A stretch of 64,000 nt of DNA, taken from a virus. A model generated the notes under the pieces. That model saw only the letters and a list, made by a program, of their open reading frames with translations, was not told the DNA's origin and made no database searches. The translations under genes were made by a program, and so were the position numbers. How positions within the stretch are numbered: the first letter of the stretch is position 1; every line of letters begins with the position of its first letter. The stretch lies in the IMG/VR virus record IMGVR_UViG_3300024983_000001, positions 136,745 to 200,744 of that record, one strand, 5' to 3'. This document shows positions 1 through 64,000 of the stretch, one piece after another.

Positions 1-121
1 GCGAATGCGAAACTCGAGCGATTGATGACGACGACCCTGTGCTAAAGTCCTGGGTGGCTCAATGGGCCGAGCAATGGAATCGAGTGACGGGCGACTCGTT
101 CAAACCGAAGTGGAAAGAGTG

Positions 122-442
122 ATGTCTTACAAACTGTTCATTGATGATGAGCGATTCCCAGTCACGGATGATTGGATCGTCGCCCGCTCTTCACAAGAAG
201 CTGTTGGGGTTATCACCGTATATGGCTTCCCCATGGAGATTGCTTTCGATCATGACCTTGGTGGTGATGATACCAGCATGAGATTCATTAATTGGTTGTT
301 GGATCAGATTCTTGATGAGAACCTGGCCATTCCAGTTGGGTTTAAATACAGTGTTCACTCCCAGAATCCTGTGGGAGCAAAAAACATTAAGGATGTGATG
401 GACGGCATTCTGTATAATTTTGGTCCTAAGCAGTTGACTTAA
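122..442 (+). CDS. cyclic-phosphate processing receiver-domain protein
   Basis: KLFIDDERFP...IAFDHDLG...VHSQNPVG motifs of the stand-alone receiver family seen near phage RNA-repair genes; start placed at MSYKLF. Confidence 0.75.
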   Translation: MSYKLFIDDERFPVTDDWIVARSSQEAVGVITVYGFPMEIAFDHDLGGDDTSMRFINWLLDQILDENLAIPVGFKYSVHSQNPVGAKNIKDVMDGILYNFGPKQLT

Positions 443-489
443 TTTTAAATTGATGTATAGTTATCAAACTGTCACAACGGAGTAAACAA

Positions 490-702
490 ATGGCACAACA
501 TCCGATTTTACGCATTCCTGCCGCAGTTGTTTTTGATGTGGAGAATGCTGAACATCGTCAGTTTTTCCATAACTTCCGGAAGAATCTGACCTGGAAAGGT
601 GCTCCTAGATTCGTTCTTGAGGATCAGTGGTCGAATGTTCCTGACATGATTACCAACAAAATGTTGGATTATTACATGAAGGGTGAGTTTGGAACGAAAT
701 AG
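490..702 (+). CDS. hypothetical protein
   Basis: ORF with GGAG RBS. Confidence 0.75.
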   Translation: MAQHPILRIPAAVVFDVENAEHRQFFHNFRKNLTWKGAPRFVLEDQWSNVPDMITNKMLDYYMKGEFGTK

Positions 703-706
703 CAGT

Positions 707-782
707 TCCCCAGTAGCACAGCGGTAGTTGCGCCTGACTGTTAATCAGGATGTCGGTGGTTCGATCCCATCCTGGGGAGCCA
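707..782 (+). tRNA. tRNA-Asn(GTT)
   Basis: TCCCCAG/CTGGGGA acceptor, CCTGA-CTGTTAA-TCAGG arm, GGTTCGATCC, CCA. Confidence 0.95.
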
Positions 783-787
783 AAGAA

Positions 788-1070
788 TTTGCTTAGTCGG
801 CAAATAACGGTGTATCAGCGTTACTGATATGATCGGATGCCGGATCGCCGGGGCATGGCGGGGGACTGCGCCTTATCCTGTTTCCAGCTAGCCCACCAAG
901 CTTTACGTGGTGGACCATGTCCGAACGATGGTTGAAAATGTTTCGGTGGTTGTGTCGCCTTACAGTAAGGCGGTGAGGTTCAGCTCCGGACCTCGGTTAG
1001 CGTCTAAGAGTAGACTGCTCAGAGCATAAATTACGGTGGCAGCACAAATTGTTGGTACTGCCATAAATAA
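788..1070 (+). ncRNA. candidate structured ncRNA between tRNAs
   Basis: GC-rich non-coding spacer with several hairpins (956-972, 975-994). Confidence 0.4.
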
Positions 1071-1077
1071 AGATTTT

Positions 1078-1173
1078 GGTCCTCAGCATTGGTATGCGGC
1101 GGAGTTTTATAAACTCTGGAGACTGGTCAGATAGGCTGGAACGACACGGGTTCGAATCCCTGGGGGACTACCA
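1078..1173 (+). tRNA. atypical tRNA-Ile(TAT) with long variable arm
   Basis: GGTCCTC/GGGGACT acceptor, 4-nt D loop, GGAGT-TTTATAA-ACTCT arm, bulged T stem, ACCA. Confidence 0.7.
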
Positions 1174-1183
1174 AAAAAAGAAT

Positions 1184-1400
1184 TGCAGTTGAGTCTGCTC
1201 CGATAGTACCGTGAAGACTCGTACGTAAATCTAAGCGTGCTGAGGGTGCCCACCCAAGAAACAGAATGGGTTTTAGTTTGTTTTACAGATGTTCTGACGC
1301 ACCTTGATTCCCACGGAGGGATATTGAGACTGCGGTCCCCTGGCAGGGGTGAAACTGGAGAGTGCCAGCTCTCGTGGTGGATCGGGATGTCTATAAAGTA
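1184..1400 (+). ncRNA. candidate structured ncRNA
   Basis: GCAGT(1185)/ACTGC(1329) closing stem plus internal hairpins; no credible ORF. Confidence 0.4.
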
Positions 1401-1409
1401 AATTATTAT

Positions 1410-1495
1410 AGCGGGGTAGTGAGTAGTTGGCAGCTCTCCGGCCTCATAAGCCGGCGTCTTTGACCCCGAAGGTTCGAGTCCTTCCTCCGCTTCCA
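1410..1495 (+). tRNA. tRNA with CAT anticodon (Met or Ile2), expanded variable loop
   Basis: AGCGGGG/CTCCGCT, CCGGC-CTCATAA-GCCGG, GAAGG-TTCGAGT-CCTTC, CCA. Confidence 0.85.
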
Positions 1496-1496
1496 G

Positions 1497-1641
1497 ATAT
1501 GTCGTAAAGGATTGGCCGAGATACTGGCCCTCGCGTGGTCCCACATTACAATACCCTGGTGTGGGGTAGCCCGGACGGACCGAAACCACTTAGCGGTGGG
1601 ATGAACACAAGAGTAAAGGGATTTGAGTGTTCGCGACATAT
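1497..1641 (+). ncRNA. candidate structured ncRNA (~145 nt)
   Basis: ATATGTCG/CGACATAT perfect closing stem around four hairpins. Confidence 0.5.
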
Positions 1642-1646
1642 ATTTT

Positions 1647-1720
1647 GCGGGATTGGCTCATTGGTTGAGTTCCAGCCTTCCAAGCTGGCTAAAGGAGTTC
1701 GATTCTCCTATCCCGCTCCA
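1647..1720 (+). tRNA. tRNA-Gly(TCC)
   Basis: CCAGC-CTTCCAA-GCTGG arm, canonical cloverleaf, CCA. Confidence 0.95.
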
Positions 1721-1725
1721 GTTTT

Positions 1726-1797
1726 ACCCCTGCCAGCGGACTGGGGGGACGCCTTCTAAGCGACCTACCGAGGGTTCAACTCCTTCCAGGGGTGCCA
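1726..1797 (+). tRNA. atypical tRNA-Arg(TCT)
   Basis: ACCCCTG/CAGGGGT acceptor, D stem CCAG/CTGG abutting acceptor, CTTCTAA loop, GCCA. Confidence 0.75.
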
Positions 1798-1910
1798 GAG
1801 CTGTTGTGCTCAGGCCGAGAGGCTGCTATAATAGCACCGAAGTGTTGATAGATGTGGTGGCCCGTTTATCAAACGATGTGATTATAGTTAGGGACCACCA
1901 AGTTTTCAAT

Positions 1911-2115
1911 GCGGGTGTAGCTCAGCGGTGTTTACGCATTATCCAGTAGGTTGGCCAACTGATCGGGTAGTGGGCAGGTAACGCACAGACGGTAGATTAG
2001 CATACATATTGAGAAGGAGTAACGTTCCCTTCATACGTATGCGAAGGATCGAATGTGTCAGAGCAGCTTTTTGATAAAGAGCAGGTCGGTGGTTCGAATC
2101 CATCTGCCCGTACCA
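1911..2115 (+). tRNA. tRNA-Ile(GAT) interrupted by ~128-nt insertion in D loop
   Basis: 1911-1929 joined to 2059-2115 gives a canonical 76-nt tRNA-Ile ending ACCA. Confidence 0.8.
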
Positions 2116-2127
2116 AATTTGTAGTAA

Positions 2128-2243
2128 GCGAGAGTGATGGAATGGTATACATAGGAGACTTTTTCAAGGATCTGCGAAGAGCGGGTTCTTCTTAAAATCT
2201 CCCGGCTTCGGCTATAGGGGTTCGAGTCCCCTCTCTCGCACCA
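2128..2243 (+). tRNA. tRNA-Leu(TAA) interrupted by 32-nt insertion in anticodon loop
   Basis: GCGAGAG/CTCTCGC acceptor, GGAGA/TCTCC stem, CT[32 nt]TAAAA loop, type II variable arm, ACCA. Confidence 0.8.
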
Positions 2244-2252
2244 AATACATAG

Positions 2253-2738
2253 TTATGCTTTGTTACGGCCTTTGTTCTTCCCACGATATGTAGGGGTGAG
2301 GGCGTGACAGTTAGGGCATAACAACCGTAGATTATTCAGGCGATTGTTACTCGAGTCACCATCTATATGGTCCAGTTCCACAGGGATTGGATTATCCAAC
2401 CAAGTATCATTATCACACCCGCAGCAGCGGCGCTCCAACATCCCTTCCTGTAATAAACGATTCTTCAGACGAAAGGAGTTTATCTCTATGCCACCGTTCA
2501 AGTAATCATTAATGTCTCTCTTTGGTTGCTGTGTGCCCTTGTTCCAGCCTTTGCCCTTGAAGTGAGTTGTGTCAATGCTATAGGTAGCTACCGCCTTCTC
2601 TATTATCTTGTAGTTGCCACCCCTTGCGGCGACACCCAACTTCAGCAGCGCCTGTCTCACTGAAGTGGAATTTGTAATTGCTGCCCGCAAAGTCTGTTCA
2701 TCGTAACTATGTTTCATAACATCTCCATTGGAATACAC
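2253..2738 (-). CDS. HNH homing endonuclease
   Basis: CCGC...ELDHIDGDSSNNRLNNLRLLCPNCHA; start may be 2717. Confidence 0.9.
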   Translation of the reverse strand: MYSNGDVMKHSYDEQTLRAAITNSTSVRQALLKLGVAARGGNYKIIEKAVATYSIDTTHFKGKGWNKGTQQPKRDINDYLNGGIEINSFRLKNRLLQEGMLERRCCGCDNDTWLDNPIPVELDHIDGDSSNNRLNNLRLLCPNCHALTPTYRGKNKGRNKA

Positions 2739-2894
2739 ATCGTATAGTTATTTATGATGTGTTCCTATTGGGTAATATTACCCCCAAAAAATCAACGAGT
2801 TACATCCCAATAGCCCCACAAAAATATCTTTTGTTGTCAAGGAGTTATATTCAGGGTATAATTTTAATACCTATAACTTTTAAAAGGGAAACAA

Positions 2895-3431
2895 ATGAAC
2901 ATCTTTAAACGTAAAGTTGCTTTAACCAAAGCTCCAGCCGCTGCTCGTGTTGAGACCCTCATTGGGCCCAAGACTACGATCACCGGTGACATTCGATTCG
3001 AGTCAGCTATTCGCATTGATGGAGATGTCCGTGGGAATGTCGTTCCGTCTGATCCTGTGAAGAGAGAGGTAACAGGTCCACTATCACATGTAACGATTGG
3101 TAAAGATGGAACTGTGTCCGGGGACATCGAGGCAGACAATGTCAGTATCGAGGGGGCGCTTTACGGAGAAGTCCTGGGCACCTGGGTACACCTGACAGCT
3201 ACCGCCAAAGTCTACGGAGATGTCAGCTACTACCAAACCCTCCAGGTCGATCCGGGTGCTCAAGTGGAGGGAAAGATGATCCGCATGAATTCTCTGTCAG
3301 CGATGTCTCCTTTGTCTGAAGATGAACACCAGGGTCACATTATGTCGCCTGAAGAAATTCAGGACGCCAATCTACCCCCACTACCATTATCAGGATCGGT
3401 ATACGTTTCTACCCCTATTCCTGCGGTTTAA
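2895..3431 (+). CDS. bactofilin (polymer-forming cytoskeletal protein)
   Basis: TLIGPKTTITGDI...IDGDVRGNV...IGKDGTVSGDIEADNVSIEG...GAQVEG beta-helix repeats. Confidence 0.85.
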   Translation: MNIFKRKVALTKAPAAARVETLIGPKTTITGDIRFESAIRIDGDVRGNVVPSDPVKREVTGPLSHVTIGKDGTVSGDIEADNVSIEGALYGEVLGTWVHLTATAKVYGDVSYYQTLQVDPGAQVEGKMIRMNSLSAMSPLSEDEHQGHIMSPEEIQDANLPPLPLSGSVYVSTPIPAV

Positions 3432-3520
3432 TAGGGTGTTAGGGTGTTGACCCCCGCTTAAATAGGGGGTATAATTGATACATGGAAGTACATTAAATTA
3501 ACTAATCTGAGGAGTAACTT

Positions 3521-4051
3521 ATGAAGACCATTCAACCTACCACTACCAAGCTCGCCAGCCTATCCTGGGGACAACGTTTTGCCCTGATTGAAGCCTACAA
3601 ACTGTCGGCGGAGGCTGCTTGCGAAGCTTTCGGTGTTACGACCGAGGAGTTGACCACCGCTTCCGATCTGAAGGGCAAGGGCATCTTTAAAATTGACACC
3701 GTGATGGATGTTGCACCCTACGGCGAATTGTTTGGTGTAGCGCCGGTAGCTAAAGCTCCCCGTATGGCAGGCCCTGCCACCAAGAAAGTTGCTACTCCGA
3801 AGAAGCGCGGCCGCAAGGGCGACAAAATCACTACTGCATTCCTGGCTGTCCCCGTTACCCCGGTTAGTGTTGAGGCGTTCATGAGCGAGTTTGGTGTGTC
3901 GCTGGCAGTGCTTCGGCAAGCCAAACGTTTCGATACCACGGAGCTGGCATCTACCCGGCCCGTTCGAGTGAAAAAGGTGAATGGCATCCTTACCATCTGT
4001 CGCCCCGAAGCTGAAGTTGCTGGAGCCGAACCCGTCGCCGATGAAGCTTAA
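3521..4051 (+). CDS. hypothetical protein (basic KKRGRKG patch)
   Basis: ORF with RBS behind sigma70 promoter at 3447. Confidence 0.85.
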   Translation: MKTIQPTTTKLASLSWGQRFALIEAYKLSAEAACEAFGVTTEELTTASDLKGKGIFKIDTVMDVAPYGELFGVAPVAKAPRMAGPATKKVATPKKRGRKGDKITTAFLAVPVTPVSVEAFMSEFGVSLAVLRQAKRFDTTELASTRPVRVKKVNGILTICRPEAEVAGAEPVADEA

Positions 4052-4110
4052 AGTCACCCCTAGGGCCCTGAGGGCCCTAGTAGCAAAATAGTTCTAAAAC
4101 CGTACGGGTT

Positions 4111-4143
4111 AAAAGGTGGGAATTCGCTTCCCACCTTTTCTTT
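4111..4143 (+). terminator. intrinsic terminator
   Basis: AAAAGGTGGGAA-TTCGC-TTCCCACCTTTTCTTT. Confidence 0.8.
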
Positions 4144-4191
4144 TGTATAAATATAACATATACAATCTGAAACAAATTAGGGAGACTAATA

Positions 4192-4434
4192 ATGAAAATT
4201 AAACAACTGTTGGGTAGTAAAACTATTGCTGAAGCTAACGATATGACGGCAATTACTAGTAAAGATTACGACGAGTGGTGTTCACAGATCGGTATGAAGG
4301 GTGAAGAAGTTTCTGTAGATGAGTTCAAAGAAGCTGCTTGGGAAGTCCTTGACAACGACCCTAAATTGGGTTCAGCATCAGAAGGAGATAAGGCCAAGAT
4401 TGTGTCCAAACTCTGGAAGATGCACCAAAGCTAA
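4192..4434 (+). CDS. hypothetical protein
   Basis: ORF with GGAG RBS; TATAAATA upstream. Confidence 0.75.
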   Translation: MKIKQLLGSKTIAEANDMTAITSKDYDEWCSQIGMKGEEVSVDEFKEAAWEVLDNDPKLGSASEGDKAKIVSKLWKMHQS

Positions 4435-4443
4435 AGTATATGT

Positions 4444-4638
4444 ATGAACCACCTTTATTCACACCTTACTGTTGACGAGATACAATTTTATCTTGCGAGG
4501 GGTGTAGAGATGCACCCGCTGCTGTATCGTGCATTGATTGAAAAAATCTACGATATGGGAAGAAGCAACAAGGTTTGTCCAATACCACTCACTATCCTCG
4601 AGAGGTATTATTTCAACAAAATGAAAAAGGTGGGGTAA
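4444..4638 (+). CDS. hypothetical protein
   Basis: ORF, no family recognised. Confidence 0.65.
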   Translation: MNHLYSHLTVDEIQFYLARGVEMHPLLYRALIEKIYDMGRSNKVCPIPLTILERYYFNKMKKVG

Positions 4639-4651
4639 TTACTAGTAAAAG

Positions 4652-4677
4652 AAAAAGGGCCGAAACGGCCCTTTTTT
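4652..4677. terminator. bidirectional terminator
   Basis: AAAAAGGGCCGAAACGGCCCTTTTTT between convergent ORFs. Confidence 0.85.
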
Positions 4678-4691
4678 GTTTTGAGAGTTTT

Positions 4692-5030
4692 TCAGTACAA
4701 CGAGTCGATGTTGATGGAGAAGCTCCCACCAAAGTCTTCCTCGTTCCATTTGCGATCCCCAACCACTTGCTGTCGGACGAACACTTCAGAATCATCAGCA
4801 TCAGGTCCCATATAAGGACACTGAACGATCTTGTATTCGCTATCCCCATCATTATCTTCGAAGTCAATGTTGGGAAGAACTTTATCTTCGATCCGCTTCG
4901 CTGGTTTTGAGGCTTTGGCTGAAGCAGCAATCAACGCATCAATCTTGCGAGGACGTCCACGAGGACGTTTGATGCTGGTAACAGGTTCTGCAACTTTCGG
5001 TTTGTTTTTACTACCTTTAGGACGTGCCAT
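4692..5030 (-). CDS. AT-hook-containing putative DNA-binding protein
   Basis: MARPKGSKNKPK and KRPRGRPRK motifs; acidic C-terminus. Confidence 0.75.
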   Translation of the reverse strand: MARPKGSKNKPKVAEPVTSIKRPRGRPRKIDALIAASAKASKPAKRIEDKVLPNIDFEDNDGDSEYKIVQCPYMGPDADDSEVFVRQQVVGDRKWNEEDFGGSFSINIDSLY

Positions 5031-5470
5031 TTGATCTCCTTAAAGTTTAAAGAAATGAAGAATGTTTTCAGCGAGGGCTGGTAACAGGAATGCCATACCA
5101 ACTAAACCAAATACGAGTGAAGGGTGTTTAACGATCATCGCTTCGACTTTTGGGCTATGCATGATTTGTGATCCTTTTAAATAACAAACGCTATGTTCAA
5201 CGCTTTTTGGAAAAAGTCAACAGAAATTTAGATGCCCGGAAACTGTTCATGTTCATCACAAACGATACCAACGAGAGTCTTTTTAACGCAATGAATCTTG
5301 TTCCAAATCTTTTTGATTAAAGCCATCATTGCATTCTCCTTGGGTTGATGTGTCTATTATACTATGCATTTATGCTAGGTCAACAATTATTTGAACATTT
5401 TTATTGAATTATATTGTTGACTTTTAGGGTCAAGTCTGTATAATGAATTTATTGCTGAGGGAGAACTGAA

Positions 5471-5686
5471 ATGAAAGCGTATGTTCAAGGAATGACCGCC
5501 GAGCAAGTTTTGGCGATTCGTATTAACGAGATCGAACAACTAGCTGAATTGATTAAGACGGAAGCTGCTACCTGGAAGGCTCCTGGTACGAATTGGGGGC
5601 ATGCTGGTTCTGCATCCTATGTCGTTGAACAACTCGAAAACATCGCAGGGTTTCTGAATATTCCTACCCTCGAAGAGGATGTGTGA
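5471..5686 (+). CDS. hypothetical early protein
   Basis: ORF+RBS behind promoter. Confidence 0.8.
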   Translation: MKAYVQGMTAEQVLAIRINEIEQLAELIKTEAATWKAPGTNWGHAGSASYVVEQLENIAGFLNIPTLEEDV

Positions 5687-5943
5687 TGAGATTCAAAGCT
5701 CTCAAATCGTTTGGTTACAGTATCTTCGTTACTCACCGTTGTGGTGATATGTGTTGTTCGTGGCGTGAGATCGATCGTGATACGATTGAAGAAGGTGAGG
5801 AAATTGATGTGTACTTCGAAATTGAAGATACTATCATCGATGAAGAATACTGTCTGATGCTTGTTAATGACAACAAATTCGTTCCTGTTGACGAAGAAGC
5901 GATTGAATGGTACAATGATAAATCACTGGGGCTCTGTCGGTAA
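5683..5943 (+). CDS. hypothetical protein
   Basis: coupled ORF. Confidence 0.75.
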   Translation: MMRFKALKSFGYSIFVTHRCGDMCCSWREIDRDTIEEGEEIDVYFEIEDTIIDEEYCLMLVNDNKFVPVDEEAIEWYNDKSLGLCR

Positions 5944-5949
5944 ATCAAA

Positions 5950-6330
5950 ATGAAACGTGAACAACTTGATGTACTATTCTCTCAAATGGTGTGGGATCAA
6001 CTCGGTATCACGACACTGGAAACTCGCAATAGCGATCGACTCGATTTTCATGAAGTGTCTGTTGCTTCTCTGAAGAAATTGATGCATGCAGTTTACGATG
6101 CTGCCAAAAATACCACCGAACCAGAACCGAAATCAGCACCGGTGATGGTTAAAATCGTTCGTGGTAATATGGAAAAATTCCCATACGGATTCTTATCGGA
6201 AGCTGACAGAAGTTTTGTGTCACAATCGGTTGGACACCACTTTATGGGCACACGCATCGATATGAACTTTTACCAGCTGACTAACGGCCGGATGGTTCAC
6301 ATCTACAACGCAACGGAGGTTGGTGGATAA
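5950..6330 (+). CDS. hypothetical protein
   Basis: ORF in operon. Confidence 0.75.
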   Translation: MKREQLDVLFSQMVWDQLGITTLETRNSDRLDFHEVSVASLKKLMHAVYDAAKNTTEPEPKSAPVMVKIVRGNMEKFPYGFLSEADRSFVSQSVGHHFMGTRIDMNFYQLTNGRMVHIYNATEVGG

Positions 6331-6332
6331 TT

Positions 6333-6506
6333 ATGGAATATGATGCAAGAATTGGTGAACGGTTGTATACTTTTTACTCCGTTGATGACGTGCAGCGTGC
6401 AAGGGCATTATACGCCACGTTTACTGGAAACCAAAACGAGTTTGAGAACGCAATGGTGGAACGACACATCGACTTTGGTTTCCCATTTTACCCCGCTAGC
6501 TGTTGA
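6333..6506 (+). CDS. hypothetical protein (57 aa)
   Basis: ORF read by hand; stop TGA lies in the next -35 box. Confidence 0.6.
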   Translation: MEYDARIGERLYTFYSVDDVQRARALYATFTGNQNEFENAMVERHIDFGFPFYPASC

Positions 6507-6553
6507 CCTTTGACCCTCATTGTGTATAATTACTTCATCAACTGGAGATACAC

Positions 6554-6835
6554 ATGAACTTGATTGAACTCGCTGAAGAACTGACTGACTCGGACATCAT
6601 CGAGTTGTTTGCTCGCAGAGCTCTGATTGGTGAGCAAGAATATTTGCGTACCAAATGCAACGATCCTGATCTCAAAGAAAAAGACATTCGCGTATTCCGA
6701 AATACCCTGGCAAATAGCCAAGCGTTGTCTGAATTTGCTGTTGAAAATCTCTCTCTGGAGGTGTATGATACTCTCGTTGATGATATCAACGCCAAAATTG
6801 CAGAAATCGCAGAGGAGTATACACGAGATGTTTAA
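6554..6835 (+). CDS. hypothetical protein
   Basis: ORF+RBS behind promoter. Confidence 0.8.
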   Translation: MNLIELAEELTDSDIIELFARRALIGEQEYLRTKCNDPDLKEKDIRVFRNTLANSQALSEFAVENLSLEVYDTLVDDINAKIAEIAEEYTRDV

Positions 6836-6916
6836 AGAAATCGAGCCATCCAACCGTTGACTTTTACCCTAATTGGGGTATAATGATTACATCAACTGAC
6901 GACACGGAGCAATAAA

Positions 6917-7123
6917 ATGGCACAAGATGTTAACAATCTGAAAGTTGGCGATTACGTCTGTTTCAAATACGACATCGAGCAGAGTGGTCAAATTCTCTCC
7001 GTGAAACGTGGCAATTACGGCAAAGAATACACCGTGCGTGCATTTCATGGTGAGTACGTCGACAATATCGATGGCACCGTTATCTCTCTGCAACCGCGTG
7101 ATTGTTGGGTCGAGGAGTTCTGA
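6917..7123 (+). CDS. hypothetical protein (small SH3-like barrel possible)
   Basis: LKVGDYVCF...GQILSV pattern. Confidence 0.75.
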   Translation: MAQDVNNLKVGDYVCFKYDIEQSGQILSVKRGNYGKEYTVRAFHGEYVDNIDGTVISLQPRDCWVEEF

Positions 7124-7124
7124 A

Positions 7125-7448
7125 ATGAATCTCAAGGATCAAATTACCCACGCAGAGCTTAATTTGTTTCGCTTCAAGCAGCGTGTCCGTGAGCAGGAAG
7201 GTCTCATTACCGAACTGAAAAGTCTCCGTGCTTCTTGCACACATACTTTTACAGACGCCGTACCTGGCTATGAGCACGAAGGTGGCACCTGCATCCATTG
7301 TGGCATTAACGAACTGGAAGCGGTTAAACCAAGAACTCGATTCAAATTCAGCAATGTGTTTTGCAGCCAGTGTGGTAGCGAATTCGGGCCTGGTGATCAC
7401 GGATTCTCGTCATGTAAAGAGCACCAAGGAAATCGTGCAATCGGTTGA
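7125..7448 (+). CDS. hypothetical Cys-rich protein
   Basis: CIHCG and CSQCG motifs. Confidence 0.7.
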   Translation: MNLKDQITHAELNLFRFKQRVREQEGLITELKSLRASCTHTFTDAVPGYEHEGGTCIHCGINELEAVKPRTRFKFSNVFCSQCGSEFGPGDHGFSSCKEHQGNRAIG

Positions 7449-7577
7449 CTTTTGTCCCAATCGTTGTATAATTGACTCATCGGTTAACAAAACAGGAACG
7501 ACCATGGCTGCTTACGAAGATTATGTTGATGAAGAAGTCCGTGAACTCAACGAACAAAATCAACAGGATGATGCAGA

Positions 7578-7793
7578 ATGAACGAACCTCGTGAAGTGAT
7601 TATTATCACGAAACAGGATCGTCGTGGACAAATTATTGGGACTGTTCGTGATGCAGAAACGAACGATCTTATGATTGCTGCCACACTGGATTACTGCCTC
7701 GATCAATGCGCAATCCGACAACTCGAAATAACAAATGCACAACACGTACTAATGATGCTGCATAATCAAAAAAGGATCAACTATGAAGTTTAG
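7578..7793 (+). CDS. hypothetical protein
   Basis: ORF in operon. Confidence 0.7.
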   Translation: MNEPREVIIITKQDRRGQIIGTVRDAETNDLMIAATLDYCLDQCAIRQLEITNAQHVLMMLHNQKRINYEV

Positions 7794-8046
7794 AATTACC
7801 CTCAAAGACCCTGATGGCGTCTATGACAGTGTCGCTGATGCTGTAAATGATAGCATTCGGCATTCAATCTCGGTGATTGGTTCCGATGATGCTGCGGCTG
7901 ATTTCGATTCTGATGAAGTCGAATTGGTAAAAGAAGCACGCACTGAAAAATACAACAGCTTCCTGAAGAAATGGATCGAATACGGAGAGTATGTCACGAT
8001 CGAATTTGATACGGTTGAGGGAACTGCAGTTGTGGTTGAAAATTAA
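7783..8046 (+). CDS. hypothetical protein
   Basis: ORF in operon. Confidence 0.75.
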   Translation: MKFRITLKDPDGVYDSVADAVNDSIRHSISVIGSDDAAADFDSDEVELVKEARTEKYNSFLKKWIEYGEYVTIEFDTVEGTAVVVEN

Positions 8047-8255
8047 TGGATGGGTTGATGGACTTGCTTCAACAGAAGCCATACACATTTAAGAGAGCCA
8101 GCTACATTTTTCAAACATATCAAATTGTGTTTGAGGAGACTCCGATACGTGAGGTGGTTGGTTATGATAATGCAGAAAGTCTAACTCGGTTACTAAATAG
8201 TGCTTGGCGTCTTGGCGCTGGTTCAGGGTACATCGTCGGACAATCTACACAATAA
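8046..8255 (+). CDS. hypothetical protein
   Basis: coupled ORF. Confidence 0.65.
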   Translation: MDGLMDLLQQKPYTFKRASYIFQTYQIVFEETPIREVVGYDNAESLTRLLNSAWRLGAGSGYIVGQSTQ

Positions 8256-8265
8256 AGGACTCCCA

Positions 8266-8508
8266 ATGACTGCAAGTAATCACCAAACAGAATCTGAATC
8301 AACAGCTCTTTCGTACATCAGCTATTTGACAGCGGAACCTATGATGGACGCGCATTTTCGTATGAACGATACTGGTTGTGTAATTATCCAGCCAATTGAC
8401 GACGAAGAAGACAGCAAATATATCATCCTCCGCAATCGTTGTAATGCTGACACGTGGGACAAACTGGCCGAATTGGTATCGAAGCATCCTAATGTAATTA
8501 TGGGTTGA
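8266..8508 (+). CDS. hypothetical protein
   Basis: ORF+RBS. Confidence 0.7.
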   Translation: MTASNHQTESESTALSYISYLTAEPMMDAHFRMNDTGCVIIQPIDDEEDSKYIILRNRCNADTWDKLAELVSKHPNVIMG

Positions 8509-8556
8509 CTTTTAACCAAGTTTGGGTATAATGATCTCATCGATTGGGAGAACACT

Positions 8557-8919
8557 ATGGCCTACGCAGACATCAAAACCAAGCAAGATCGTATTCTTTT
8601 TGTGAAAGAGAAACTCACTTCTGACTCCCGTTGGATGTTGAAGGCTCTTTTGGCAATTTACGATCGTCAAACCCAAGATGAACAAAACGCACAAGCCACC
8701 CGCGAACACAATGCGATGGGCTTCACAGGTGTTGATGGAACCATCCTGTCAAGTTTCGCAGAACGTCTCCAACGCAAAGGTGGCATGCAAGCCATCGGTG
8801 CAGATGTTACCACAATTTTCAGTCCTAAACAGTTGGCAATTCTGAAAAAGAAGATGCCGAAATACGCACGTCAATTGGTTGAGATCGCTGCTGCAAAGAA
8901 TATTCCCAATGCTCAATGA
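8557..8919 (+). CDS. conserved phage hypothetical protein
   Basis: ALLAIYDRQT.DEQ...HNAMGF motif; ORF+RBS behind promoter. Confidence 0.8.
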   Translation: MAYADIKTKQDRILFVKEKLTSDSRWMLKALLAIYDRQTQDEQNAQATREHNAMGFTGVDGTILSSFAERLQRKGGMQAIGADVTTIFSPKQLAILKKKMPKYARQLVEIAAAKNIPNAQ

Positions 8920-9058
8920 GATTTGGTACATCCTATTGCAGTATAAAATGTTGACTCGTTGGCAAAAGGGTGTATTATTGGCAATGGTTGCCGCAGGGAT
9001 GGGTTTTATGTTCCTGATTGGCTATATGTTATACATCAAACCATAATTAGGAATCATC

Positions 9059-9424
9059 ATGAGAGCAACGTGGCACCAAGACCGATTTGTGCAATTGGAT
9101 ATGACTCTGCAACACCTGGTTAAACAAACCAGTATGCGCGTTGATGCATTAGCGGAGGGTGTCAGAGCTGCTTATGCGGAGTTTGATAACTGGCCGCTGT
9201 GGAAACGGTTTCTGCTAGAAAATCCTCGCGACACTCGTCTGTGGACTAAATCTCGTTGGCCTGTTATTTCAGAATTTGATGAGGCAGTTTGGCGTATGGA
9301 TAATCTCGAGCAACTGATGGCTCGTGTCAACTCCCTCAAAGGCTCTGCATCATCACTCGAACTATCTGCAGAAGAGGTAAGATTTCTCACAAAGATGTTG
9401 ACTCTTGACCCTATTGATGTATAA
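9059..9424 (+). CDS. hypothetical protein
   Basis: ORF+RBS; stop lies in the next -10 box. Confidence 0.7.
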   Translation: MRATWHQDRFVQLDMTLQHLVKQTSMRVDALAEGVRAAYAEFDNWPLWKRFLLENPRDTRLWTKSRWPVISEFDEAVWRMDNLEQLMARVNSLKGSASSLELSAEEVRFLTKMLTLDPIDV

Positions 9425-9457
9425 TTACTTCATCAACTGACAACACGGAGTAACAAC

Positions 9458-9769
9458 ATGGCACAAGCATCTTACTGGAATAGCAACGGCACCTACGAAG
9501 CTCTCTCCAAGAAGTTGGAACAATTGGTTCCTGTTGAAGGCCCTGTCACTGCACCGAATAGTCGTGCTCTGGAAAAGTTTCGCAAGGCGTCCAACTGCTA
9601 TTACGATCTATTCAACAATGGTTTGTGCAATCGTGCTGCAGAATTCCGTCAAGTGTTTGGTTTTGGTGGTACGGTAATTGTTAAGAGCCGTTTCACTGAT
9701 ATCAGCGGTCTCGAGCGGAAGATGGATGAAATCGTCCTCAAAGCTGCGCAGGAACAGGGATTGATTTAA
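9458..9769 (+). CDS. hypothetical protein
   Basis: ORF+RBS behind promoter. Confidence 0.8.
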   Translation: MAQASYWNSNGTYEALSKKLEQLVPVEGPVTAPNSRALEKFRKASNCYYDLFNNGLCNRAAEFRQVFGFGGTVIVKSRFTDISGLERKMDEIVLKAAQEQGLI

Positions 9770-9823
9770 TCGTTGTCTTTTGACCCGATTGTTGTATAAT
9801 TGATTCATCAACTGGAGACCACG

Positions 9824-10048
9824 ATGAAAGCCACGATATACGAGATGATCTGCACCAACAACATCACCGGCGCCAAGATGAAGTGTACAGTAACGATAGA
9901 GGGTGTTGGTGGGGATGCCGAAGCCATCGGTGAAGTACAAAACAACTTCCTCTGGAAAACATTTGACTTCGAGATGAATGAACTCGCTACCATTGAACTG
10001 CCAGAAGGCACTCCTCTCACCACGTATGGCAACACGGAGGCAATTTAA
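9824..10048 (+). CDS. hypothetical protein
   Basis: ORF+RBS behind promoter. Confidence 0.75.
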   Translation: MKATIYEMICTNNITGAKMKCTVTIEGVGGDAEAIGEVQNNFLWKTFDFEMNELATIELPEGTPLTTYGNTEAI

Positions 10049-10120
10049 ATGAAAATCATCACCTTCCTTCTCATGTCTTTGATCATCGTTGTTGTTGGCG
10101 ATCCTACGTTCGATTAAATT

Positions 10121-10429
10121 ATGACCATCACATCCGATACCTTCGTAGCAATTATTCCTTCTACCGAAGAAGAGATGTTGGCGATCGCCAACTCTGTTAT
10201 CCGTCTCAACAACTCCCGTGAGTATTATCTCAGCACAATTGAGGCATTTCAACAACTCGCTGGTGTGATGCAGGAACATCTCGCTCACCTCGATTGTAAA
10301 AAGAAATGCCCACCATTCAAGGTGGAGTTCAACGACCAATCATACCCATTCGATGAGTTGGGTGACGCAATTACCTTCTGTCTGAATAATAGTATCGATC
10401 CTGACAAACGCATCCTCTATGCCAAATAA
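10121..10429 (+). CDS. hypothetical protein
   Basis: ORF. Confidence 0.7.
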   Translation: MTITSDTFVAIIPSTEEEMLAIANSVIRLNNSREYYLSTIEAFQQLAGVMQEHLAHLDCKKKCPPFKVEFNDQSYPFDELGDAITFCLNNSIDPDKRILYAK

Positions 10430-10485
10430 CTGTTGACTTTTGACCCAATTGATATATAATGGACACATCAATTGGGAGAGATGAA

Positions 10486-10626
10486 ATGAAAGCAGCAGGA
10501 TCGAAGTTCACAAATACCGTTCTGATGTCGAAACGTTGTGTTCGTCATGACGTCAAGGCAGGAATTAAAGGTGCAAAACGTTCGAAAGTCAAGAGCGAAA
10601 TGCGCCGTGAAATCAAGGGGTATTAA
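10486..10626 (+). CDS. small basic hypothetical protein
   Basis: 46-aa ORF with GGGAG RBS behind promoter, read by hand. Confidence 0.6.
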   Translation: MKAAGSKFTNTVLMSKRCVRHDVKAGIKGAKRSKVKSEMRREIKGY

Positions 10627-10628
10627 AA

Positions 10629-10874
10629 ATGGCGTATTGTAGAATGGATGGCAAGTGTGGTGTGTATATGTACCACACTGTGGGTGGCTATCAATTCCAT
10701 CTCGCCCTTCACATCAATGGTGGCTCTGATTTCCTGATTGAAAAAGCAGCCGATGCCCTCCATCGCCTCCGACGGCTGAAGACTCAAGGTTACGGCGTCC
10801 CTCAATCAGCTATCGATCGACTCGCCAAGGAAGTCGGTACACCTGTCTCAAACAAACGGATTACAGACAAATGA
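10629..10874 (+). CDS. hypothetical protein
   Basis: ORF in operon. Confidence 0.7.
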   Translation: MAYCRMDGKCGVYMYHTVGGYQFHLALHINGGSDFLIEKAADALHRLRRLKTQGYGVPQSAIDRLAKEVGTPVSNKRITDK

Positions 10875-11077
10875 CCGTACCCTCACCGATTGGTACTGTA
10901 GAAGGCCGATTTGTATATGTTGGGAACGTGTTGTGGATTAAATGGGATCCCAAAACGGCATCGGTGGTCGGCAGAGTCCGTATAGAATCAGGCAACCAAT
11001 ACGGTTGGAGAATGGCAGGGGATCCTGCTCAATATCCTTATACCGATCTCTCCTGGACTAATCCCAATGCTTATTGA
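10871..11077 (+). CDS. hypothetical protein
   Basis: coupled ORF. Confidence 0.65.
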   Translation: MTVPSPIGTVEGRFVYVGNVLWIKWDPKTASVVGRVRIESGNQYGWRMAGDPAQYPYTDLSWTNPNAY

Positions 11078-11288
11078 TCCATTTGAACCAGGCCCTCACC
11101 AACCAATCTGGAAAACAGAATATTGGTTGGGGGATGATCGGTTACCATTCCAATTCACCAGCCACTCTGACACGATGGCGGAGCACCTCGATAAGTGGAT
11201 TAAAAATCGTCCCCCGGATGCATTGGTGAAGTGTACAGGAATGGTATTCACCCGCGCGGGTCATCTCGTGTGGCCAGCTGACCGTTGA
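11067..11288 (+). CDS. hypothetical protein
   Basis: coupled ORF. Confidence 0.65.
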   Translation: MLIDPFEPGPHQPIWKTEYWLGDDRLPFQFTSHSDTMAEHLDKWIKNRPPDALVKCTGMVFTRAGHLVWPADR

Positions 11289-11339
11289 CCTTTACCCAAA
11301 CTTCTGTATAATTGTCTTCATCAACTGGAGACAAACACC

Positions 11340-11654
11340 ATGATTCTGACCCCCGAGAACGTTACTACGCTGTCCACAGAAGATCTGCAAGAGATTGTGT
11401 GGGATATGTATAAGGACATCAATGGTTTCCGTCCACGTCATATGTCTACCCGTGAAGAATGTCTCGATTGGTTGCACTATGAACTTCAGCCTGAAGTATT
11501 AGTTCAGCGTGAAGCTGAAAGGGTGGCTGAAGATGCCTATTGGGCACAATTTGAAGCTGAGATGGCAGCAGGACATGCTTTTGATGAACAGTCGCAGGTA
11601 GAGATGTTTGATTATCCTGGAATGAAATACGAACACTTGGAGGAAGTTAAATGA
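11340..11654 (+). CDS. hypothetical protein
   Basis: ORF+RBS behind promoter. Confidence 0.8.
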
Positions 11655-11935
11655 AACGAAACGGATTTACGCTTATCGAAATGATGATCGTTACGGCGAT
11701 CATCGGCATTCTGGTAGCAATTGCTATCCCTGCATACCAGAATCGCAATAAACCGCACAACACTGCCAATACGTTCAATGGTGCATACCAACCGCCTGAA
11801 GCACAACTCGCAGCCACACCCCCTGCTCCTGCCCCACTGGCTGAGCAGTGTGTAAATGGTTTCACCTACATCGTTGGTAACAACGCCATCATTCAAAAAA
11901 TGGGCGCTGACGGTACCCCTGCTACCTGCCAATGA
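11651..11935 (+). CDS. type IV pilin-like protein
   Basis: [30 protein letters not shown] class III signal/N-methylation motif; C-terminal Cys pair. Confidence 0.9.
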
Positions 11936-12240
11936 AATACAGTGCACTACTCACGGCCCTCATGGCCGTCTTCGTTGATATCAAAGATTACTTCACGAAA
12001 AAACCAAGGTACATCTTTGTGGAGATTACTCCCACCGGGTGGGATGGGTCCTATTGGGCAACCAAACAGCTATCGCCAAACGGTGTATACATGACGGTTG
12101 ATAGGAGTGCTAGCCGGGATAAGGGCGAAGCATACGCCACATTTGTGTATCACGTAACGGGTAAGCCCCCGGTTCAACCCTCTGAGTACGAGATATTGGC
12201 AACCTCCGATGATATCGAAGTGGATGGGTTCCCACGATGA
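11932..12240 (+). CDS. hypothetical protein
   Basis: coupled ORF. Confidence 0.7.
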
Positions 12241-12692
12241 TCGCTAAGTGCCACCCGGGCCCTCAGGGCCTAAAAGCAACTGTTGAAGCTATCGAACACC
12301 GGTTGGGCTCACTAACGCTCAAGACGGGTCCTCACTGGGGGACGTGGTATTGTGGCACGGAAGAGGTAGCAGGGTACTGTGACTCCCCATACCCCGGGCC
12401 TAATTACGGACGATTCCAGTGGGTCAATCGAAAGTATGGCGAGATGGTGGCAGGCACCCGGGTGCATGTTATGCAATCGCGGGGCATCAATGGCACCGAG
12501 GCTCACTTCCTTAATCAACGGTTACGTGCTCACTGGGCGGGGCTCCCGGTACCCCGGGTGGCCCTCATTGCGGAAGTGGAGGAAGTGTACCGCCTTTGCA
12601 TCGAAAAGCAGGTGAAGGAGGTGCACCCGGGGTCGTGGACAATCCGTTGGTACACGCACGAACCTCTAACGCTAGGAGCGGCTTGGGCTTAA
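12237..12692 (+). CDS. hypothetical protein
   Basis: coupled ORF. Confidence 0.65.
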   Translation: MIAKCHPGPQGLKATVEAIEHRLGSLTLKTGPHWGTWYCGTEEVAGYCDSPYPGPNYGRFQWVNRKYGEMVAGTRVHVMQSRGINGTEAHFLNQRLRAHWAGLPVPRVALIAEVEEVYRLCIEKQVKEVHPGSWTIRWYTHEPLTLGAAWA

Positions 12693-12751
12693 ACGGGCGT
12701 TGACCTTTGACCCAATAGTTGTATAATGGACTCACTGATTGGGAGACTGTT

Positions 12752-13021
12752 ATGGAAATTGTACGCAAAATCATATCACATGTCGTCCGGCACGCTGACG
12801 AAATTGTCGCCGCAACTAAGCGCCCGTACGCATCCCGGCTAACAAGGGTTGTTGATTTTCAGGGATCAGGCAAAGTGGTGTACCGCATCCACGAACAAGA
12901 TATGTTCCCGGCGGTATTGCGTGCCACTATCACCGAGCAGGACATCATCGACGCTGTTGCTCAATTGACTCATGTCACGTATGATCCAAGTTCGTTGTGG
13001 TTTACTATTGAGGTGTGTTAA
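12752..13021 (+). CDS. hypothetical protein
   Basis: ORF+RBS behind promoter. Confidence 0.75.
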   Translation: MEIVRKIISHVVRHADEIVAATKRPYASRLTRVVDFQGSGKVVYRIHEQDMFPAVLRATITEQDIIDAVAQLTHVTYDPSSLWFTIEVC

Positions 13022-13052
13022 ATGATTTAACACACCTCATGAGGTGTGTTAA

Positions 13053-13259
13053 ATGGATGACATGGAAACAATCAAGCTGTATAACGCAGCTCGGGATTTG
13101 AAACAGCAATGTGAAAAGTTGGAAAAGCTATCACACCGCCTGAATACAACCGTCAGTGCTTCGTTAGGTCGTGTTGATCTACGGGCTGCATGTTCGATCA
13201 TGAACGACATCGAAGAGCTGAAAACCAACATTACCACGAACCTCATCAAATTTATGTGA
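13053..13259 (+). CDS. hypothetical protein
   Basis: ORF whose RBS lies in a 30-bp palindrome. Confidence 0.7.
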   Translation: MDDMETIKLYNAARDLKQQCEKLEKLSHRLNTTVSASLGRVDLRAACSIMNDIEELKTNITTNLIKFM

Positions 13260-13321
13260 CGGTCAAGTTGACCTTTTCCCAAATGGTTGTATAATAACCT
13301 TCATTGTTTTTGGAGATTGTT

Positions 13322-13711
13322 ATGCAACCTCAAGTCGGTTCCAATATCCAAGTTGTCGTGCACAACTTTACCGCTGTTGACCGCAGACTCTTCCCCAACG
13401 AACCCGATACTCAAACGTACGAGGGCGTGGTGTTGAAGAGTGAAGATCATGACAATGCAAACACCTTCCGTATGACTGGGGATAGCAACTTCCCCATCCG
13501 CGTGATTGAGTTGAAGCATGTCGTGTCTCTCAATGGGAGCTCTGTGTCGGTTGCTGATATTCCCAAAGACAAAGTTGTGATCGTGAAAGGATCCAAGGGC
13601 GATGAGTATGTCGTAACCCTAGGTGCTACCGGCCGCAACAAATGCACTTGCGCTGGGTTTGGCTTCCGGAAGACGTGCAGTCACATCAAACATGCAATGG
13701 AGAACCAATGA
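13322..13711 (+). CDS. SWIM zinc-finger protein
   Basis: GSKGDEYVV...CTCAGFGFRKTCSHI (CxC...CxH). Confidence 0.8.
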   Translation: MQPQVGSNIQVVVHNFTAVDRRLFPNEPDTQTYEGVVLKSEDHDNANTFRMTGDSNFPIRVIELKHVVSLNGSSVSVADIPKDKVVIVKGSKGDEYVVTLGATGRNKCTCAGFGFRKTCSHIKHAMENQ

Positions 13712-13935
13712 TGGAACCGTACGAGGAAGTAATGGAGAGATTTGCAGGGGCTGGAGAGCCCATCAGTCGAACTGCGGCGCAAGAGATCGCCTCGCTGGAG
13801 GCAGCCCTGGCTACACTCAAAACAAAATACCACCGGCTCAAAATCATGATCAATGCTGAATACAAACCGCTCAATGTAGTTCAACGAGAACACTCAGTCC
13901 CCACCCGGTGGGGGTACCAACAAACAAGGAGATGA
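13708..13935 (+). CDS. hypothetical protein
   Basis: coupled ORF. Confidence 0.65.
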   Translation: MMEPYEEVMERFAGAGEPISRTAAQEIASLEAALATLKTKYHRLKIMINAEYKPLNVVQREHSVPTRWGYQQTRR

Positions 13936-13941
13936 ATCCTA

Positions 13942-14751
13942 ATGGCATACATACTATCAGATAAGGAAACTATTAATATGTTGGAATCCACTATCAGCCA
14001 ACTCAAAAGTGCCAACCCAAAACTCAAAACCGTTGGTAATATTCCATACAGATTGTTTGATGTGTCTGTTCATGAAACAATCGCACTGGCTGCGCAATCA
14101 ATTGATCTCGAAATCCACGGGTGGTTTGACGACCCAGAAACTGAAGCTTTCTGGGCTGACGTTGGCGATACCGATGTGTTCCCATGGAACCCGATGACCC
14201 ACTACCAAGATGCTAAGGGGCTTGCCAAACAGCTGGGTATCACGGTTGAGGAGCTCCCTGATCAAGGCCGGACGATCGCCACTCTGGGTGCACACTCGGT
14301 GGCTATGAGCCATGGTCGCGACTGGCAATATCCGCAACGGGCTTACTGCCTGGCGGTGACCCGGGTAGCTGCCATGTCTTACGTTTACAGGGAGAAGTCG
14401 TTTACAGGGAGAAGTCGAATGAATGCACCTGAATATGATTATGAATCCCGGCTGCTTGCCTTGTACGCTATAGCCGACCTGCGGGGTGATACGGCTGCTG
14501 GTTGGTTGTTTGATACAGAGTACAAGCAAGCCGAATTTGAAGCATACAGAGCCCGGCAATCCATGGATCGACTGAAGCGGGCAATATTGGAGTGTGATAC
14601 CCCGGCCACCCCTGAGATAAAGGTGATGTTCATGTCAGAGTTCCCTCGGCGTGTATTTTACGCTTCCTATGAAGCGGTTGACGAGGTAGACAACCACACA
14701 CGGAATAATCCTTGCCAGTGGTGCCACGACATCGCCAGGAGCGAACAATGA
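13942..14751 (+). CDS. hypothetical protein, probably a fusion of two genes
   Basis: internal 17-bp tandem duplication just before an internal RBS+ATG at 14419. Confidence 0.7.
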   Translation: MAYILSDKETINMLESTISQLKSANPKLKTVGNIPYRLFDVSVHETIALAAQSIDLEIHGWFDDPETEAFWADVGDTDVFPWNPMTHYQDAKGLAKQLGITVEELPDQGRTIATLGAHSVAMSHGRDWQYPQRAYCLAVTRVAAMSYVYREKSFTGRSRMNAPEYDYESRLLALYAIADLRGDTAAGWLFDTEYKQAEFEAYRARQSMDRLKRAILECDTPATPEIKVMFMSEFPRRVFYASYEAVDEVDNHTRNNPCQWCHDIARSEQ

Positions 14752-14957
14752 AAGTTCAAAAATACCTGTACGAGTTTACCGGGACGATAATGACCAAGGG
14801 TACCAAGGAAGAGCCCCCGGTGCCCCTGGTTGAAACGTTTTTCGTTGTAGCCGCTACCCCGGAGGACGGTTTGGTGAAACTTCAGGAAAGTAACCCCAAA
14901 GTGAACGATTTCGTTCGCACATCCAGGGCCGCAATGCCCTGTAACAAGGATTGGTGA
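14748..14957 (+). CDS. hypothetical protein
   Basis: coupled ORF. Confidence 0.65.
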   Translation: MKVQKYLYEFTGTIMTKGTKEEPPVPLVETFFVVAATPEDGLVKLQESNPKVNDFVRTSRAAMPCNKDW

Positions 14958-14961
14958 CATA

Positions 14962-15360
14962 ATGAAAAATTGGAAAAATGCAGCAATACAGTATTTGCCG
15001 TGGGTGTTGTTGATTACCACCCTGGTGGCGTTATTCGGTTGGATATTGTTGTGGGTGACAAATGCCGGCAATCACGCCCGTGCTATGGCAGACGAACAGG
15101 CAACACACACCTTCAAAATATATTGTGTGACCGCGTCTGGGGTGGTGTTGTTTGATGGGGTCGTCCCGTACGCTATGGTCACATCCAGTGGGGTGTGGAT
15201 CAAAAACAACTACAACGATCGTGACTATGCAACCGTGGTCACAGGGCAATGCCGGGTCACGGAACTCAAGCCAGGGGATCCAGTGCCTCAGTTTGGGAAG
15301 GTGAATCCCCCGGTGGAGCCCGCGCCCCAAGGCTCACCTGAATCGTGGAGTACTCAATGA
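14962..15360 (+). CDS. hypothetical membrane protein
   Basis: N-terminal TM helix. Confidence 0.75.
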   Translation: MKNWKNAAIQYLPWVLLITTLVALFGWILLWVTNAGNHARAMADEQATHTFKIYCVTASGVVLFDGVVPYAMVTSSGVWIKNNYNDRDYATVVTGQCRVTELKPGDPVPQFGKVNPPVEPAPQGSPESWSTQ

Positions 15361-15770
15361 AACTGACGACCCGCATCCTGACCGTTGGGAAGCCTACCCT
15401 CAACGGGAACATTTATGACAAAGTGACTATCGAGGAAGCCCTGGCTCGCCTGGGCGGCCGCCCGGTGTACGGCCAACTTGGGATGACGGGCGCTCCCACA
15501 ATGGATACAACGCTTATCTCCCATCAAGCAAGCAATCTCCGCATCGAGGATGATGCCCTTGTAGCAGATATCGAAACCCTGGACACGCCATCCGGTCGGG
15601 AATTGGTGGCCTTAATCGAGGATTGGCAGTCTGTAGGGCATCCCATCGGTAACCCCGGTTGCTTTGGTTTCCGTCCCTCGGGCGTGGGCACGACAGATAA
15701 GGTGGGTGCTTTTACTTTCGTGACAGATTATACGCTGTGGAGTATCAATGCCGTTGACGATGGGGCTTAA
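15357..15770 (+). CDS. T4 gp21-like prohead protease homologue, apparently inactive
   Basis: NGNIY...YGQLG...ISHQ...LDTPSG...GFRPSGVG matches the gp21 layout but lacks GELGHP His and SSRG Ser. Confidence 0.6.
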   Translation: MKLTTRILTVGKPTLNGNIYDKVTIEEALARLGGRPVYGQLGMTGAPTMDTTLISHQASNLRIEDDALVADIETLDTPSGRELVALIEDWQSVGHPIGNPGCFGFRPSGVGTTDKVGAFTFVTDYTLWSINAVDDGA

Positions 15771-15773
15771 CAC

Positions 15774-15989
15774 ATGGACCCGTTCCTGATTCCAGCTGAT
15801 GCCATTTTGGTTGTTGACCCTGAGAGCCAAAGCTACTTTTGGTGCGACGGGAGTAACTTTGATTGCCTATCCGATTGGCGGCAAACCTATGACTTGGCGG
15901 CGATGATGCAAGACAGCAAATATATGTCGTGGGCACTGTGGCAAAATCTGCAGCTCAATAAGTGTTATTGTGAAGGGCGGGGCGATTAG
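15774..15989 (+). CDS. hypothetical protein
   Basis: ORF in operon. Confidence 0.6.
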   Translation: MDPFLIPADAILVVDPESQSYFWCDGSNFDCLSDWRQTYDLAAMMQDSKYMSWALWQNLQLNKCYCEGRGD

Positions 15990-16050
15990 AAGTTGACCTT
16001 TTACCCTAATTGGGTATAATGATTCCATCAATCAACAGCAAGGAAGACAA

Positions 16051-16635
16051 ATGAAAAACGTTTCTGTGCAAGATGTGCGTGACGGTTGTGCTCGTGTTCT
16101 TGCTGGTGTGGCCAACTATCGTGAATTTGGTCAGGAAACCATGTTGTGTTTCAACAATATGCCCGCCAACAAAGTGGAGCAGATTCAGGTGATTCGTGCT
16201 GTTACCAAACTGGGGCTGAAGGAAGCCAAAGATTTGGTTGACAGCATTGATCCGCAAGTTCGTGGCGGACGCTTCAACAATATTCCGTTCAAAGGTTCTT
16301 TGCGTACAGCACGCGCCAATCTCGAAGATTATTCGTCGAAATATTCGGTGCCGGTCTTCCGTCGGTTCAGTGTGGACAACATCGTTGCTGCAACACCTGA
16401 TGAGGCAGTGATAGAAGAAGGCCTCCCCACAATTTCGTTCAAGGTAACGCTGGATATGCAGCTTGCAGGTGATCGGCAACTCACGTCGGCTGAACTTGAA
16501 CGGCTGATTCGCAATCACCCCGACTTTGATGTGCTGATGGGGTTCGCGATGTCGGGTGTTGTTCGTGAACTGCTCGACCCCCAAATCAAAAACGACGAAA
16601 TCGAGTGTGTTGGTGTATCTGTTGTTGACATTTAA
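16051..16635 (+). CDS. protein with ribosomal bL12 (L7/L12) CTD-like motif
   Basis: NKVEQIQVIRAVTKLGLKEAKDLVDS. Confidence 0.7.
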   Translation: MKNVSVQDVRDGCARVLAGVANYREFGQETMLCFNNMPANKVEQIQVIRAVTKLGLKEAKDLVDSIDPQVRGGRFNNIPFKGSLRTARANLEDYSSKYSVPVFRRFSVDNIVAATPDEAVIEEGLPTISFKVTLDMQLAGDRQLTSAELERLIRNHPDFDVLMGFAMSGVVRELLDPQIKNDEIECVGVSVVDI

Positions 16636-16676
16636 CCTTAATAGGGGATAATGTCTTCAGTGAACGGAGACATGTC

Positions 16677-16865
16677 ATGGCAACTGAACTGATTACAATT
16701 CGCGTAGAAGAAGTCGAAGAAGGTGATGTAGTTGTAGTTGATAGTGAAAATAAACTGGTTGTCGACATGCGCGAAAATGGCCGCATGAGTGGAGTGTGGT
16801 TGTGTTTTGCTGATGGGCACGATCGGTTTTATTCTTACAATGATCAAATTAAACTCGTCAACTGA
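16677..16865 (+). CDS. hypothetical protein
   Basis: ORF+RBS behind promoter. Confidence 0.7.
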   Translation: MATELITIRVEEVEEGDVVVVDSENKLVVDMRENGRMSGVWLCFADGHDRFYSYNDQIKLVN

Positions 16866-16879
16866 TAAAAGAGAGTCAA

Positions 16880-17140
16880 ATGACTACCGCAAATGACGTT
16901 TTGTCTTATATAATTTCACATCCTCTTGAGGAGGTAAAGATTTTCCGAATGAAGTATTCGGGGGGTGTGATGGAGTTATTCGATGTAGGCCCATATCGGG
17001 TGCGTTGGGACCTGATCAATACCGCAGCTTATCGCAAACACTGGCATGCTGACAACCACGGGGCTCTTCGAGCCCACATCGTCAAATACCTCACAAACCG
17101 TGGCCATGAACTTTACGAAGGTAACGTACCCAATGATTGA
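16880..17140 (+). CDS. hypothetical protein
   Basis: ORF+RBS. Confidence 0.7.
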   Translation: MTTANDVLSYIISHPLEEVKIFRMKYSGGVMELFDVGPYRVRWDLINTAAYRKHWHADNHGALRAHIVKYLTNRGHELYEGNVPND

Positions 17141-17420
17141 CAATTCTACAGACGTCGCCAAGTCACTCGTGTATAACGAGTACTACCAGCCAATCGCTGA
17201 CGAAGCGCTGCATCATTTCTTCCCTGGTTATGACGAGCTGACACCGATCCAACGCTGGATCTTTAAGGATTACGTCAACCATAAGAAGATCATTGGTAGC
17301 TGGAGTCTTGCTATCAGCATGATCCAGGAACGCCTGGCTAGAGTCACCGAGGACGACATTGTGTGGGCGTATGCGGTCGGTGCTGGGGGTGGTATGGAGT
17401 ACGAGTTCCCATATGAATGA
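17133..17420 (+). CDS. hypothetical protein
   Basis: coupled ORF. Confidence 0.7.
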   Translation: MIDNSTDVAKSLVYNEYYQPIADEALHHFFPGYDELTPIQRWIFKDYVNHKKIIGSWSLAISMIQERLARVTEDDIVWAYAVGAGGGMEYEFPYE

Positions 17421-17495
17421 CCAGTTGACCTTTTGTCCATTTGACCCTATAATGGATTCATCAACTGACAATGATATTTTGAAATTGACGAGAGA

Positions 17496-17888
17496 GTGAA
17501 CATGAAACTGATGCCCAACGACTATCAGATGATAGCCAACAAAGCGGTAGAAGTGGGTTTGTACGTGACATCAAACGTTTCCCATATTCAAGAAGGTTCC
17601 TCGCTCTTCGCTTGTGCTAAAGACACCCCCGATGCGAAGACTTTCCGTTACAGTTTTACCGTCGTTCGTGGTGACGAATCTATCACCGTCTCCCACTTCG
17701 TTGGTCCAAAACAGTACACCACCAAGATCACTCTTGATCAGTTCTTAAAGATCGACGAGCAAACGATTGTGGATCTGATGGATCAAGCACGAGCAGCCAA
17801 CGCCGCCTACGATGGGTTGGAGAACCAACTGAAACAGCTCAAACAGGCTCATCGTGCAAACGTTGCAGATCTCCTTCGTAAGGGATAA
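17496..17888 (+). CDS. hypothetical protein
   Basis: ORF behind promoter. Confidence 0.75.
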   Translation: MNMKLMPNDYQMIANKAVEVGLYVTSNVSHIQEGSSLFACAKDTPDAKTFRYSFTVVRGDESITVSHFVGPKQYTTKITLDQFLKIDEQTIVDLMDQARAANAAYDGLENQLKQLKQAHRANVADLLRKG

Positions 17889-17959
17889 CCTAATCACCTG
17901 TTGACCTTTTGTCCATTTGACCCTATAATGGATTCATCAACTGACGAATGGAGCCAATA

Positions 17960-18247
17960 ATGACTACACGCACCGATTACACCATCCGCATTTTCAAATA
18001 TGATCAGCGCCGCAAGGATGGCATGGTTTTCGTGAAAGACTACGATTACACTGACAAGGATGAGAAGTGGATGCAAGAGGAGATGGCTGATCTTCAATTC
18101 AAACTTTATCCCAAATCCAAATTTCGTTTTGAACTGCACGAAACCTACGTGACCCGCACCAACTTGATGTCTGGTCTCGAATTCAAAGAGCGTTTCGATA
18201 CTCCGCATTACTGCTCTCCTTCCAGCGAAACGTATTGGTCGATGTGA
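17960..18247 (+). CDS. hypothetical protein
   Basis: ORF+RBS behind promoter. Confidence 0.8.
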   Translation: MTTRTDYTIRIFKYDQRRKDGMVFVKDYDYTDKDEKWMQEEMADLQFKLYPKSKFRFELHETYVTRTNLMSGLEFKERFDTPHYCSPSSETYWSM

Positions 18248-18516
18248 TGAGTCTGACTATCACAACAGATTTTGACGGATTCAAGCGGTTGGGGAAGGAG
18301 TTTCTTGATGCTCTCCCCACCGCTACACAGGAAGAAGCTGATGCGGGGTGTCGGAGCATTGGCAAACACAACAAAGCGTGGATCGTATATCGTGGTGAGT
18401 CACCGCAACGCGGCAAGTTCGACAATTACTTTTTCCTGGATGCTGATACGCGTGATGCATTCAGGAAACAGTTCGAGATACCAGCGCCGACCTCGCCCTG
18501 CCACTTCGGTCAATAA
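18247..18516 (+). CDS. hypothetical protein
   Basis: coupled ORF. Confidence 0.7.
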   Translation: MSLTITTDFDGFKRLGKEFLDALPTATQEEADAGCRSIGKHNKAWIVYRGESPQRGKFDNYFFLDADTRDAFRKQFEIPAPTSPCHFGQ

Positions 18517-18580
18517 ACGCTTGACCATTCTGTCCAATTAGGGTAGAATGGTCTTCATTGGTTAGTGAAAGGAACAACCC

Positions 18581-18973
18581 ATGAAGACATTCAACATCAC
18601 AAACATTTTGGTTGACATTCCCCTCCTCACACGATGTGTGAAGATGGTTCACCAGTTCAATCCTGAACTCGTATCCTGTGATGATATCGAAGTACACGTC
18701 AACAGTATCATCGAACGTGTACGTGAACGGTTCTCCCACAAACAACATCAGATCGATCCGTTCTGTGAAGATCACATCTCGGTTGGTCCCTGTATTCAGG
18801 TATCTTTCGTTCAAAAGTTTGATCAAACTAAGCGTGAATATCTGACGGATACGATCGATTGTGTGTTCACCGTTCGACCAATCGTGGTGTCGGAAGCGGA
18901 TGATCCTCACACACTTTTCAAGTCGATGACAAGAAAAGAATCCAAGACATACTGGAATAACTTGGTTGGTTGA
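18581..18973 (+). CDS. hypothetical protein
   Basis: ORF+RBS behind promoter. Confidence 0.75.
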   Translation: MKTFNITNILVDIPLLTRCVKMVHQFNPELVSCDDIEVHVNSIIERVRERFSHKQHQIDPFCEDHISVGPCIQVSFVQKFDQTKREYLTDTIDCVFTVRPIVVSEADDPHTLFKSMTRKESKTYWNNLVG

Positions 18974-19029
18974 CCATTCTGTCCAATTAGGGTAGAATGG
19001 TCTTTATCAGTTAGCAAACGGAGCAACAA

Positions 19030-19524
19030 ATGTCTGCATCACATCTCGTATACGTCGGCATCTTCCTTGAAGCAAAACTGAAGCCGATGAAAGTGCTTGG
19101 TCGGACTGTATGCTCCAACAATGACGAACATCGCTTCAACGTCTTCCATGACACCAATTTCTGTCCCATCTGTGGAGCCCCTGTCACGCAAGCTGAATCC
19201 GATGGCTTCATGTCGTTCTATTCTCTCGACGACGATACGATGGGATTCGACGTTGAAGACGTTGAAAAGATCCTGAAGAAGTTCGGACCTATCTACGGCG
19301 GCGAATCCTCGGAAGCTGATGTGGAGTTCCTGTATTCGAATCACGACAGACTCTGGACTCAATTCATCGACGACGATAAAGGCGACACTGATATCGATCT
19401 CGCCGCCCTCGTCACCGATCCCAAACAAGCTGAAGAGTTGTTGCACGATGACATTCAGTTGCTGCTGAAGACGATTGCAACGAGCGTCAAAGTTCGCTTT
19501 GGTGTGATATCAAGTTGGGGTTGA
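19030..19524 (+). CDS. hypothetical protein with zinc ribbon
   Basis: C..H...FCPICG. Confidence 0.75.
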   Translation: MSASHLVYVGIFLEAKLKPMKVLGRTVCSNNDEHRFNVFHDTNFCPICGAPVTQAESDGFMSFYSLDDDTMGFDVEDVEKILKKFGPIYGGESSEADVEFLYSNHDRLWTQFIDDDKGDTDIDLAALVTDPKQAEELLHDDIQLLLKTIATSVKVRFGVISSWG

Positions 19525-19588
19525 TCTTTTATGATCTTTTACCCAAATAGTGTATGATGGACACATCGACTGTCATCTGGAGCAGCAA

Positions 19589-19858
19589 ATGATTGAAGTG
19601 TTCGTATTCGAAGGTGGTGAGTACGTTGACGAAACCAGCACCAAAGAGCTCGATGACTGGTCGGAAGCCAGTATCATCGAGCTGCTATCGACGATGTATG
19701 ACTCCGTCAACGACAATGAAGATTGCACCGGAATGTTCGCAGATGATGGTAGGGGCAGCATCGGTATTCGTGACACACTGAAGTTGGTTAGTGACAATCT
19801 CGCACACATTGTGGCTGATGGCTACGACGGCGGAATGATCTACGTCGTCAGAAAATAA
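19589..19858 (+). CDS. hypothetical acidic protein
   Basis: ORF+RBS. Confidence 0.7.
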   Translation: MIEVFVFEGGEYVDETSTKELDDWSEASIIELLSTMYDSVNDNEDCTGMFADDGRGSIGIRDTLKLVSDNLAHIVADGYDGGMIYVVRK

Positions 19859-19920
19859 TCACTTGATCTTTTACCCTAATAGGGGATAATGGCTACATTG
19901 ATTGATAACAGGAACAACAA

Positions 19921-20172
19921 ATGAAGGTTATTTTTCGAGAGTATTGTGGACCGGAGGGGTTTGGAGCTGCACCAGAGTTTAGTGGTGACTCATCGATCGG
20001 TGAGAATAGGATGCAATCCATGGAGCCATTCGAAAAAAGACTCACCGCTGAAGTGAAGAATGAAATAACGAACATCTTCGCGGCGCACGGCCTCGAAGTC
20101 AAGAAGATCGACAAGGTGTATCGTGGACATGCATTCTTGCGAGTAGCCTACAACGGATCCGCTTGGAAGTAA
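19921..20172 (+). CDS. hypothetical protein
   Basis: ORF+RBS behind promoter. Confidence 0.75.
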   Translation: MKVIFREYCGPEGFGAAPEFSGDSSIGENRMQSMEPFEKRLTAEVKNEITNIFAAHGLEVKKIDKVYRGHAFLRVAYNGSAWK

Positions 20173-20247
20173 AGCAACTATTCAAGCGTTGACCTTTTAC
20201 CCCAATGTGGGATAATGGACACATCAACCAACGACAGCGAGAGTGAT

Positions 20248-20433
20248 ATGGCAGAAGTGATGGTAAAAATATCTGCGGCGCAGTTGAGTAAGTTGGTAGC
20301 AGAACACAAGGCAGCTCAAGAATTTCTCAACGTTTACTTCAACCCGACGGTAACTGAAGAAGAGAAGGACGACAAGGCTGTTGCGCTCGATGCTGCCTGT
20401 CATGCCGTGACGGCTACTGTGCGTCAAGGTTGA
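20248..20433 (+). CDS. hypothetical protein
   Basis: ORF behind promoter. Confidence 0.65.
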   Translation: MAEVMVKISAAQLSKLVAEHKAAQEFLNVYFNPTVTEEEKDDKAVALDAACHAVTATVRQG

Positions 20434-20493
20434 CCTTTTGTCCATTTGACCTTATAATAATTACATCAACTGACGACACAAAGGAAGAAACAA

Positions 20494-20850
20494 ATGAATT
20501 ACCCCACTATCAAGACTGTTGAAGACCTTCGTGCTTTCATGGCAGAAGTCAAGGGGGAGGCTGTTGACAACGCTCAACTGTTCTGGTTTGTTTGCATGTA
20601 CAATGCAGCGTTGATTGGTGACTCCTACAGTCGCAAGGACATTGCTGCGATGTTATTGGGAGGCGTCAAAGCGACTGACTCTCTGCAAGACGTTCAGGAC
20701 TTCATTGATACCTTCTATGATGATGGCCCTGATGAGTACAACCAATTGCAGAGTCTCTACATTGTGAAGTTCGTTTTTAACTTCTTTAGTAAAGGTGTCA
20801 AAGAAGAAGAAGTACAAATCCAGATTGGTGATCTGGAAGACGCTGAATGA
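20494..20850 (+). CDS. hypothetical protein
   Basis: ORF+RBS behind promoter. Confidence 0.75.
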   Translation: MNYPTIKTVEDLRAFMAEVKGEAVDNAQLFWFVCMYNAALIGDSYSRKDIAAMLLGGVKATDSLQDVQDFIDTFYDDGPDEYNQLQSLYIVKFVFNFFSKGVKEEEVQIQIGDLEDAE

Positions 20851-20914
20851 CCTGTTGACCAAATAGGGATTTTACCCTATAATGGCTACATCAACTGACG
20901 GGTGGAGTGAGCAA

Positions 20915-21253
20915 ATGGCACAAGTGATTATGTACGGCAAATTCTACGGCCGTGGTGAGGTGTCGACTTTCAAAGAAAGTGTTGACGCCGCTTTGTTTGA
21001 CAAAGCGTTCGAACTCTCCAAATCAACCGATGAAGATGCCAAGGAAGATTTTTTTGATGTTCATCTTTACAGCACAGGTTTGGGGGCGTTCGCTGTGATG
21101 TCGGCAATCGTTTATGATTCATCCAATGATCCCGAATGTGGTGAGGGATGGAACCAATCTAAAAGTTTTGGATTGATTGGTGAAGAGTTTGAGGTTGGTG
21201 TGGCTCCAACGTTGGATCAAGCCAAAATGGAATATCTCAACGTCACTGAGTGA
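20915..21253 (+). CDS. hypothetical protein
   Basis: ORF+RBS behind promoter. Confidence 0.75.
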   Translation: MAQVIMYGKFYGRGEVSTFKESVDAALFDKAFELSKSTDEDAKEDFFDVHLYSTGLGAFAVMSAIVYDSSNDPECGEGWNQSKSFGLIGEEFEVGVAPTLDQAKMEYLNVTE

Positions 21254-21269
21254 ACTTGAGGGTCAATAC

Positions 21270-21491
21270 ATGTCACGTGGAAAATATTCACCCTATTGCA
21301 CAAGCGATGCATTCATTTACGCTTATACCAAAGTAGGCGATGATGGTTGTTCCGTCGAGCTCGATGCTCAAGGATTCGATAGTTATGGCTACGATGAGAA
21401 TGGTCGTGACCGAGCTGGTAATACTGAGTGGGACTATCTTGCTGATGAGGATCTATACAACCATCACATAAGGCTAAGTGGGAGCTGTTGA
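21270..21491 (+). CDS. hypothetical protein with GFD.YGYD..G.DR repeat
   Basis: DAQGFDSYGYDENGRDRAG. Confidence 0.7.
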   Translation: MSRGKYSPYCTSDAFIYAYTKVGDDGCSVELDAQGFDSYGYDENGRDRAGNTEWDYLADEDLYNHHIRLSGSC

Positions 21492-21549
21492 CCTTTTGAC
21501 CCTAATGTGTATAATGAACTACATCAACTGACGACACAAAGGAAATGAA

Positions 21550-21987
21550 ATGAACCAGCCCATCGCCCTCGGTACCGTTCTTGAAGTCGTTCAATACGGT
21601 GGTGCCGCCGCCAAGTTCGTTGTTGATGGCTACAACGAAGATGATTACATGATGATGACCAATCTGCGCAACAAAGAGCAGTTCATGACGATTCACCCTG
21701 GCCATGCAGCACGTATCGCTGCGAACGGTGTTGATTCTGGCATCAAAGTGCTTGACGGTCGTTCGCTGAATGATATCGTAGTCAAAGCGACCAAGCAAGT
21801 TGTTTCCACCCCGAAACCTGCAGTCGTTCAAGCTGCTCCCACCGCGAAGACTGGTTCGAAAAAAGAACGTGCACTCGCAATCAAAGCAGCCAATCCGAAC
21901 GCAACTCGCAAGGAACTGATTGTGATGTTCATGGAACAACTTGACATGACTGCTGCTGGTGCAAGCACTTATGCGTCGATGAAGTAA
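21550..21987 (+). CDS. hypothetical protein, possible C-terminal HTH
   Basis: GSKKERALAI...LDMTAAGASTY. Confidence 0.75.
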   Translation: MNQPIALGTVLEVVQYGGAAAKFVVDGYNEDDYMMMTNLRNKEQFMTIHPGHAARIAANGVDSGIKVLDGRSLNDIVVKATKQVVSTPKPAVVQAAPTAKTGSKKERALAIKAANPNATRKELIVMFMEQLDMTAAGASTYASMK

Positions 21988-22105
21988 GCTGTTGACTTGT
22001 TACCCTCTTTGAGGGAGAATGGTTTTGTTGAGAGCGGCGTCGGCAAATCGGGGTGGGAGAACCACACAAAACTCGACAAACTAAGACGCCGCCCAACCAA
22101 CCATT

Positions 22106-22390
22106 GTGGGGTGTCTTGTGAAACAATCTGCTATTAAAGTCAATCGTTATACACCGTTTGCTGATCATCACCCGGCTGGATTCCGTGTCACAGGACATAA
22201 CAGCAATGGTGATGCAGTTGGGTACCGTGTGAAAGAGGCTTCAACCACAGTGGGTATGAGAGTCGATCCCAATGGTTCTTATGTGCAGGTGCAGGATCTC
22301 GAAAAGGCTCATACCAGGATTCGTGATCTCGAACGCAAACTTGCCAAAGCATCCAAGATGATTGCCACAATGAAAGCTCACAACAAATAA
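22106..22390 (+). CDS. hypothetical protein (start uncertain)
   Basis: ORF behind structured leader. Confidence 0.6.
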   Translation: MGCLVKQSAIKVNRYTPFADHHPAGFRVTGHNSNGDAVGYRVKEASTTVGMRVDPNGSYVQVQDLEKAHTRIRDLERKLAKASKMIATMKAHNK

Positions 22391-22400
22391 AGGATATATT

Positions 22401-22598
22401 ATGAAACGACTTGACGACGATACAATCGCCATCACCAATGAAGAAGCGATTGAGCTGTATGAGATCCTGCGCAATTTCATGCACAGTGACTGGGATCACT
22501 ATACGGATCATGTCATCAGCTCCACTCCAAAGGAGCAGCTCATGCAGGAACTGAATCCTCAGGCATATGACCTTGCCAACCAACTGTGTGTGGTGTGA
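22401..22598 (+). CDS. hypothetical protein
   Basis: ORF+RBS. Confidence 0.7.
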   Translation: MKRLDDDTIAITNEEAIELYEILRNFMHSDWDHYTDHVISSTPKEQLMQELNPQAYDLANQLCVV

Positions 22599-22610
22599 AG
22601 GAATAAGCAA

Positions 22611-22796
22611 ATGGCGGAAACTGTAGTGATTGAGTTTTACATCAAAGAAACGGGTGAAGTGGTCGATAACAAATATGACATGTACTTTGTCCGTGGTGAT
22701 ACAAGCGTGTGGTGTGATAATGGGCGGTCGTGGGAAAGCCAATGTGCATCAATCAGTTTCGATGACTGTGTGATGGAATGCCCCACAATGGCGTAG
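22611..22796 (+). CDS. hypothetical protein
   Basis: ORF+RBS. Confidence 0.6.
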   Translation: MAETVVIEFYIKETGEVVDNKYDMYFVRGDTSVWCDNGRSWESQCASISFDDCVMECPTMA

Positions 22797-22822
22797 CGTT
22801 TAGTACCCAAGAAAGGCGACCG

Positions 22823-23011
22823 ATGACCCCTCAGCAACTCATCAAGCGCAACAAAGAGCTGCATGCAGTAGCGGAGGATGAACATCTCCACCTCTTGGAC
22901 CGCATCGATGCTTACCTTGAGCTGTCTGAGCTTCATCGGTTCAGTGCCCACGATCGAGCCATGTATGTTACGCGTGCCCGTCGCCTCATCCAACAAGAAC
23001 AATTCGGTTGA
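22823..23011 (+). CDS. hypothetical protein
   Basis: ORF+RBS. Confidence 0.65.
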   Translation: MTPQQLIKRNKELHAVAEDEHLHLLDRIDAYLELSELHRFSAHDRAMYVTRARRLIQQEQFG

Positions 23012-23157
23012 CCTTTGCGCCAATTGCTGGATAATACCCCCAATTGGAGAACACACATGAAAACCTTCACAAAAGAAAACGCTACACCTTTCCTGGCAGC
23101 CACCACGCTGTTCATTAGCATCGTCACAATCGCTCATTTCTTTCTGGGATAATTGAT

Positions 23158-23364
23158 ATGGCTGCTCGTACCTATTTTGTCAAAGTGTCGTGGCTTGATC
23201 CCAACCAAAATCTCAAGCGCGTCCACCACAACGATAATGCGTTCTTCGACATCACGAAACCGTACTACGAAATCGTGAATGAAGTAAAGCGTCAGGTCAT
23301 TGACCGCAGCGCCTATGTTGAAGATTTTGTCATCGACTTCATGATCCCGACTGGAGAGGATTGA
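23158..23364 (+). CDS. hypothetical protein
   Basis: ORF in operon. Confidence 0.7.
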   Translation: MAARTYFVKVSWLDPNQNLKRVHHNDNAFFDITKPYYEIVNEVKRQVIDRSAYVEDFVIDFMIPTGED

Positions 23365-23365
23365 T

Positions 23366-23575
23366 ATGGAATGCCCCCACTGCCACAATGAGCTTGAGCT
23401 CAACTCCGCCCCCGTCTACAACGTTGATACCTATGGCAGGCCAGTCATAGCGGTCGCCCTATGTTGCGGGAAGGGAGTCCGACTCAGTCCCATCCGCTCA
23501 GTCAGAGTTGATCCCTACATCGGCGATCACACCGAAGACGACTGGGGCAATCCTATCGAACCCACTCCTCGTTGA
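23366..23575 (+). CDS. hypothetical zinc-ribbon protein
   Basis: CPHC...CCG. Confidence 0.7.
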   Translation: MECPHCHNELELNSAPVYNVDTYGRPVIAVALCCGKGVRLSPIRSVRVDPYIGDHTEDDWGNPIEPTPR

Positions 23576-23630
23576 CCTTTGACCCAATTGATGGATAATA
23601 CATTCATCAACTAACGCAAGGAAGAAACAA

Positions 23631-23984
23631 ATGTCCAATATGTATCTGATGAGTGCATACGCCCTGACTGAAAGGAAGCGTGCCCCCATCACCGAGATCA
23701 TGAAGCATTGGCCCAATAGTACTGTCTATGTGCTTCGTTCAGCAACCGGCAAGCTGATGTTTGCATCTTCAGCAGGTGACATGGGTTACAAAGTTGGTGA
23801 GCATCACACGATGGTCAAAGATACAGGCAGAGGCTATACTTGGCTCAGTCTCGTCGATCGTGACATGATTGTTGAGAATATCGTGACGATGGGTAAGGAT
23901 GTTGCTACTGGTGAGCAGACGATTGTGAAGAAAGAGAACAATGTTGGTCTTGCCGAGAAGCGTGCAATCTACGTCTTCAAGTAA
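23631..23984 (+). CDS. hypothetical protein
   Basis: ORF+RBS behind promoter. Confidence 0.75.
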   Translation: MSNMYLMSAYALTERKRAPITEIMKHWPNSTVYVLRSATGKLMFASSAGDMGYKVGEHHTMVKDTGRGYTWLSLVDRDMIVENIVTMGKDVATGEQTIVKKENNVGLAEKRAIYVFK

Positions 23985-24040
23985 TGGTTGACCTTTGACC
24001 CAATTGTTGTACAATGACTTCATCAACTGAGGAGACGTCT

Positions 24041-24223
24041 ATGTGCAAGTGTTATGATTGTGGCAGCAACATCGAAGGCCATCATACCGAGCTGTGTGCC
24101 TTCGCTGAAGAGTCTGATGTTCGAGACCTGCCAGCTCATCCTGGTACGCAATGGTGGACTGGTGTCGTACCAACCGATGCGCCAAGCAATGAGAGCACAA
24201 CCGAAGGCGCCAGCGCCGCATAA
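24041..24223 (+). CDS. hypothetical protein
   Basis: CYDC...H...C; last gene of the early block. Confidence 0.65.
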   Translation: MCKCYDCGSNIEGHHTELCAFAEESDVRDLPAHPGTQWWTGVVPTDAPSNESTTEGASAA

Positions 24224-24235
24224 GAGTTCATCTCA

Positions 24236-24263
24236 GTGAGGCTTCCGAAAGGTGCCTCACTTT
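24236..24263 (+). terminator. terminator closing the early region
   Basis: GTGAGGC-TTCCGAAAGGT-GCCTCAC-TTT. Confidence 0.6.
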
Positions 24264-24279
24264 CCAATTCGGAAATCAG

Positions 24280-24670
24280 TGTTCCGGATTTTTCTAAAAA
24301 GAAAAAATCGTATGCGCGCGCGTACATAAGGTGCCCCCTAGAATAGGCAAGGACTTTTTTTCGGGATTTCGTTATTCCAAAATTATTATTTCAAACAAAA
24401 TTATTATTTCAACCATCTTCTACATTTCTTTTTCCGGATTTTCCAAATTTTTTATTTCTACCTTTTTCAAACTCCCTATTGTCAATATCCATTTCCGATT
24501 TTTATTTCAAAAAATTTTTTCTGTGTAAAACAAAATTCTGGATTTTCCGGGTTTCTTATTTTGGGTCAAAACAAACACCGTCCCCCTAATATCCACTTTC
24601 AAAAAATTTTTTACCCAAATTTTTTCCGTCAAAACAAAAATCCCAAAACATAAATATATAAAAATACCGA
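24280..24670. repeat. non-coding A/T-tract repeat region (candidate origin, pac site or terminal-repeat boundary)
   Basis: repeated GGATTTT, ATTATTATTTCAA x2, CAAAACAAA, AAAAATTTTTT and a (CG)n near-palindrome at 24311-24324. Confidence 0.55.
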
Positions 24671-24679
24671 GGATTTTTT

Positions 24680-25282
24680 ATGATATGTAAAACGTGTGAT
24701 GCTACTGACCCAAACGACTTCTATCCATCCAATAAGTCTAGGTGCAAACTTTGTATTAAAAACAAACGGCCACCGAACCCCAGAATACTTAAAGCGCCCC
24801 TATGTAAAGACTGTGGTTGTGACGATCCACAAGCCTTTGGTGGTAATAGTAAATCACTATGTAAAAAATGTAGCTCTGTAGTTAGTCTCCAACGATATCA
24901 CAATCTACCACCTGACCAAAAAACTGCCTATAAACTCAGGGTTGGAGAATGGCAGGATAGTCATATCCTTTTATATCGTTACAGATCTGCCAAACAGCGA
25001 GCTACCAAGAAACAAATAGCCTTTACTATTACTGAACAAATGTTGATGGATATATGGGATTCTCAAAAGGGGTTGTGTTACTATTCTAATCTGCCTATGC
25101 AATTGAATAGAGACGACAACAGAATGAGTGTGAGCATCGATCGCTTAGATAATAAGGAAGGTTATGTTGATGGTAATGTTGTACTGTGTTGCTCCGCTAT
25201 TAACATAATGAAGAATGATTTATCTGTTGGCGAGTTCCAAGACTTTGTGTCAATTCTATACAAAAATTTAATTGCTCCATAA
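24680..25282 (+). CDS. HNH-like endonuclease with N-terminal zinc fingers
   Basis: CYYS...SIDRLDNKEGYVDGNVVLCCSAINIMK. Confidence 0.75.
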   Translation: MICKTCDATDPNDFYPSNKSRCKLCIKNKRPPNPRILKAPLCKDCGCDDPQAFGGNSKSLCKKCSSVVSLQRYHNLPPDQKTAYKLRVGEWQDSHILLYRYRSAKQRATKKQIAFTITEQMLMDIWDSQKGLCYYSNLPMQLNRDDNRMSVSIDRLDNKEGYVDGNVVLCCSAINIMKNDLSVGEFQDFVSILYKNLIAP

Positions 25283-25344
25283 CTGTTGTTCCTTCCTCCT
25301 CCCCATAGTATAATAACGATATTAATATTATTTGGGTTATCATT

Positions 25345-25620
25345 ATGGCACTGTCCGCTGAACAACAAGAGTATCTTGATAAACATCCTTTGATGAAGCG
25401 TCTTACCTTTAATGGGGTAGATGACTTGTACAACCATTTCGTCTATGGGGCGTATACGATTGATCAGTGTATTCAGTTGGATAGGGTCTCTACGGAATAC
25501 TACAAGACTAATGCTAATAAGGGGGTTGGGTTATACATGGATATCCCTATTAGTGAAGAACTGAGCATTCGTCGTGAACGTTGTGTTGACGAGAATGGGA
25601 TGGGGGAAGCAGCATGGTAA
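25345..25620 (+). CDS. hypothetical protein
   Basis: ORF. Confidence 0.7.
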   Translation: MALSAEQQEYLDKHPLMKRLTFNGVDDLYNHFVYGAYTIDQCIQLDRVSTEYYKTNANKGVGLYMDIPISEELSIRRERCVDENGMGEAAW

Positions 25621-25862
25621 AGAATGAATTCCCTTGTAGTGATGAATATCCAGTATGGCTACAAAATTTGCTTTCCGCTTATAATGTTCATTTTATTCAG
25701 AAGCGGTCATGGGGTGAGGAATATTTGATGGAGACGTTCCTTACGAAGTATGCACCAGAAGTAGTATTACTAAATGATGACGAGATTGTCTGGTCAATTG
25801 TTGATGAAGATGCGTACGATGCTGTTGTTGAGCATTGGGGGAGGGATTGTGGATTGTCGTAG
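25614..25862 (+). CDS. hypothetical protein
   Basis: coupled ORF. Confidence 0.65.
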   Translation: MVKNEFPCSDEYPVWLQNLLSAYNVHFIQKRSWGEEYLMETFLTKYAPEVVLLNDDEIVWSIVDEDAYDAVVEHWGRDCGLS

Positions 25863-26064
25863 TCGATTGTCGGATGAGCAGATCCGAGAGATGAATGTTG
25901 AAATGTGTAGGCAGGAAGCATATGATGCTATTTGTCCTCCAATGAATCGGGCAGAGCGAAGGACAGCTCGTGGTAAGATGTTAGTTGCGCAAGCAGAGGC
26001 AGCAGCATTACGAGCAGAGGTGGAATACTTACGATCAGAACTTGCAAATATGAATGGAGAATGA
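25849..26064 (+). CDS. hypothetical protein (GTG start inferred)
   Basis: GGGAGG RBS. Confidence 0.6.
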   Translation: MDCRSRLSDEQIREMNVEMCRQEAYDAICPPMNRAERRTARGKMLVAQAEAAALRAEVEYLRSELANMNGE

Positions 26065-26067
26065 ACG

Positions 26068-26577
26068 ATGATTACATTTAAAGACTATATGGATTGCATT
26101 AACTATCGGGTGACTGGTGGTAGTGCATATGGGTGGCAGTGTTATGGTGAGAATGTTCATCTGATAGATTCAGAGACGGAAGACTTTACTATTAGTGTCG
26201 TTTTTGATACAGTGAACCAAACTGTCTATGAGATTGAGGCATGGGATTATAAACGGGATGTTGTCTATCGTTGGATCCATCCTAACTACATCAAGGCGGT
26301 TAAGAAGGAATACAAGAAGCGGGGATTGAAGTTTAAGAATGCTACTGATGACCAGAAGTATATCGATCTTGATGTTGAAGAAGACATTATGGAGAAGATG
26401 ATAGCGATTGCGGCGGGGGAAGAGTATGATGACCGAGTGATGATCAGCATGGATCTTGATGATGAGACACTGGCGATTGTTGCGCGAGCTGCTCATATCA
26501 AGGATATCACAATCAATGAGTTCTTTGTTGACCTGATTGAACAGATTGTGGCGGAGGGAAAAGATAATGGCGATTAA
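26068..26577 (+). CDS. conserved phage hypothetical protein, possible C-terminal ribbon-helix-helix
   Basis: YRVTGGS.YGWQCYG; AAH.KDITINEF. Confidence 0.75.
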   Translation: MITFKDYMDCINYRVTGGSAYGWQCYGENVHLIDSETEDFTISVVFDTVNQTVYEIEAWDYKRDVVYRWIHPNYIKAVKKEYKKRGLKFKNATDDQKYIDLDVEEDIMEKMIAIAAGEEYDDRVMISMDLDDETLAIVARAAHIKDITINEFFVDLIEQIVAEGKDNGD

Positions 26578-27016
26578 GAATTCAAAGATGATGGCGAATT
26601 CGGCATTGAGTTTTGTTGCTGGGTTGCCTTGTGATGTTTATTTGGGTGGTTCACGAAGGATGGCAGAAAAGTATGCATCTGTTTCGGTTAATGATAAAAC
26701 CGACTATGATTTTTACTGCACGTATTCTTCCAAGATTCATAATCTTTTGGTCGAAAAGGGGTTTGAGGTCTCAGTGGGGGATGGTTCGGATTATTTAGAT
26801 GATGAAGCGATTACTGTACTTGCGCGTGATAATGTACAAATTGTTTTGCGTAAGAATGCTCAATTTTACGAAAAGGTCTTTGAAAATATTCCTGAAAACT
26901 TGTACTATGCATTGTTGTGGAAGTCTTCTCCTGCTTTAAGTAAACTTGCCCCTGAGCACGTTGCTGATGTGTTTAATTCATTGTTTGCAGTTGCGCACGC
27001 CTTTGAGAAGAAGTGA
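26567..27016 (+). CDS. putative pol-beta-fold nucleotidyltransferase
   Basis: YLGGSR...TDYDF (GS..DxD). Confidence 0.6.
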   Translation: MAIKNSKMMANSALSFVAGLPCDVYLGGSRRMAEKYASVSVNDKTDYDFYCTYSSKIHNLLVEKGFEVSVGDGSDYLDDEAITVLARDNVQIVLRKNAQFYEKVFENIPENLYYALLWKSSPALSKLAPEHVADVFNSLFAVAHAFEKK

Positions 27017-27213
27017 GTGAAATGAATACTGCATATGTTTTGATTATGTTGTGGACGGGCACTTATGTTGATAGTGGCGTAGCAGTTGTTCAGCAGGAAT
27101 TTACCAGTTTCCAAGCATGTGAGGAGGCGAGACGGTTCCTTGCGACAGCCAACAAAACATCAAATGTGTCGGTGGTTGTTAAGTTGCACGCACAAGGGTG
27201 CTTTAAAAAATGA
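27013..27213 (+). CDS. hypothetical protein
   Basis: coupled ORF. Confidence 0.65.
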   Translation: MSEMNTAYVLIMLWTGTYVDSGVAVVQQEFTSFQACEEARRFLATANKTSNVSVVVKLHAQGCFKK

Positions 27214-27410
27214 ACGTTTACAACTTGAATACGGATATGGTTTACTCTGAAAGAGGGCCAAACATCTATCTTATTGGCACCGCTAAAGAAATGAAGTGGC
27301 GACTGAAACAGATAGACGTTATTCATTCAATGTTGTTTAACAGTAATGCTAATGAGCATATCAAGTGGGTTTTGTTTTGTGAATTGGCGTGTTTGGTAAA
27401 TGGCCAATAG
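27210..27410 (+). CDS. hypothetical protein
   Basis: coupled ORF. Confidence 0.6.
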   Translation: MNVYNLNTDMVYSERGPNIYLIGTAKEMKWRLKQIDVIHSMLFNSNANEHIKWVLFCELACLVNGQ

Positions 27411-27418
27411 GAGAAAAG

Positions 27419-27604
27419 ATGAATTATCCAGAAGAATTGGTTGAGCGTGCAAAATTTGAACTTCGAACATTTGATCGAGTCGGTGCGGAAACAGGTGAAT
27501 TGTTGCTATTGGAAGTAATGGCGTGGAGAGCAAAATTTGCTGATTATGCGTATCAACCATCTACTAATGTTATTGTATTTAAAGGAATTGTTGATAATGA
27601 GTAG
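27419..27604 (+). CDS. hypothetical protein
   Basis: ORF+RBS. Confidence 0.65.
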   Translation: MNYPEELVERAKFELRTFDRVGAETGELLLLEVMAWRAKFADYAYQPSTNVIVFKGIVDNE

Positions 27605-27866
27605 TAAGATTATTTGGCACAAGGGATACTCTGGCGAAAGCATAGTTGACATCAGCCGTGATGTTGATGAATGTTTGAATGGGGAGTATAATGATGCTAT
27701 TGCCCAATTGCCAGTCGACGACCACGGTTTTGTAAAGGGCGAGTTTGTTGTTACGGTTACGTGGGTAGATGAGCCAAAGTGTTGTGTTTGTGGCACAACA
27801 GAAAACCTCCATAAGGATGGTTGGTACGGACATCGTTGTGATTCTGTTGATTGTATGGTTTTTTGA
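27597..27866 (+). CDS. hypothetical protein
   Basis: coupled ORF. Confidence 0.65.
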   Translation: MSSKIIWHKGYSGESIVDISRDVDECLNGEYNDAIAQLPVDDHGFVKGEFVVTVTWVDEPKCCVCGTTENLHKDGWYGHRCDSVDCMVF

Positions 27867-27875
27867 GAGAATAAA

Positions 27876-28163
27876 ATGATTACTTTTCCCCCTGGTTTTG
27901 TTGCGATAAAATATCCTGGGTATTTTTGGAATACGCTGACAAAGCAACTTTATACAATGAAGGTTACAGGTGTGTTGCGACCGTTGGTCCGTTGTAAACC
28001 AAGCTATTTTAATCGTAACTTTGATGGGTATGTGATTTCTGTTGAAGGCCGGCGTCGTCATTGTACTATGGAGTATCTCAACAAGTTAGTTCCCACTGAC
28101 TCGGTTATTCCTGTTCATAAACCAGTGAACATGCTCGGAAGAAAAAATGAAACTAATTTATAA
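27876..28163 (+). CDS. hypothetical protein
   Basis: ORF+RBS. Confidence 0.7.
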   Translation: MITFPPGFVAIKYPGYFWNTLTKQLYTMKVTGVLRPLVRCKPSYFNRNFDGYVISVEGRRRHCTMEYLNKLVPTDSVIPVHKPVNMLGRKNETNL

Positions 28164-28173
28164 TGAGACATAA

Positions 28174-28440
28174 ATGTTTGCTACCCTAATTGAAGTTAAG
28201 AAAAGCTCTAGTCCATCTTATTGGTATGCTGATAGGATTGGTGAGCAGTTTTGGATCGATATGACCTACGATAATAGTGGGTGGTTTCCGTGTATTCTTA
28301 ACAGAACGCAGTTTTTTGGGGTCGATAAGAAACACATCGATTACGTAATTGTGGCGGAAGCAGATATTGATATTGTACAAGCCGTTCAAGTGAATAAATT
28401 ATTCGCTGGCCAAATCCCAACAGGAGATACTGCTGCATGA
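28174..28440 (+). CDS. hypothetical protein
   Basis: ORF+RBS. Confidence 0.7.
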   Translation: MFATLIEVKKSSSPSYWYADRIGEQFWIDMTYDNSGWFPCILNRTQFFGVDKKHIDYVIVAEADIDIVQAVQVNKLFAGQIPTGDTAA

Positions 28441-28573
28441 ATGTATTTTATAAAATGATAAGCAAGGTTCTGATGTGGATTGTATTGTTCTTTGCTGTAA
28501 TTGCTGCCATTTGTGTAGTTGGCCTCGAAGTATTTGAGCGGTCTTCTATTCGTTTTAGCAAAAAGGTGTCCAA

Positions 28574-28756
28574 GTGACCACCATATACAAAATGTTGTTT
28601 TGGATTTCACGCGGTTTCGCATACACACTTGGCGCCGTATTTGCTATAATAGCAGGTGCATTGCTTGCTTGTATGGAGATGTGCGGCACAATGAGTGATT
28701 GGTGCGAAAATAAACTCGATTTGCTTAAAGCTAAAGGAGCAACTGATGAAGAATAA
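28574..28756 (+). CDS. hypothetical membrane protein
   Basis: one TM helix. Confidence 0.55.
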   Translation: MTTIYKMLFWISRGFAYTLGAVFAIIAGALLACMEMCGTMSDWCENKLDLLKAKGATDEE

Positions 28757-29102
28757 TATTATGAAGTTTATTGTGGCGGTTGTTCTGGTATCTGTTGTCA
28801 ACACAGCTAATGCTGGCTTTCTCACGGGAGTAATCGTTGGTTCGGCAATGTCGTCTGGGCCATCGCGCCAAGAGGTTAACACTCTGTTTGCATCGGATGT
28901 TAAGAACCACGATGTAGTTGTTTGTTGCACGAATAACATGGTTAATAATACGATGTGCCAGGATGTTCGCACAACTCGAGGCATTTTTGACCTAACACCA
29001 GCACAATTTGCAAAGCAGGCAGGCTATAATATTCTTTATAAAACCGGTTTCATTAAAACAGCACATGGATGTGATATGATTGTGATGGAAGTTGGTAGGT
29101 AA
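28746..29102 (+). CDS. hypothetical exported protein
   Basis: signal peptide ending ANA. Confidence 0.65.
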   Translation: MKNNIMKFIVAVVLVSVVNTANAGFLTGVIVGSAMSSGPSRQEVNTLFASDVKNHDVVVCCTNNMVNNTMCQDVRTTRGIFDLTPAQFAKQAGYNILYKTGFIKTAHGCDMIVMEVGR

Positions 29103-29163
29103 TTGTTGCCAATCTAATTCTTATGTTGTAAAATTGCATTTCTATTTTATTTGAAAGTATTGA

Positions 29164-29610
29164 ATGAAAATCAAATCAATTGTTGGTGGGTTACTGATGA
29201 TGGCATCGGTTTCGGCGCCCGCATTCAACACTTCGTCTATTCCTGAAGTAGATCAATATATCTACACCCTCAACACAAAAGCCCATTGGAATTTTGGTTC
29301 AGTTTCAGTGACACAGATTGTTAAAGCTGATATGGATCATGATAGTGTGCCTGAGATAGTTGTGATGTATGTCACACGAGGTGCAACGTGGACGATGATC
29401 AATGTTGCTGTGTTTTCAAAACAAAATAACAAATACGTGCTTGTTGATGATGAACAATTGCGTGCAGCAGAGGCATCTCGATTTGAAATTACTAATGGTA
29501 TTTTAACCGTGAATCTAACACAATGGGGTGATGATGATCCACATTGCTGCCCCACTATACACACAAAAGCCCGATTTGTGCTCCGCCACAATAAAATTGT
29601 TGATTACTGA
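29164..29610 (+). CDS. exported protein, LppP/LprE-like C-terminus
   Basis: signal peptide; DDPHCCPT motif. Confidence 0.6.
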   Translation: MKIKSIVGGLLMMASVSAPAFNTSSIPEVDQYIYTLNTKAHWNFGSVSVTQIVKADMDHDSVPEIVVMYVTRGATWTMINVAVFSKQNNKYVLVDDEQLRAAEASRFEITNGILTVNLTQWGDDDPHCCPTIHTKARFVLRHNKIVDY

Positions 29611-29685
29611 GGGTTGATATAATCTGCATAGTGGTGTAAAATATGTTTAATAAAATTTGATTGTCTTCGCCGGATTTCATATGAG

Positions 29686-30048
29686 TTGATTGAGGCATGG
29701 AAAAAGGGGGACAGAGCACATGATTATCTGCGCCAACGTGCCGCTGATTTGGATGCTGAAGCGGATAAGCTCGAAATGGTAAATGGTACATGGGCAAATC
29801 GTGCACACATGAAAGATCGTTGGGAAAAATTAAAAACCATTACACTCAAACCATGCCCGTTTTGTGGTTTTGTGCCCGAAATCGAGGACGAAGATTGTAT
29901 CTATCCAGCTACGCGAGACAGAACCGTTTGGCAAATTAATTGCTACACTACGGGGGGTGGTTGTGACGCTGATATTTTGGGTGATTCGCCTGAAGATGTA
30001 ATTGAGAAGTGGAACAGGAGGTGTGGTGATGGTTTACAACAAAAGTAA
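29686..30048 (+). CDS. Lar-family (restriction alleviation) zinc-ribbon protein
   Basis: LKPCPFCG...C...C...IEKWNRR. Confidence 0.7.
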   Translation: MIEAWKKGDRAHDYLRQRAADLDAEADKLEMVNGTWANRAHMKDRWEKLKTITLKPCPFCGFVPEIEDEDCIYPATRDRTVWQINCYTTGGGCDADILGDSPEDVIEKWNRRCGDGLQQK

Positions 30049-30061
30049 AGGTGATTTTACG

Positions 30062-30256
30062 ATGTTAAATAAGCAACCAAAGTTTCATACACATAAAGAC
30101 GAGCGAGGTGTTTTGGTCAAGTGTTATCATGAATCAAAATCGTTATTGTTGTCGGTTAGCTTTTGGCTTGGGATGACGCTTGGATTCCCACTTGAACACT
30201 TCATATGGGAGAAGTTGCCAGGTTTTAGTTGGATTACGCATTGGTTGGGACTATAA
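30062..30256 (+). CDS. hypothetical membrane protein
   Basis: ORF+RBS. Confidence 0.65.
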   Translation: MLNKQPKFHTHKDERGVLVKCYHESKSLLLSVSFWLGMTLGFPLEHFIWEKLPGFSWITHWLGL

Positions 30257-30257
30257 C

Positions 30258-30584
30258 ATGTGGATGGATGATAAATTGACGTGGAGGTGGGTTGAAGACA
30301 GACCAAAGAACAAAGAAGGAAAATATATTGGTCTGATAGGCAATCCACCAACAAAAAAGGTTATTGATTATATCACTATTAACAAGAATTCAGTAAAATT
30401 GCGACCTGAAGACCATTGGGGCGGAACGGGCGAGCACCAATTAGCAATTGGAGTATGGGACGATGACAAGTACACCCCGCTTAATAGGAATGAACTCGAA
30501 TTTTATCTGGTTACATACTGTTGGGATGATTCTCCACTCGAGTGTATCCCACCACATGGTAAATTTATAACCAGGGTGAAGTGA
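30258..30584 (+). CDS. hypothetical protein
   Basis: ORF. Confidence 0.65.
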   Translation: MWMDDKLTWRWVEDRPKNKEGKYIGLIGNPPTKKVIDYITINKNSVKLRPEDHWGGTGEHQLAIGVWDDDKYTPLNRNELEFYLVTYCWDDSPLECIPPHGKFITRVK

Positions 30585-31291
30585 TAACGAGGGGCAATAT
30601 GACAAAAAAAGAATTAAGCAAATTCAACACCAATCAACGTAGAGCTATTGCTGCAGCAAAAAAATCAGTTGCCCAGCAGATGTCTGCCTTTAAAAAGGCA
30701 GGTAAAGTGTTGGATAAAAAACTCAAGTGGGCTATTGAAGATGCAATTAAAAAAGAGGCCGACCGTGTTAAACAGGAGAAATACGAAGAGGATAAAGAGT
30801 TCTCCGTTGAGTGTTTTTATAACATGTTCGTGCATGGCTTGCAGGGTACTATTCGAAAGTATGGAGCTAACCACTTTACTGAACGCCATATTTCAAAGTA
30901 CGGCAGAAAGGTTGCTACAAGTTTGTATGATTATAAATCAACCCGAACTGGTTACATAAGCATCGGTTTACAATATGCACTTGATGTTGGTGCAAAATTA
31001 AGTGATGTTGGAACAGAAGAACATTTTTGGCCAAGGCAATACGTTGGTGAATTGTTTGTGCGTTACATTTTGGAGCATAATGATATATCATTAGCAGAAT
31101 TACGTGAATTGTTAGACAAGCATACACACGTTCATTTAGTTTTAAAAGATGAGAATCAACACCTAAAGGATTTTCAACAAAGTAAAAAATTTAATTCGTG
31201 GGCGGAATCGTATTATCAAGCAAGTATAATTTTATTTCATGCGGTATCAGGAAACCTTCATCCTGAGCTGGTTAAATTGTATTTGAAATAG
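30581..31291 (+). CDS. hypothetical protein (possible degenerate HNH-like C-terminus)
   Basis: TEEHFWPR...VHLVLKDEN. Confidence 0.7.
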   Translation: MITRGNMTKKELSKFNTNQRRAIAAAKKSVAQQMSAFKKAGKVLDKKLKWAIEDAIKKEADRVKQEKYEEDKEFSVECFYNMFVHGLQGTIRKYGANHFTERHISKYGRKVATSLYDYKSTRTGYISIGLQYALDVGAKLSDVGTEEHFWPRQYVGELFVRYILEHNDISLAELRELLDKHTHVHLVLKDENQHLKDFQQSKKFNSWAESYYQASIILFHAVSGNLHPELVKLYLK

Positions 31292-31329
31292 TTTATAATT
31301 ATTATCAGAATTTAATTAAGGAGAATGAT

Positions 31330-31623
31330 ATGATTAATGTTGACGGAGATGGTTATTTGGTTGATATGGCCGACTGGACGCCAGAAGTGATGGTAGAGCT
31401 GGCAGCTCAGGATGGCGTAGAACTAACGGATGATATGATTACTTATATTATGAGCGCACGAGAACTGTTTGAAGAAAATCAAACAGTTCCTCCAATCCGT
31501 GAGTTTGCAAAGATTCACGGTATGGACCGCAAAGCTCAGCCGCTGTATGATTTGTTTCCCCGCGGTCCGATGAAGATGATTTCGAAATTTGGTGGCATGC
31601 CTAAGCCCACTGGATGCGTCTAA
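31330..31623 (+). CDS. tusE: TusE/DsrC-family sulfur relay protein
   Basis: VDGDGYL..MADW...LYDLFPRGP...GGMPKPTGCV; only the terminal Cys is present. Confidence 0.9.
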   Translation: MINVDGDGYLVDMADWTPEVMVELAAQDGVELTDDMITYIMSARELFEENQTVPPIREFAKIHGMDRKAQPLYDLFPRGPMKMISKFGGMPKPTGCV

Positions 31624-31823
31624 TGAAAGACAAGGCGCACCGAATTAAGGCAGGGGATGTTTATTGTCTTTCGATAGGCCGGGGTGGTGATCTGTGGGGA
31701 GAAGTTGTTGTTGATGGTGATAATTTGAAGTTTAAAGTTTGGAATCCGGCACCGGCGGAATATCGCAACAAAACACTGGATATAAAAATTGGGGGCAAAT
31801 TGGCTAGTGCTGTTGACAATTAA
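31623..31823 (+). CDS. hypothetical protein
   Basis: coupled ORF. Confidence 0.55.
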   Translation: MKDKAHRIKAGDVYCLSIGRGGDLWGEVVVDGDNLKFKVWNPAPAEYRNKTLDIKIGGKLASAVDN

Positions 31824-31845
31824 TTAGTTTGTAGTATAATGTTTC

Positions 31846-32197
31846 ACATCGCTGGGAGAGATTGCTTCCAGACAAAAGTGGAGATCGATGCCCACTCGAG
31901 TGAAGGTGATGGTAGGCTCGACAATGTTGGTGATTGCATTATACAAATGCAAAATAAACGACCGAGTGAACACAAGTAGCCGCAATAGGCCGAGACTGTA
32001 TATGTGGATAACGGCAATCTTGAGGTAATAGCAAGCGTGTTTGTTATTAACTGACGCATTTAGCCTGACACGATACAATCGCATGTGTATAGTGTGATTG
32101 TAAGGATGCGACTACAGCAAAAGGTGGAAGTGCTTGGGGCACATTAACATATTAGACAACAGAACACGCCAGGACCCCAAACCTGGCATTTCCTTTT
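31846..32197 (+). ncRNA. candidate ~350-nt structured ncRNA
   Basis: own promoter (TTGACA 31813/TATAAT 31835), many hairpins, terminal GCCAGG/CCTGGC hairpin, no + strand ORF. Confidence 0.55.
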
Positions 32198-32271
32198 GTA
32201 TACAATCTCGTTGTCATATTCGTCCAATTGATTTATAATCTACAAACAATTTTAATTTCACGAGGCACAAC

Positions 32272-32511
32272 ATGTCAGACACAATTTTTCTATATATGCA
32301 TGATTCCAAACTCGAGGGCGGCTGTGGTGGGGTATCATTTGCTTATGATCATATGCCTACTGAATCTGAAGAAATGCTTGTTGAGCACACGGTACCCTTC
32401 AATGGTTGCGTACCTTCGCCATATGAAGTAGTTTCCTGTGCAACTTGTGGTGGGACGTTTCCTGATTGGTATACTTTTCCGCTAACTAATTTTATAGCTT
32501 ACAAATCCTAA
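32272..32511 (+). CDS. hypothetical protein
   Basis: ORF+RBS. Confidence 0.6.
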   Translation: MSDTIFLYMHDSKLEGGCGGVSFAYDHMPTESEEMLVEHTVPFNGCVPSPYEVVSCATCGGTFPDWYTFPLTNFIAYKS

Positions 32512-32976
32512 TTGGAGAATAAAATGGAATACAAAATCAACTACGGTACCACCACCCAACCCATCGATATTGAAAAGGCAGAGAAAAAATACGGCGCAAA
32601 ATACATCGGCGATTTTTGTTTGAAAACCAAACACGGTGGTTGGAGTGAAGAACCGGCAGCTGTTTTTTACCAACCAACCCCAGATGTGAGCCTTGGACAC
32701 ACACACTATTTTGGTTTATTTGAACGCGGTGGCATCATGTATATCACAAAGGGTGATAGTGCATTCGAAGAACCTATTGTAGGTATTGTGGGTGTAGATG
32801 GTGAAGTTGTTTATAGCCGGTATCGGCACGACTTCCGTGCATTAAAATCGTTGGATCAGTTTATTGATGGCGGTCGCGATTATTGTCGTAGAGGTGGCAG
32901 CGGCCAAATGGCAGGAACGGTGTTGCTTACTGTTGATAAAGATAAGTTGGTAGTTACGGATGAAAAGCCGCTATGA
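32512..32976 (+). CDS. conserved phage hypothetical protein
   Basis: YSRYRHDF...FIDGGRDY motif. Confidence 0.75.
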   Translation: MENKMEYKINYGTTTQPIDIEKAEKKYGAKYIGDFCLKTKHGGWSEEPAAVFYQPTPDVSLGHTHYFGLFERGGIMYITKGDSAFEEPIVGIVGVDGEVVYSRYRHDFRALKSLDQFIDGGRDYCRRGGSGQMAGTVLLTVDKDKLVVTDEKPL

Positions 32977-33155
32977 TTACTCATGCATGTTTTAGCTGTG
33001 TTCCGAAAAGAGTGAAGCCGAAACTTGGCGACCGCAAAATGATTAGGGGTGTGTTGCACGAGCGTAAACTCGAAAAGGTGCATGATATTCACGGCAATCC
33101 TATCGGCTATAACCACACGGGTGGTCGACCACATTATGTGTGGGTGCCGGTATGA
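32973..33155 (+). CDS. hypothetical protein
   Basis: coupled ORF. Confidence 0.55.
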   Translation: MITHACFSCVPKRVKPKLGDRKMIRGVLHERKLEKVHDIHGNPIGYNHTGGRPHYVWVPV

Positions 33156-33367
33156 AAGAAGTATTGGATAAATTGGTTGGCAATCATCTCACTACATCAA
33201 AAACTGTGGACATTTGTACAAATAATGGTTATACAGTAACAGGTTTTGTGTTACATGATGTTACGGGCAAATGTTGCATAGTTGATTTGGCAGCGGTCCG
33301 GTGGTTGTCAAAAGAGGAGATGTGGGGTATAATGCACCCCAAACCTACTTCATTAAGCGAGGAGTAA
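33152..33367 (+). CDS. hypothetical protein
   Basis: coupled ORF. Confidence 0.55.
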   Translation: MKEVLDKLVGNHLTTSKTVDICTNNGYTVTGFVLHDVTGKCCIVDLAAVRWLSKEEMWGIMHPKPTSLSEE

Positions 33368-33371
33368 AACT

Positions 33372-33521
33372 GTGTTTAAAAACCATATAAAGTATAAGGA
33401 TGTGTGGGTAGCACCAGGCAGCAAAACACACAAGGCGTTAACAGATGGTGATAAGGCTGGTGCACAAGCGCTGTATAATGCAGCAAAAGAAATGGAAAGA
33501 CGTTTACTGGAGAAGAAATGA
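33372..33521 (+). CDS. small hypothetical protein
   Basis: GTG start after GGAG, read by hand. Confidence 0.5.
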   Translation: MFKNHIKYKDVWVAPGSKTHKALTDGDKAGAQALYNAAKEMERRLLEKK

Positions 33522-33802
33522 AAAACTTTTACGTACTTGAAAACTGGGGTGTTGTTGCAACGATTGATAATCCGTACCAAGCGCCCGAACAGGCAAAATA
33601 CAAACTGAACGGTGATGTATATGGACATAGCGAATTTGGTGAAGGTGAAAACATTACTACTTCATCAATCATGTCGGTTGATACTGATACCGGCACAGTT
33701 ATTACACGATCGGGCAGCACCTACAAATTAGGCACAACAGCACCTGAATATGAAAAACTTTACCCTAATGCCAGAGCAAGATTGTTTAAACAATTTGAAT
33801 GA
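33518..33802 (+). CDS. conserved phage hypothetical protein
   Basis: LENW...GDVYGH..F..GE.I.TS...TRSGSTYKLG. Confidence 0.75.
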   Translation: MKNFYVLENWGVVATIDNPYQAPEQAKYKLNGDVYGHSEFGEGENITTSSIMSVDTDTGTVITRSGSTYKLGTTAPEYEKLYPNARARLFKQFE

Positions 33803-34791
33803 GGCCTGTTATGAACGTATTATTTAAAACAGAATACGGATCGAGATTGTATGGCACAAATACACCAACTTCCGATACAGATTGGAAAGTAGTGTATTTG
33901 CCTGCTCTTGACGATCTGTTGGTTGGTAAGAGATTGTCTATCACGAGTAAATCTACTGGTGATGATAAGTCTCGCAATACGAGTGATGATGAAGATATTA
34001 GTTTTATCCCACTACAAATTTTTGCTAAGGATTTTTTAGCAGGACAAACCTATGCTATTGAAGTTGCGTTTGCATACTTGTCGAGGTATGACTCTACGGG
34101 ATTGTTTGGTTACTTTGTTGGTGAACTAACGAGCCGATTTTTAACATCTAATGTTAAAGCTATGGTTGGGTATGCTCTAAACCAGGCTCAAATTTATGGT
34201 GTTAAAGGAACTCGGTTAGCTACAGTGGAGAAGTTTAAAGAGCATCTTGAAACTTTGTGTGCTGATGGGTTTGCTGATGAAAAGCTAGATCTCGTTGAAA
34301 ATTGGCTTAGTGAAAATACTGACAAGTATCTTTTTTACACCACATACGAGAATCATAACGAAAAATTAGCCGCAGTTAGTTTATTGGAGAAGGTGTATCC
34401 ATTCAATATCACTGTTGGTGAAGCATACAACCGTGTCAGGAAACTTGAAGACAAATATGGCGTTCGTGCTCAGGCTGCTAAACAAGCTGACGGTGCTGAC
34501 TGGAAGGCAATGTCACACGCGCTACGCATTTTAATGCAAGCTATTGTGCTATTGGAAGAACACAAGTTGGTGTTTCCGTTACCAGCGGATGCTGTGGCAT
34601 TCTTGAAGAGTGTCAAAAATGGAAAGGTTCCATTCGAAAATGTCCAAACTGTTTTGGTTAACTGGATGCATGATTTGGATGTGGCAAAGGAAAATACAAC
34701 ATTACCTGCAAATACGGACGATCTTGAACAAGAGTTTAATACTTGGCTGATTAAATGGGTTCGGTTATTCTATACCGAATACACATGGTGA
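33799..34791 (+). CDS. nucleotidyltransferase, T4 NrdC.11 / RlaP-like
   Basis: YGSRLYGTNTPTSDTDWK; ADWKAMSHALR. Confidence 0.85.
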   Translation: MRPVMNVLFKTEYGSRLYGTNTPTSDTDWKVVYLPALDDLLVGKRLSITSKSTGDDKSRNTSDDEDISFIPLQIFAKDFLAGQTYAIEVAFAYLSRYDSTGLFGYFVGELTSRFLTSNVKAMVGYALNQAQIYGVKGTRLATVEKFKEHLETLCADGFADEKLDLVENWLSENTDKYLFYTTYENHNEKLAAVSLLEKVYPFNITVGEAYNRVRKLEDKYGVRAQAAKQADGADWKAMSHALRILMQAIVLLEEHKLVFPLPADAVAFLKSVKNGKVPFENVQTVLVNWMHDLDVAKENTTLPANTDDLEQEFNTWLIKWVRLFYTEYTW

Positions 34792-34794
34792 AAA

Positions 34795-35184
34795 ATGTCT
34801 GATTTGTTAACCCTCCGTCCTTACATGATCACAGCTATACATCAGTGGTGCTGTGATCATGATGCCAAACCAATGATAGTAATACACGCCGGTGAAGGTA
34901 CATACTTACCACCCAATCTGCGGTATGGTGATGCGACAACGTTTGATATCGGTGTTGCAGCCATTGCAGATTTACACATTGGTGAATTTGTATCATTTAA
35001 AGCGCGGTTTAGTGGAAAGGTGCAAGAGATAATGGTTCCTGTGGGTGATGTCTACGCCATATATGCAGAAGGCAAGGAAATTGGTTTTGTTTTTGATCGG
35101 GAAACTAATGAAACAACCAACGATGTAATAAATACTGAAGAACCACCACCAAAGAAAAAACCTACGCTTACTATTGTAAAATAA
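34795..35184 (+). CDS. sspB: ClpXP adaptor SspB
   Basis: RPYMITAIHQWCCD...FKARFSG...IYAE...GFVF and C-terminal PTLTIVK ClpX-binding-like tail. Confidence 0.85.
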   Translation: MSDLLTLRPYMITAIHQWCCDHDAKPMIVIHAGEGTYLPPNLRYGDATTFDIGVAAIADLHIGEFVSFKARFSGKVQEIMVPVGDVYAIYAEGKEIGFVFDRETNETTNDVINTEEPPPKKKPTLTIVK

Positions 35185-35199
35185 CCAAAGGACTGTTGG

Positions 35200-35403
35200 A
35201 TGAGTACTTACATATATCAATTACCGTGCCAAAGTCCTGGTTGTAACCAAATGTTTTCAAACAAGAGTGTTGGTGTGTGGCAAATATGTGATCGTTGTCA
35301 TTATCGTGTCTGCCACAACCACCCTATAGGAATATGTCCGCAATGTAAGTATGGCATTATTAAAAACTATTCTGGGTCGTGGGAAAAATATAACTCAAAG
35401 TGA
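35200..35403 (+). CDS. hypothetical Cys-rich protein
   Basis: CxxxxC, CxxC, CxxH, CxxC. Confidence 0.6.
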   Translation: MSTYIYQLPCQSPGCNQMFSNKSVGVWQICDRCHYRVCHNHPIGICPQCKYGIIKNYSGSWEKYNSK

Positions 35404-35417
35404 AAAGGAAATAAGGC

Positions 35418-35612
35418 ATGTATCTGTCTAGGGATTTAGAAATGGATATTGCTCACGCGATGGTGAAAGAGGCTATAAAAACTGCCAATGGTGATACCGA
35501 ACAAGCTATAGAAATAATCTTAAAGCGTTGTGAGGATGATAAGGAAATGTTTGATATTATGGCAAAATTTGGTTTTGATGTGATTGCGTCGAGACGTAAT
35601 ACAACTCACTAA
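35418..35612 (+). CDS. hypothetical protein
   Basis: ORF+RBS. Confidence 0.7.
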   Translation: MYLSRDLEMDIAHAMVKEAIKTANGDTEQAIEIILKRCEDDKEMFDIMAKFGFDVIASRRNTTH

Positions 35613-35801
35613 ATGCGAAGAAACAAAAAACCAACCACCAACGAACCCTGTCATTTATGTATTGTAGATGTTGTTTTAGGTCTTGCAGCAGTTAGTTTGT
35701 TTATAGCTACGTTTTTTGCTGTATCCTTAACAGCAATGTTGATGATACTCATTGGGATGATTGTTGAGTTTTTTATAATGTGGTGGAGACGTATAATATG
35801 A
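35613..35801 (+). CDS. hypothetical membrane protein
   Basis: hydrophobic ORF. Confidence 0.6.
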   Translation: MRRNKKPTTNEPCHLCIVDVVLGLAAVSLFIATFFAVSLTAMLMILIGMIVEFFIMWWRRII

Positions 35802-36079
35802 TTGATAGTGCAGCGCTTGTATTTGTGTTACAATGATTTAATCCCGATATCGAGGCGGTGGATGTTGATTCTGTTAATGGTGGTTTAGAGATTACATATC
35901 TCAACAAAAGTGGAAATATAGTTAGCTACACGATCAACGATACAGTTGCGTTTGAAGAAGAGGCGGATGAATTTTACCTCGCCGTTCTTGAAGTGAATAA
36001 GCAATATGCCAATAAGGAATATTTGTTACTTGCATCGCTTGATGTTGTGTTATCAAGATATAAAAATGCACCGCAATAA
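35798..36079 (+). CDS. hypothetical protein
   Basis: coupled ORF, start extended to ATG 35798. Confidence 0.65.
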
Positions 36080-36103
36080 AAACCGCCTAGTTAGGCGGTT
36101 TTT
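36078..36103. terminator. bidirectional terminator
   Basis: AAAAACCGCCTAGTTAGGCGGTTTTT between convergent genes. Confidence 0.85.
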
Positions 36104-36105
36104 GT

Positions 36106-36636
36106 TTACATTGTAGTTAGATTGGAAATAGTAGTATTTCGTATCGTGCGAGCTGTCGCCGGGTCAGCGGCTAATCTAACGTCTGTTTTCCCCTTAATAC
36201 GCTCACCTTCAATCATCGCACCTTTTGTAACCCACAAAGCTCTTGTTGCGATGATTGCGTTAGCAGCATCGGTAGCTGTTTTTCCAGTAGCAGTAGATTC
36301 AGCAGCAATCCACGGAAATGGAGTCAAATCAGCTGGTGTACCCGCCGCAATATAGTTAGTTGCATCTTGATACTTTTCTTGGTAGGTGGCTTCTTGCCCG
36401 GGTGCTGACGTTAAATAACGCAAACGTGCCTTACCAGCCTCTTCGTCGATTTTAATTAATGCGTCAGCAATAACTTCGGCCAACGATGGTTCAGCTTGAA
36501 ACGGAGGTATATAACCACGCCAAGCTGCTGCATTGTATTGTGACTTCCAAACATTATTAAAATTAACTTCAGGGTTTCTTACATTTTGTAATCTGGTGAT
36601 AACATCACCATTGGTGTTTAGTAATTCAATATCCAT
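36106..36636 (-). CDS. putative tail fibre assembly protein
   Basis: ARLRYLT..PGQEATYQEK..DA...FPWIAAE; directly follows the fibre-like gene. Confidence 0.6.
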   Translation of the reverse strand: MDIELLNTNGDVITRLQNVRNPEVNFNNVWKSQYNAAAWRGYIPPFQAEPSLAEVIADALIKIDEEAGKARLRYLTSAPGQEATYQEKYQDATNYIAAGTPADLTPFPWIAAESTATGKTATDAANAIIATRALWVTKGAMIEGERIKGKTDVRLAADPATARTIRNTTISNLTTM

Positions 36637-36650
36637 ATTATCACCTCATA

Positions 36651-38075
36651 TTAGGAAAGTTTGTATGCGTAAAACTCGAGTACGGTTCCGAGTGGGACAC
36701 CCCCAGCTAGAACAAAACTCGAACCGTTTGTTTCTGAAATTTCGTCTGATCCTTGAAATACGCCCGCGATGTATACATCAATACCGGCATTGTCCACATC
36801 TCCAACGACCGCGGAGTGGTGATATGGTGTAGATAACGCGAAAGATGTTTGGCCAGTAGTAGTAGCAACCAAAATTTCACGGTACACCTCACTATAAGTA
36901 GGCCACGTTTGTGATGGTCCTGTTGAAGCATTCATTAAATTGAGCACCTCTACATACAACACGTCACCAATATTTAGATTTTGTGCAAACGTAATGGTTG
37001 TTGTATTTGTTTCGGTAAAGGCGTAACCCACACCTTCGGTTTGTTTAACTCCGTTAACCCAAACCATTAGTGTGTTTGTACCTAATACATATGAAGGTAC
37101 TGTAAACACAGCAGTTCCGCCCGGAGCCGTCTGTGTCGATTGTGTTACGGAAGCAATACCATTAGTGCTTGGTGGGTTTAAACCACCGCCAAATACAAAT
37201 TTACCAAACATAACTTCGTCGCTAGCTTGGAGACCTGTCGAAAAGGTGACAACTGTGGGGCTTGATTCGGCATAAGCAGGTTGAATTTGACGAATACCAT
37301 TGACGTAAACAGATAGGTCACCGCTTGCGGGCACATACGACCACGGCAAACCAAAGACGGTCTGGCCAGATGTGGCGTATACTTCATATCGGTTTTGATA
37401 CAATGCTACACCAGGATCGCTAAAACTTAATGTTTTGAAAGCGTCAAAAATAGCAAGGTCTACAGATGCTTTGTTGGATGCATCTGTACCTATTACAGGA
37501 GCAAGCAAATCATGAATAGCGTAACCACCCATCGACAATGCTCCCGTCATCGTATCACCAGCACGATTTACCTTTGTGGCAATATCGGCAGTGTTAGTTG
37601 CAATGTTACCAGTATTAGTTGCAATGGCTGCAGCATTTGTATCAAGTTGGTTTTGGATGTTACTTGATAGACCAGCAAGATAGATTAATTCACCAGGAGT
37701 TACCCCAGAGTTTACCAAGCCCGTAAGCATATCGTGTTCAGTGGCTGTTAAGTGTGCAACAGTATCATTAATGTGTGCATTAACAACTGCAATAAACGTT
37801 GGGTCGGTTCCTGTAGTAACCCAACTACCAGCTTTAAAAATGTATAAAACGTTGTCTGCTGTATTGAACCACAATTGGCCAACAGTAGCATTTGCAGGTG
37901 GGTTATTGTTAGCAAAGTTTTCTAAAATGTGAAGGATGTTTTCTTGAATACCTTCGCCGTAATTACGCATACCTTTGCCGTAGATTGTTAGACTTGATGA
38001 GGTGGTGTCTTGTGTTCTTGGTTGAACGATGAACGATGTTCCGTCCGACCAGTTCATTGTATATTGGTCAGCCAT
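36651..38075 (-). CDS. virion structural protein (tail fibre/baseplate-associated)
   Basis: GKG..NYGE.IQENILHILENFA...GQLWFNT N-terminus plus three ATxGQTxF...VYVNG repeats. Confidence 0.75.
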   Translation of the reverse strand: MADQYTMNWSDGTSFIVQPRTQDTTSSSLTIYGKGMRNYGEGIQENILHILENFANNNPPANATVGQLWFNTADNVLYIFKAGSWVTTGTDPTFIAVVNAHINDTVAHLTATEHDMLTGLVNSGVTPGELIYLAGLSSNIQNQLDTNAAAIATNTGNIATNTADIATKVNRAGDTMTGALSMGGYAIHDLLAPVIGTDASNKASVDLAIFDAFKTLSFSDPGVALYQNRYEVYATSGQTVFGLPWSYVPASGDLSVYVNGIRQIQPAYAESSPTVVTFSTGLQASDEVMFGKFVFGGGLNPPSTNGIASVTQSTQTAPGGTAVFTVPSYVLGTNTLMVWVNGVKQTEGVGYAFTETNTTTITFAQNLNIGDVLYVEVLNLMNASTGPSQTWPTYSEVYREILVATTTGQTSFALSTPYHHSAVVGDVDNAGIDVYIAGVFQGSDEISETNGSSFVLAGGVPLGTVLEFYAYKLS

Positions 38076-38211
38076 ATATTTCTCCTTTATGCCGGTTCAT
38101 AAGAATGTTGTTATACCTCTTCCGGTGTTGAATAAGAGGTTTAAGAGTATTTATGATTTTGTGGTTTGACAGTATAAATATGTTCACCACATAGTGCACA
38201 GGAAAATCATC

Positions 38212-39288
38212 ATGAGCAAATCAAAAGTTTTGTTTATTTGTAAACGTCGTTCAGACTATCATCAAGATAGTTCATATTCACACAATAGCGTGTCCACGGG
38301 GTTACTAAATTCCGCAACATTTGTAACTGATATGTTAACAAAGGCGGGGATAGATGCCAAATGTGTCATTGTTAATGATAACAATGATATTGACAGAGAG
38401 GTTCGGGCTTTTAATCCTACCCATGTTATAATTGAGGCTTTGTGGGTTGTGCCTGAAAAATTTGACGTGTTGACTAAAATCTATCCCAATGTTAAATGGA
38501 TTGTACGGTATCACTCGGAAGTGCCTTTTGTTGCGACGGAGGGAATTGCAATGGGTTGGTTATTTAGCATGATTGATAGACCCAATGTTGCGGTATCCGG
38601 TAATTCGAAAGTTATTCAAAGCGAGTTGGAGTTTTTGATTAAACATCATTTTAATTATTCTAAAGAAGAGCTTGCAGAAAAGGTGGTATTTTTGCCTAAC
38701 TATTACGATCTAGAGTTGGTTAATCAACCAAAGTTCTATGATGGGTCAAAAGATTATATTTCAGTTGGTTGTTTTGGAGCGATTCGTCCTCTAAAAAACC
38801 AATTGTTACAAGCGGTGGCGGCACTCAAGTTTGCTAATGCAATTGGTAAAAAATTAAAATTTCACATTAACGTGGGCCGCGTTGAAGGGAATGGAGGTCC
38901 AATATTACGCAATTTGCGTGATATGTTTACTCGTTTAAACATCAATGGGCACGAGCTTGTTGAACATCAGTGGATGCCACATGATGAGTTTATGATGATG
39001 TTGTCAACTGAAATTGATATCGGTATGCAAGTTAGTTTTTCTGAAACCTTTAATATTGTTGCTGCTGATATGGTATCAGCAGGTATTCCGATTGTTGCGA
39101 GCGATGAGGTTAAATGGACTTCAAAACTATTTAATGCAGTCCCAACAAACTCCAATGCAATCGCTCGAAAATTGGTGTGGTCAATGGTATTCCGTTATTT
39201 TAACGTAAAATTGGAGCAGTATTTTCTAAAACGCTATGTCAATAAAACCAAACGTGTGTGGGTGAATTTTTTCACAAAAGATTGTTGA
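38212..39288 (+). CDS. GT-B fold glycosyltransferase
   Basis: VGCFGAIRPLKN...QVSFSETFNIVAAD. Confidence 0.75.
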   Translation: MSKSKVLFICKRRSDYHQDSSYSHNSVSTGLLNSATFVTDMLTKAGIDAKCVIVNDNNDIDREVRAFNPTHVIIEALWVVPEKFDVLTKIYPNVKWIVRYHSEVPFVATEGIAMGWLFSMIDRPNVAVSGNSKVIQSELEFLIKHHFNYSKEELAEKVVFLPNYYDLELVNQPKFYDGSKDYISVGCFGAIRPLKNQLLQAVAALKFANAIGKKLKFHINVGRVEGNGGPILRNLRDMFTRLNINGHELVEHQWMPHDEFMMMLSTEIDIGMQVSFSETFNIVAADMVSAGIPIVASDEVKWTSKLFNAVPTNSNAIARKLVWSMVFRYFNVKLEQYFLKRYVNKTKRVWVNFFTKDC

Positions 39289-39338
39289 TATATTCTGAAG
39301 TATGTGTAAAATTGTTAACATGATGTGTGGAGAATATT

Positions 39339-39860
39339 ATGTCAAACGATAATGTATGGAAGATTGATAGTTGTGTTGGTTTGTTTGGAACGTGTGGTAA
39401 TAGCACCTGGCGCCACCCCATGATGGCAGCCCTCAATGCACAAGGCATCACATATTTCAACCCACAAGTTGATGGATGGACGCCCGAATTTGCTAAAGTT
39501 GAGGCGGAACATCTTGTTAGTGATGATGTTGTGCTGTTTCCGGTTACAGGCGAAACGTACGGTACAGGGTCGTTGGCGGAAGTTGGATTCTCTATTAACA
39601 CAGCGTTAAAATCCATCAACGAAGATGCTTTTAGATTTTTGGTGGTAATGATTGATGATGCATTGATTCCTGAATTAATGGCCGATGCCGTAGCCGCGAA
39701 GGAATCGATTCGGTCGAGAGCATTAGTTTTAGCACATTTGAAAAAAATTAAACATCCAAATGTTTTCATTGTGGATAGTTTTGAAAGAATGACATCATTA
39801 GCAATCGAATTATCGTGGGTTTCGTCCACCCTGAAAAGACTCAAAGCAAGTACGAAATAA
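39339..39860 (+). CDS. nucleoside 2-deoxyribosyltransferase-like protein
   Basis: GLFGTCG...WR...YFNPQV..W...E...GSLAE. Confidence 0.7.
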   Translation: MSNDNVWKIDSCVGLFGTCGNSTWRHPMMAALNAQGITYFNPQVDGWTPEFAKVEAEHLVSDDVVLFPVTGETYGTGSLAEVGFSINTALKSINEDAFRFLVVMIDDALIPELMADAVAAKESIRSRALVLAHLKKIKHPNVFIVDSFERMTSLAIELSWVSSTLKRLKASTK

Positions 39861-40020
39861 AATATTGGTTGACATTTATAAATAGTTACTATATACTTTT
39901 AATAACAGTTGAGCAATCAACACGAATTTAAAGTTTTAAAAATATTGGTTGACATTTATAAATAAACCATATATAATTAATGTAACAATTGAGCAATGTG
40001 CTCGCAAACGAATTTAGGAT
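39860..40020 (+). promoter_or_regulatory. tandem sigma70 promoters of the tRNA array
   Basis: AAAATATTGGTTGACATTTATAAATA twice, with TATACT / TATAAT; homologous to 63423-63500. Confidence 0.8.
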
Positions 40021-40027
40021 TATTAAG

Positions 40028-40135
40028 ATGACTACATTTACAACATTTTTTGCACCAGAACATACACCTGCAACCACATGGTTTGCAGCGGAGCCTATGT
40101 GTGCCTTTTTAATTGGTGGTGGATCTAGTAATTAA
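40028..40135 (+). CDS. putative attenuator leader peptide MTTFTTFFAPEHTPATTWFAAEPMCAFLIGGGSSN
   Basis: 35-codon ORF after AGGA RBS, between promoter and terminator; read by hand. Confidence 0.75.
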   Translation: MTTFTTFFAPEHTPATTWFAAEPMCAFLIGGGSSN

Positions 40136-40154
40136 GTAAATCCCCTGAATAATT

Positions 40155-40186
40155 AAAAAGGCTTCCGTAAAAAGGGAGCCTTTTTT
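40155..40186 (+). terminator. attenuator terminator upstream of tRNA array
   Basis: AAAAAGGCTTCC-GTAAAAA-GGGAGCCTTTTTT; 5' arm also pairs with 40103-40114. Confidence 0.85.
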
Positions 40187-40206
40187 ATTGTCTAGTGTTT
40201 TTAGGT

Positions 40207-40278
40207 GTGTCATGATTGTGAGGGTTAGCAACTTTCCTTGTGACGGAAATAGAATGGGTTCGAGTCCCATATGGCACC
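40207..40278 (+). tRNA. tRNA-His(GTG), atypical, no CCA
   Basis: GTGTCAT/ATGGCAC, TTTCC-TTGTGAC-GGAAA, C73. Confidence 0.7.
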
Positions 40279-40297
40279 CCTAAAAGTGTTAGACGAT

Positions 40298-40372
40298 GGC
40301 GGTTATAGCTTAGTGGTAAAGTCCTGGATTGTGATTCCAGTCACGAGAGTTCAATTCTCTCTAACCGCCCCA
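40298..40372 (+). tRNA. tRNA-His(GTG)
   Basis: G-1:C73, CTGGA-TTGTGAT-TCCAG, CCA. Confidence 0.95.
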
Positions 40373-40387
40373 AAGTTTTTGTTGTAT

Positions 40388-40400
40388 TGATCTTTAACAA
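40388..40400 (+). promoter_or_regulatory. boxA-like Nus antitermination site
   Basis: TGATCTTTAACAA vs rrn boxA TGCTCTTTAACAA. Confidence 0.65.
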
Positions 40401-40443
40401 TTTGGATGTTGTTTTGTTTTATTGTCGACATTGTGTCATTTGT

Positions 40444-40515
40444 CGGTATGTGGGTCAAAGGTTGATCACTTCGTTTGGGGCGAAGACGATGCTGGTTCGA
40501 GTCCAGCCATACCGA
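40444..40515 (+). tRNA. tRNA-Pro(TGG)
   Basis: CGGTATG/CATACCG, CTTCG-TTTGGGG-CGAAG; no CCA. Confidence 0.9.
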
Positions 40516-40540
40516 CAAATGACATAGTGTTGATAAATGT

Positions 40541-40625
40541 TACCTGTTCGCATAGCGGCGATTGCATCGGTCTCCAAAACCGACGATGAAAATCCACGGG
40601 GGTTCGAGTCCCTCACAGGTAGCCA
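40541..40625 (+). tRNA. tRNA-Trp(CCA), expanded variable loop
   Basis: TACCTGT/ACAGGTA, TCGGT-CTCCAAA-ACCGA, GCCA. Confidence 0.88.
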
Positions 40626-40645
40626 AACAACGTAGAATATATTGA

Positions 40646-40718
40646 CAGGGTGTGGTGCAATCTGGTAGCATAGCTGGTCTGGAGCCAGGCGATTACAGTT
40701 CAAATCTGTACATCCTGA
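40646..40718 (+). tRNA. tRNA-Pro(TGG), C33 variant
   Basis: CAGGGTG/CATCCTG, loop TCTGGAG; no CCA. Confidence 0.8.
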
Positions 40719-40737
40719 CAATATATTTTACATTAAT

Positions 40738-40813
40738 CTCCCTTTGGTGTTTAACAGTAGCATAGCGGTTTTGGAAACCGGCGGCGCAGGTGCAAATCCT
40801 GCAGGGGTGACCA
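40738..40813 (+). tRNA. tRNA-Pro(TGG)
   Basis: loop TTTGGAA, T loop TGCAAAT, ACCA. Confidence 0.8.
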
Positions 40814-40924
40814 TTATTACTATACATTGCTTGTGGTAGTTTAAGTCGGGTGCAACCGTACATACGCCCATTCGTATGTGACAACCTTAAACGGTAGTGT
40901 GTAGTGATAATGGAAAGTTTTATT

Positions 40925-40999
40925 GGGGGCAGTAGTGGGCTACGGAGATGCCTTGCAAGTATCTTGTCTAGAAGGGTTCGATTCCCTCGGCCTCCACCA
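40925..40999 (+). tRNA. tRNA-Ala(TGC), minimal D arm
   Basis: G3:U70, GATGC-CTTGCAA-GTATC, ACCA. Confidence 0.8.
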
Positions 41000-41004
41000 A
41001 ATTT

Positions 41005-41090
41005 GTTGTGTAAACGTTGACTTGCAAGCAACGGAGTTGGTATAGCTTTGTGACACAGAGTAGAAGGTTCGAATCCTTAAACACAACTTA
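41005..41090 (+). pseudogene. degenerate tRNA-Val(GAC)-like
   Basis: GTTGTGT/ACACAAC, GTGACAC loop, GGTTCGAATCC; abnormal D arm, no CCA. Confidence 0.45.
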
Positions 41091-41098
41091 TTTTCAAT

Positions 41099-41174
41099 AT
41101 ACCTCTGGCGTAAGTGGTCTGCGCGCTTGTTTGAAGCACAAGAGGACACAGTTCGATTCTGTGGGGGTATACCA
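41099..41174 (+). tRNA. tRNA-Phe(GAA)
   Basis: CTTGT-TTGAAGC-ACAAG, ACCA. Confidence 0.9.
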
Positions 41175-41185
41175 ATTTTAAAGTT

Positions 41186-41255
41186 TTGTGATAGTATAAA
41201 CCTAATAGCACCCACCGTTGAGGCGGGAGATCTCAGAATTGAACCTGAGTCACAA
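41186..41255 (+). pseudogene. degenerate tRNA-like element (Gln TTG?)
   Basis: TTGTGA/TCACAA stem, CTCAG/CTGAG stem with non-canonical T loop. Confidence 0.35.
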
Positions 41256-41341
41256 TGTTCCACTAAGCCTCGTCTGACAACGGGCTGTTTTGGATGAGGT
41301 CCTGTTAATTATTGATTGTGTCAGCAGTTAAGATTGACAGA

Positions 41342-41412
41342 TTGGTTATAGCAAATTGGAAATGCGCTTCGCCACCCAGCGAGAGGTCAGGGTTCGATTC
41401 CCTGTAACTAGA
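41342..41412 (+). pseudogene. degenerate tRNA (Gly-like, 6-nt anticodon loop)
   Basis: TTGGTTA/TAACTAG, TTCGC-CACCCA-GCGAG, canonical T arm. Confidence 0.5.
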
Positions 41413-41470
41413 TGACCAACAAAAGAGTATTTGATGAGTATTCTTTTATTGGTTTTGATGTAAATTTAAT

Positions 41471-41546
41471 GGGCTGCGATTGAGCTGGGGTTCTTGGCTG
41501 CTTTGCAAGCAGTTATCGTAGGGTTCGATTCCCTAGCGGTCCACCA
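41471..41546 (+). tRNA. tRNA-Ala(TGC)
   Basis: G3:U70, GCTGC-TTTGCAA-GCAGT, ACCA. Confidence 0.88.
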
Positions 41547-41597
41547 AAATATCGCCATATATAGTAAGTGGCTATTCCGCCGCCTAGGAGAAATATT

Positions 41598-41786
41598 ATG
41601 GATTTAATTAGCTTAGTAATCGTATTGGTGGTGGTAGGTGTATTATTGTGGATGGTCAACACATACATTCCGATGGATGCAAAAATTAAACAAATTCTGA
41701 ACATTGTTGTTGTAATTGTTGTTGTTCTTTGGTTACTGAAGGTGTTTGGACTTATTGGTGCCCTATCAGGCATTCACGTAGGTTAG
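41598..41786 (+). CDS. Thivi_2564-family small membrane protein
   Basis: LIVLVVVGVLLW.VNTYIPMD.KIK.ILN.VVVI.VVLWLL. Confidence 0.85.
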   Translation: MDLISLVIVLVVVGVLLWMVNTYIPMDAKIKQILNIVVVIVVVLWLLKVFGLIGALSGIHVG

Positions 41787-41821
41787 TAACAAGCAACCCA
41801 CAGAAATCGTGGGTTAATCAT

Positions 41822-41896
41822 ACTCTCATCGACTAGCGGTCAGGTCGCGACATTCTCAATGTTGAAACATCGGTTCGAATCCGATTGGGAGTTCCA
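41822..41896 (+). tRNA. tRNA-Glu(CTC)
   Basis: CGACA-TTCTCAA-TGTTG, CCA. Confidence 0.92.
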
Positions 41897-41904
41897 AATT
41901 TAAT

Positions 41905-41980
41905 GCCCCTGAAACCTTTAATGGATGAGGTCCTGTCTTGTAAGCAGGAGAAGTCGGCTCGATTCCGGACTGGGGCACCA
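41905..41980 (+). tRNA. tRNA-Thr(TGT)
   Basis: CCTGT-CTTGTAA-GCAGG, ACCA. Confidence 0.9.
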
Positions 41981-41986
41981 GTTAAT

Positions 41987-42062
41987 GCCGGTATAGCTCA
42001 ATGGTAGAGCTGTTCCGTTGTAGGGAACAGGTTGACAGTTCGATTCTAGTCTGCCGGCTCCA
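41987..42062 (+). tRNA. tRNA-Thr(TGT)
   Basis: GTTCC-GTTGTAG-GGAAC, CCA. Confidence 0.88.
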
Positions 42063-42115
42063 GTTTAATTCGTTGTGTTGACTTTATTATCTCAAACTGT
42101 TATACTGTGTATAAT

Positions 42116-42898
42116 ATGGGAGTGTTGTGTAATATGGAAAAACGAACAGTTGTGTGTTGTGTAGGGTGTAACCACGAATTTGGTTCGGCAGCCTTTAGCC
42201 AACACCACCCAGAATCAGTAAGTTGTAAAAAACTCCAAGCTGATAATATGGTTCCTGATAATTTAGTGTGTACATTTTGTGAAAAGCAGATGGTAAACAA
42301 AAGTAGTTATAAAAACCATTCACAGAGATGTAAAGAAAATCCACACCGTGTTGTCCAACGAGGGATGGCAGGAAAAATCCCTTGGATTAAGGGTAAGTGT
42401 AAAGACAACTGTGATATTTTGGCTAAAACAGCTCTCGAAAATTCAATTAAATTAAAAGGAAAAATTGGCCGTAAGTGGACGCAAGAAGAGAAAAATAAAT
42501 TATCAGCTCATGCAAGAAGCCATGGTTATGGTGGGGTTAAGCAATCTCAGAAAACCTTATATAAAGGTGTTCTGTTAGAATCATCATATGAAGTAGCTGT
42601 TGCAATGTCGTTAGATGCATATTTCGTTGAGTGGGAGAAGCCTGGTAGGTTTAATTATATCGATTGTTACGGTAAAAATAGAACCTATCGGCCTGATTTG
42701 TATTTACCCAAATACGATATTTACCTGGATCCCAAAAATGACTTTTTGATCAACAATATTAATCCTACCCTCAAATTTAAAGATGTTGATAAAATACAGT
42801 GGGTTTGTGAACAAAATGATATAACGGTATTGATTTTGAATAAAAATCAATTAAGTTGGAGTGATATTAAAGCCTTATTAGTTCATCAAGTAGAATAA
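42116..42898 (+). CDS. putative PD-(D/E)xK homing endonuclease with zinc fingers
   Basis: ESSYE...YRPDLYLPKYDIYLDPK; NUMOD-like WTQEEKNKLS; inserted in tRNA array. Confidence 0.75.
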   Translation: MGVLCNMEKRTVVCCVGCNHEFGSAAFSQHHPESVSCKKLQADNMVPDNLVCTFCEKQMVNKSSYKNHSQRCKENPHRVVQRGMAGKIPWIKGKCKDNCDILAKTALENSIKLKGKIGRKWTQEEKNKLSAHARSHGYGGVKQSQKTLYKGVLLESSYEVAVAMSLDAYFVEWEKPGRFNYIDCYGKNRTYRPDLYLPKYDIYLDPKNDFLINNINPTLKFKDVDKIQWVCEQNDITVLILNKNQLSWSDIKALLVHQVE

Positions 42899-42946
42899 TT
42901 GTTTCGTACTCAATAGAAGATCGTGCAAATCGGTCATAAGGCTCCA
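42872..42946 (+). tRNA. tRNA-Thr(CGT), overlapping endonuclease 3' end
   Basis: GCCTTAT/ATAAGGC, loop TTCGTAC, T loop TGCAAAT, CCA. Confidence 0.8.
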
Positions 42947-42949
42947 TAT

Positions 42950-43021
42950 GTGAACTTAGTGTAGTGATGCACAACCCCGCTTGAGGGAGAGGACACGGTT
43001 AAATTCCGTGAGTTCACACCA
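42950..43021 (+). tRNA. tRNA-like element, anticodon undetermined
   Basis: GTGAACT/AGTTCAC acceptor and CCA; poorly paired anticodon stem. Confidence 0.55.
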
Positions 43022-43027
43022 AACAAT

Positions 43028-43101
43028 CTGTTCTTAGTGTAGTGATGCATTACTCCCATTTGGGGGAGAAGGACACGGTTAAATTCCGTGAGAACAGGCC
43101 A
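43028..43101 (+). tRNA. tRNA-like element, 6-nt anticodon loop
   Basis: CTGTTCT/AGAACAG, CTCCC-ATTTGG-GGGAG; D and T arms identical to 42950. Confidence 0.55.
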
Positions 43102-43109
43102 AATTTAAT

Positions 43110-43185
43110 GCCGCTTAAACTAATCTGGTGAAAGTGCAAGCCTGAAAAGCTTGAAAGGTTGGATCGTAACCAACAGGCGGCACCA
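43110..43185 (+). tRNA. tRNA-Phe(GAA)
   Basis: CAAGC-CTGAAAA-GCTTG, ACCA. Confidence 0.9.
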
Positions 43186-43196
43186 GTTTTTAATAT

Positions 43197-43272
43197 GTCT
43201 CATTCGTCTAAAGGTAAGGACGTCACTCTTTCAAGGTGAAGATGTTCGGTTCAAGTCCGACATGAGACTCCA
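43197..43272 (+). tRNA. tRNA-Glu(TTC)
   Basis: TCACT-CTTTCAA-GGTGA, CCA. Confidence 0.93.
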
Positions 43273-43283
43273 GTTTTAAATAT

Positions 43284-43358
43284 ACACCTGTAGATTAGTG
43301 GCTAGATCGCTTGGTTTTCACCCAAGAGAAGACGGATCGTAACCGTTCAGGTGTACCA
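43284..43358 (+). tRNA. tRNA-Glu(TTC)
   Basis: CTTGG-TTTTCAC-CCAAG, ACCA. Confidence 0.9.
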
Positions 43359-43365
43359 TTACAAT

Positions 43366-43444
43366 GGGCTTACGGCAGGTTGGATCTGAAGAGAACGTCG
43401 CGCGCCTCTTTTAAGGTGGGTTCGAATCCCACGGTAGCCCGCCA
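43366..43444 (+). tRNA. tRNA-like element with 12-nt anticodon loop
   Basis: GGGCT/AGCCC acceptor, AAGAG-AACGTCGCGCGC-CTCTT, GTGGG-TTCGAAT-CCCAC, GCCA. Confidence 0.55.
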
Positions 43445-43450
43445 TTTTAT

Positions 43451-43525
43451 ATTCCGTTAGACTTCTGGTGAGGTCAGTAGGCTTTCAACCTACGTAGAGG
43501 GGATCGTAACCCCTACGGAATACCA
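43451..43525 (+). tRNA. tRNA-Glu(TTC)
   Basis: GTAGG-CTTTCAA-CCTAC, ACCA. Confidence 0.9.
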
Positions 43526-43533
43526 AACACAAC

Positions 43534-43890
43534 GTGATAAAAGGAGGATGCTATGACACCGCTAAACGCACAGGAAACAAGGGCCAAGTAAAAACCACAA
43601 TAGGTGGGGTGAGTAAAAAATTCAAAAGAATGGCTGAAGTATATCGCATATTTTCAAAAGATTGGGAACATATGCTCGATTACAGCGACGATGCCATGAT
43701 TGAAATGTACAACAGCGAATCCTATGGAACACCAGTTAGCAGAACTAATGGTTTTTATGTAGGGAAGCAGTGGTTAAATGTTAATGTACAGATGTGGAAA
43801 GAAGATATTAGCAAAGGGTATTTGCAAAAATGCGAATTGTATGATGATCCCAAATTTCCGCATTGGTGGTTGGATAATGTATTAGATTGA
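43534..43890 (+). CDS. hypothetical protein (start uncertain)
   Basis: ORF. Confidence 0.6.
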   Translation: MIKGGCYDTAKRTGNKGQVKTTIGGVSKKFKRMAEVYRIFSKDWEHMLDYSDDAMIEMYNSESYGTPVSRTNGFYVGKQWLNVNVQMWKEDISKGYLQKCELYDDPKFPHWWLDNVLD

Positions 43891-43945
43891 CATTATTAAA
43901 AAATGGTAGTACTCTATTAAAGACTTTTATTAAAGGAGTGTTATT

Positions 43946-44389
43946 ATGGCAACGGAAGAATTTTTGGATGCGTTTATTGTTGGTGGCGGTCCAGTTGAGG
44001 AGTGTGATTTTTGTGGCAATACATTCTACTCAACTACGGATCTCGACGAAGAAGAACTTAAATATTATGAAGAGCGCGGGGAGAAATCACCGTTAAAATT
44101 CCATCCTGAGCCGTATGATAGCATTGAATTTTACGTAATTGACAACAGACGATATGTATATGGTTGTTCTTGCAATGCACTCGATAAGTATGAACAGTTT
44201 ATTTGGGAACACCGCGAAAGAATCTTGCGATATTTAAATAGCCGTTCACAAATCGAACATGATCGTGCTGTTGTTGAGAAGGCTCGCGTTGACGCTGCTG
44301 TTGAATTGCACAAAAATGCAAAAAATGTTGCAGAGGCGTTGGCTGCAGCAAACAGAGTACTAAATAACACCAAAGCTTCATATACGTAA
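43946..44389 (+). CDS. hypothetical protein
   Basis: ORF+GGAG RBS. Confidence 0.75.
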   Translation: MATEEFLDAFIVGGGPVEECDFCGNTFYSTTDLDEEELKYYEERGEKSPLKFHPEPYDSIEFYVIDNRRYVYGCSCNALDKYEQFIWEHRERILRYLNSRSQIEHDRAVVEKARVDAAVELHKNAKNVAEALAAANRVLNNTKASYT

Positions 44390-44629
44390 TGATGATTTAC
44401 ATGTTAAAAGGATAAAAGTCCTAACGCCCCTTATTGGTGGTTGGATAGGTGTTAAAAATAATATGAAAATATTTCTTAAAATACAGAATTTTAGTTGGAC
44501 ATTTTGTGGCATACAGTACGTGATTAATTGGCCAGCAGTAATTCTTATTGGCGGCACCTTTGTTGTGGTGGGGCTATTACAACACTTTGGTGTTGTGGGT
44601 TGACAAGAGCAGTCATTAAGGAAAATGAT

Positions 44630-44812
44630 ATGAAATGGAATATATTTGATCCAAAAAACGAGGCTGTATTGAAGATGGTTGGAATATCAAACGAACAGTT
44701 AAATAAGCTTCGGTTGGCACTGGAGTTAGCCCAACAAAAAGTAAAGGCGGTGAGATCGTTGCCTAGTGAAACGGATCAACCTAATACAGGTCCTGAAAAA
44801 AGTAACGAATGA
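44630..44812 (+). CDS. hypothetical protein
   Basis: ORF+AGGA RBS. Confidence 0.55.
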   Translation: MKWNIFDPKNEAVLKMVGISNEQLNKLRLALELAQQKVKAVRSLPSETDQPNTGPEKSNE

Positions 44813-44849
44813 TTTGATTACCGACGGCGCATACAAAGGATAATAAGTA

Positions 44850-45350
44850 ATGTTAGTTTTTATTGATACGGAATTTACGAACTTTAAAGATATGGAGATG
44901 ATATCAATCGGTTTGGTATCGGCGGATAAATCCAAAGAGTTTTATATGGAGAATGCTGATTACGATCGTTATGCATGTTCTCCCTTTGTTAATGAAATAG
45001 TTATCCCGTTGTTATCAAGAACGCCTGATGTAATGCAACCAAAACTAAAAATTGAGGATGCGTTGCGTGAGTGGACTGAAACATTCGATGAGTCTGTGGA
45101 AATCGTAATTGACTATCTTGGTGATTGGGCGATACTGGTTGATTTGATGAATGGATCTTTACCACCGAACATGAAAAAGACACCTTTGTTCGTGCAGTCA
45201 CTAACGATGTTTAGTGAAAAGGCAGGAGAAGAATATGTTAAAGGTTGTCAACAATACTTTGATGAAACGGAGCAACATCCTCACCATGCGTTGAGTGATG
45301 CTAAATCTAATTTACATGGGTTTCATCAAGCAATGAAAATTTTATATTAA
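44850..45350 (+). CDS. DEDDh 3'-5' exoribonuclease (RNase AS-like)
   Basis: VFIDTEFT...ISIGLVS...EFY.E...HHALSDA. Confidence 0.85.
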   Translation: MLVFIDTEFTNFKDMEMISIGLVSADKSKEFYMENADYDRYACSPFVNEIVIPLLSRTPDVMQPKLKIEDALREWTETFDESVEIVIDYLGDWAILVDLMNGSLPPNMKKTPLFVQSLTMFSEKAGEEYVKGCQQYFDETEQHPHHALSDAKSNLHGFHQAMKILY

Positions 45351-45405
45351 TGGTTGACTTTTAAAACTGTTTAATATATAATTTATGGATAGTATGAAAT
45401 TTAGC

Positions 45406-45481
45406 GCCCAGTTAGCTCAGCGGTAGTAGCAACTGCCTTGTAAGCAGTAGGTCGTCTGTTCGATTCAGACACTGGGCACCA
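45406..45481 (+). tRNA. tRNA-Thr(TGT)
   Basis: ACTGC-CTTGTAA-GCAGT, ACCA. Confidence 0.95.
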
Positions 45482-45482
45482 A

Positions 45483-45534
45483 AAGACACTAACAGCAATT
45501 TATTTTTTTCATAAAAAAACCAAATTGTGTCTTG
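45483..45534 (+). ncRNA. AGACAC..ACAGCAA...GTGTCTTG element, copy 1 (skipping-rope-like)
   Basis: same frame as 63281-63409. Confidence 0.5.
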
Positions 45535-45589
45535 TTAAAATTTAATATGTTGTTGACTTTATCGAAGCTACAATATATAATAGTTAAAT

Positions 45590-46540
45590 GTTTGAAATTC
45601 TCCAACTATTAGTTGGCACCGAAGTAGATAGGTGAATTTGAATCTGCTTAGTATAAGGGTCTAATGCAACGTCAGTTGTACCTTATTAAAAGCAAAAAGT
45701 TTTGGGGCATGACCCTGATAATCTTCCGTAAGGTTGAAAAAGCGAGGACGCCTACGCACTCGCGCCAGCAATGGTCAATTCATGCAAGCCCGACCCACCT
45801 CGAGAGAGGCTGATCGTTGCCAACAGCGGTCATATGGGGGAAGTTAGAGATGTGGAAAGAATGGGTGTTTACAAGCCTGAATCGAAAGAGGATGGGAACT
45901 TGTGCACGTAGAGAGTAACAGGTTGTGCTGACCTCACATCTACACAAACTAACCATCCCAAAGGTGTAAAGGGTAGTGTAATGGTCCGAACCCGCAAGTA
46001 AGGGCTGTTATGCAGGTTGATGGGGGTGTGGTGTCTCGCAAGGGATGTCATAATTCCTGAAAACTGGTTGAGTAATCGGCAGATGAAAGACATGAGGAGT
46101 GTGGTATTTTGATGTCCAAAAGATATTGAATCCACAGGAAGCGCACTTCTTGGTAGGTACAAAAGGTTAGGGTTAAAAGCCCATATAAATTTGGATTATA
46201 TTACTTAAAAACGCAAAGTCGTTTCCAGCGTTGTACTAAAGTGGCTTAATCCTCTAGTCGCGAGACAATAGAGGCGTCCGAAACTCGCAAGGTCGAAGAT
46301 GTTGAATGAAAGTTGCACGGTGGCCCGCAAGCCTTCATAGTTCGCAAGACTGACGGTATACAGAAATTCGAGTAATACAACGTGATGAGTGAACCGCCCC
46401 ACTCTAAAAAAGGCAGTCATGTTAACAGACGGTAGTGTGCGCAAGCAGCTATTGTGGATAAGAGTAGAACCGTGGGTGTCGCAGCCTATACGGATAATGA
46501 CTCGAAGGTGTTAATATATAAAGTATAATCTCAGCTTTAT
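45590..46540 (+). ncRNA. GOLLD RNA
   Basis: ~950 nt non-coding, own promoter (45553/45576), many GCAA/GAAA tetraloop hairpins, 3' blocks ACAACGTGATGAGT..CCGCC..ACTCTAAAAAAGGCAG, GGATAAGAGTAGAA, TAATCTCAGC recalled from GOLLD; flanked by tRNAs; 5' end approximate. Confidence 0.8.
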
Positions 46541-46555
46541 AAATAGTATTATAAT

Positions 46556-46632
46556 CGGACATTAGCACAGCTTGGTAGTGCGCTTGCTTTGGGAGCATGA
46601 GGTCGTAGGTTCGAATCCTACATGTCCGACCA
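46556..46632 (+). tRNA. tRNA-Pro(TGG)
   Basis: loop TTTGGGA, ACCA. Confidence 0.95.
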
Positions 46633-46637
46633 TCAAT

Positions 46638-46713
46638 GCGGGTGTATCTCAGTTGGTAGAGAGCTTGCTTGCCAAGCAAGATGTCGTGAGTTCGAATCTC
46701 ATCACCCGCTCCA
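46638..46713 (+). tRNA. tRNA-Gly(GCC)
   Basis: CTTGC-TTGCCAA-GCAAG, CCA. Confidence 0.95.
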
Positions 46714-46734
46714 TCATTTTTCTGAATATAACAT

Positions 46735-47013
46735 ATGAATTGTGATAAACTTCAAGAACTATTACAAAACGGTTCTCTCATTATCGATGTTCGTCATCCT
46801 GACGAATTTGTCAAAGGCAATATAGCCGGTTCAATTAACATTCCCTTGCATCAAATCCCCCACAATTTAGACCAAATCAAAGACAAAAGCGTTTTCTTGT
46901 ATTGCCGTTCTGGTGCCCGTAGTGAACTAGCAAAACAATATCTATTAACCGAAGGTGTTGATGCTCACAACTTAGGTGGCATCAACGATTATATTGGTTG
47001 CGTCAACTTTTAA
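46735..47013 (+). CDS. single-domain rhodanese/sulfurtransferase
   Basis: IIDVR.PDEF..G.I.GSINIP...LYCRSGARS. Confidence 0.9.
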   Translation: MNCDKLQELLQNGSLIIDVRHPDEFVKGNIAGSINIPLHQIPHNLDQIKDKSVFLYCRSGARSELAKQYLLTEGVDAHNLGGINDYIGCVNF

Positions 47014-47987
47014 TTGACGTGTGACATAAAAATATCGTGTGCCTGCTGCCAAGACCACTTATTGTGTGCAGCAACAGCAACGATATCCCTATCAAGCGAT
47101 AAGCATTCGTTGATTGCTTTATTTAAATCTTCGTAATAAAACCCTGTTGTGCCGTGAGTAATTGCATCAGTTGGACCAGTTACGGGATATGCGGCGACTG
47201 GCGTACCCATACTCATAGATTCAATCATTACTAAACCAAATGTATCAGTTAAACTTGTAAACACCATACAATCTGCATTCGCGTAGATTTGTCCTAATTC
47301 GTAGCCGTGTTTGTAGCCCAAAAATTCAACATTGGGATATTTCTGCTTAAGCTCTTCGAGGTATGGGCCATCGCCGACAAGCTGTAGTTGGAATTTGTTA
47401 GTGTCTAACTTACAAAATGCATCTAAATTTTTTTCCCTGCTTACTCGACCAACAGAAACCAAAACAGGTTTTTCGTGTTGGATTTGTTCAGTACGGGGCT
47501 GTCCAAATAGTTCTACATCAACCCCCCGAGTCCACGATACGGCATTCGTTATTCGTTGTTCATACAATTCCATACACATCGTTTCGGTTGTTGTTAATAC
47601 AGCCGTAGCATGTTTATGAAACCATCTTAAAAAGGCCCACGTAATTCCTTTTGGAACATGAGCAAGTTCGTACAAAAAATCAGGAAATTTGGTGTGATAT
47701 GCTGTCGTATATGGCACATTGTGGTATTCGCAATACGTTCTAGCAACCACACCCATTACTCCCTCGGTGGCGATGTGTACATGAGTTGGAGTTAATTCTT
47801 TGATCGTTTTCCAAACTTTCACCGGCTCTGTGCAAATCTGAACTTCAGGATACACCGAAAAGGAAGTCCATTTAAACATGCCGGGATGAAGAATGTGCAG
47901 TTGTCCTGGAGATAGTTTTAGAATATTTTTGTAGGTGGTAGATACACCATTTACTTGTTCAAACGTATCAGTTACTATAAGATTCAT
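47010..47987 (-). CDS. GT4 glycosyltransferase (Agt-like glycolipid synthase)
   Basis: PQVNGV-like EQVNGV, HIATEG..G, WTRGVD, VGRVSREKNL, SLTDTFGLVMIESM. Confidence 0.85.
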   Translation of the reverse strand: MNLIVTDTFEQVNGVSTTYKNILKLSPGQLHILHPGMFKWTSFSVYPEVQICTEPVKVWKTIKELTPTHVHIATEGVMGVVARTYCEYHNVPYTTAYHTKFPDFLYELAHVPKGITWAFLRWFHKHATAVLTTTETMCMELYEQRITNAVSWTRGVDVELFGQPRTEQIQHEKPVLVSVGRVSREKNLDAFCKLDTNKFQLQLVGDGPYLEELKQKYPNVEFLGYKHGYELGQIYANADCMVFTSLTDTFGLVMIESMSMGTPVAAYPVTGPTDAITHGTTGFYYEDLNKAINECLSLDRDIVAVAAHNKWSWQQAHDIFMSHVN

Positions 47988-48154
47988 TTTTGTTTGCATT
48001 GTCCTGTTATTTTGAACGATTTGAATTTAACCCAAAAGGTCATTGTTTTCAGTGTTTGTTCGCATTCGTGTTGAGATGATAATTCGAGTGTAACGCTTGC
48101 TGGAATATCCGTTGGGTTGGATATGTTTACGGCGGTTAATAATAACAACCACAT
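47984..48154 (-). CDS. small exported hypothetical protein
   Basis: 56-aa ORF read by hand, ATGA-coupled to the GT. Confidence 0.55.
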   Translation of the reverse strand: MWLLLLTAVNISNPTDIPASVTLELSSQHECEQTLKTMTFWVKFKSFKITGQCKQK

Positions 48155-48157
48155 AGT

Positions 48158-48931
48158 TTATTGTTCTTTTTGTCCTGATTCGGGTTGGTTTAACCAATGA
48201 ACTATTTTTAATTGTCCATCAGTTGTTTCAACAACAGCTGTAAGGCTTTCCACCCAGTCGCCTGTGTTGATGTAAAGAACGCCGTCTATAGTTTTCATTT
48301 CAGCGTGGTGTATGTGTCCACATAACACAGCATCAGTTTCTTTGTGATGTGCTTGTTTGACGACACTATTTTCGTAATCGCCTACAAAGTTGACGGCCTG
48401 TTTAACATTTTGTTTAACATAAGCTGAAAGTGACCAGTACTTCAAACCTAATTTGCTACGAACATAGTTAAAAACGGTGTTGAGGGATAGAAGAGTTTCA
48501 TAACCAATGTCGCCAAGCACAGCAACCCACTTATGATAACGAGTTACTATGTCAAATTCGTCGCCGTGAACAACGTAAATCTTGGTACCTTCGTTAGTAA
48601 CGTGGATATAATCACGATGTATTTCAATGTTTCCGATATCGATGTTGGTATAATCACGTATTGGCTCGTCGTGATTACCAGGAACGTATATTACCTTTGT
48701 TCCGTGGCGAGACATTTTGATTATTTGCTGAACGATAGCATTGTGCGCATTCGTCCATTTGGAACCCCGTTTAAGAGCCCAAAAATCGATGATGTCTCCT
48801 ACCAAAAACAAATAATCGCAGGTGTAAGTTTTTAAAAATTTCAAAAGATGTTTGGTTTGACAGCCTTTAGAACCGAGATGTGTATCCGATATCCAAATAG
48901 TACGGTGGTGCAGTTGTGTTTTTGGTGACAT
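48158..48931 (-). CDS. LpxH-like metallophosphoesterase (PlcP-like phospholipase C)
   Basis: RTIWISDTHLG..GC, LVGDIID, PGNHDE, HGDEFD, CGHIHH, NTGDWVE. Confidence 0.85.
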   Translation of the reverse strand: MSPKTQLHHRTIWISDTHLGSKGCQTKHLLKFLKTYTCDYLFLVGDIIDFWALKRGSKWTNAHNAIVQQIIKMSRHGTKVIYVPGNHDEPIRDYTNIDIGNIEIHRDYIHVTNEGTKIYVVHGDEFDIVTRYHKWVAVLGDIGYETLLSLNTVFNYVRSKLGLKYWSLSAYVKQNVKQAVNFVGDYENSVVKQAHHKETDAVLCGHIHHAEMKTIDGVLYINTGDWVESLTAVVETTDGQLKIVHWLNQPESGQKEQ

Positions 48932-49005
48932 ATGTTCATCCTATATTCTATAATTTATATAACATTATTTATTATACCCACGTAATAACGCGGGAATTAA
49001 GTCTG

Positions 49006-49038
49006 TTATATTAAGGATTTATTAAAGATTTATTAAAT
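49006..49038 (-). promoter_or_regulatory. Pho-box-like triple 11-bp direct repeat
   Basis: minus strand ATTTAATAAAT-CTTTAATAAAT-CCTTAATATAA upstream of the plcP-like gene. Confidence 0.45.
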
Positions 49039-49110
49039 AGGGTAAAGATGTTGACTTAATGCTGGTGCCGTATTATAATGAATCAACTTAATCGCTAAAG
49101 AGATTTGATC

Positions 49111-49455
49111 ATGTTGATATATCTGGCAGCACCCTATTCGTCCAAGGATCCTAAGGTTACGGAAGAACGCATCCGACAATTTTGTCGTGCTGATGCAAAT
49201 TTATCTGCATTGGGTATTGCTACAATTTCTCCACTGCTGAAACATTTGGTGTTGCAATACGAGCCACTACCCGGGGATTGGAATTATTGGAAAGATTATT
49301 CCGAGACGCTCCTACGCAAGTGTGACAAAATGATTGTGTTGATGCTTGATGGGTGGCAAGAATCTGTTGGAGTACAAGCGGAAATTGAGCTATGCCAGCA
49401 GCTAAATATTCCTATCAAATATATGTTACCGGAGAATTATGCCGGGGAATTGTGA
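49111..49455 (+). CDS. DUF1937-family (NDT-like fold) protein
   Basis: IYLAAPYS...W...LL.KCD.MIVL.L.GW.ES.GV.AEI. Confidence 0.8.
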   Translation: MLIYLAAPYSSKDPKVTEERIRQFCRADANLSALGIATISPLLKHLVLQYEPLPGDWNYWKDYSETLLRKCDKMIVLMLDGWQESVGVQAEIELCQQLNIPIKYMLPENYAGEL

Positions 49456-49465
49456 GATAAAATAA

Positions 49466-50263
49466 GTGAAAATCATTAGCAAATTTCGAGATTATTATGA
49501 TTCGGCTATGGCTACGGGTCAAGATTTGACTCATATCTACTACCGTGCCGAAGAAGCGCATGGCAAATTGCCGAATGGTTTTGAGTTTTTGCGCCCGTTC
49601 AATATTGGTGATTATAGTCGTTATAGTGATCACAAACGTATTGAGTGGTCAGGCAATGGCTTTGGATTGCAAATCATTAAAGTAGCTTTTGGTGGCTATG
49701 TATATGATGGCGTCAAGGTAGTGCAGACTCGCCCGGTCAAAAACATTGATCCACCACCTTCACCGTTTGTGGGCTTTCAACCCGTAACTCGTTTCTTTTA
49801 TGATATTAACGAGTTGTCGGATTTTATGACAAAATACGGGCAAACGTGGTTTTTTCATGATTCAAAGTGGCGCTTCTCCCACAGAGAATCAGCGAAAAAG
49901 GCAATTGGTGCATATCTAACAAATAGTCCCGATAAACAAATGTATGACAAATTTGTTGACAAACGCTTGCCTGTAGCTGTATATGATCCTGTAGCTGATT
50001 TATATAAATCACATCACGCGGATGTTCCATCCCCCGCATTCGTTGAAAATGCTCGTCTATCAGATTATCAATTTTTTAAAAAACTTGATGCATTCACCGC
50101 ATATCAAGAACTCGATATGTTTGTGTCGGGTGTTGTGGCGCCAGAAAATAAACCTATGGTTGCTATTGACGACAAACATAAGGCTTATCAACACGGATTC
50201 GATTGTTACAGCTTCCGAACTGGCCCATCCAAAAAAAGAGCAAAGCGTTGTAAAGCGCCATGA
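49466..50263 (+). CDS. conserved phage hypothetical protein
   Basis: MKIISKFRDYYD...K...HGFD. Confidence 0.75.
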   Translation: MKIISKFRDYYDSAMATGQDLTHIYYRAEEAHGKLPNGFEFLRPFNIGDYSRYSDHKRIEWSGNGFGLQIIKVAFGGYVYDGVKVVQTRPVKNIDPPPSPFVGFQPVTRFFYDINELSDFMTKYGQTWFFHDSKWRFSHRESAKKAIGAYLTNSPDKQMYDKFVDKRLPVAVYDPVADLYKSHHADVPSPAFVENARLSDYQFFKKLDAFTAYQELDMFVSGVVAPENKPMVAIDDKHKAYQHGFDCYSFRTGPSKKRAKRCKAP

Positions 50264-50272
50264 AGACTACTG

Positions 50273-50710
50273 ATGATTACAACCCACGGCAATATTGAAA
50301 TCCCTCAATCTATTATCGATCACGCCGATTTGATAAAGTTCGAAAACTATAAAGTTAATACCCCGACAGAATTTCAGATTAATCGGTATGCTGTTGGTAG
50401 TGAAGCTCTTGTGCGCGACTTGAGTATAGTGACTAACATTCCTGAAGAGAAGCTGGATTTTGTGTTTTTTAGCGTGTGCAACGGCGCCGAACCACACGTC
50501 GATGCGCTGGATGGCACAAAATTTGAAGACACAACTTTTGTTATTCCTGTTATCTTGCCAGGTGGGGTATCTATAATTACGGCCGAAGAGTATTCAAGTG
50601 CGGTCTGTGTTGGTGGTGTTTATGAATTTGACCATACAAAAATTCATTCGATGACTGTTGAAGACAATAAAAGCGGTTGTGTCGTAATAATGGTAGCAGT
50701 TAAAAAATAG
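50273..50710 (+). CDS. possible 2OG-Fe(II) oxygenase-fold protein
   Basis: PHVD...H (HxD...H) pattern. Confidence 0.5.
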   Translation: MITTHGNIEIPQSIIDHADLIKFENYKVNTPTEFQINRYAVGSEALVRDLSIVTNIPEEKLDFVFFSVCNGAEPHVDALDGTKFEDTTFVIPVILPGGVSIITAEEYSSAVCVGGVYEFDHTKIHSMTVEDNKSGCVVIMVAVKK

Positions 50711-50725
50711 GTGATTGGAGAGACA

Positions 50726-50962
50726 ATGTACAAAATTATTTTATCGGGCTTTCGTACTAAAGACGAAGCAAAGAAATTTCTCGAGTGGTACGAAGGTCAG
50801 GGCGAACAGGATGAAACCATTGGTATATGGATGGGCGACGAGGGAATGAGTTTGTTGTGCGATATGCAAACGGGCATGATCGAACATCCCGATGGATATG
50901 AATACAAGCTGAAAATCTATGATGGTAGTGAAGAAGATGAAGATGAAGATGAAGATTATTAA
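50726..50962 (+). CDS. hypothetical protein with acidic tail
   Basis: ORF+GGAG RBS. Confidence 0.7.
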   Translation: MYKIILSGFRTKDEAKKFLEWYEGQGEQDETIGIWMGDEGMSLLCDMQTGMIEHPDGYEYKLKIYDGSEEDEDEDEDY

Positions 50963-50971
50963 AGGGAAATT

Positions 50972-51490
50972 GTGATGTTGACGCCAGAAGAAACAATTGA
51001 GCTTAAACAACTGCAACAGAGATTACAGCCTGAGCCGCCGACACTTGATGAGAAGGATCATGCACTTGCTAATGCTCGATATGCATTTGACAGTTTGATG
51101 TGGGATTATGTACACGACCTTATGTTGTATGTAGTGATGAAAGAAGGTCTTGGTGATGAGTTTACCTCCGACAAACAATTGATCGAATTTATTGGTAATG
51201 AAAAAATTACTTCGCGTGCTATATCCACATTACGTTATCTAGCCAAAACAATGGCAGAGGATGAGCCAGGTGAGCCGTGGGATGCCTTCGGCAGTAAACA
51301 TTTGCGGGAATCTATATATGCTTCGCACGGTGGAGACTGTACCGCCATAGCAGCAACCTGCGAACGCTGCTGGGCAGAAGCTCAATACAAATTACCGTGG
51401 TCGGCTGACTGGGATGGAAAGAGTGAGGGTCATAAACTATATTATAGAGCAGTAACCCTCGAAAAGAAATTGGTCGACTCGGAAGAATAA
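50972..51490 (+). CDS. hypothetical protein
   Basis: ORF. Confidence 0.7.
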   Translation: MMLTPEETIELKQLQQRLQPEPPTLDEKDHALANARYAFDSLMWDYVHDLMLYVVMKEGLGDEFTSDKQLIEFIGNEKITSRAISTLRYLAKTMAEDEPGEPWDAFGSKHLRESIYASHGGDCTAIAATCERCWAEAQYKLPWSADWDGKSEGHKLYYRAVTLEKKLVDSEE

Positions 51491-51588
51491 ATCATATATA
51501 AAAATAGCATCCACATGGGTGTGTGGATGTTTACTTAACTGACTTTAATATGGGTTGCTAGTCAGTCGACCGTTGAATAGGAGAAATC

Positions 51589-52440
51589 ATGATGTACAAT
51601 AATAAGCTAGTTGTAGCTATCAAATCTGGTGGTAAAGTCCTTCGGGAATTCAAAGATCAAGTGTTTGTGCCGTTTGGCTCAGAATACATAATCCTCATAA
51701 AAAACTTAAATTCGGTTCGCGCTCAAGTCAAATTGTCTATTGATGGCAATGATGTCGGGGATGGTTCGTCGTTTGTTGTTGACGCAAATAAAGAAGTTGA
51801 ACTTACCCGTTTTATCAAAAATGGTAATTTGGAAAAGGGGAACCGCTTCAAATTTATCGAACGCACACCCGGTGTTGAATCACATCGTGGTATTGGTATT
51901 GAAGACGGTTTAGTACGTGTCGAATTTCAATTTGAAAAGCCAAGTTTGTTTGACCAGTATAAACTGTGGGAGGATTTCAACAAACGCTGTTGTCCTTCCC
52001 CAACATATGGACCTATCGGGGGAGGTTATGGTGGTGTTCTTGGTGGCCAGTGGTTAAGCAGCACTACAACTTATAGTTCCACCAACATATCCACTGATGC
52101 AGCGCCCCACGCTGCATCCGGAGTTTTGCGAGGTTCGGGTGAAGTGTTGAATCAAAGTAATTACAATGTCACAGCCCAAGCAACAAAAAGCATTAATGAA
52201 GTTGGTGTTACTGTGCCAGGTTCTGTATCAGACCAAAAGTTTGAAACGGTGGTGATGCGTGAACTTGAGTTGGAAAAACATGTAATTGTGCTGAAACTGC
52301 TTGGAGAAACCGAATGTGGCATTGAAGTTGTTGCCCCCGTTACGGTTAAAGCTAAGCCTAAGTGTATTACATGCGGCAAATTAAACAAAGCAACGGCAAA
52401 ATTTTGTTCTGAGTGTGGAACATCATTAACGATTGTGTAA
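51589..52440 (+). CDS. conserved phage protein with C-terminal zinc ribbon
   Basis: YIILIKNLNSVRA.V...IDG; CITCG...KFCSECG. Confidence 0.75.
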   Translation: MMYNNKLVVAIKSGGKVLREFKDQVFVPFGSEYIILIKNLNSVRAQVKLSIDGNDVGDGSSFVVDANKEVELTRFIKNGNLEKGNRFKFIERTPGVESHRGIGIEDGLVRVEFQFEKPSLFDQYKLWEDFNKRCCPSPTYGPIGGGYGGVLGGQWLSSTTTYSSTNISTDAAPHAASGVLRGSGEVLNQSNYNVTAQATKSINEVGVTVPGSVSDQKFETVVMRELELEKHVIVLKLLGETECGIEVVAPVTVKAKPKCITCGKLNKATAKFCSECGTSLTIV

Positions 52441-52550
52441 ATGCTCGTACCGTTTTTGTAATAGAAATAGGGGGCCTTGGCCCCCTATTTTATTGGGCGG
52501 AGTTAAAATAACCATATAAATATGACAATAACTTTTTGAAGGGGTGTTAA

Positions 52551-52919
52551 ATGGCTGAAACATATTGGGGGTACCACGTAATGTTAGATTGTGCGCGCTG
52601 CAATCACGAAAAGATGACCGATAAGCAGAATATTAACAATTTTGTTAAGGATTTGATTGTGCGTATTGATATGGTGCCCATTGGTGAACCATGGATTGAA
52701 TTGACGGCTGTGGATTTGCCTGAAAAAAGTGGATACAGTTTATTCCAAATGATTGTTACGAGCAACATTTCCGGTCATTTTATTGATGCTACAAATGAAG
52801 TATACCTTGACGTTTTTTCGTGCAAACCATTCGATATTAATGTGGTAAAAGATACTGTTGAACAATATTTTATGCCGGAAAAAATTAGGCTTAATTACAT
52901 TACTAGAAATGCTGGGTAG
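52551..52919 (+). CDS. speD: S-adenosylmethionine decarboxylase proenzyme (phage type)
   Basis: YHVMLDC...GYSLFQMIVTSNISGHF...YLDVFSCKPFD. Confidence 0.8.
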   Translation: MAETYWGYHVMLDCARCNHEKMTDKQNINNFVKDLIVRIDMVPIGEPWIELTAVDLPEKSGYSLFQMIVTSNISGHFIDATNEVYLDVFSCKPFDINVVKDTVEQYFMPEKIRLNYITRNAG

Positions 52920-53035
52920 TTGATTTAATAATTTTTTTGTGTTATACTATTAACTACATATTTAATAGGATATTGCACATTACACAAGAGAGGCGCATTG
53001 AATACATCAAAACGATTATACACGGCGATCATGAT

Positions 53036-53287
53036 ATGCGACAAGAGCAGCTAGTGGGCGTATTGAAAAACCTTCGGTGGGGCCAAAAATATTTTTTTGG
53101 ACCTGTTGATGTATTTAAGCAACACAATCGCGATATTTACTATGTTATCGGCGGCCCTGTCGACAATCGCACCGGGTGGACAGACCCACATTTGTGTGAC
53201 GATGAACGAGCCAAATTACAAATAGTGCCAATTACCGAAGTGTTGGATCGCATCGATACTATTCCCAGTTGGTGGAACAATAATTAA
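53036..53287 (+). CDS. hypothetical protein
   Basis: ORF. Confidence 0.55.
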   Translation: MRQEQLVGVLKNLRWGQKYFFGPVDVFKQHNRDIYYVIGGPVDNRTGWTDPHLCDDERAKLQIVPITEVLDRIDTIPSWWNNN

Positions 53288-53354
53288 TTTTGTTGATTTT
53301 TTCTGGTAACTACCGGAAAATAATATAATATTGAAAATATTGTGGAGAGATAAA

Positions 53355-54815
53355 ATGACTGACATGCTTACTGGTTTGATCGATGAAACGAATGTAGCTT
53401 TTACTGAAAATGGTGCGCGTGTGTTTGCCACGACCAAATCCAGCATGCTTGACTTTTTCGCCCTCGGTGGTGCGCTGCGCAACCGTGCACATCCCGAAGT
53501 GATTAGTTTGTTTGATAAGGCACTGGCAGAAGACCCGCTGATGGCTGTCAAAGCTATGTTTTACTTCCGTGATGTCCGTGGTGGTCAAGGAGAACGTGAT
53601 ACTTTCCGTGTACTCATCCAGCACATGGCAAGTGTAGCACCAGATACCCTCCGCAAAAACCTTGTATACATTCCTTATTTTGGCCGCTGGGATGATCTGT
53701 ATGCTCTTGTTGGCACGAGTGTTGAGGATGACGTGTTTGCACTTATTGGTAAACAGTTTACCGAAGACCGTTTGAGTGAAACACCGTCCCTAATGGGTAA
53801 GTGGCTCAAGTCCGAAAATGCATCGTCTGATGAAACCAAAAAATTGGGCTATATTACTCGCAAAGCACTTGGATTATCGTCCAAAGAATACCGTTTGGTA
53901 CTGAGCGATCTTCGTCGTAAGGTCAATGTGGTGGAGCGTTTGATTAGTGCCAACAAGTGGGATAACATTGATTATAGTTCATTGCCCTCAAATGCAGGTC
54001 TTTTGTATTCGAAGGCCTTCGGTCGCCACGATGGTGAGCGCTACAAGGCGTTCATTGATGCCGTCAATGCTGGCGAACAAACCATCAACGCGAAAACTTT
54101 ATTTCCGTATGAGTTGGTACGGAAGGCGATGCAAAAGCAATACGACGATGAACCGGCCGATCCGGTATTGGATGCTATGTGGAACAATTTACCGAATTAC
54201 ATGGGTGATACACCCGAGAACTCTATTGCTGTTGTCGATGTGTCGTTCAGTATGTCGGGATTGCCCATGGAAGTAGCCGTTTCTTTGGGTATGTACATAG
54301 CTGAGCGCTCAAAAGGACCATATAAAGATTATTTCATTACGTTTAGCGAATCGCCCCAAATGCAAAAAGTTGAGGGAACGAATTTTGTACAGAAAGTTGC
54401 AAATCTTGTTGATTCGGATTGGGGGATGAACACCGACATCGAGGCTGTATTTGATTTGATTCTCCAGGTCGCGGTCAAGAACAAACTTTCACAAGATGAT
54501 ATGGTAGAACGGTTGTACATCATTTCGGATATGGAATTTGATGATGCAGATAGTCGGGCGTCGAATGAATCTTTGTTTGATGTGATTGCTGATAAGTATA
54601 AACAAGCAGGTTATATTGTACCAAAGCTGGTATTTTGGAACGTGGACTCACGTAATGATCAAACACCCATTACCACCGATCATCGTGGTGTTCAGTTGGT
54701 CAGTGGTTGTTCACCATTCATCTTTACGAGTTTGATGATGCACAAGGATGTTTCTGCTTATGATCTTATGGTTGAAGTGTTGAACAGCGAACGCTACGCA
54801 GCGATTAGTGTTTGA
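53355..54815 (+). CDS. TROVE/vWA protein (DUF2828 family, Ro60-like)
   Basis: TENGA...LDFF...RDVRGGQGER...GRWDDL...GKWL...VVDVSFSM...ISDMEFD...FWNV. Confidence 0.88.
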   Translation: MTDMLTGLIDETNVAFTENGARVFATTKSSMLDFFALGGALRNRAHPEVISLFDKALAEDPLMAVKAMFYFRDVRGGQGERDTFRVLIQHMASVAPDTLRKNLVYIPYFGRWDDLYALVGTSVEDDVFALIGKQFTEDRLSETPSLMGKWLKSENASSDETKKLGYITRKALGLSSKEYRLVLSDLRRKVNVVERLISANKWDNIDYSSLPSNAGLLYSKAFGRHDGERYKAFIDAVNAGEQTINAKTLFPYELVRKAMQKQYDDEPADPVLDAMWNNLPNYMGDTPENSIAVVDVSFSMSGLPMEVAVSLGMYIAERSKGPYKDYFITFSESPQMQKVEGTNFVQKVANLVDSDWGMNTDIEAVFDLILQVAVKNKLSQDDMVERLYIISDMEFDDADSRASNESLFDVIADKYKQAGYIVPKLVFWNVDSRNDQTPITTDHRGVQLVSGCSPFIFTSLMMHKDVSAYDLMVEVLNSERYAAISV

Positions 54816-54822
54816 CAGGTGT

Positions 54823-54896
54823 GGGAGTGTAGTATAATGGCAGTGCAACGGTCTCCAAAATCGTTAGTGGGAGTTCAATCCTCTCCACTCCCGCCA
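54823..54896 (+). tRNA. tRNA-Trp(CCA)
   Basis: GGGAGTG/CACTCCC, loop CTCCAAA, GCCA. Confidence 0.93.
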
Positions 54897-54991
54897 CCCT
54901 AATGTTGTCGTTGACACTAAAATGAAATAATCGTATTATAATATTTGCTGATTGATAAAATAATATCAACAATACTTTTTAGGAGAATAAA

Positions 54992-55201
54992 ATGGCTACA
55001 AAATTTAATCGTTATAATGCGGGTAACACTTTCGTGATTCCTGCTGGTACCAAGGTTCGCGTTAATGGCGATGTTCGTACCCAATATGCAACCCGTACCG
55101 TAACCGCAACCGGTATTCGTTCAACCCGCCTGGCTACTGGGGCACTCAAGACTGAAGTGCTTTGGAAGTCCAATGGTTATACTGCTGCTGCAGTTATCTA
55201 A
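54992..55201 (+). CDS. hypothetical protein
   Basis: ORF+AGGAG RBS behind promoter. Confidence 0.75.
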   Translation: MATKFNRYNAGNTFVIPAGTKVRVNGDVRTQYATRTVTATGIRSTRLATGALKTEVLWKSNGYTAAAVI

Positions 55202-55321
55202 AAATAACCCTGCCGTGTGAAGCATGAAACCCACTTTTTGTGGGTTTCACTTTTTGGTTGTTTGATTTTTACAAATTCTGTATGATAATTAGTATAGATT
55301 AAATTTAATTAGGGGCTCACA

Positions 55322-55651
55322 ATGATTATCAGATACAACAAAAATGCACTAAAAGCTGCTGCAAAACACATTTGGAAAAATAATCCTAGCGTGCATCGGT
55401 GGCCAGATGCACCAACATCCAAAGAGGGTGTTGAAGAACGAATTAAGGCGGATATGTATCGTTATGCTCAATATAACATTCGTTCCATATTGGCCGGAAC
55501 CGCGGACACCGATTGGCAAAAAGTTGTTGGAACGGGGGGATATTTTTTTGTTTTTTCTTCCGACGACGACAATGAAATTGATGTTGATATTTTAATTCAG
55601 CCAACATATGATCACAAATTTATTGATGAACCATATGAAATCCGAGATTGA
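55322..55651 (+). CDS. hypothetical protein
   Basis: ORF. Confidence 0.7.
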   Translation: MIIRYNKNALKAAAKHIWKNNPSVHRWPDAPTSKEGVEERIKADMYRYAQYNIRSILAGTADTDWQKVVGTGGYFFVFSSDDDNEIDVDILIQPTYDHKFIDEPYEIRD

Positions 55652-55904
55652 TAAAAAATTTATTCCTCTACACAAACTCACAGGATATCCCGAGTCTGTG
55701 ATTCCTGAAGGTATGTACTGTTATGATTCTAATCGTAGGTGTCCATATTGGAGTATAGTTGAAATGCATCAACAACAGGACAACGGATTCTGCGAATACT
55801 TGGGTCAAGGCGATTGGAACGGTTTTGGTTTACTGTGGGATCAAGTTAAAGAGTGCAATGTAAAAGACAATTATTCCGAAGAGGATTATTATGAAAAAAC
55901 TTAA
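55608..55904 (+). CDS. hypothetical Cys-rich protein (start uncertain)
   Basis: IPEGMYCY...CPYW...LLWDQVKEC. Confidence 0.7.
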   Translation: MITNLLMNHMKSEIDKKFIPLHKLTGYPESVIPEGMYCYDSNRRCPYWSIVEMHQQQDNGFCEYLGQGDWNGFGLLWDQVKECNVKDNYSEEDYYEKT

Positions 55905-56163
55905 AAGAGTAGTAACCACATTCGAGTATGTTATGGTTGTTGACGACGAAGTGGATTATACCGAACAAGTAATAAGGGCTCTTCGATTAAACAAACAGGT
56001 TGCACAGGATTTGTTTTGGGAAGATTTTGATACGGATGTTCGAGATTTGGATGTTAATTATGAAGAGTTGCCATATGGCTGGACAAAAGACTGCATTCCG
56101 TTTGGTGGTGATACGCTGATTGATGAAGGCTACATGACCATCAAAGAAATTATAGGTGATTAA
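55891..56163 (+). CDS. hypothetical protein
   Basis: coupled ORF. Confidence 0.7.
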   Translation: MKKLKRVVTTFEYVMVVDDEVDYTEQVIRALRLNKQVAQDLFWEDFDTDVRDLDVNYEELPYGWTKDCIPFGGDTLIDEGYMTIKEIIGD

Positions 56164-56398
56164 CATGACAAACAAAATCACGAATTTGCTTGACCTTGTT
56201 GAGGTTACAACCGAATCCAGAATCGACATGTGTCGATGTTCCGATTGCCAAACGGATTTTATGATAGATGATCTTGAGTGGAAAATGGACAGCGATGGAT
56301 GGGAATATCCATCGTATAAAATGTATTTGTGTCCCAATTGTCCCGACGGCGTTGGATTGATTGAAGATTTTTGGTCATCTGAAGATGTTGATGACTAA
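56156..56398 (+). CDS. hypothetical zinc-ribbon protein
   Basis: CSDC...CPNC. Confidence 0.65.
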   Translation: MINMTNKITNLLDLVEVTTESRIDMCRCSDCQTDFMIDDLEWKMDSDGWEYPSYKMYLCPNCPDGVGLIEDFWSSEDVDD

Positions 56399-56415
56399 AT
56401 CGTACCCTCTGGTTC

Positions 56416-56880
56416 TTATTTGTAAAACGTTAGTGTATCCACGACGTATGTTCGTTTAAGACGATGGCTCCATGTAGGTCTAACGCGCTGGTCGTGGTAA
56501 TGAGTAGCACCATTCGTAATATCATAATTCTCATTCGATAACCACTCACTGATAGTTTGTTGTGTGACGGTTTTAATTGAGTCCCACACAGTTTCATTAA
56601 TTTTTCGCTTTGGTTCACAATACCAAGAAAATTGGCAGGTGTTTTTAACTTGCTGGTGCACTACCCCGCAAATGGTGTTTGGATATCGTGGATCTTCAAC
56701 ACGATTTATTATAACACTTGCCACTGCACGTTGCATTTGAATGTCGCTTCTGACAGCCTCAAAATAGACAGCATTGGTTAGACAACGGAGTTCTGTTTGT
56801 GGAATATTATTCACGGTTTCAGCGTGTGATGCAAAAGATGTTACCGAAATTAAAAGCAAAAGTATGTACTTAACCATCAT
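56416..56880 (-). CDS. SleB/Hydrolase_2-family cell wall hydrolase
   Basis: CL..AVYFEA...VASVIINRV...YP.TICGVV.Q...QFSW...GATHYH. Confidence 0.9.
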   Translation of the reverse strand: MMVKYILLLLISVTSFASHAETVNNIPQTELRCLTNAVYFEAVRSDIQMQRAVASVIINRVEDPRYPNTICGVVHQQVKNTCQFSWYCEPKRKINETVWDSIKTVTQQTISEWLSNENYDITNGATHYHDQRVRPTWSHRLKRTYVVDTLTFYK

Positions 56881-57152
56881 TTTATCTCCTTGTGGTTGAC
56901 TGATTTAAGGTTGAAGTCCTACGAGAGAACAACGGTGACACACAAAGCATTGTCGTAAACGATAATGTTCGTTTTGTATGACACGAGATACTGCGGGATT
57001 ATTTGCTGACGTTATCTTTTATGATAATGTTTTTGATGAAACGTACAATAGTATTTATGCTTCTAAATTTTGAGGTTGAGTCTGGTACAAAATTGCTTTA
57101 TAATAACCATCATATATAGAGTAATCTAAAATTAATACAAAAGGAATCAAAT

Positions 57153-58046
57153 ATGGCAAAATACGAAACTTCAGAAGTGTTCATGAGCATCGAAGGTGAG
57201 GCCAAATACGCCGGGCATCCCACCGTGTATATCCGCTTTGCTAAATGTAATTTTCAGTGTAGAGGTTTTGGTAATCCGGAAAACCTTGACACGACTTCGT
57301 TAGAGGTCCTGGGATTTGACCCAAAGAATTACAAAGACATTTATACAATCCCCCTGATTACGCGTGGGTGTGATTCCATTTATTCGTGGGATGAAAAGTT
57401 TAGTCATATGTGGAAGGTTTCGGACGAGCACGAACTGGGCAACGAGGTACTAAAGGTTCTTCCACATAATAGTTATAACAATCCACAAACTGGCAAACGT
57501 GTTATTTTATCACTTACGGGTGGTGAGCCAACGCTTCGTGCCAAATTCATTCCAACACTACTGAACGCGGATGAGTTTAAAGACGTTGAACACATTCTGA
57601 TTGAAACTAATTGTGCAGTACCACTTCAGTGGAAGTTTATCGAGGCGATGAATCAATGGTTGTGCGCTAATCCCAAACGCAAACTCACTTGGAGCAATAG
57701 TCCCAAATTATCCGATTCTGGCGAGAAGTGGGAAGATGCTATTAAACCCGATGTCGCTGCCAAACAGCGTGTTATAACCGGAAACGTTCCGGGACAAATG
57801 GAGCAGTATTTCAAGTTTGTGTGTGGCCCAACAGAACGTGATTTTGATGAAGTTGCGAAAGCTATGGACGCGTACTATGGTGCTGATATTCCACGTGATA
57901 TTGATGTGTATATCATGCCTATTGCGTGTACAGAGGAACAGCAACAAGCAATTGCGTCCAAGGTTGCAGGCATGTGTATCGACCGTGGGTATATCTATTG
58001 TCACCGTATTCAAAATTCAGTGTTTGGTAATGGTGTAGGAACCTAA
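57153..58046 (+). CDS. queE: 7-carboxy-7-deazaguanine synthase (radical SAM)
   Basis: SIEGE...RFAKCNFQC...GCDS...LTGGEP...IETN...SNSPKL. Confidence 0.9.
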   Translation: MAKYETSEVFMSIEGEAKYAGHPTVYIRFAKCNFQCRGFGNPENLDTTSLEVLGFDPKNYKDIYTIPLITRGCDSIYSWDEKFSHMWKVSDEHELGNEVLKVLPHNSYNNPQTGKRVILSLTGGEPTLRAKFIPTLLNADEFKDVEHILIETNCAVPLQWKFIEAMNQWLCANPKRKLTWSNSPKLSDSGEKWEDAIKPDVAAKQRVITGNVPGQMEQYFKFVCGPTERDFDEVAKAMDAYYGADIPRDIDVYIMPIACTEEQQQAIASKVAGMCIDRGYIYCHRIQNSVFGNGVGT

Positions 58047-58056
58047 GGAACTGACA

Positions 58057-58905
58057 ATGATTTATGATCACATGAACAGCAAGCCGCTGTTTAATTGGCT
58101 ACGCAAAATTTTTAAGGTCGACAAGCCTAATTCTTGCCCAGCAAAGCACTACAAAGAAGGTGATGAAACTTGGGATGAGTGGGACAAACGCATTAAAACA
58201 GCTCAACCGATTGGGTATTTCGTAACTGAAACGTTGCCAGACTTTATTGATGATATAAGGGGCCTGTACAAAAACCCAATAAGTGATTTGAGCGCTTATA
58301 TGTCCAATCGATTCCGGTCGCAAATACATAATTTGCGCACAAGGTTACCTATCGGTAAATATTATGAAGTTGACACCCGCATTTTGTACGGTGTATTCAA
58401 CACGTTGGTAGATTTTATCGAATGTGAAAAAGCTTGGGACCATGTTTCGTGGAATGATGACCACCGGCAAGAGTTTTCGTTGAAGTGGTATCACCGAGTT
58501 CGCGTTGTTAGGTGGTTTTTTGAGTGGCGTAATCCAGAGGCAGGTATTGCAAAACTAAAGTGGGAAATGACGTTGGACAAGCCGGATATCGACGAGTATG
58601 GCAATGATATGAGTAGTCCTCTTCAAGCAGCATCCGCAAAAGAGCAATACGAATTATATAATTGGTGGAAGAATGTACGCCCTAACCGGCCAGATCCGTG
58701 GGCTATAATGACGGGATTTGAACAGCGCATGGCTGAAAAATATCCAGAAGAATCTCACAAACTGTTTTCCGAATATGACGAGGTTGACGAAATCGAACGT
58801 AGTGCATTATATAAACAAATGGATGCGATTGAGCGACAGTATGATGAAGAAGATGAAGCTATGCTTATACGGTTAATTAAAATTAGGAGTCATTTGTGGA
58901 CATGA
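58057..58905 (+). CDS. conserved phage hypothetical protein
   Basis: long ORF ending LIRLIKIRSHLWT. Confidence 0.75.
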   Translation: MIYDHMNSKPLFNWLRKIFKVDKPNSCPAKHYKEGDETWDEWDKRIKTAQPIGYFVTETLPDFIDDIRGLYKNPISDLSAYMSNRFRSQIHNLRTRLPIGKYYEVDTRILYGVFNTLVDFIECEKAWDHVSWNDDHRQEFSLKWYHRVRVVRWFFEWRNPEAGIAKLKWEMTLDKPDIDEYGNDMSSPLQAASAKEQYELYNWWKNVRPNRPDPWAIMTGFEQRMAEKYPEESHKLFSEYDEVDEIERSALYKQMDAIERQYDEEDEAMLIRLIKIRSHLWT

Positions 58906-59186
58906 ATAAAGTTAAAGTTATGGTGGTCGGCACGACAGGTAGTGGAAAGACCACGATTGCACATCGCATCGCGCGCACACTACAGGCATATGGCATCGAC
59001 GTAAATGTTGTTGATGTTATTGACGATTCTTTTGTTGAGGATTATGTGCAAGAGGGTGATAGGACTCGGTTTGATTGGGCGTTATCTGACCGACTCACAA
59101 ATCTTGCCAATAATGTTGAAGTGACAGTTGAGACCAAAACAGCGCGTAAAGAAAATTCCTCAAGTAGCGGAGAAACAAATGAATAA
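58896..59186 (+). CDS. small P-loop protein
   Basis: GTTGSGKT Walker A. Confidence 0.7.
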   Translation: MDMNKVKVMVVGTTGSGKTTIAHRIARTLQAYGIDVNVVDVIDDSFVEDYVQEGDRTRFDWALSDRLTNLANNVEVTVETKTARKENSSSSGETNE

Positions 59187-59658
59187 ACTTACTATTACAA
59201 TTGCTGGGCCGACTGGTTCAGGCAGAACTACTCTAGCTTATTACGTAGCAGAAATCCTCAAAGATGATGGTTTGGATGTTGAGGTTCATGATGAGGACGA
59301 CGACACTTTTGTTGTCAGATATAAAGAAACGGATAACAAATATGCATTTTTTGATCGCATCTCAAGAAATCTGGCGGAAATAGCAAAGAATACACAAGTT
59401 GTTATAGAAACAAAACAAACAACACGTCGCACGGCAGATCCAACACAACCTAACCTTACCACCGAATATGAGTGGTCTTCGGCCGGTGGGACAGCATGGA
59501 TGCCTTGTAGGATCATAGCGGCAGTGGGCTCATCACCGGCGCTTGAACCAAACAAAGTTAAAATTTGGTTCGACCCGTTTAATGATGGGGTTGGTGAAGT
59601 GGTGACAACAGATGTGGACAGAATCCGCTACGTTAACAATAAAAATAAAGGAAAATAA
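59179..59658 (+). CDS. small P-loop protein paralogue with C-terminal extension
   Basis: GPTGSGRT Walker A. Confidence 0.7.
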   Translation: MNKLTITIAGPTGSGRTTLAYYVAEILKDDGLDVEVHDEDDDTFVVRYKETDNKYAFFDRISRNLAEIAKNTQVVIETKQTTRRTADPTQPNLTTEYEWSSAGGTAWMPCRIIAAVGSSPALEPNKVKIWFDPFNDGVGEVVTTDVDRIRYVNNKNKGK

Positions 59659-60108
59659 ATGGCAAAATTTCAAAGTACAAAAACGTTCGATCATAACTTA
59701 GGTTTCTCCTGTGCCTTCCGCCAATGGCGCGCAGATAGTCACTGTAGTTTTGTTCATGGTTATCCCCTAAGTTTCAAGTTTGTGTTTGGGGCAAATGAGT
59801 TGGATGGTCGAAATTGGGTAGTAAATTTTGGTGGACTTAAAGAAATTAAAAAGTGGTTAGAGTATATGTTTGATCACACATATTGTGCGGCTGATGATGA
59901 TCCCGAACTTGAAACATTCAAATTGTTGCATGAAAAAAAGCTAATTGATCTGCGAATAATTCCTGGTGGAGTTGGTTGTGAACGAACTGCTGAACTCGTA
60001 GGTAATTATGTTAACGACTATGTAGTGAAGGAATCTGGAGGGCGGTGTTGGGTGGAAAGTTGTGAAGTGCGTGAACACAGCGCTAATAGTGCCATTTACT
60101 TCCCATAA
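59659..60108 (+). CDS. queD: QueD/PTPS-family protein
   Basis: HC..VHGY...WVVNFGGLK...FDH...VREH..NSA. Confidence 0.85.
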   Translation: MAKFQSTKTFDHNLGFSCAFRQWRADSHCSFVHGYPLSFKFVFGANELDGRNWVVNFGGLKEIKKWLEYMFDHTYCAADDDPELETFKLLHEKKLIDLRIIPGGVGCERTAELVGNYVNDYVVKESGGRCWVESCEVREHSANSAIYFP

Positions 60109-60182
60109 AAATGGGCATATAATAACAAAATTACATTCTATTAATGCCACAAATATGTGCAAATAATAATTTAGGAGAAGAA

Positions 60183-60812
60183 ATGGGAAAGCATACAATT
60201 GATAAACAGTTTGATTTTTGTTATGGACATCGTGTTTATACACAACGACTAAATGAAAGTCTTTGCTCCACAGGAGATACGAGCACAAAATGTAGGCACT
60301 TACATGGCCATCAAGGTAAAGTACACGTTTTTGTGGAAAGTGATTTTCTTGACGATCGTGGCATGTGTGTCGATTTTAAAGAAATGGGTTGGATTAACGA
60401 TTTTCTTGATACATATTTGGATCATAAATTCATCATTGATGTTAATGATCCTCTGTATTCCAATATCGTCACGGATGGTATAGAACGAGCATTGCGTGCA
60501 GAAACTAGACTATTTGGTTCAGGCACCTTTCTTAAAATGCCGTCGTTAGAGGACATTCCGTTTGAAGATGTGTGCATTCCAGGTTCAGGTACAGTTGTTG
60601 GCAAACGCATTAACTGCGATAAGTTATCAAAAGGTCCCGATCGTGAATATGTAGAGGGATTTTTTGTGGTCGATTTTGTGCCTACCAGCGAAAACTTATC
60701 AAAGTGGTTGTATGATATCGTGTCTGAAAGAATGAAAGCAATCAACGCAAAAGTATCACGAGTCGATTGGTGGGAAACCCCCAAAAGTCGTGCATCGTAT
60801 ACAGGAGAATGA
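60183..60812 (+). CDS. queD: QueD/PTPS-family protein, second paralogue
   Basis: FCYGHRV...CRHLHGH...GMCVDF...LDHKF...PTSENL...WETP. Confidence 0.85.
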   Translation: MGKHTIDKQFDFCYGHRVYTQRLNESLCSTGDTSTKCRHLHGHQGKVHVFVESDFLDDRGMCVDFKEMGWINDFLDTYLDHKFIIDVNDPLYSNIVTDGIERALRAETRLFGSGTFLKMPSLEDIPFEDVCIPGSGTVVGKRINCDKLSKGPDREYVEGFFVVDFVPTSENLSKWLYDIVSERMKAINAKVSRVDWWETPKSRASYTGE

Positions 60813-61783
60813 TTTTGTCTTTTGATGATAAAGTACAGGGCGGATTATACGGGTTGTTGGTTGGAGATGCATGTGGTGTACCGTATGAATTTAAAAGCAA
60901 AAACGATATTCCTAAATTGGAGGATATTGGTATAATTCCACCAACATACTACAAGAAGCGGTCGTATCAACAAATCCCGGTCGGAACATGGTCTGATGAT
61001 GGGGCGCAGGCGTTGTGTTTGCTGTCCGCCTTGATTGAATCACCAGATTCGTTCGACATTCAGAATTTTGCTAACAAACTAACAGCGTGGTTGTATTCAG
61101 GATACCTTGCAGTTGATAATAACGTGTTTGATGTGGGAATTCAAACTGCAAAGGCACTTGATATGGTTCGAAGAGGGGTCAGCATAGAAGCTGCAGCAAC
61201 GAACGATGAGAGATATAATGGCAACGGCTCCTTGATGAGGGTATTACCGATTGCACTTTGGTACACCGAACGCTCGATGACACATAAAAATTTGGTTGAT
61301 ATTTTTGTTAATGCACAATTACAGTCTACTCCAACACATCCTCATATACGATCCAGGTTAGTATGTGGCATATATGCTCTAATGGCCAGTTTTTTGTTGC
61401 AGGGACAATCGATCTGTGGATCATTGGAATTGGCACTTCGGGCTGCCGATGAGTTTGTAACAAATGCAGAGATGCGCAAAGAACTTCAATTAATAGTGGA
61501 TGCTGAAAATAATGAAATCACGGGCAGTGGTTATGTTGTTGATTCATTCTGGTCTGCCGTATATGCAGCTCGTACGACGTCTACATATAAGGAAGCTATT
61601 CAAACTGCCATAAGTTTTGGCAACGATACAGATACGACTGCTTGTATTACAGGCGGCTTGGTTGGTATATATTATGGATACACCAACCTACCAGCTGATT
61701 GGTTGAGTGTGTTGCGTGGACAAGATTTAGTTAAGCCGCTTGCACAGAAGTTGTCATTAAGACACAAGTTGAAAGGAGAATAA
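60809..61783 (+). CDS. ADP-ribosylglycohydrolase (DraG family)
   Basis: GLLVGDA.GVPYEF, WSDD, GNGSLMR, NDTDTTACITG. Confidence 0.92.
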   Translation: MILSFDDKVQGGLYGLLVGDACGVPYEFKSKNDIPKLEDIGIIPPTYYKKRSYQQIPVGTWSDDGAQALCLLSALIESPDSFDIQNFANKLTAWLYSGYLAVDNNVFDVGIQTAKALDMVRRGVSIEAAATNDERYNGNGSLMRVLPIALWYTERSMTHKNLVDIFVNAQLQSTPTHPHIRSRLVCGIYALMASFLLQGQSICGSLELALRAADEFVTNAEMRKELQLIVDAENNEITGSGYVVDSFWSAVYAARTTSTYKEAIQTAISFGNDTDTTACITGGLVGIYYGYTNLPADWLSVLRGQDLVKPLAQKLSLRHKLKGE

Positions 61784-61786
61784 ACA

Positions 61787-61969
61787 GTGCCAATTTATCA
61801 ATACAAATGTAGCAAATGTGGTCATGAAGAAGACCTTTTACAAAAGATGAGTGATGAGCCGGTAGTGGTTTGTCCGAGTTGCAAAAAGAAAACTTTTAGC
61901 AAACAAATAACCACCAACCACAGCTTCAACCTTAAGGGATCTGGTTGGTACAAAAGGGGTATATCATAA
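61787..61969 (+). CDS. FmdB-family zinc-ribbon protein
   Basis: MPIYQYKC..CGH...CPSC...F.LKGSGWY. Confidence 0.9.
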   Translation: MPIYQYKCSKCGHEEDLLQKMSDEPVVVCPSCKKKTFSKQITTNHSFNLKGSGWYKRGIS

Positions 61970-62244
61970 TGGTGTGGGTTAAAGTAGGTAAAGGACTTGA
62001 AATTGTTAATTTAAGTCGTGCAACACGACTTTATATTGTAGATCAATCAACAAGAGGTCGGGGGGTTGATATTATTGCGGACTTTAGTGAACAACGACAG
62101 TTGGTTATAGACAGAGTTGATTCTATGCCAGCAGCTATTTCACTATTGGATGATTACCATAAGCGACTCACCACTGTTGAAACAGTGGTGAATAATGTAT
62201 CCCCTGTTGTACCAAAGGCCCCGCCAAAGAAAAAGGCAAAATAA
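61969..62244 (+). CDS. hypothetical protein
   Basis: coupled ORF. Confidence 0.65.
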   Translation: MVWVKVGKGLEIVNLSRATRLYIVDQSTRGRGVDIIADFSEQRQLVIDRVDSMPAAISLLDDYHKRLTTVETVVNNVSPVVPKAPPKKKAK

Positions 62245-62305
62245 ATGTTGTGCTTTAATTAATAATTGTGTATGATGCCAGCATCAAATTTACTTGGAGT
62301 TGGAA

Positions 62306-62620
62306 ATGAAATTCCTTGATGGATTAATCGGAACAGCTGGCGTATTCCTAGAGCGTAAAGTAACACTTGACGTTGTTGATGGCATGTACGAACTTGCTGT
62401 TCAGCAATGGGGTGCTCGTGAATCAGCAAAATTGGATACTGAAGCGGTGCATGAATTGACAAGAATTGTTGCTGATTCCAATTATCGACACAACGGCGTT
62501 GATCTTTGTGTTCAGCAGAAATATGGCGTAATAACATTAACCGTTCCGGCTTGGGCCGTGAAACAATTACACCACGATATGGTTCATGGCAATATTTGCT
62601 TGCCATTCATTGAATGTTGA
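62306..62620 (+). CDS. hypothetical protein
   Basis: ORF+RBS. Confidence 0.65.
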   Translation: MKFLDGLIGTAGVFLERKVTLDVVDGMYELAVQQWGARESAKLDTEAVHELTRIVADSNYRHNGVDLCVQQKYGVITLTVPAWAVKQLHHDMVHGNICLPFIEC

Positions 62621-62708
62621 TAGTTGTTATATAATTATTAATGTAGTATAATAATGGTGCTTTAAATAAATAGATTTTTTGGTTTTAACTTTTAGTTGGA
62701 GAAATTTT

Positions 62709-62987
62709 ATGGTAATGACGGTTGAAGTGTATGACGAAGCAGAACAAGCAGAAATGCTTGAGCGGGCTGAACGTGAAGCGAGTGAAGCAGAGGTTCGGGC
62801 GAAAGTGTTTCAAGGCACCAAAGAAGACGCAATGTTGTTGGTAGTGAAAGGCAAAGAGTGTGAAGATTGTGGTGATGAAATTCCTGTAGACCGTCAAGTT
62901 GCGTCACCACTGTCGAAGTATTGTGCAAGTTGTCAAACATGGATTGAAGAGGCAGAGCGCCGTCGCAAGTTGCTTCAAGCACAGTAA
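62709..62987 (+). CDS. TraR/DksA C4-type zinc finger protein
   Basis: D.A...E...CEDCGDEIP..R......CASCQ..E. Confidence 0.88.
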   Translation: MVMTVEVYDEAEQAEMLERAEREASEAEVRAKVFQGTKEDAMLLVVKGKECEDCGDEIPVDRQVASPLSKYCASCQTWIEEAERRRKLLQAQ

Positions 62988-63013
62988 CAAATAAATACCC
63001 TTCATAGAGTCTT

Positions 63014-63262
63014 ATGGAGGTGATTATGGATCAGTTTGATGTGATGTTGTTAACACATGATGATGAAGCGGTAATATATCAACCTGTTAAAAATATTTTT
63101 GTTACGACAGATGGTAGCTTTATAACATTGTGGGTTGTTAACGAACGGAGTCGTTGTAAATTTATTCACCGTTTTAGTCAACTCGACAAAGACAAACAGA
63201 TAGATTTAGCAAAAGAATTTGTTAATAAATATTTGGATGATGTTGACTTTGGAAATAAATAG
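63014..63262 (+). CDS. hypothetical protein
   Basis: ORF. Confidence 0.6.
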   Translation: MEVIMDQFDVMLLTHDDEAVIYQPVKNIFVTTDGSFITLWVVNERSRCKFIHRFSQLDKDKQIDLAKEFVNKYLDDVDFGNK

Positions 63263-63280
63263 CGTATAGTATTAAAAATA

Positions 63281-63409
63281 AAGACACATACAGCAATTAA
63301 AAAATTATAGGAAGTCGCTGGTAGTTATGGTGACAAGGGATGTTGATCGTATTCCGAGGCGTAAAAACCGTACGATTGGTGTGCTCCGAATCTCTCGGGC
63401 GGTGTCTTG
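63281..63409 (+). ncRNA. AGACAC..ACAGCAA...GTGTCTTG element, copy 2 (skipping-rope-like)
   Basis: own promoter at 63243; same frame as 45483 with a larger internal domain. Confidence 0.5.
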
Positions 63410-63509
63410 AAAATTTTATTTTGAAAAATGGTTGACTTTTATAAATAAGTCATATATAATTAATGTAACAATTGAGCAACGTGCTCGAAACGAATTTAAG
63501 GAAAAAGAA

Positions 63510-63605
63510 ATGTTCACAATTACAACCCAGATTATTAATCGCCAGATGAATATCGTCGTAGATCGTCAAGATTGCGAGGGGACGGGTTTTTGTGTGAATT
63601 TCTAA
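63510..63605 (+). CDS. putative attenuator leader peptide MFTITTQIINRQMNIVVDRQDCEGTGFCVNF
   Basis: 31-codon ORF after AAGGA RBS behind a promoter homologous to 39940-40020; read by hand. Confidence 0.7.
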   Translation: MFTITTQIINRQMNIVVDRQDCEGTGFCVNF

Positions 63606-63630
63606 AGTTCTAAAAAGAAATAAACCAAAC

Positions 63631-63659
63631 AAACCCAGTCCCAAAAGGCTGGGTTTTTT
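63631..63659 (+). terminator. attenuator terminator
   Basis: AAACCCAGTCCCAAAAGGCTGGGTTTTTT; 5' arm also pairs with 63579-63589. Confidence 0.8.
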
Positions 63660-63688
63660 GTTGTGCATAGATTTAAAAAGTAGTTGAT

Positions 63689-63701
63689 TGTTCTTTAAAA
63701 A
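63689..63701 (+). promoter_or_regulatory. boxA-like site
   Basis: TGTTCTTTAAAAA just after the terminator. Confidence 0.55.
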
Positions 63702-63826
63702 TACGGTATATTAAGTAAACCTTTTTGCTTAAGGTTATTTGAAAACATTGTAAATGACTATCCAACGTGGAAGTTGATCTAATTATCAACCGTGCATAGT
63801 AGCACACAACCACAAAGGAGAAAATT

Positions 63827-64000
63827 ATGAAGCAATATTTTTTAGGTAACTGGTCGGACAAAGAGGATGTAGCAGAGGATTTTAACATTGATGTTACTGA
63901 ACTTAATGGAGCGAAAATTCTGTTGGCTTGGTATGGTTATGGTGATTATGATGGTTCAGCATTCGTGTTGTTCCAAAAAGGAACCAAATTGTACGAGGTT
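63827..64000 (+). CDS. hypothetical protein (partial, runs off window)
   Basis: AAGGAG RBS, open frame to window end. Confidence 0.7.
   Translation, partial: MKQYFLGNWSDKEDVAEDFNIDVTELNGAKILLAWYGYGDYDGSAFVLFQKGTKLYEV

Follow-up and report, generated by a model that had tools for sequence, protein, structure and literature searches.

To our knowledge, the established tRNA introns of Bacteria and their viruses comprise only self-splicing group I introns in the anticodon loop, together with the group II intron of plastid trnG. Group I introns of bacterial and phage tRNAs (tRNA-Leu UAA, Azoarcus tRNA-Ile and tRNA-fMet) measure at least ~200 nt, contain a conserved core (P3-P9, P4-P6) and have U as the last base of the 5' exon and omega-G as that of the intron, while the ~700-nt group II intron of plastid trnG-UCC, with its domains I-VI, is located in the D arm. 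Non-canonical bulge-helix-bulge (BHB) introns, some of them in the D loop, are possessed by tRNAs of Thermoproteales archaea and of the red alga Cyanidioschyzon, and need both EndA and the BHB motif, in which a 4-bp helix lies between two 3-nt bulges that contain the splice sites. The intervening sequences (IVS) of bacterial 23S and 16S rRNA are single hairpins that extend an existing helix and are excised by RNase III without religation, the RNA remaining functional as pieces held by base pairing; we know of no description of such excision for a tRNA. Conserved 'enigmatic' introns that cannot be classified with Rfam, and whose removal mechanism is unknown, have been described in tRNAs of the Lak megaphages (Devoto et al. 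2019, Nat Microbiol, PMC6784885; preprint 10.1101/356790). They were called with tRNAscan in eukaryote mode, that is, in the anticodon loop, in tRNAs for Phe, Gly, Thr and Tyr, and the same authors suggest that such introns may be common in large phages (PMC6784885). Our full-text literature searches found no later explanation of the Lak introns, and no bacterial or phage tRNA described as having an insert in its D loop.

The Lak introns are the nearest precedent for the gene described here, a tRNA-Ile gene of a huge phage with an insert that is likewise conserved and unclassifiable with Rfam, and whose removal restores a tRNA. They differ from it in that the present insert lies in the D loop and has a fold supported by covariation, neither of which has been reported for Lak, and the phage itself, a jumbo phage of wastewater and bioreactors, is unrelated to the Lak phages. 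The window analysed, 64,000 nt in length, corresponds to bases 136745-200744 of a 257-kb IMG/VR virus record that is linear, ~78% complete and derived from bioreactor and wastewater metagenomes, and in which ARAGORN finds ~51 tRNA genes.

The gene occupies positions 1911-2115 of the plus strand (205 nt with the insert). Its 5' part (1911..1929) consists of the acceptor strand GCGGGTG, TA (U8-A9), the D-stem strand GCTC and the D-loop sequence AGCGGT, and its 3' part (2059..2115) of CA, the D-stem strand GAGC, an anticodon arm with the loop TTGATAA (anticodon GAT), the variable loop, the T arm, the 3' strand of the acceptor stem and ACCA. Between them, at D-loop positions 20 and 20a/21, lie 129 nt (1930..2058), the junction being ambiguous by 2 nt because GT both precedes the insert and ends it. 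When the two parts are joined in silico they form a 76-nt tRNA-Ile(gat) with an ARAGORN score of 117.6, in which the 7-bp acceptor stem, the D, anticodon and T arms, U8, G18G19, the T-loop TTCGAAT, A73 and CCA are all present, as in the cloverleaf of a functional tRNA; three pairs of the acceptor stem are G-U. The unjoined gene is missed by ARAGORN and gives only a partial match to the Rfam tRNA model (21.7 bits). A reading made earlier from the letters of the window alone (hereafter the sequence-only reading) had recognised a tRNA-Ile(GAT) split in the D loop with halves that give a canonical 76-nt tRNA, which direct inspection and the ARAGORN score bear out; its insert size of ~128 nt was of the right scale but one nucleotide short. 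That reading had also allowed for a mis-join of reads. Contigs of sequencing run X6, however, match the window at 100% across 1671-2500 and an identical split gene is present on a 346-kb ENA scaffold (L388), so that mis-assembly is rejected by the presence of the insert in independent assemblies. The protein encoded next to the split gene was found on 21 contigs, in two variants.

A relative of this gene was found in three sequences (L010, a 176-kb ENA scaffold; L011, a Logan contig; and L389). It carries a homologous insert of 127 nt at the identical site, and its flanks (1300-1940 and 2083-2120) are ~96% identical to ours while the segment 1941-2082 is strongly diverged. This mosaic pattern points to another split gene of like kind as the source of the diverged segment, and more diversity must hence exist than we retrieved. 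The 5' part (1911-1929) is the same in both genes except for C16T (AGTGGT in the relative, AGCGGT in ours), and the blocks that do not vary between the two are GTTTACGCATT at the 5' junction, CAGGTAACG, GGTAG and AAGGAGTAACGTTCCCT. The anticodon loop of the relative is TATATAA, so the anticodon is UAU and still specific for Ile, but A33 replaces the near-universal U33. With the insert removed the relative scores 113.4 in ARAGORN, and the Rfam tRNA model spans its entire split gene (36.5 bits against a threshold of 29).

A third case is a lone tRNA-Ile(GAU) on an unrelated 21-kb viral contig (L005, 34% complete), whose 127-nt insert occupies precisely this site. Spliced in silico it scores 113.8, and its insert also folds as two tandem hairpins. 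No similarity to our insert is detectable by sequence or by covariance model; the shared site, tRNA identity and length nevertheless suggest a common origin of the two inserts. Pattern scans of viral contigs for tRNA-Ile genes split in the D loop returned L005 alone, plus false positives formed by tandem tRNAs, and in a scan of genome contigs all 120 of the matches listed were tandem tRNAs or chance. Searches with insert motifs gave only chance or coding matches among the matches listed, and a search with an exact 28-mer found nothing, although a 28-mer containing AGCGGT could not have matched the AGTGGT of the relative. Neither our insert nor that of the relative was found in GenBank phages by blastn, synteny searches through the cREC gene and through the neighbour gene of L005 revealed no additional split genes, and a covariance model of the insert (R1) matches ours and the relative only, neither the L005 insert nor a second copy in our genome. 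Among the sequences searched, D-loop-split tRNA-Ile appears to be rare: two lineages carry homologous inserts, and L005 provides an analogous one.

The insert folds as two tandem hairpins on the plus strand, hairpin 1 (1930..1982, ~53 nt) directly abutting hairpin 2 (1983..2058, ~76 nt), and separate minimum free energy (MFE) folds of our insert and of the relative's give this same architecture. Hairpin 1 contains P0 (1930-1935 with 1978-1982; invariant between both sequences), Pa (1937-1944 with 1965-1972; 8/8 pairs kept in both, with three double-sided changes) and Pa2 (1949-1952 with 1957-1960 around a GGCC loop; 4/4 kept, two double-sided changes). Hairpin 2 contains Pb1 (1983-1987 with 2054-2058), Pb2 (1990-1993 with 2048-2051; three one-sided changes with pairing retained), Pc (2000-2005 with 2037-2042; three double-sided changes and one broken pair) and Pd (2016-2019 with 2025-2028), which forms the invariant tip GGAG-UAACG-UUCC. 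The G-U pairs in these helices assign the structured RNA to the plus strand, and an RNA from the minus strand is rejected.

We tested covariation in a two-sequence alignment of our gene and the relative (A1) over the cloverleaf and the helices P0, Pa, Pa2, Pb1, Pb2, Pc and Pd. Standard pairs are formed in 99.1% of the cells, and 13 pairs have changed on both sides while still pairing (slid controls 0-3; these values were attained in 0/500 shuffles). Besides those in Pa, Pa2 and Pc, the double-sided changes affect four of the five pairs of the anticodon stem and one pair of the T stem, where all changes remain paired. These 13 compensatory double changes imply that the insert is a selected, structured RNA and not part of a decayed pseudogene. 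Judged from the alignment, the gene for the 205-nt precursor is being maintained, both its tRNA stems and its insert helices being kept by compensatory change. Covariation across homologues was a check proposed in the sequence-only reading, and its outcome contradicts the decayed pseudogene without a conserved fold that the same reading had named as the finding that would overturn it. The helices drawn in that reading do occur in our sequence, but its closing helix ACGCATT/AATGTGT retains only 3/7 pairs in the relative, and gives way to the two tandem hairpins as the conserved fold; its ATCC/GGAT helix covaries (GTGT/ATAC) but competes with the better supported Pa and Pb2.

The fold with two tandem hairpins is supported, though not proven, by these two homologous sequences. 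RNAalifold recovers the cloverleaf, Pa and Pa2, and offers a competing fold for hairpin 2 in which AGGUAACG pairs with CGUUCCCU, two blocks that never vary. The conserved block CAGGTAACG (1975..1983, plus strand), which is one of two GUAACG motifs and is invariant between our gene and the relative, has two possible pairing partners, the 5' GUUUAC (P0) and CGUUCCCU at 2026-2033. Folds constrained to contain the cloverleaf lie ~1.5 kcal/mol or less from the free MFE. If the hairpins are stacked, as they may be, the first and last nucleotides of the insert would lie side by side at the D loop. A further stretch of the insert, GTGGGCA (1970-1976), can form all seven pairs with TGCCCGT of the acceptor 3' strand and does so in the free MFE of the 205-nt RNA (6/7 pairs are possible in the relative), which could be an alternative fold of the precursor, or chance. 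GTGGGCA has no D or anticodon arm after it, and a tRNA nested inside the insert is rejected, as ARAGORN and Rfam find none within 1930-2058.

The insert matches none of the classified intron types. In cmscan searches against Rfam at E up to 10, the inserts of our gene, of the relative (L010) and of L005 matched no family, including the self-cleaving ribozymes (hammerhead, twister, pistol, hatchet, HDV-like and others), and Intron_gpI was not found in 1300-2400, L005 or L010 at the same threshold. Like the group I introns, the insert interrupts a bacterial-type tRNA gene, tRNA-Ile being a known host, and U is the last base of the 5' exon in each of the three split genes. However, the inserts measure 129, 127 and 127 nt (ours, the relative and L005), below the group I size of ~200 nt, and lie in the D loop; a terminal G is possible in ours (by a 1-nt shift) and in L005, while the insert of the relative ends in CUUCUUU. 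A group I intron is therefore rejected for its short length, the lack of a match to the core model and the missing terminal G of the relative, and without this omega-G group I chemistry is unlikely. A group II intron is rejected as well, as group II introns start with GUGYG, end in AY, contain a domain V and measure several hundred nt, while the 129-nt insert starts with GUUUA and has no Rfam group II match; the resemblance to the plastid trnG-UCC intron lies in the D region of a bacterial-lineage tRNA, and nothing comparable to group II is present here. These results agree with the sequence-only reading, which had called the insert too short for group I or II and devoid of their core motifs, and had proposed the Rfam covariance search.

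With the archaeal and Cyanidioschyzon introns our insert shares a protein-free appearance and a position off the anticodon, the D loop included, in an otherwise normal tRNA. In contrast to them, no BHB could be drawn in the three sequences: a script run over all junction shifts that yield the identical mature tRNA found a central helix with 0-3 of 4 pairs and weak outer helices in ours, the relative and L005, so that a BHB intron, a type which the sequence-only reading had described as archaeal in the D loop, is rejected. Neither EndA (tRNA_int_endo, PF01974) nor RtcB was found in the 257-kb, 78%-complete record. Like the insert, the rRNA IVS are extended hairpins (~100-150 nt) placed in the loop of a structural RNA, and they would offer a workable model for a two-piece tRNA of 19 + 57 nt. 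They differ in that two hairpins here occupy a loop, and RNase III was not found in the phage record (78% complete). The insert is single-copy in the 257-kb genome, and a MITE with inverted ends is rejected because the relative has no terminal repeat.

Interrupted tRNA genes are not confined to tRNA-Ile in this phage. A homologous insert of 31-32 nt is found at anticodon-loop position 34/35 in tRNA-Leu(UAA) (window 2128-2243; 32 nt), in tRNA-Leu(UAG) upstream of the window (genome 135370-135485; 32 nt) and in the relative at 4505-4620 and 8209-8322 of L010, a Leu-like gene being among the carriers. It folds into a 10-bp hairpin whose top (UCUGC / GCGGG, including U-G pairs) is conserved and whose base covaries, and an uninterrupted tRNA-Leu of an Alcaligenes phage aligns to both exons of the interrupted Leu gene. 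Uninterrupted genes for Leu(UAA) and Leu(UAG) are also present in the genome, so each interrupted gene has an uninterrupted isoacceptor. The occurrence of the Leu inserts in both our genome and the relative indicates that interrupted tRNA genes are a habit of this lineage. A 135-nt tRNA-like gene ending in CCA lies at genome 134253-134387, ~2.4 kb upstream of the window start. Its D and T arms are of the Leu type, and its anticodon arm is enlarged by ~59 nt that contain CAGGUAAGCG and GCGGUAACCCUUCC, which are like conserved blocks of the Ile insert.

Taken together, the phage probably removes the insert, or uses the larger RNA, by a route not yet described. The sequence-only reading had named a new small intron or ribozyme, a protein-spliced intron and a tRNA-scaffolded RNA domain as candidates, and these are weighed here. 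The reading we prefer, with a probability of roughly 0.4, is that the insert is an intervening sequence removed by proteins, followed either by sealing with a ligase or by use of a two-piece tRNA, and that the product decodes Ile codons. The insert would not excise itself but be taken out after transcription by proteins, with endonucleases cutting at the base of each hairpin and leaving adjacent ends at the D loop, while the acceptor and D stems hold the tRNA halves together. The halves may then be sealed by the Rnl1-type ligase of the phage with cREC-type healing of the ends, or else stay unligated as a two-piece tRNA, as with the rRNA intervening sequences, and the mature product would decode Ile codons. 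A decoding product is favoured because the anticodon stays specific for Ile (GAU against UAU) while its stem has been rebuilt. From established tRNA-ribosome contacts, a domain of ~130 nt at the tRNA elbow is probably incompatible with the ribosome, and with such bulk at the elbow a decoding product requires removal of the insert; protein-mediated excision is favoured by the lack of any ribozyme signature.

Several observations are consistent with this protein-mediated removal, among them the canonical cloverleaf restored in all three known cases (117.6, 113.4 and 113.8), the strong covariation, the absence of a match to any ribozyme or intron family, the sister inserts in tRNA-Leu genes of the same lineage and the unclassifiable conserved tRNA introns of megaphages (Devoto et al. 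2019). The genome encodes an RNA ligase (RNA_lig_T4_1, Rnl1-type; 66.8 bits), and a cyclic-phosphate processing receiver protein (cREC_REC, PF20274; 68.3 bits) is encoded at window 62-442, ~1.5 kb upstream of the split gene. Proteins of the cREC type have been proposed to heal cyclic-phosphate RNA ends and linked to RNA ligases (Iyer et al. 2021, PMC7824862). The cREC homologues in 16 other viral contigs are not located beside tRNA clusters. Against removal by proteins, EndA, RtcB and RNase III were not found in the 78%-complete record, which also has no clear polynucleotide kinase but only a weak P-loop match, and Rnl1 is missing from the L005 contig (34% complete). T4 Rnl1 moreover is known for repair of the anticodon loop and not of the D loop. 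The fold is supported by two homologous sequences only, the A33 of the relative departs from the near-universal U33, and the genome has two uninterrupted tRNA-Ile(GAU) genes elsewhere, so that the interrupted copy is not needed for decoding. Among sequencing runs on record as RNA none contains the locus, and run X13, labelled RNA-seq, gives only fragments resembling the exons or other tRNAs. A broader proposal, which we consider possible but doubtful, is that viruses of bacteria possess their own tRNA-splicing pathway, in which a small structured intron of neither group I/II nor BHB type, located even in the D loop, is cut out and the tRNA rejoined by proteins or by an unrecognised ribozyme. 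The proteins would be of the phage or the host, for instance the Rnl1-type ligase, and both the Ile insert and the 32-nt tRNA-Leu inserts would be substrates.

Many of the same observations can be read differently. The insert may be retained, yielding a tRNA-shaped RNA of ~205 nt with a two-hairpin domain at the elbow and ends processed as in a tRNA. The role of such an RNA would not be ordinary decoding but, for instance, that of a decoy or sponge for host nucleases that target tRNAs, of a scaffold for protein binding or of a regulator. Positions 20a and 20b belong to a naturally variable, solvent-exposed part of the D loop, and insert ends that abut there can preserve the L-shape; the energetic cost of the cloverleaf-constrained folds is small (~1.5 kcal/mol). 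Structural selection on an interrupted copy despite uninterrupted isoacceptors also suggests a function of its own, and the A33 of the relative, the other odd tRNA-like genes and the GOLLD RNA in the window, and the failure to find splicing machinery in the genome point the same way. Still, we regard retention as unlikely: an anticodon that stays specific for Ile through a complete rebuilding of its stem is hard to explain without decoding or recognition by IleRS, the CCA end and canonical T and D elements suit an ordinary tRNA, and we know of no precedent for a large retained D-loop domain.

The redundant decoding capacity, which weakens protein-mediated removal, would also fit a DNA-level insertion that disabled a dispensable tRNA-Ile, with conservation reflecting recent descent and recombination. 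The three G-U pairs in the acceptor stem, the rarity of such genes among the sequences scanned and the mosaic tRNA array with free-standing HNH and GIY-YIG genes nearby are compatible with a dead or selfish interruption of this sort. We nevertheless find it improbable, as decay does not yield 13 compensatory double changes with 99% pairing, and a diverged segment (1941-2082) between ~96% identical flanks means that the donor was itself an intact split gene; nor are there terminal inverted repeats (in the relative), a long target duplication or a second copy in the genome. The same conserved fold, in which the single-stranded or tip motifs GUUUACG (5' junction), CAGGUAACG and GGAGUAACGUUCCCU do not vary, and an insert size like that of small ribozymes, could be taken to indicate a new self-cleaving or self-splicing ribozyme that excises itself, ligation being performed by itself or by a ligase. 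This we hold to be very improbable in view of the missing Rfam ribozyme matches in all three inserts, a 3' junction that varies (GUGU, CUUU and GGCG) and an L005 insert without detectable similarity.

A conserved, covarying insert of ~128 nt in a D loop that lacks the known hallmarks implies either an unknown excision step, possibly with ligation, in the tRNA processing of phage-infected bacteria, or a large functional domain at the elbow. Either outcome would widen the present view of how tRNAs are made and of the conflict between phages and hosts over tRNAs, and the locus, at 205 nt, is small enough for direct tests in vitro and in E. coli.

The split gene is part of a tRNA cluster with the cREC gene (62-442) at its head, followed by a 70-aa ORF (490-702), tRNA-Asn (at 707), a Met-like tRNA (at 1410), tRNA-Gly (at 1647), an odd Arg(UCU)-like tRNA (1726-1797), the split tRNA-Ile gene and the interrupted tRNA-Leu(UAA). 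Further downstream are a free-standing gene for an HNH endonuclease (2253-2738, minus strand; HNH_3, slightly below the Pfam cut-off) and a bactofilin gene (2895-3431), and a GOLLD RNA is located at 46094-46537. The neighbouring bactofilin, cREC and GOLLD suggest a bacterial host. The HNH gene directly follows the interrupted tRNA-Leu and is missing at this place in the relative, whose downstream region is rearranged and whose tRNA array includes a GIY-YIG gene (SegE-like, faint). On the minus strand at 1881-1909, abutting the 5' end of the split gene, we observed a strong match to a sigma-70-like promoter (TTGAAA, 17-nt spacer, TATAAT; 11/12), directed antisense to the upstream tRNAs; its TTGAAA hexamer is retained in the relative. 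The Arg(UCU)-like gene at 1726-1797 is 72 nt long, ends in CCA and is identical in the relative. It is missed by ARAGORN and scores below threshold in Rfam (20.7 bits), yet its acceptor stem is perfect and its D arm compact; the stem below its anticodon loop, CTTCTAA (UCU, Arg), contains an A-A mismatch. Outside the window, at genome 59521-59596 (minus strand), ARAGORN reports a tRNA whose anticodon, CUA, is that of an amber suppressor (labelled Pyl), a hint that this phage may suppress stop codons. In another phage of 524 kb (IMGVR_UViG_3300037418_001546; L174), ARAGORN finds a tRNA-Met with a 196-nt intron in the anticodon loop (3657-3936) that adjoins a cREC gene, and this intron could be a group I intron.

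Follow-up and report, generated by a model that had tools for sequence, protein, structure and literature searches.

The stretch of DNA analysed here (the window; 64,000 nucleotides) spans positions 136745–200744 of a 257-kb IMG/VR phage record that is estimated to be 78% complete. The core genes of this phage are T4-like (UvsX/RecA, gp32, UvsY and Rnl1) and its DNA is present in bioreactor and wastewater metagenomes (12 runs, all of DNA). With introns allowed, ARAGORN predicts 51 tRNA genes, which lie in blocks. One such block, at the start of the window, harbours a tRNA-Leu(UAA) gene on the plus strand (window 2128–2243; genome 138872–138987) and, beside it, a tRNA-Ile(GAU) gene (1911–2116, +) that was read from the sequence; the latter has a D-loop insert of ~129 nt and a weak tRNA match in its 3′ part. 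The same block contains two sub-threshold tRNA-like matches, at 1077–1170 (+; tRNA-Sec model, 24.3 bits) and 1726–1794 (+; tRNA model, 20.7 bits), and a bactofilin (2895–3431, +; E = 5e-22) is encoded just past it.

Several other RNA genes of this genome deserve mention. A full-length GOLLD RNA (window 46094–46537, +; 215.8 bits, E = 1e-59) lies within a tRNA block, immediately upstream of tRNA-Pro and tRNA-Gly. Upstream of the window, four tRNAs of 77–80 nt (genome 134631–134709, 135050–135129, 135198–135274 and 135287–135363; loci L002 and L003) have, in that order, the Leu anticodons taa, caa, tag and caa; A73 is present, but they are class-I-shaped, with a short variable region, and occur alongside normal class II tRNA-Leu. 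A CUA-anticodon tRNA outside the window (genome 59521–59596, −), labelled Pyl by ARAGORN, is a possible amber suppressor.

With introns allowed, ARAGORN reads window positions 2128–2243 as a tRNA-Leu(taa) with a 32-nt insert in the anticodon loop; under permissive filters, the Rfam tRNA model gives the same stretch 42.4 bits (gathering score, 29) and places a 35-nt insertion in that loop. A first-pass annotation of this DNA had described an otherwise perfect type II tRNA-Leu(TAA) with a 32-nt anticodon-loop insertion, and both programs, together with the alignment gap against orthologues described below, bear this out. The gene is missed by ARAGORN in its default mode (without -i) and by Rfam at gathering filters. 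Standard bacterial tRNA finders thus overlook insert-bearing genes, so that phage tRNA repertoires are under-counted.

The 5′ exon (2128–2161, +; tRNA positions 1–34) comprises the 5′ strand of the acceptor stem, the D arm, the 5′ strand of the anticodon stem and C32, U33 and U34. The 3′ exon (2194–2243, +) continues with A35–A38, the 3′ strand of the anticodon stem, the variable arm, the T arm, the 3′ strand of the acceptor stem, A73 and an encoded CCA. The acceptor stem is paired at 7/7 positions, the D stem has 3 bp, the long variable arm has a UUCG loop and the T arm is standard. In silico splicing at 34/35 gives an 84-nt class II tRNA-Leu (ARAGORN), in which the 7-bp acceptor stem, long variable arm and A73 are accompanied by a Leu anticodon in a 7-nt loop.

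The insert occupies positions 2162–2193 (+), between U34 and A35. The gene has ~83% identity to the annotated tRNA-Leu of Aeromonas phage 31, and annotated tRNA-Leu genes of cultured T4-like phages (Aeromonas phage 31, Serratia phage 4S and Providencia phages) match both of its halves without the middle. Against the first two of these phages, whose tRNA-Leu(UAA) is intron-less, the alignment has a single clean gap of 32 columns within an identical anticodon stem-loop. In the window copy alone, repeated T residues let the insert boundaries slide by 0–3 nt leftward. Across the 19 distinct members of the family described below, a cut after U34 and before N35 is the only frame to yield a Leu anticodon in 19/19, a frame one base to the left giving AAA or GAA anticodons in 11 of them. 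This makes the insertion point identical to the classical group I site of trnL (CUU/.../AAAA); the earlier reading had the right locus, but had placed the insert merely near this site.

Within the insert lies a hairpin (2166–2190, +) with a 10-bp stem (2166–2175/2181–2190) and a 5-nt loop (2176–2180), leaving a 5′ flank of 4 nt and a 3′ flank of 3 nt, the CUU tail. This is the predicted minimum-free-energy fold of the insert (−12.3 kcal/mol, z = −2.9), and the inner five pairs of its stem include two U.G wobbles. A GAAGAG/TTCTTC hairpin proposed earlier overlaps and competes with this stem and is backed by no relative. The absence of an omega-G, by contrast, was read correctly: the last base is U in the window copy, and a terminal G is found in only 3 of the 19 family members. 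The motif AAGGATC does occur in both the tRNA-Ile and the tRNA-Leu inserts (at 2044 and 2166), but its sharing appears to be due to chance; the window holds nine occurrences against 6.7 expected, 28 of 100 shuffles reach nine, and relatives do not keep it. Masking of the anticodon by the U-run of the insert, also suggested previously, is predicted for the window copy: in its minimum-free-energy fold, U33 pairs with A37, U34 with A36 and the first intron U with A35 (P ~0.87–0.92 for pairing of the anticodon bases). The same bases are mostly unpaired in the folds predicted for three relatives (L128, L163 and L288), and by these predictions masking is a by-product of loops rich in U and A and not a conserved property.

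A family of hairpin inserts in phage tRNA-Leu genes

A paralogous tRNA-Leu(UAG) gene (genome 135370–135485; ARAGORN), 3.5 kb upstream of the window gene, carries a homologous 32-nt insert. The wider family was assembled via three independent pattern routes, based on a D-arm 14-mer, on the core motif of the insert together with the T arm, and on the anticodon stem-loop only. The D-arm pattern, which is blind to the insert, retrieved dozens of phage tRNA-Leu genes; nearly all are uninterrupted, and one (L096) has a homologous 32-nt insert. The core-motif pattern tied to the T arm found six members in viral contigs (L096, its repeat L239, L128, L163, L238 and L322) and further members in metagenomes. 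A relaxed core pattern gave no additional members in viral contigs, and the core-motif pattern found none in 185,579 bacterial and archaeal GTDB species genomes, where its 17 matches were all chance occurrences without a hairpin or tRNA. The anticodon stem-loop pattern, allowing 10–40 free bases at the site, added nine more distinct phage tRNA-Leu(UAA) genes with inserts of 31–38 nt, whose hairpin sequences are unrelated to the core-motif set. As CTT and AAAA were fixed in part of the searches, these letters are conserved by construction in the members found with the anticodon stem-loop pattern.

The resulting 19 distinct hairpin inserts are 31–38 nt long and all lie at 34/35 of phage tRNA-Leu genes. 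Their design is constant: a 5′ flank of 4–6 nt, a stem of 10–12 bp (10 bp in 16/19), a loop of 4–10 nt and a 3′ flank of 2–4 nt, with the 5′ flank exceeding the 3′ flank by 1–3 nt in every member. Next to the putative splice sites, each of two subfamilies conserves its own letters (UUUC-AAG...CUU-CUN in one, CUACG-GAR...YUC-AAA in the other). The distal part of the stem has no sequence in common from one subfamily to the next, yet it is always paired. In the core subfamily, which shares the core motif of the window copy, 90/90 stem cells across nine sequences are canonical pairs, although the inner five pairs are invariant partly by construction, having been demanded by the search pattern, and the finds made independently of the core motif are here only the two copies of this genome and L096. 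Compensatory changes occur at stem pairs 1, 3 and 4. The first-pass annotation had asked whether the insert might be absent or non-conserved in relatives; it recurs in them, with covariation of the hairpin.

The exons around these inserts are strongly diverged, with many substitutions in the acceptor and anticodon stems and different variable arms, and every acceptor stem is paired at 7/7 positions; core proteins of the insert-bearing phages share only ~26–35% identity. Deletion of the insert at 34/35 in silico gives a normal class II tRNA-Leu of 82–88 nt in all 19 cases (ARAGORN). Judged from these sequence comparisons, the hairpin inserts are a real, conserved and phage-restricted class of mini-intron at U34/A35 of tRNA-Leu, without a known splicing signature. 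We found no description of this tRNA-Leu hairpin-insert class in open-access papers and preprints.

Neighbouring genes, other interrupted tRNAs and candidate enzymes

An HNH homing-endonuclease gene (2253–2738, −; Pfam HNH_3, PHROG 10822, E = 1e-41) lies 9 nt downstream of the tRNA-Leu gene, and HNH homologues lie 6–62 nt from two other insert-bearing tRNA-Leu genes (L330 and L339), which carry different hairpins. Among the best 80 HNH homologue loci (L348–L427), ~30 have a tRNA-Leu(taa) within 0–130 nt, in either orientation; nearly all of these tRNA genes are intron-less, and some are only 75–77 nt long. The HNH protein was ruled out as an intron-specific partner because it adjoins intron-less tRNA-Leu genes at most loci; being mostly beside insert-less genes, the family is tied to the tRNA-Leu(UAA) gene and not to the intron. 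On the evidence of these neighbourhoods, the tRNA-Leu(UAA) gene appears to be a hot spot of endonuclease-driven exchange, and the HNH adjacency is context, not evidence of a role in splicing. The ORF that follows the twin UAG gene has no relation to HNH.

The insert of the neighbouring tRNA-Ile is a separate finding, which shows that the genome has interrupted tRNAs of more than one kind. DNA contigs of four runs were compared over window positions 1300–2800; they yielded nothing on the tRNA-Leu insert, and a contig of a related strain (run X7) matches both flanks of the tRNA-Ile insert, with 140 different letters replacing 142; past the tRNA-Ile it continues into unrelated sequence, and the window tRNA-Leu is absent there. 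Arrays of related phages contain a tRNA-Thr(UGU) gene (L303, 5325–5474, +) with a 75-nt three-hairpin insert that starts UUCA and lies at CUU|GUAA, which corresponds to 34/35, and a tRNA-Arg(UCU) gene (L310, 10285–10470, −) with a 109-nt insert. These further interrupted tRNAs suggest that the capacity to splice is a general one.

An RNA ligase of the T4 Rnl1 type (378 aa; genome 51037–52173, −), with a T4_Rnl1_C domain, is encoded by the phage; in T4, the C-terminal domain of Rnl1 targets the enzyme to tRNAs that are broken in the anticodon loop. The genes beside it gave no informative families. A cREC (cyclic-phosphate-processing receiver) protein is encoded within the tRNA block (62–442, +; Pfam PF20274, E = 1e-18). 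Such proteins are predicted to process cyclic phosphate ends (PMC7824862), and this one is a candidate end-healing factor that may be linked to the intron. A similar link is conceivable for an RlaP-like (RNA-ligase-associated Pol-beta) nucleotidyltransferase (33799–34791, +; Pfam PF10127, E = 1.6e-8); an SspB-like adaptor (34795–35184, +; Pfam E = 4e-13) is encoded directly 3′ of it. RNA-repair genes are common in jumbo phages, with or without introns (PMC7824862). Three of the five other insert-bearing phage records contain Rnl1 and only one contains cREC. G004, a complete insert-bearing genome, has cREC and RlaP without Rnl1, and the joining ligase therefore cannot always be phage Rnl1.

EndA (PF01974) had no match in the phage record, with control matches in four archaea only; RtcB was found neither in this record nor in the five other insert-bearing records, and RNase III in none of all six. 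No convincing polynucleotide kinase or Pnkp was found in the 78%-complete genome. If there is none, the cuts would need to leave a 5′-phosphate and a 3′-hydroxyl, an expectation that is drawn from an incomplete genome.

Probable removal of the insert and its relation to known tRNA introns

On balance, we lean towards the insert being an intervening sequence that is excised by a structure-specific nuclease, with the two halves rejoined by an RNA ligase. The main argument for removal from the RNA is that a dead gene would not keep intact exons across such diverged phages. The occurrence of homologous inserts in two paralogous genes (UAA and UAG) of one genome and the existence of intron-less orthologues in cultured T4-like phages also count in favour, as far as sequences can tell; counting against it, besides the enzymes that were not found, the lack of Rnl1 in G004 and the commonness of RNA-repair genes in jumbo phages, the genome has a second UAA-anticodon tRNA elsewhere that is intron-less (ARAGORN), and the interrupted gene might be dispensable. 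The gene would be transcribed as a 116-nt precursor, in which the anticodon stem is expected to lead into an internal loop of ~7 x 7 nt, with the 10-bp hairpin beyond it. A structure-specific endonuclease, of the phage or the host, would make one cut 3′ of U34 and another 5′ of A35. Held together by the cloverleaf body, the two tRNA halves would then be joined in the anticodon loop by an RNA ligase, for which the phage T4 Rnl1-type enzyme is the best candidate, with possible help from the cREC and RlaP-like proteins in preparing the ends. One of the three options offered by the first-pass annotation, an intron needing a nuclease plus a ligase, is thus the best fit to the conserved design, the intact exons and the encoded ligase, cREC and RlaP, from which we infer removal. 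As the design fits no known splicing route, these phages probably cut and rejoin the tRNA by a route that has yet to be demonstrated in bacteria and in the viruses that infect them.

A broader proposal, which we put forward tentatively, is that large T4-like phages practise protein-based tRNA splicing. A nuclease would read the one-turn (10-bp) hairpin and cut both strands of the internal loop at set distances of ~14–15 nt (5′) and 13 nt (3′) from the hairpin loop, and a phage or host ligase would reseal the tRNA; the introns would persist by splitting the DNA target of tRNA-Leu-linked homing endonucleases or by keeping the tRNA inert until phage enzymes mature it.

Upkeep of the insert mainly at the level of DNA is a less probable account but one to be taken seriously. 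In it, the tRNA-Leu(UAA) gene is the home and probable target of free-standing HNH homing endonucleases, and the hairpin, placed in anticodon-loop DNA that could not otherwise change, would break such a target or would travel with endonuclease-driven gene conversion. This account addresses why the insert exists and is compatible with splicing: the RNA would still have to be spliced, unless a dead gene is tolerated given the other UAA-reading tRNA. The HNH genes close to the window gene (9 nt) and to L330 and L339 (6–62 nt), the tRNA-Leu(taa) genes at ~30 of the best 80 HNH homologue loci, and the run X7 strain, which differs after the tRNA-Ile and is without the window tRNA-Leu, all agree with it, and there is a precedent in archaea, where introns break up the attachment sites that viruses use within tRNA genes (PMC4090602). 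However, nearly all HNH-adjacent tRNA-Leu genes are insert-less, which links the enzyme to the gene and not to the intron; several insert-bearing genes are flanked by tRNAs only, as is the case for L096; and the constant 10-bp design is left unexplained. We regard it as unlikely that the insert is never removed, in which case the 116-nt RNA would be a disabled or 'caged' tRNA that serves as a regulator or that draws off LeuRS or an anticodon nuclease of the host as a decoy or sponge, or the gene would be a pseudogene. The presence of an intron-less UAA tRNA and a UAG tRNA in the same genome is consistent with this, as is the predicted pairing of the anticodon in the window copy, and we know of no bacterial or phage enzyme that removes such inserts. 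Yet exact removal restores C32-U33-N34-36-A37-A38 and paired cloverleaf stems in 19/19, which would be needless for a decoy or a pseudogene. The decoy option raised earlier does not explain why excision should restore a perfect 7-nt loop every time; moreover, if an anticodon nuclease were to be lured, the loop ought to be exposed instead of split, and masking is not conserved.

Catalysis by RNA seems very improbable to us, whether a ribozyme encoded elsewhere acts in trans on a stripped-down group I intron or the insert and the anticodon arm together build a tiny new motif that cleaves and ligates itself. In its favour are the position of the insert, which is that of classical group I introns in tRNA-Leu, the U at −1, and the two invariant U.G wobbles in the inner stem of the core subfamily, but 32 nt compare with roughly at least 200 nt for a group I core, Rfam gave no intron or ribozyme hit either at the gathering score or, over window positions 1000–2400, at E up to 10, and the terminal G is confined to 3/19 members. 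A small ribozyme would also need its internal-loop letters conserved, and these differ between the subfamilies; GOLLD RNA, considered as a splicing partner, was not found in the five other insert-bearing records, by a search that was silent in its controls too. We give hardly any credence to an archaeal-type bulge-helix-bulge (BHB) intron cut by splicing endonuclease, even though the internal loop of ~7 x 7 nt equals a BHB numerically and, in the UUUC subfamily to which the window copy belongs, a weak central helix of three U-A pairs is conceivable between two 3-nt bulges. Such a helix is out of reach for the CUACG subfamily and for the twin UAG gene (1/4 pairs), and a fixed-register scan showed no conserved 4-bp helix, the at most 3/4 pairs in 7/10 sequences being the level of chance over nine registers; the phage has no EndA domain and the position is 34/35, not 37/38.

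Other known processing enzymes were considered and rejected. RNase III leaves staggered cuts, such that the released hairpin has a 3′ arm longer by 2 nt; the polarity of the stagger is wrong here (5′ flank longer in 19/19), and no phage RNase III was found. The insert is not tRNA-shaped, as an RNase P/Z model would have it, being a single 10-bp hairpin with no acceptor-T minihelix or terminal CCA. Excision by RNase P fails since the 5′ flank of 4–6 nt puts the base of the hairpin off the exon boundary, with no cut at the boundary.

The established view, to our knowledge, is that tRNA introns of Bacteria and their viruses are self-splicing group I introns, protein-spliced introns being a hallmark of Archaea and Eukarya. 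Group I introns have a P3–P9 core (Rfam RF00028) and a typical length of ~200 nt or more. In cyanobacteria and plastids, this same tRNA-Leu(UAA) is interrupted by a group I intron of type Leu.3Ug at the same CUU/.../AAAA point, with U at −1. In tRNA group I introns, U at −1 and a terminal G are found in 98.5%, and the tRNA-Leu(UAA) site is written CUU/a...g/AAAA (Williams 2020 preprint, doi 10.1101/2020.01.27.920355). The 32-nt insert differs in that it lacks a catalytic core, an Rfam match and a conserved terminal G, which rules out self-splicing in the manner of group I introns.

Within phages, the only published precedent that we found is that of the Lak megaphages, which have 'enigmatic' conserved tRNA anticodon-loop introns that are unclassified by Rfam and of unknown mechanism (Devoto et al. 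2019, PMC6784885, Table S6). The likeness consists of conserved anticodon-loop inserts without an Rfam class in tRNA genes of huge phages; the Lak introns, however, are longer (for example, 93 nt in tRNA-Tyr), occur in Tyr, Phe, Gly and Thr tRNAs, include one that looks tRNA-shaped, and have no sequence likeness to the hairpin. In T4, Rnl1 and Pnkp reseal tRNA-Lys after PrrC has cut it in the anticodon loop, at 33/34. Our phage likewise encodes an Rnl1 with the tRNA-specific C domain, and sealing of an anticodon-loop nick is the proposed last step, but the T4 break is host-inflicted damage at 33/34, whereas here two programmed cuts would release 32 nt, and no Pnkp was found in this genome. If the insert is spliced, Rnl1, cREC and RlaP would gain a housekeeping role beyond countering anticodon nucleases.

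Protein-spliced tRNA introns of archaea are 11–129 nt long, and none are known in bacteria according to a review (PMC4090602). Those of archaea and eukaryotes, which are BHB introns processed by EndA/TSEN with RtcB or Trl1, resemble the phage hairpin insert in being short, structured and ribozyme-free and in lying in the anticodon loop, and they provide the model of an endonuclease plus a ligase; the phage insert differs from them in its lack of a conserved BHB and of EndA, in its position at 34/35 and not 37/38, and in belonging to a bacterial virus. Splicing of this insert would thus represent an undescribed endonuclease-plus-ligase route in bacterial systems, and would bear on the relation between group I introns and those that are spliced by proteins.

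Follow-up and report, generated by a model that had tools for sequence, protein, structure and literature searches.

The short ORF ahead of tRNA array 2 in the 257-kb genome of an uncultured phage appears to be the sensor of a ribosome-mediated (leader-peptide) transcription attenuator, and this attenuator to be one of three paralogues, one for each main tRNA array that they gate; we put the probability of this reading at about 0.85. The phage probably makes the tRNAs of each block only when decoding of that block's codons is slow. A cassette of promoter, 5′ untranslated region (UTR), short ORF, and terminator is present in three copies in the genome, each ahead of a different tRNA array. The attenuator reading, first proposed for leader 2 in a preliminary description made from the letters alone, is supported by the other two cassettes, which also match their own arrays, by co-variation among orthologues, and by covariation of the pairing arms. 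The sequencing runs that contain this phage are DNA only, from bioreactor and wastewater samples, and none of the RNA runs searched for the phage contain it.

The proposed circuit would work as follows. A strong, constitutive-looking promoter would give rise to a transcript whose first coding part is the short ORF, and the first ∼20 codons of this ORF call only for amino acids decoded by the downstream tRNAs, and largely use the exact codons that those tRNAs decode. If these codons were read fast, the ribosome would reach the last third of the ORF and mask the 5′ arm of an antiterminator, the terminator hairpin would form, and transcription would end 20 to 40 nt before the first tRNA. If even one codon were slow because its charged tRNA was scarce, the ribosome would stall upstream and leave the antiterminator arm free; with this arm paired to the terminator's 5′ half, RNA polymerase would continue into the array. 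Since the array products are the very molecules whose shortage would cause the stall, the circuit would be a negative-feedback homeostat. It would behave as an OR gate over six or seven amino acids per array, and the three sensors would jointly cover all 20 amino acids. Candidate triggers are the decay of host tRNAs after infection, tRNA-cleaving defenses, or a codon demand that the tRNA supply of the host does not match; host anticodon nucleases may be the trigger, as one possibility among several.

The elements of the leader 2 cassette are given below by their positions in the window, the 64,000-nucleotide stretch that was analyzed.

39869 to 39897, + strand: promoter copy P1, TTGACA-17-TATACT, upstream in a tandem (genome copy at 176613)
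39949 to 39977, + strand: promoter P2, TTGACA-17-TATAAT, a perfect sigma-70 consensus (12/12)
39990 to 40004, + strand: 5′ UTR hairpin, GAGCA-loop-TGCTC, at the transcript start, seen in minimum free energy (MFE) folds
40016 to 40019, + strand: ribosome binding site (RBS) AGGA, 8 nt 5′ of the ATG (40028)
40028 to 40135, + strand: leader ORF 2, 35 codons plus TAA
40031 to 40096, + strand: regulatory codons 2 to 23, encoding only T, F, A, P, E, H, and W
40070 to 40110, + strand: in-ORF hairpin (−12.2 kcal/mol), followed by C and U5
40103 to 40114, + strand: antiterminator 5′ arm, GCCTTTTTAATT, within codons 26 to 29 of leader ORF 2
40151 to 40162, + strand: antiterminator 3′ arm, overlapping the terminator 5′ arm
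40155 to 40186, + strand: predicted intrinsic terminator, with an A-tract, a 7-bp G+C stem, and T6 at 40181 to 40186
40207 to 43525, + strand: tRNA array 2, covering seven amino acids (His, Pro, Trp, Ala, Phe, Glu, and Thr)

All of the sequence features claimed in the preliminary description were found where it had placed them, apart from a qualification on the tRNA count given below. The order of promoter, RBS, and 35-codon ORF is as described, with the 12/12 promoter, the AGGA, and the ORF end at 40135 all located, and translation bore out the restriction of codons 2 to 23 to seven amino acids. P2 has near-identical copies at the head of the other two leader cassettes and of those in the related phages G011 and G016, and P1 lies in a second copy (∼80 nt) of the promoter/UTR element, one that lacks its own leader ORF. 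Promoter and UTR are near-identical across the three cassettes, whereas the leader sequences differ. The UTR hairpin is common to all three and is kept, with altered stem letters, in G011_B and G011_C. Leaders 1 and 3 have equivalent AAGGA sites 7 to 9 nt 5′ of the ATG, and the layout of a promoter-proximal short ORF with a start codon and a Shine-Dalgarno sequence recurs in the two paralogues and in five orthologues.

The terminator and the 12-bp complement were also found as claimed. The terminator spans 40155 to 40185, with the T-run ending at 40186, and its core stem (40160 to 40166 paired with 40174 to 40180) has a folding energy of −11.2 kcal/mol. The arm GCCTTTTTAATT (40103 to 40114) is exactly complementary to 40151 to 40162 and would form a perfect 12-bp helix of −12.5 kcal/mol, a value equalled in 8 of 500 shuffled tails. 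Because the antiterminator 3′ arm overlaps the terminator 5′ arm, the two structures are mutually exclusive. The hairpin within the ORF may possibly serve as an RNA polymerase pause or as an anti-antiterminator element, like the trp 1:2 structure. In both leaders 1 and 2, a G+C stem and a T6 to T7 run lie 20 to 40 nt before the first tRNA, the exact distances being 39 nt from terminator 1 to array 1 and 20 nt from terminator 2 to its first tRNA. All nine leaders examined have, toward the 3′ end of the ORF, an arm complementary to the terminator 5′ arm, with helices comparable to that of leader 2; in leader 1 of G000, the arm begins at the last codon.

The match between leader 2 and its array was examined at the level of both amino acids and anticodons. 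Array 2 reads, in order, His (two copies), Pro (three), Trp, Ala (two), Phe (two), Glu(CUC), Thr(UGU) (two), Thr(CGU), and Glu(UUC) (three), and it also contains two tRNA-like genes with 6-nt anticodon loops and an embedded ORF (42107 to 42898). The preliminary description had counted 17 well-formed tRNAs for the same seven amino acids as the leader. The amino acid set stands, but the count does not in full: ARAGORN in default mode gives 15 standard tRNAs in 40207 to 43525 (two each for His, Pro, Ala, Phe, and Thr, four for Glu, and one for Trp), plus the two tRNA-like genes. The third Pro tRNA (40740 to 40807; Rfam score, 29.9 bits) and the third Thr tRNA (41905 to 41977; 27.3 bits, slightly below the 29-bit cutoff) were detected only by Rfam or relaxed ARAGORN. 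The claimed codon-anticodon match was confirmed, in that leader 2 samples eight of the nine distinct anticodons of its array by Watson-Crick or standard wobble pairing. All 22 codons from 2 to 23 are in set, whereas 300,000 nucleotide shuffles averaged 7.05 and never exceeded 16, and this 22-residue run is the longest for its residue set in six frames of the whole genome, the next longest being 12. A promoter-like site lies inside array 2 (42078 to 42106) and could bypass the attenuator.

The same kind of match was found in the other two cassettes. Leader 1 uses L, K, S, Y, C, and G, and array 1 carries Gly, Cys, Tyr, Lys, Leu, and Ser tRNAs. Leader 3 uses I, Q, N, R, M, V, and D, and array 3, which lies just past the window at genome positions 200979 to 203638, carries Val, Ile (two copies), a weak Arg candidate, Gln, Asp (two copies), Met, and Asn tRNAs. 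Its cassette lies within the window.

63432 to 63460, + strand: promoter of leader cassette 3, TTGACT-17-TATAAT, the same element as in the other cassettes
63510 to 63605, + strand: leader ORF 3, 31 codons, of which codons 7 to 21 encode only I, Q, N, R, M, V, and D
63579 to 63659, + strand: leader 3 switch, with the terminator core at 63634 to 63653 and a T6 run at 63654 to 63659

The in-ORF arm of leader 3 begins at codon 24, and its pairing partner is the region surrounding the terminator 5′ arm. A promoter-like site that could bypass the attenuator lies 3′ of terminator 3. The Arg candidate was called only by ARAGORN at a relaxed threshold, has two acceptor-stem mismatches, and is without Rfam support; its anticodon, UCG, would read the CGC and CGT codons of leader 3 only via four-way wobble. 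Both leaders 1 and 3 start with F/T residues that are absent from their own arrays.

Several features of the match were apparent. First, the three regulatory residue sets are disjoint, and their union is the 20 amino acids. Second, each leader fits its own array: in-set residues numbered 15 of 17 for leader 1, 24 of 34 for leader 2, and 16 of 30 for leader 3 when scored against their own arrays, compared to 2 and 0, 7 and 3, and 4 and 8, respectively, against the other two. Within the regulatory codons, 15 of 15 in leader 1 and 13 of 15 in leader 3 (15 of 15 with Arg) were in set. Third, the runs are extreme. The 15-residue run of leader 1 is the genome-wide six-frame maximum (next, a poly-Ser run of 14 and a run of 12), as is the 15-residue run of leader 3 with Arg counted (next, 12). 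The improbability against shuffled leaders, which the preliminary description had left to be computed, is high, with the observed match reached in 0 of 300,000 shuffles for each of the three leaders. Finally, leaders 1 and 3 sample 11 of 12 and 6 of 7 distinct anticodons of their own arrays, and each isoacceptor of a pair has its own codon in the leader: for Lys, AAG (anticodon CUU) and AAA (UUU); for Gly, GGG (UCC) and GGC (GCC); and for Glu, GAA (UUC) and GAG (CUC).

These values bear on whether there is a switch at all. The terminators might simply insulate the arrays or end a small leader RNA, with the arrays transcribed from other promoters and the match due to chance or some other cause, and the promoter-like sites inside array 2 and 3′ of terminator 3 would fit such an arrangement. 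However, the gaps of 20 nt from terminator 2 to tRNA-His and of 39 nt before array 1 leave no space for a promoter, a chance origin of the match is excluded by the shuffles and the genome-wide run maxima, and the in-ORF arm covaries with the terminator. We regard this explanation as scarcely credible.

Ribosome-masked folding, an equilibrium model in which the ribosome footprint is masked, gave position-dependent switching for some of the leaders. For leader 2, the modeled probability of the terminator was 0.03 to 0.31 with the A site at codons 2 to 22 and 0.97 from codon 23, which is where the array-type residues stop. For leader 3, it was ∼0 at codons 2 to 19 and at least 0.84 from codon 22, next to codon 21, where its array-type residues stop. 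Thus, in the models of leaders 2 and 3, the change from antiterminator to terminator comes where the array-type codons run out, in support of the attenuator reading. G011_A and G011_C gave a similar position-dependent switch. The model was ambiguous for leader 1 (0.5 to 0.66 at codons 2 to 8) and for G011_B. In G001, it favored the antiterminator at no point; therefore, kinetic control has to be assumed for G001. In the untranslated RNA of all three leaders, the MFE structure retains the terminator.

Leaders in related phages track their arrays, as the attenuator reading predicts. Orthologous cassettes with the same promoter were found in G011 (three) and G016 (two), and their leader peptides have diverged yet are built from the amino acids of their own arrays (14/19, 20/21, 22/25, 20/22, and 23/26 residues). 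A good example is the C unit, where Ser codons and Ser tRNAs co-occur in G011 and G016, and Ser is in neither leader nor array in G000. Similarly, Asn is in both the leader and the array of G000 and in neither in G016. The co-variation sought in the preliminary description is present, with only partial concordance in G011, where Met is in the leader without a Met tRNA in the array, and a distal Asn tRNA is in the array without Asn in the leader. Across eight leader-array pairs and 20 amino acids, the cross-tabulation of presence in the leader versus presence in the array gave 53 and 21 in the first row and 4 and 82 in the second (odds ratio, 52). The in-ORF arm also varies between relatives in step with the terminator sequence. 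A leader that reports only whether ribosomes are translating, as after host shutoff or ribosome damage, with its codon content secondary, is improbable against this background. Any slowdown of elongation would open such a switch, and the untranslated RNA is predicted to terminate, but a general gate of this kind does not account for three disjoint leader sets that each fit their own array or for orthologous leaders that drift and stay within the set of their array.

Ribosome stalling cannot separate low tRNA abundance from low charging, and because it reports the supply of charged tRNA, amino acid starvation would open the gate too; for a tRNA operon this would be useless, a point that counts against the attenuator reading. 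As is known from trp and his attenuation, stalling responds to charged tRNA whatever the cause of its shortage, and the leaders might then be starvation sensors of the classical type, with tRNA output tuned to host charging and not to tRNA abundance. We consider this very improbable, because extra tRNA does not relieve an amino acid shortage and a match at the anticodon or isoacceptor level matters for tRNA supply and not for amino acid supply.

Leader-peptide attenuators are well known in enterobacteria, where they include trpL, hisL, pheL, thrL, leuL, and the multivalent ilvGMEDA leader. The phage cassettes share with them a short ORF close to the promoter, with its RBS and a run of regulatory codons, followed by an intrinsic terminator and a mutually exclusive antiterminator whose 5′ arm would be masked by a ribosome completing the ORF, such that untranslated RNA would default to termination. 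Their multivalent logic resembles that of ilv and thr. However, the genes downstream of the phage leaders are tRNA genes and not genes for amino acid biosynthesis, transport, or synthetases, so that the sensed molecule and the product are of the same class. In addition, a phage leader samples six or seven amino acids and nearly every array anticodon, whereas classical leaders repeat one or two codons, and three paralogous sensors divide all 20 amino acids among them. Another parallel is pheM, the leader attenuator of the Escherichia coli pheST (phenylalanyl-tRNA synthetase) operon, which also places a translation-apparatus gene under leader-peptide attenuation and reads charged-tRNA availability. 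It differs in being a host gene that controls a synthetase through a single amino acid, with no feedback on the tRNA pool itself. T-box riboswitches likewise respond to the state of tRNA by forming either a terminator or an antiterminator, and they too precede genes related to translation, but they bind uncharged tRNA directly, without translation, and have a specifier loop and a T-box motif. Rfam E-value scans of 39000 to 47500 and of the other two array regions gave no T-box or riboswitch hit. Among the curated Rfam leader families there was no match, the sole hit being Phe_leader at 25.9 bits against a cutoff of 55. No published description of such tRNA-array attenuators was found in the literature searched, and to that extent the novelty claimed in the preliminary description holds.

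The role of tRNA genes in phages has been under debate for decades; the main proposals are that they compensate for codon usage, replace host tRNAs that have been degraded, or allow escape from anticodon nucleases. To our knowledge, the control of phage tRNA expression has received little attention. If a leader reads the codons of its own array, the phage would be gauging its decoding capacity one codon at a time and replenishing it as needed. The competing hypotheses would then become directly testable by asking which perturbation opens which gate. Classical attenuation would be extended to a case in which the input of the sensor is the output of the operon, that is, pure product feedback on tRNA pools, and the cassettes would be compact, modular, sigma-70-driven parts for reporting defined tRNA sets in living cells. 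It is likely that phages with large tRNA arrays harbor a general, undescribed class of codon-matched attenuators through which tRNA transcription self-corrects to decoding speed. In that case, the regulated supply of tRNAs, beyond their mere possession, would be what phages use to counter host tRNA decay, tRNA-cleaving defenses, or codon mismatch. The present genome, with three disjoint sets spanning the 20 amino acids, is an unusually clean case. In a quick look at phiCbK, annotated terminators precede tRNA blocks, and the upstream small ORFs matched only partly. For annotation, the signature would be a small ORF and a terminator ahead of a tRNA block of matched composition. A blind scan of the whole genome for a terminator, a small ORF, and a downstream tRNA picked out the three leaders plus a single further small ORF, which adjoins a tRNA-derived hairpin.

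The tRNA cassettes of this phage are best explained as a family of leader-peptide attenuators, each tying the transcription of its tRNA array to the speed at which ribosomes read the codons of that array. The sequences themselves show the layout of the cassettes, the statistical match of leaders to arrays, the paralogues and orthologues, and the covariation. The cassette at window positions 39940 to 43525 (leader 2) had been proposed in a preliminary description as such an attenuator and as a candidate tRNA-depletion sensor. Its promoter, RBS, 35-codon open reading frame (ORF), and terminator were all recovered at the positions first assigned to them, and the 12-nt antiterminator 5′ segment within the ORF (the arm) was indeed a perfect complement of a sequence overlapping the 5′ arm of the terminator. 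The main features of the cassette are as follows (window coordinates).

39949-39977 (+), promoter TTGACA-17-TATAAT, score 12/12
40016-40019 (+), RBS AGGA, 8 nt 5′ of the ATG at 40028
40028-40135 (+), leader-2 ORF, 35 codons
40103-40114, arm within the ORF, 12 nt, complementary to 40151-40162
40155-40185 (+), terminator, with a T-run to 40186
41342-41412 and 43028-43101 (+), tRNA-like genes with 6-nt anticodon loops, given a two-letter "anticodon" by ARAGORN
42107-42898 (+), 263-amino-acid (aa) ORF within array 2, weakly similar to a PHROG endonuclease family

Codons 2 to 23 of leader 2 encode T, F, A, P, E, H, and W only, as originally noted. The matching seven-isotype set of array 2 (40207-43525) also held however the tRNAs were counted, but the count of 17 well-formed tRNAs needs qualifying: 15 standard tRNAs were called by default ARAGORN, whereas the third Pro (29.9 bits) and third Thr (27.3 bits) were called by Rfam and relaxed ARAGORN only. 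The two additional genes with 6-nt anticodon loops have counterparts in phage record G011 (L071 2923-3005 and L073 3190-3262) and in phage record G001 (reverse complement 29382-29456), and because they recur in both, a sequencing error is unlikely. The 263-aa ORF is possibly a homing endonuclease, and the promoter-like site in front of it (42078-42106) could be a transcription entry point that bypasses the attenuator. Two further elements were seen at this locus. A tandem duplicate of the promoter/untranslated region (UTR) element (39862-39940, +; ∼80 nt, TTGACA-17-TATACT) lies directly 5′ of the leader-2 promoter, lacks an ORF, and carries a UTR hairpin with different stem letters. Within the leader-2 ORF, a hairpin followed by U5 (40070-40110) could, by inference only, be a pause or anti-antiterminator element.

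Copies of the promoter/5′ UTR element were found at genome (IMG/VR record) positions 132228-132313 and 200164-200242 (window 63420-63498), and each full copy leads into an RBS and a short ORF, after which come a terminator and a tRNA array. The components of these paralogous cassettes are listed below.

Genome 132323, ATG of leader 1, 18 codons, M-F-T then LKSKSYCSKLLGGLS
Window 63510-63605, leader 3, codons 7 to 21 being QIINRQMNIVVDRQD
Genome 200571-200930 (672-1031 of sequence piece L005), just past the window end, 119-aa protein between terminator 3 and array 3, with no Pfam or PHROG match

Array 1 comprises Gly, Cys, Gly, Tyr, two Lys, Leu, Ser, Leu, Ser, and three to four Leu tRNAs, the Cys tRNA being supported by Rfam (43 bits) and by relaxed ARAGORN. 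Array 3 comprises Val, two Ile, Gln, two Asp, Met, and Asn tRNAs, together with a weak Arg(UCG) candidate called by relaxed ARAGORN only. The regulatory residue sets of leaders 1, 2, and 3 (L, K, S, Y, C, G; T, F, A, P, E, H, W; and I, Q, N, R, M, V, D) are disjoint and add up to all 20 amino acids. In all three cases, the leader matched its own array far above the other two. Between a tRNA-Met and the leader-1 promoter, outside the window, lies a structured-looking, G+C-rich, noncoding stretch of ∼220 nt (genome 131990-132210, +), for which no Rfam match was found at E<0.5.

A chance origin of the leader-array match was considered and rejected. First, for each of the three arrays, the longest run of residues decoded by that array (in-set residues) in a six-frame translation of the whole genome was its own leader. 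For leader 2, the run was 22 compared to 12 for the next best; for leader 1, it was 15 versus 14 (a poly-Ser run) and 12, and for leader 3, 15 versus 12 with Arg counted. Second, in the shuffling comparison suggested in the preliminary description, the observed in-set counts were never reached in 300,000 nucleotide shuffles per regulatory segment. Third, a blind genome scan for a terminator, a small ORF with an RBS, and a downstream tRNA recovered the three leaders, and the sole other small ORF among the hits listed was beside a tRNA-derived hairpin. At the level of codons, Watson-Crick or standard wobble pairing lets leader 1 sample 11 of the 12 distinct anticodons of its array, leader 2 sample 8 of 9, and leader 3 sample 6 of 7, which bears out the codon-anticodon correspondence first described for leader 2. 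Isoacceptor pairs were sampled separately, for instance AAG and AAA, GGG and GGC, and GAA and GAG, and this points to tRNA species, beyond amino acids, as the thing being read.

The geometry of the predicted switch was modeled by folding the RNA 3′ of the ribosome footprint (A-site first base +12) and computing the probability of the terminator stem, P(term), for each A-site position. In leader 2, where the last array-type codon is 23, the antiterminator was favored at codons 2 to 22 (P(term) 0.03 to 0.31) and the terminator from codon 23 (0.97). In leader 3, where the last array-type codon is 21, the antiterminator was favored at codons 2 to 19 (P(term) ∼0) and the terminator from codon 22 (≥0.84), with a transition through 0.09 at codon 20 and 0.47 at codon 21. 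The array-type block ends two codons 5′ of the arm in both leaders, and in the model this end is the furthest-downstream stall that would still leave the arm free. When the full transcripts were folded as if untranslated, the terminator was present in the minimum free energy (MFE) structure of all three leaders. Leader 1 was ambiguous at equilibrium, with a stronger terminator (−15.7 kcal/mol) and two states within 0.2 kcal/mol.

The promoter is conserved in two other IMG/VR records, which carry the following cassettes.

G011 (178.8 kb), three cassettes: L071 2214-2309, L073 2482-2580, and L052 7155-7250
G016 (56-kb fragment), two cassettes: reverse complement 2725-2823 and 17840-17941 of the first 27 kb

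These leaders are homologous to those of the phage under study yet much diverged, the B type retaining 14 to 20 identities in ∼30 aligned residues, and many radical chemical replacements among orthologous leaders remain within the set of the array. In-set residues made up 14/19, 20/21, 22/25, 20/22, and 23/26 of their pre-arm segments. A functional leader peptide was rejected as the explanation, since composition is conserved and sequence is not. Orthologous units show the co-variation of leaders with arrays that the preliminary description had proposed to look for. In both G011 and G016, the array of unit C includes Ser tRNAs (GCU and UGA) and the leader three to six Ser codons, and our phage has neither; the four Arg tRNAs of G011 unit C are accompanied by six Arg codons, among which AGA, CGA, and CGC/CGT are represented. 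Asn and Met are present in both leader and array of our phage and in neither of G016, but G011 is only partly concordant: its array lacks a Met tRNA to match the Met of its leader, and its distal Asn tRNA has no counterpart residue in the leader. Across eight pairs and 20 amino acids, scoring each residue for presence in the leader against presence in the array gave the table [[53,21],[4,82]], for which the Fisher P value of 3e-20 is only indicative because the pairs are related. In 9 of 9 leaders, the 5′ arm of the terminator pairs with an arm toward the 3′ end of the ORF (starting at the last codon in leader 1 of our phage), and the letters of arm and terminator both differ between relatives, which on sequence comparison indicates compensatory change.

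G001, a more distant phage (237 kb) whose topoisomerase is 50% identical, gives weaker support. A single leader of 44 codons, with an arm of 10 bp inside the ORF, precedes its long mixed array; the composition match is only moderate (39 of 43 residues against a 15-amino-acid set), and the equilibrium model always terminates. At least five other jumbo-phage records encode homologues of the 119-aa protein inside or next to their tRNA arrays, and at the loci of the distant jumbo phages sharing it (G012 to G015), no convincing leader was found by a simple pipeline. In phiCbK, annotated terminators precede three tRNA blocks, and the upstream small ORFs match the blocks only partly. An amber-suppressor tRNA (CUA; labeled Pyl by ARAGORN) is encoded outside the window (genome 59521-59596, −) and also in records G001, G002, G011, and G014, a hint that TAG may be read through or recoded; the stop codon of the G011 unit C leader is TAG.

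In their proposed working, the leaders resemble the trp, his, and ilv attenuators, and they have every structural feature of such attenuators for which sequence allows a test. Unlike those systems, they would control tRNA genes and are multi-amino-acid and anticodon sampling. A T-box or other known riboswitch was rejected, as Rfam scans of the three array regions gave no T-box or other riboswitch match, and the leaders match no curated Rfam leader family. We infer leader translation, termination, a stall-dependent switch, and a physiological trigger. Host anticodon nucleases, suggested initially, are a plausible trigger; host tRNA decay or a codon-demand mismatch would serve equally well. Because the circuit would respond to charged tRNA, it alone would be unable to separate low abundance from low charging. 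The feature is real and a very clean example, and its design appears unpublished: consistent with the novelty claimed at the outset, full-text literature searches turned up no account of phage tRNA genes being regulated by a leader peptide. The attenuator reading is open to experimental test by standard reporter assays.

The IMG/VR record, of which the window covers positions 136745-200744, is 257,054 bp long (CheckV completeness, 78%) and carries T4-like replication genes, including those for a topoisomerase II large subunit and an NAD-dependent ligase, as well as 49 tRNA genes and one tmRNA (ARAGORN). No close cultured phage was found with the PrkA/YeaG-like and topoisomerase proteins as queries (topoisomerase identity, ≤35%), and tRNA arrays were absent from 9 of 10 topoisomerase-related IMG/VR records checked. 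The leader region had no blastn match among 50,697 phage records, and an 18-nt UTR pattern gave only chance matches within unrelated coding sequences in IMG/VR. A search of sequencing runs found the phage in DNA runs only, from bioreactor and wastewater metagenomes, and in no RNA runs. The sole match in a metagenome scan was the same phage (99.85% identity), and the DNA contigs from these runs were strain variants only, one of which has Ala in place of Thr at codon 16 of leader 2, each residue being in-set. Directly 5′ of leader 2 is a nucleoside 2-deoxyribosyltransferase-like gene (39327-39860, +; 177 aa; PF15891, 41.7 bits) whose single IMG/VR relative, in a 543-kb phage, has no synteny and no nearby tRNAs; no relatives of an RNase H-like neighbor protein were found. 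Elsewhere in the window, a full-length GOLLD RNA (46094-46537, +; 215.8 bits against a cutoff of 150) lies between a tRNA-Thr (45406) and tRNA-Pro/Gly (46556-46713), with a consensus-like promoter 5′ of it at 45553-45581. The gene at 53331-54815 (+) encodes a 494-aa protein in which DUF2828 and DUF7788 domains were recognized, and a tRNA-Trp (54823) follows 8 nt downstream.

Follow-up and report, generated by a model that had tools for sequence, protein, structure and literature searches.

Candidate leader-peptide attenuators with amino-acid-matched leaders ahead of tRNA arrays in an uncultivated phage

Leader-peptide attenuators are found in the amino-acid operons of enterobacteria (trpL, hisL, leuL, pheL), and some of them are multivalent, as in ilvGMEDA (Leu/Val/Ile) and thr (Thr/Ile). 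A gene of the translation apparatus can also be placed under leader-peptide attenuation, as in pheST of E. coli with its pheM leader, where the product is a synthetase and one amino acid is sensed. T-box riboswitches, which bind uncharged tRNA directly and require no translation, read tRNA status through the choice between a terminator and an antiterminator upstream of translation-related genes. The tRNA genes themselves are otherwise thought to be regulated at their promoters, by stringent and growth-rate control, and the reason why large phages carry dozens of them is debated, the proposals being a match to codon usage, a replacement for host tRNAs that are degraded, and an escape from defences that cleave tRNA. 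Full-text literature searches found no description of leader-peptide attenuation of tRNA genes. A Phe-rich leader before a tRNA-Phe gene of E. coli was considered as a precedent and rejected, as pheV in K-12 has no leader.

The window analyzed here is a stretch of 64,000 nucleotides corresponding to bases 136745-200744 of the IMG/VR record IMGVR_UViG_3300024983_000001, a 257,054-bp record of an uncultivated phage with a CheckV completeness of 78% and a GC content of 41%. The phage has T4-type replication genes, including those for the topoisomerase II large subunit and an NAD-dependent ligase; its closest cultured phages (Sinorhizobium, Agrobacterium and Xanthomonas phages) have a topoisomerase II protein identity of ~35%, and the focal region gave no match to cultured phages with blastn. 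Its DNA is present in bioreactor and wastewater metagenomes, and a near-identical copy (L070) was found in a different metagenome assembly. More than 50 tRNA genes were detected by ARAGORN and Rfam combined, the majority of them in a few plus-strand arrays. Outside the window, at genome 15875-16226 on the minus strand, ARAGORN also identified a permuted, two-piece tmRNA with the tag ANDSHFDMALAA. This gene gives a hint of the host, as tmRNAs of the permuted form are characteristic of alpha-proteobacteria, cyanobacteria and some beta-proteobacteria.

The unit under study, here named unit C, has the following parts, in window coordinates unless the genome is named.

63432..63460, plus strand: sigma-70-type promoter (TTGACT, 17-nt spacer, TATAAT) with 11/12 consensus positions
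63472..63488, plus strand: 5'-proximal hairpin with a 7-bp stem and a 3-nt loop, seen in minimum-energy folds and as conserved columns, and common to the three units of this genome
63498..63502, plus strand: Shine-Dalgarno sequence AAGGA, 7 nt before the leader ATG and at the same position in the sister units
63510..63605, plus strand: leader ORF of 31 codons and a TAA stop, ranking 4th among the genome's 1417 short ORFs for amino-acid bias to a single set
63519..63572, plus strand: regulatory zone, codons 4-21 of the leader
63579..63597, plus strand: upstream arm of the antiterminator (arm 2), within leader codons 24-30
63626..63642, plus strand: arm 3, comprising the terminator 5' arm and 5 nt upstream of it, which can pair with arm 2 or with the terminator 3' arm
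63631..63662, plus strand: intrinsic terminator with a 10-bp stem (63631-63656), a 6-nt loop and a T-run
63684..63712, plus strand: weak promoter-like site TTGATT-17-TATATT with 9/12 consensus positions, overlapping the boxA-like motif
63689..63701, plus strand: boxA-like site, TGTTCTTTAAAAA
63828..64000, plus strand: 119-aa ORF (5' part), which ends at genome 200930 and is the first gene after the attenuator
64235-66894 (genome 200979-203638), plus strand: tRNA array with Val(TAC), Ile(GAT) x2, Gln(TTG), Asp(GTC) x2, Met(CAT) and Asn(GTT)
Genome 200571-203638, plus strand: gene order of the unit, with the 119-aa ORF, Val, Ile x2, Gln, an HNH endonuclease gene, Asp x2, a second endonuclease-like ORF, Met and Asn

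Most of these elements had been named in the original prediction, which was made from the letters of the window only, and they were recovered here. The promoter/leader stretch that it described as a repeat, 63432-63505, is nearly identical to 39949-40022; the leader sequence was confirmed, together with its tally for codons 2-21 (Ile x4, Thr x3, Gln x3, Asn x2, Arg x2, Val x2, Asp x2, Met and Phe); the terminator is located at 63631-63656 with the T-run after it; the boxA-like site is present at 63689..63701; and the antiterminator pairing it had drawn, 63579-63589 with 63631-63642, emerged as the most stable pairing of the leader with the terminator 5' arm.

In unit C, a promoter precedes a short ORF that has a ribosome-binding site, the leader is matched to the array, and a terminator and a computed antiterminator that excludes it are present; it is proposed here that 63432-63701 is probably a ribosome-mediated attenuator of the trp/ilv type before a tRNA array, by which the transcription of a tRNA set would be controlled by demand through feedback on decoding capacity. 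In the proposed mechanism, the strong sigma-70-type promoter would start a transcript with the 31-codon ORF, with Ile, Gln, Asn, Met, Val or Asp specified by most of codons 4-21; tRNAs for these amino acids are located behind the terminator. A shortage of aminoacyl-tRNA for any one of them would stall the ribosome in the zone and leave arm 2 (63579-63597) free to pair with the emerging 5' arm of the terminator, so that no terminator would form and RNA polymerase would read into the boxA-like site and on through the 119-aa ORF to the tRNA genes of the array (Val, Ile, Ile, Gln, Asp, Asp, Met, Asn). With fast decoding, the ribosome would come to lie over arm 2 (codons 22-31), the terminator would fold, and transcription would stop at ~63660. 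The net effect would be a negative feedback in which each tRNA set is made on demand.

As in the ilvGMEDA and thr type, the unit combines a constitutive promoter, a Shine-Dalgarno sequence, a codon-enriched short ORF and a mutually exclusive antiterminator and terminator, the upstream arm is placed where a translating ribosome would cover it, and one leader would sense several amino acids. Unlike in that type, the phage units would regulate tRNAs and not biosynthetic enzymes, their leaders cover 6-8 amino acids, many of them with one or two codons, they have no consistent 1:2 hairpin so that an untranslated leader should read through, and a boxA-like site comes after the terminator; they are also phage-encoded, forming three paralogous modules for all 20 amino acids. 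The likeness to pheST/pheM consists of a leader-peptide attenuation that would feed back on the charged tRNA for the same codons, whereas the product of the phage unit is the tRNA itself. The principle shared with T-box riboswitches is the reading of tRNA status by terminator/antiterminator choice; however, the sensor of the phage would be a translated ORF. No match to the T-box (Rfam RF00230) or to any other cis-regulatory Rfam family was obtained at E<=0.01 in 39000-64000, where the Rfam matches at that threshold were tRNAs, GOLLD and one sub-threshold match to a tmRNA model at 40925-40999, which ARAGORN calls a tRNA-Ala. Finally, as in rrn-type boxA/Nus antitermination, a TGYTCTTTAAMAA-like motif is present at the start of a long untranslated RNA operon, but in the phage this putative motif stands behind an attenuator in tRNA operons.

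The unit C promoter is identical in the three copies of the genome, and a 25-nt core of it is conserved in relatives; the transcription start is predicted near 63467. The 17-nt promoter spacer (TTTATAAATAAGTCATA type; e.g., window 63438-63454) is nearly invariant in 11 units of four phages, despite an identity of 57% in the one protein compared, which suggests a further binding site or a special polymerase requirement. The 5'-proximal hairpin that follows may stabilize the 5' end and is missing from the units of some relatives. Upstream of the promoter, the stretch 63278-63428 folded no better than shuffled sequences (z=-0.3) when considered as a structured RNA.

Full copies of the promoter and 5' leader occur exactly three times in the 257-kb genome (units A, B and C), the copy of unit A at genome 132244-132320, each having a short ORF, an intrinsic terminator, a boxA-like motif and an array of tRNA genes downstream. 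A truncated tandem copy of the promoter is also present at window 39869, ahead of unit B. The parts of unit B and the array of unit A are the following.

39949..39977, plus strand: promoter of unit B
40028..40135, plus strand: leader ORF of unit B, 35 codons, with T, F, A, P, E, H and W only at codons 2-23
40158..40188, plus strand: terminator of unit B, whose 5' side alternatively pairs with 40103-40114 (duplex of -15.1 kcal/mol, p=0.003)
40207..43525, plus strand: array of unit B, with His x2, Pro, Trp, Pro, Ala, Phe, Ala, Glu, Thr, Thr, Phe and Glu x3, plus two odd tRNA-like genes
40389..40404, plus strand: boxA-like motif of unit B, with two His tRNAs inserted between the terminator and the motif
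Array of unit A: Gly, Cys (Rfam only), Gly, Tyr, Lys x2, then a run of Leu and Ser tRNAs

The tRNA-Arg(TCT) gene at genome 214261 was examined as the possible site of a fourth unit; it directly follows a protein gene, and no such unit is present there. At window 45354-45481, a promoter of the same family (TTGACT-17-TATAAT) is located directly before a second tRNA-Thr(TGT), with neither leader nor terminator, indicating that some tRNAs of the phage are outside attenuator control.

For the sequence past position 64000, the original prediction expected an array with Ile, Gln, Asn, Arg, Val, Asp, Thr and Met; ARAGORN and Rfam identified tRNAs for six of the eight (Ile, Gln, Asn, Val, Asp and Met), with Arg and Thr not represented. 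It also anticipated a third unit rich in K/L/S/Y/G/C, which exists as unit A, 4.5 kb upstream of the window, with the leader MFTLKSKSYCSKLLGGLS. Its proposal of a modular system, with a separate sensor peptide for each tRNA operon, is supported by the fact that both predictions came true and that the architecture recurs in three related phages. In unit C, tRNA-Val starts 49 nt past the stop of the 119-aa ORF and the array stops where a minus-strand gene starts. The 119-aa ORF matches phrog_21421 and phrog_8792, and its homologues in other phages are found within or adjoining tRNA arrays.

The amino acids of each array are concentrated in its own leader. In codons 4-22, residues of the own array account for 15/15 in unit A, 19/19 in unit B and 14/19 in unit C, with 0-2 residues when the same codons are scored against the other two arrays; with the amino-acid frequencies of the long ORFs of the phage as background, the binomial p values are 6.6e-8, 2.7e-10 and 1.9e-4, respectively. 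The 14 matches of unit C are Ile, Gln, Asn, Met, Val or Asp, and the five remaining codons (Arg x2, Thr x2 and Cys) have no tRNA in the array. Leu, Lys, Ser and Tyr do not occur in this leader, and Cys, Glu and Gly are found in its tail, at codons 22-26. Arg(ACG) tRNA is absent from the whole genome, in which Arg is served only by tRNA(TCT), located elsewhere and without a leader. Every amino acid of an array is sampled in its own leader, and the three leaders rank 1st, 2nd and 4th among the 1417 short ORFs for bias to one of the three sets. Combined, the three regulatory zones use all 20 amino acids, and the arrays split 19 of them with no overlap. The metagenome contigs compared yielded a single variant: one low-depth contig (run X11) has a substitution at window 63531 (A>G), changing leader codon 8 from Ile to Val, both of which have tRNAs in the unit C array; this may be a sequencing error.

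With synonymous codons taken into account, the leaders matched the isoacceptors, by the anticodons of the arrays, no more closely than their amino-acid sequence would predict (p=0.17-0.26), and the claim is therefore restricted to the amino-acid level. Many amino acids appear only once or twice per leader, implying a low sensitivity to partial shortage. The lack of a synonymous-codon choice singling out the anticodons of the phage itself would also be expected if the same switch responded to amino-acid starvation of the host or to the general translation status, and not to tRNA abundance, with the tRNA coupling acting as a general brake or accelerator; leader-peptide attenuators such as those of trp, his and ilv sense aminoacyl-tRNA, so that uncharged tRNA resulting from starvation would also stall the ribosome. 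This possibility is considered unlikely, given that a general sensor needs neither three leaders that partition the amino acids in the same way as the arrays, nor a change of leader when a tRNA moves between the arrays of relatives.

The alternative pairing that demand-controlled attenuation by tRNA supply would require was analyzed by folding. The best duplex of unit C, 63579-63597 with 63626-63640, has -10.6 kcal/mol compared with -6.9 +/- 1.9 for dinucleotide shuffles (p=0.04), and the whole leader transcript folds better than shuffled sequences (z=-3.5). In all 11 units (three here and eight in relatives), the 3' segment of the leader pairs with the terminator 5' arm, at -10.6 to -22.1 kcal/mol, the duplex exceeding dinucleotide shuffles at p<=0.04 in 10 of the 11, and a terminator is located between the leader and the regulated genes. 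Defining the zone in which arm 2 remains free by a ribosome footprint of -15 to +13 nt from the A-site, 146/181 codons within the zone belong to the own set, compared with 46/116 elsewhere in the ORFs (Fisher p=1e-12).

The effect of ribosome position was modeled in a kinetic window, with the transcript ended at the terminator loop and without the 3' arm. In unit C, the computed probability that the 5' arm is paired with leader RNA was 0.9 when the ribosome stalled at codons 1-19, falling to 0.4 at codon 21 and to <=0.2 at codons 22-29, and masking arm 2 released the terminator 5' arm. This step in sequestration was seen in 8/11 units, and with no ribosome the 5' arm was sequestered in 9/11. 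An equilibrium scan of ribosome positions with the full terminator was discarded, since the terminator dominated at most positions in units A and B and the profile of unit C was noisy; with the terminator favored at equilibrium, the decision must be co-transcriptional, that is, kinetic. A trp-like 1:2 hairpin, as an anti-antiterminator or pause structure, was no better than shuffles in 10/11 units, and for lack of a consistent one an untranslated leader is predicted to read through, unlike in trp. A ribosome at the stop codon masks only part of arm 2 in unit C, and in three units of relatives arm 2 ends 22-34 nt before the stop, so the geometric fit is weaker there.

Searching with the 25-nt promoter core located relatives of the units in three further phages. 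These include four units in G001 (a 179-kb record), whose homologue of the 119-aa ORF is 57% identical (one protein compared), three units in G006 (a 56-kb fragment) and one unit in L072 (a 1.5-kb metagenome contig). The eight additional units share the promoter core; in all of them the leader has 31-34 codons and a terminator is present, and 7/8 have a boxA-like motif. The groupings of tRNAs differ from those of the present phage and the leaders track the groupings: the leader matches the array in 7/7 units with readable arrays, the Val/Asn/Lys unit of G001 having a leader with five codons for Asn and two to three each for Val and Lys, and the Trp/Pro/Ala/Tyr/Leu unit of L072 one rich in exactly L, A, Y, P and W. 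Between homologous units, tRNA presence and leader codon counts change in the same direction in 43 cases and in the opposite direction in 2, with 13 ties, the pairs not being independent of each other. The G001 unit C leader ends in TAG, and the three leaders of the present phage end in TAA. A tRNA with a CUA anticodon (labeled Pyl by ARAGORN), which would be an amber suppressor, is encoded at genome 59521-59596 (minus strand, outside the window) and also in G001 (L033:9669-9740).

The orthologues of the focal unit have two to four Arg tRNAs and 5-6 Arg codons in the leader, compared with two Arg codons here, and among them Asn and Met tRNAs and zone codons are found only in the present unit C. 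The two unmatched Arg codons may thus be left over from an ancestral array with Arg tRNAs. The terminator stems of three orthologues, including those of G001 and G006, have compensatory pair changes; in a column-wise analysis of antiterminator covariation in these three orthologues, only the terminator columns were interpretable, because bulges shift the registers among the orthologues. An exact search for the conserved 5' leader in IMG/VR gave only chance matches within coding regions, and a scan for a short ORF, a terminator and tRNAs in the examined loci of distant phages with a homologue of the 119-aa ORF (L010, L014-L016) found no matched leaders.

The sum of log10 p for the leader-array match over ten units is -56.6. 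A composition likeness of chance or non-regulatory origin, with the short ORFs encoding small functional peptides or the terminators serving as simple insulators, is considered very improbable with a probability of ~1e-57 for the match over these units, and also because the match is confined to a zone defined by RNA structure. Nothing specific favors it; leaders of one type share some sequence, but they have diverged strongly while keeping their set membership, as in unit A of the present phage and unit A of G001.

The boxA-like motif was found behind the terminator in 10/11 units from the four phages, with a gap of 11-43 nt between terminator and motif in nine of them, and of the four plus-strand matches to the motif core in the genome, three are within the three units. 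These observations suggest the loading of a Nus-type antitermination complex for transcription of the long untranslated arrays. The overlapping promoter-like site at 63684-63712 could permit some transcription independent of the attenuator. If the array of unit C were transcribed mainly from this site, the attenuator would be largely bypassed and the leader would be a decaying relic of an Arg-containing ancestral unit. Consistent with this, the TTGATT-17-TATATT site is located behind the terminator, the leader-array match and the antiterminator of unit C are the weakest of the three, and Arg codons persist without Arg tRNAs. However, with only 9/12 consensus positions the site occurs at close to shuffle frequency and coincides with the conserved boxA-like motif, the leader has gained Asn and Met codons matching tRNAs that only this array has, and the unit retains an intact ORF, arm-2 pairing and terminator, so that a bypass of this kind appears improbable, even more so than a response to host starvation.

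Beyond the focal unit, attenuation in response to tRNA supply allows a broader proposal, offered here tentatively and held to be rather less probable than its opposite: that codon-matched leader attenuators are a general, undescribed form of phage regulation of tRNA genes, which in the present phage would constitute a three-channel sensor of all 20 amino acids, each channel switching on only the limiting set. The shortage could come from anticodon nucleases of the host, other tRNA-depleting defences or the degradation of host tRNA by the phage itself, and the arrays would be an inducible counter-measure and not a constitutive supplement for codon usage. If true, the phage would measure tRNA shortage and respond set by set, the sequence of a leader would predict which depletion induces which array, and classical attenuation would be extended to tRNA genes. 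Such leaders might also be used as small, naturally occurring reporters of how much of a specific aminoacyl-tRNA is available, and the units would give a rule for annotating the boundaries of phage tRNA operons.

Other features were observed within and around the arrays. HNH or endonuclease-like ORFs, which are probably homing endonucleases, are located among the tRNA genes of arrays B (window 42107-42898) and C (genome 201790-202239 and 202579-203415). The two odd tRNA-like genes of array B (window 41342-41412 and 43028-43101) have irregular anticodon loops, with two-base anticodons (cc and tt) in ARAGORN, and the one at 41342-41412 has 38.7 bits with the Rfam tRNA model. The genes for tRNA-Leu (TAA) and (TAG), at window 2128-2243 and genome 135370-135485, each have a 32-nt insertion in the anticodon loop, as detected in the intron mode of ARAGORN, with Rfam tRNA matches of 42 bits. 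Between tRNA-Met and the unit A promoter, genome 132000-132230 (L005:4001-4231) is a GC-rich, apparently structured stretch of 230 nt with a terminator-like hairpin at its end and no Rfam match at E<=0.01. Finally, a GOLLD RNA (Rfam RF02032, 215.8 bits, E=4e-60) is located at window 46094-46537, flanked by tRNA-Thr and tRNA-Pro, with a consensus promoter of its own at 45554-45582.
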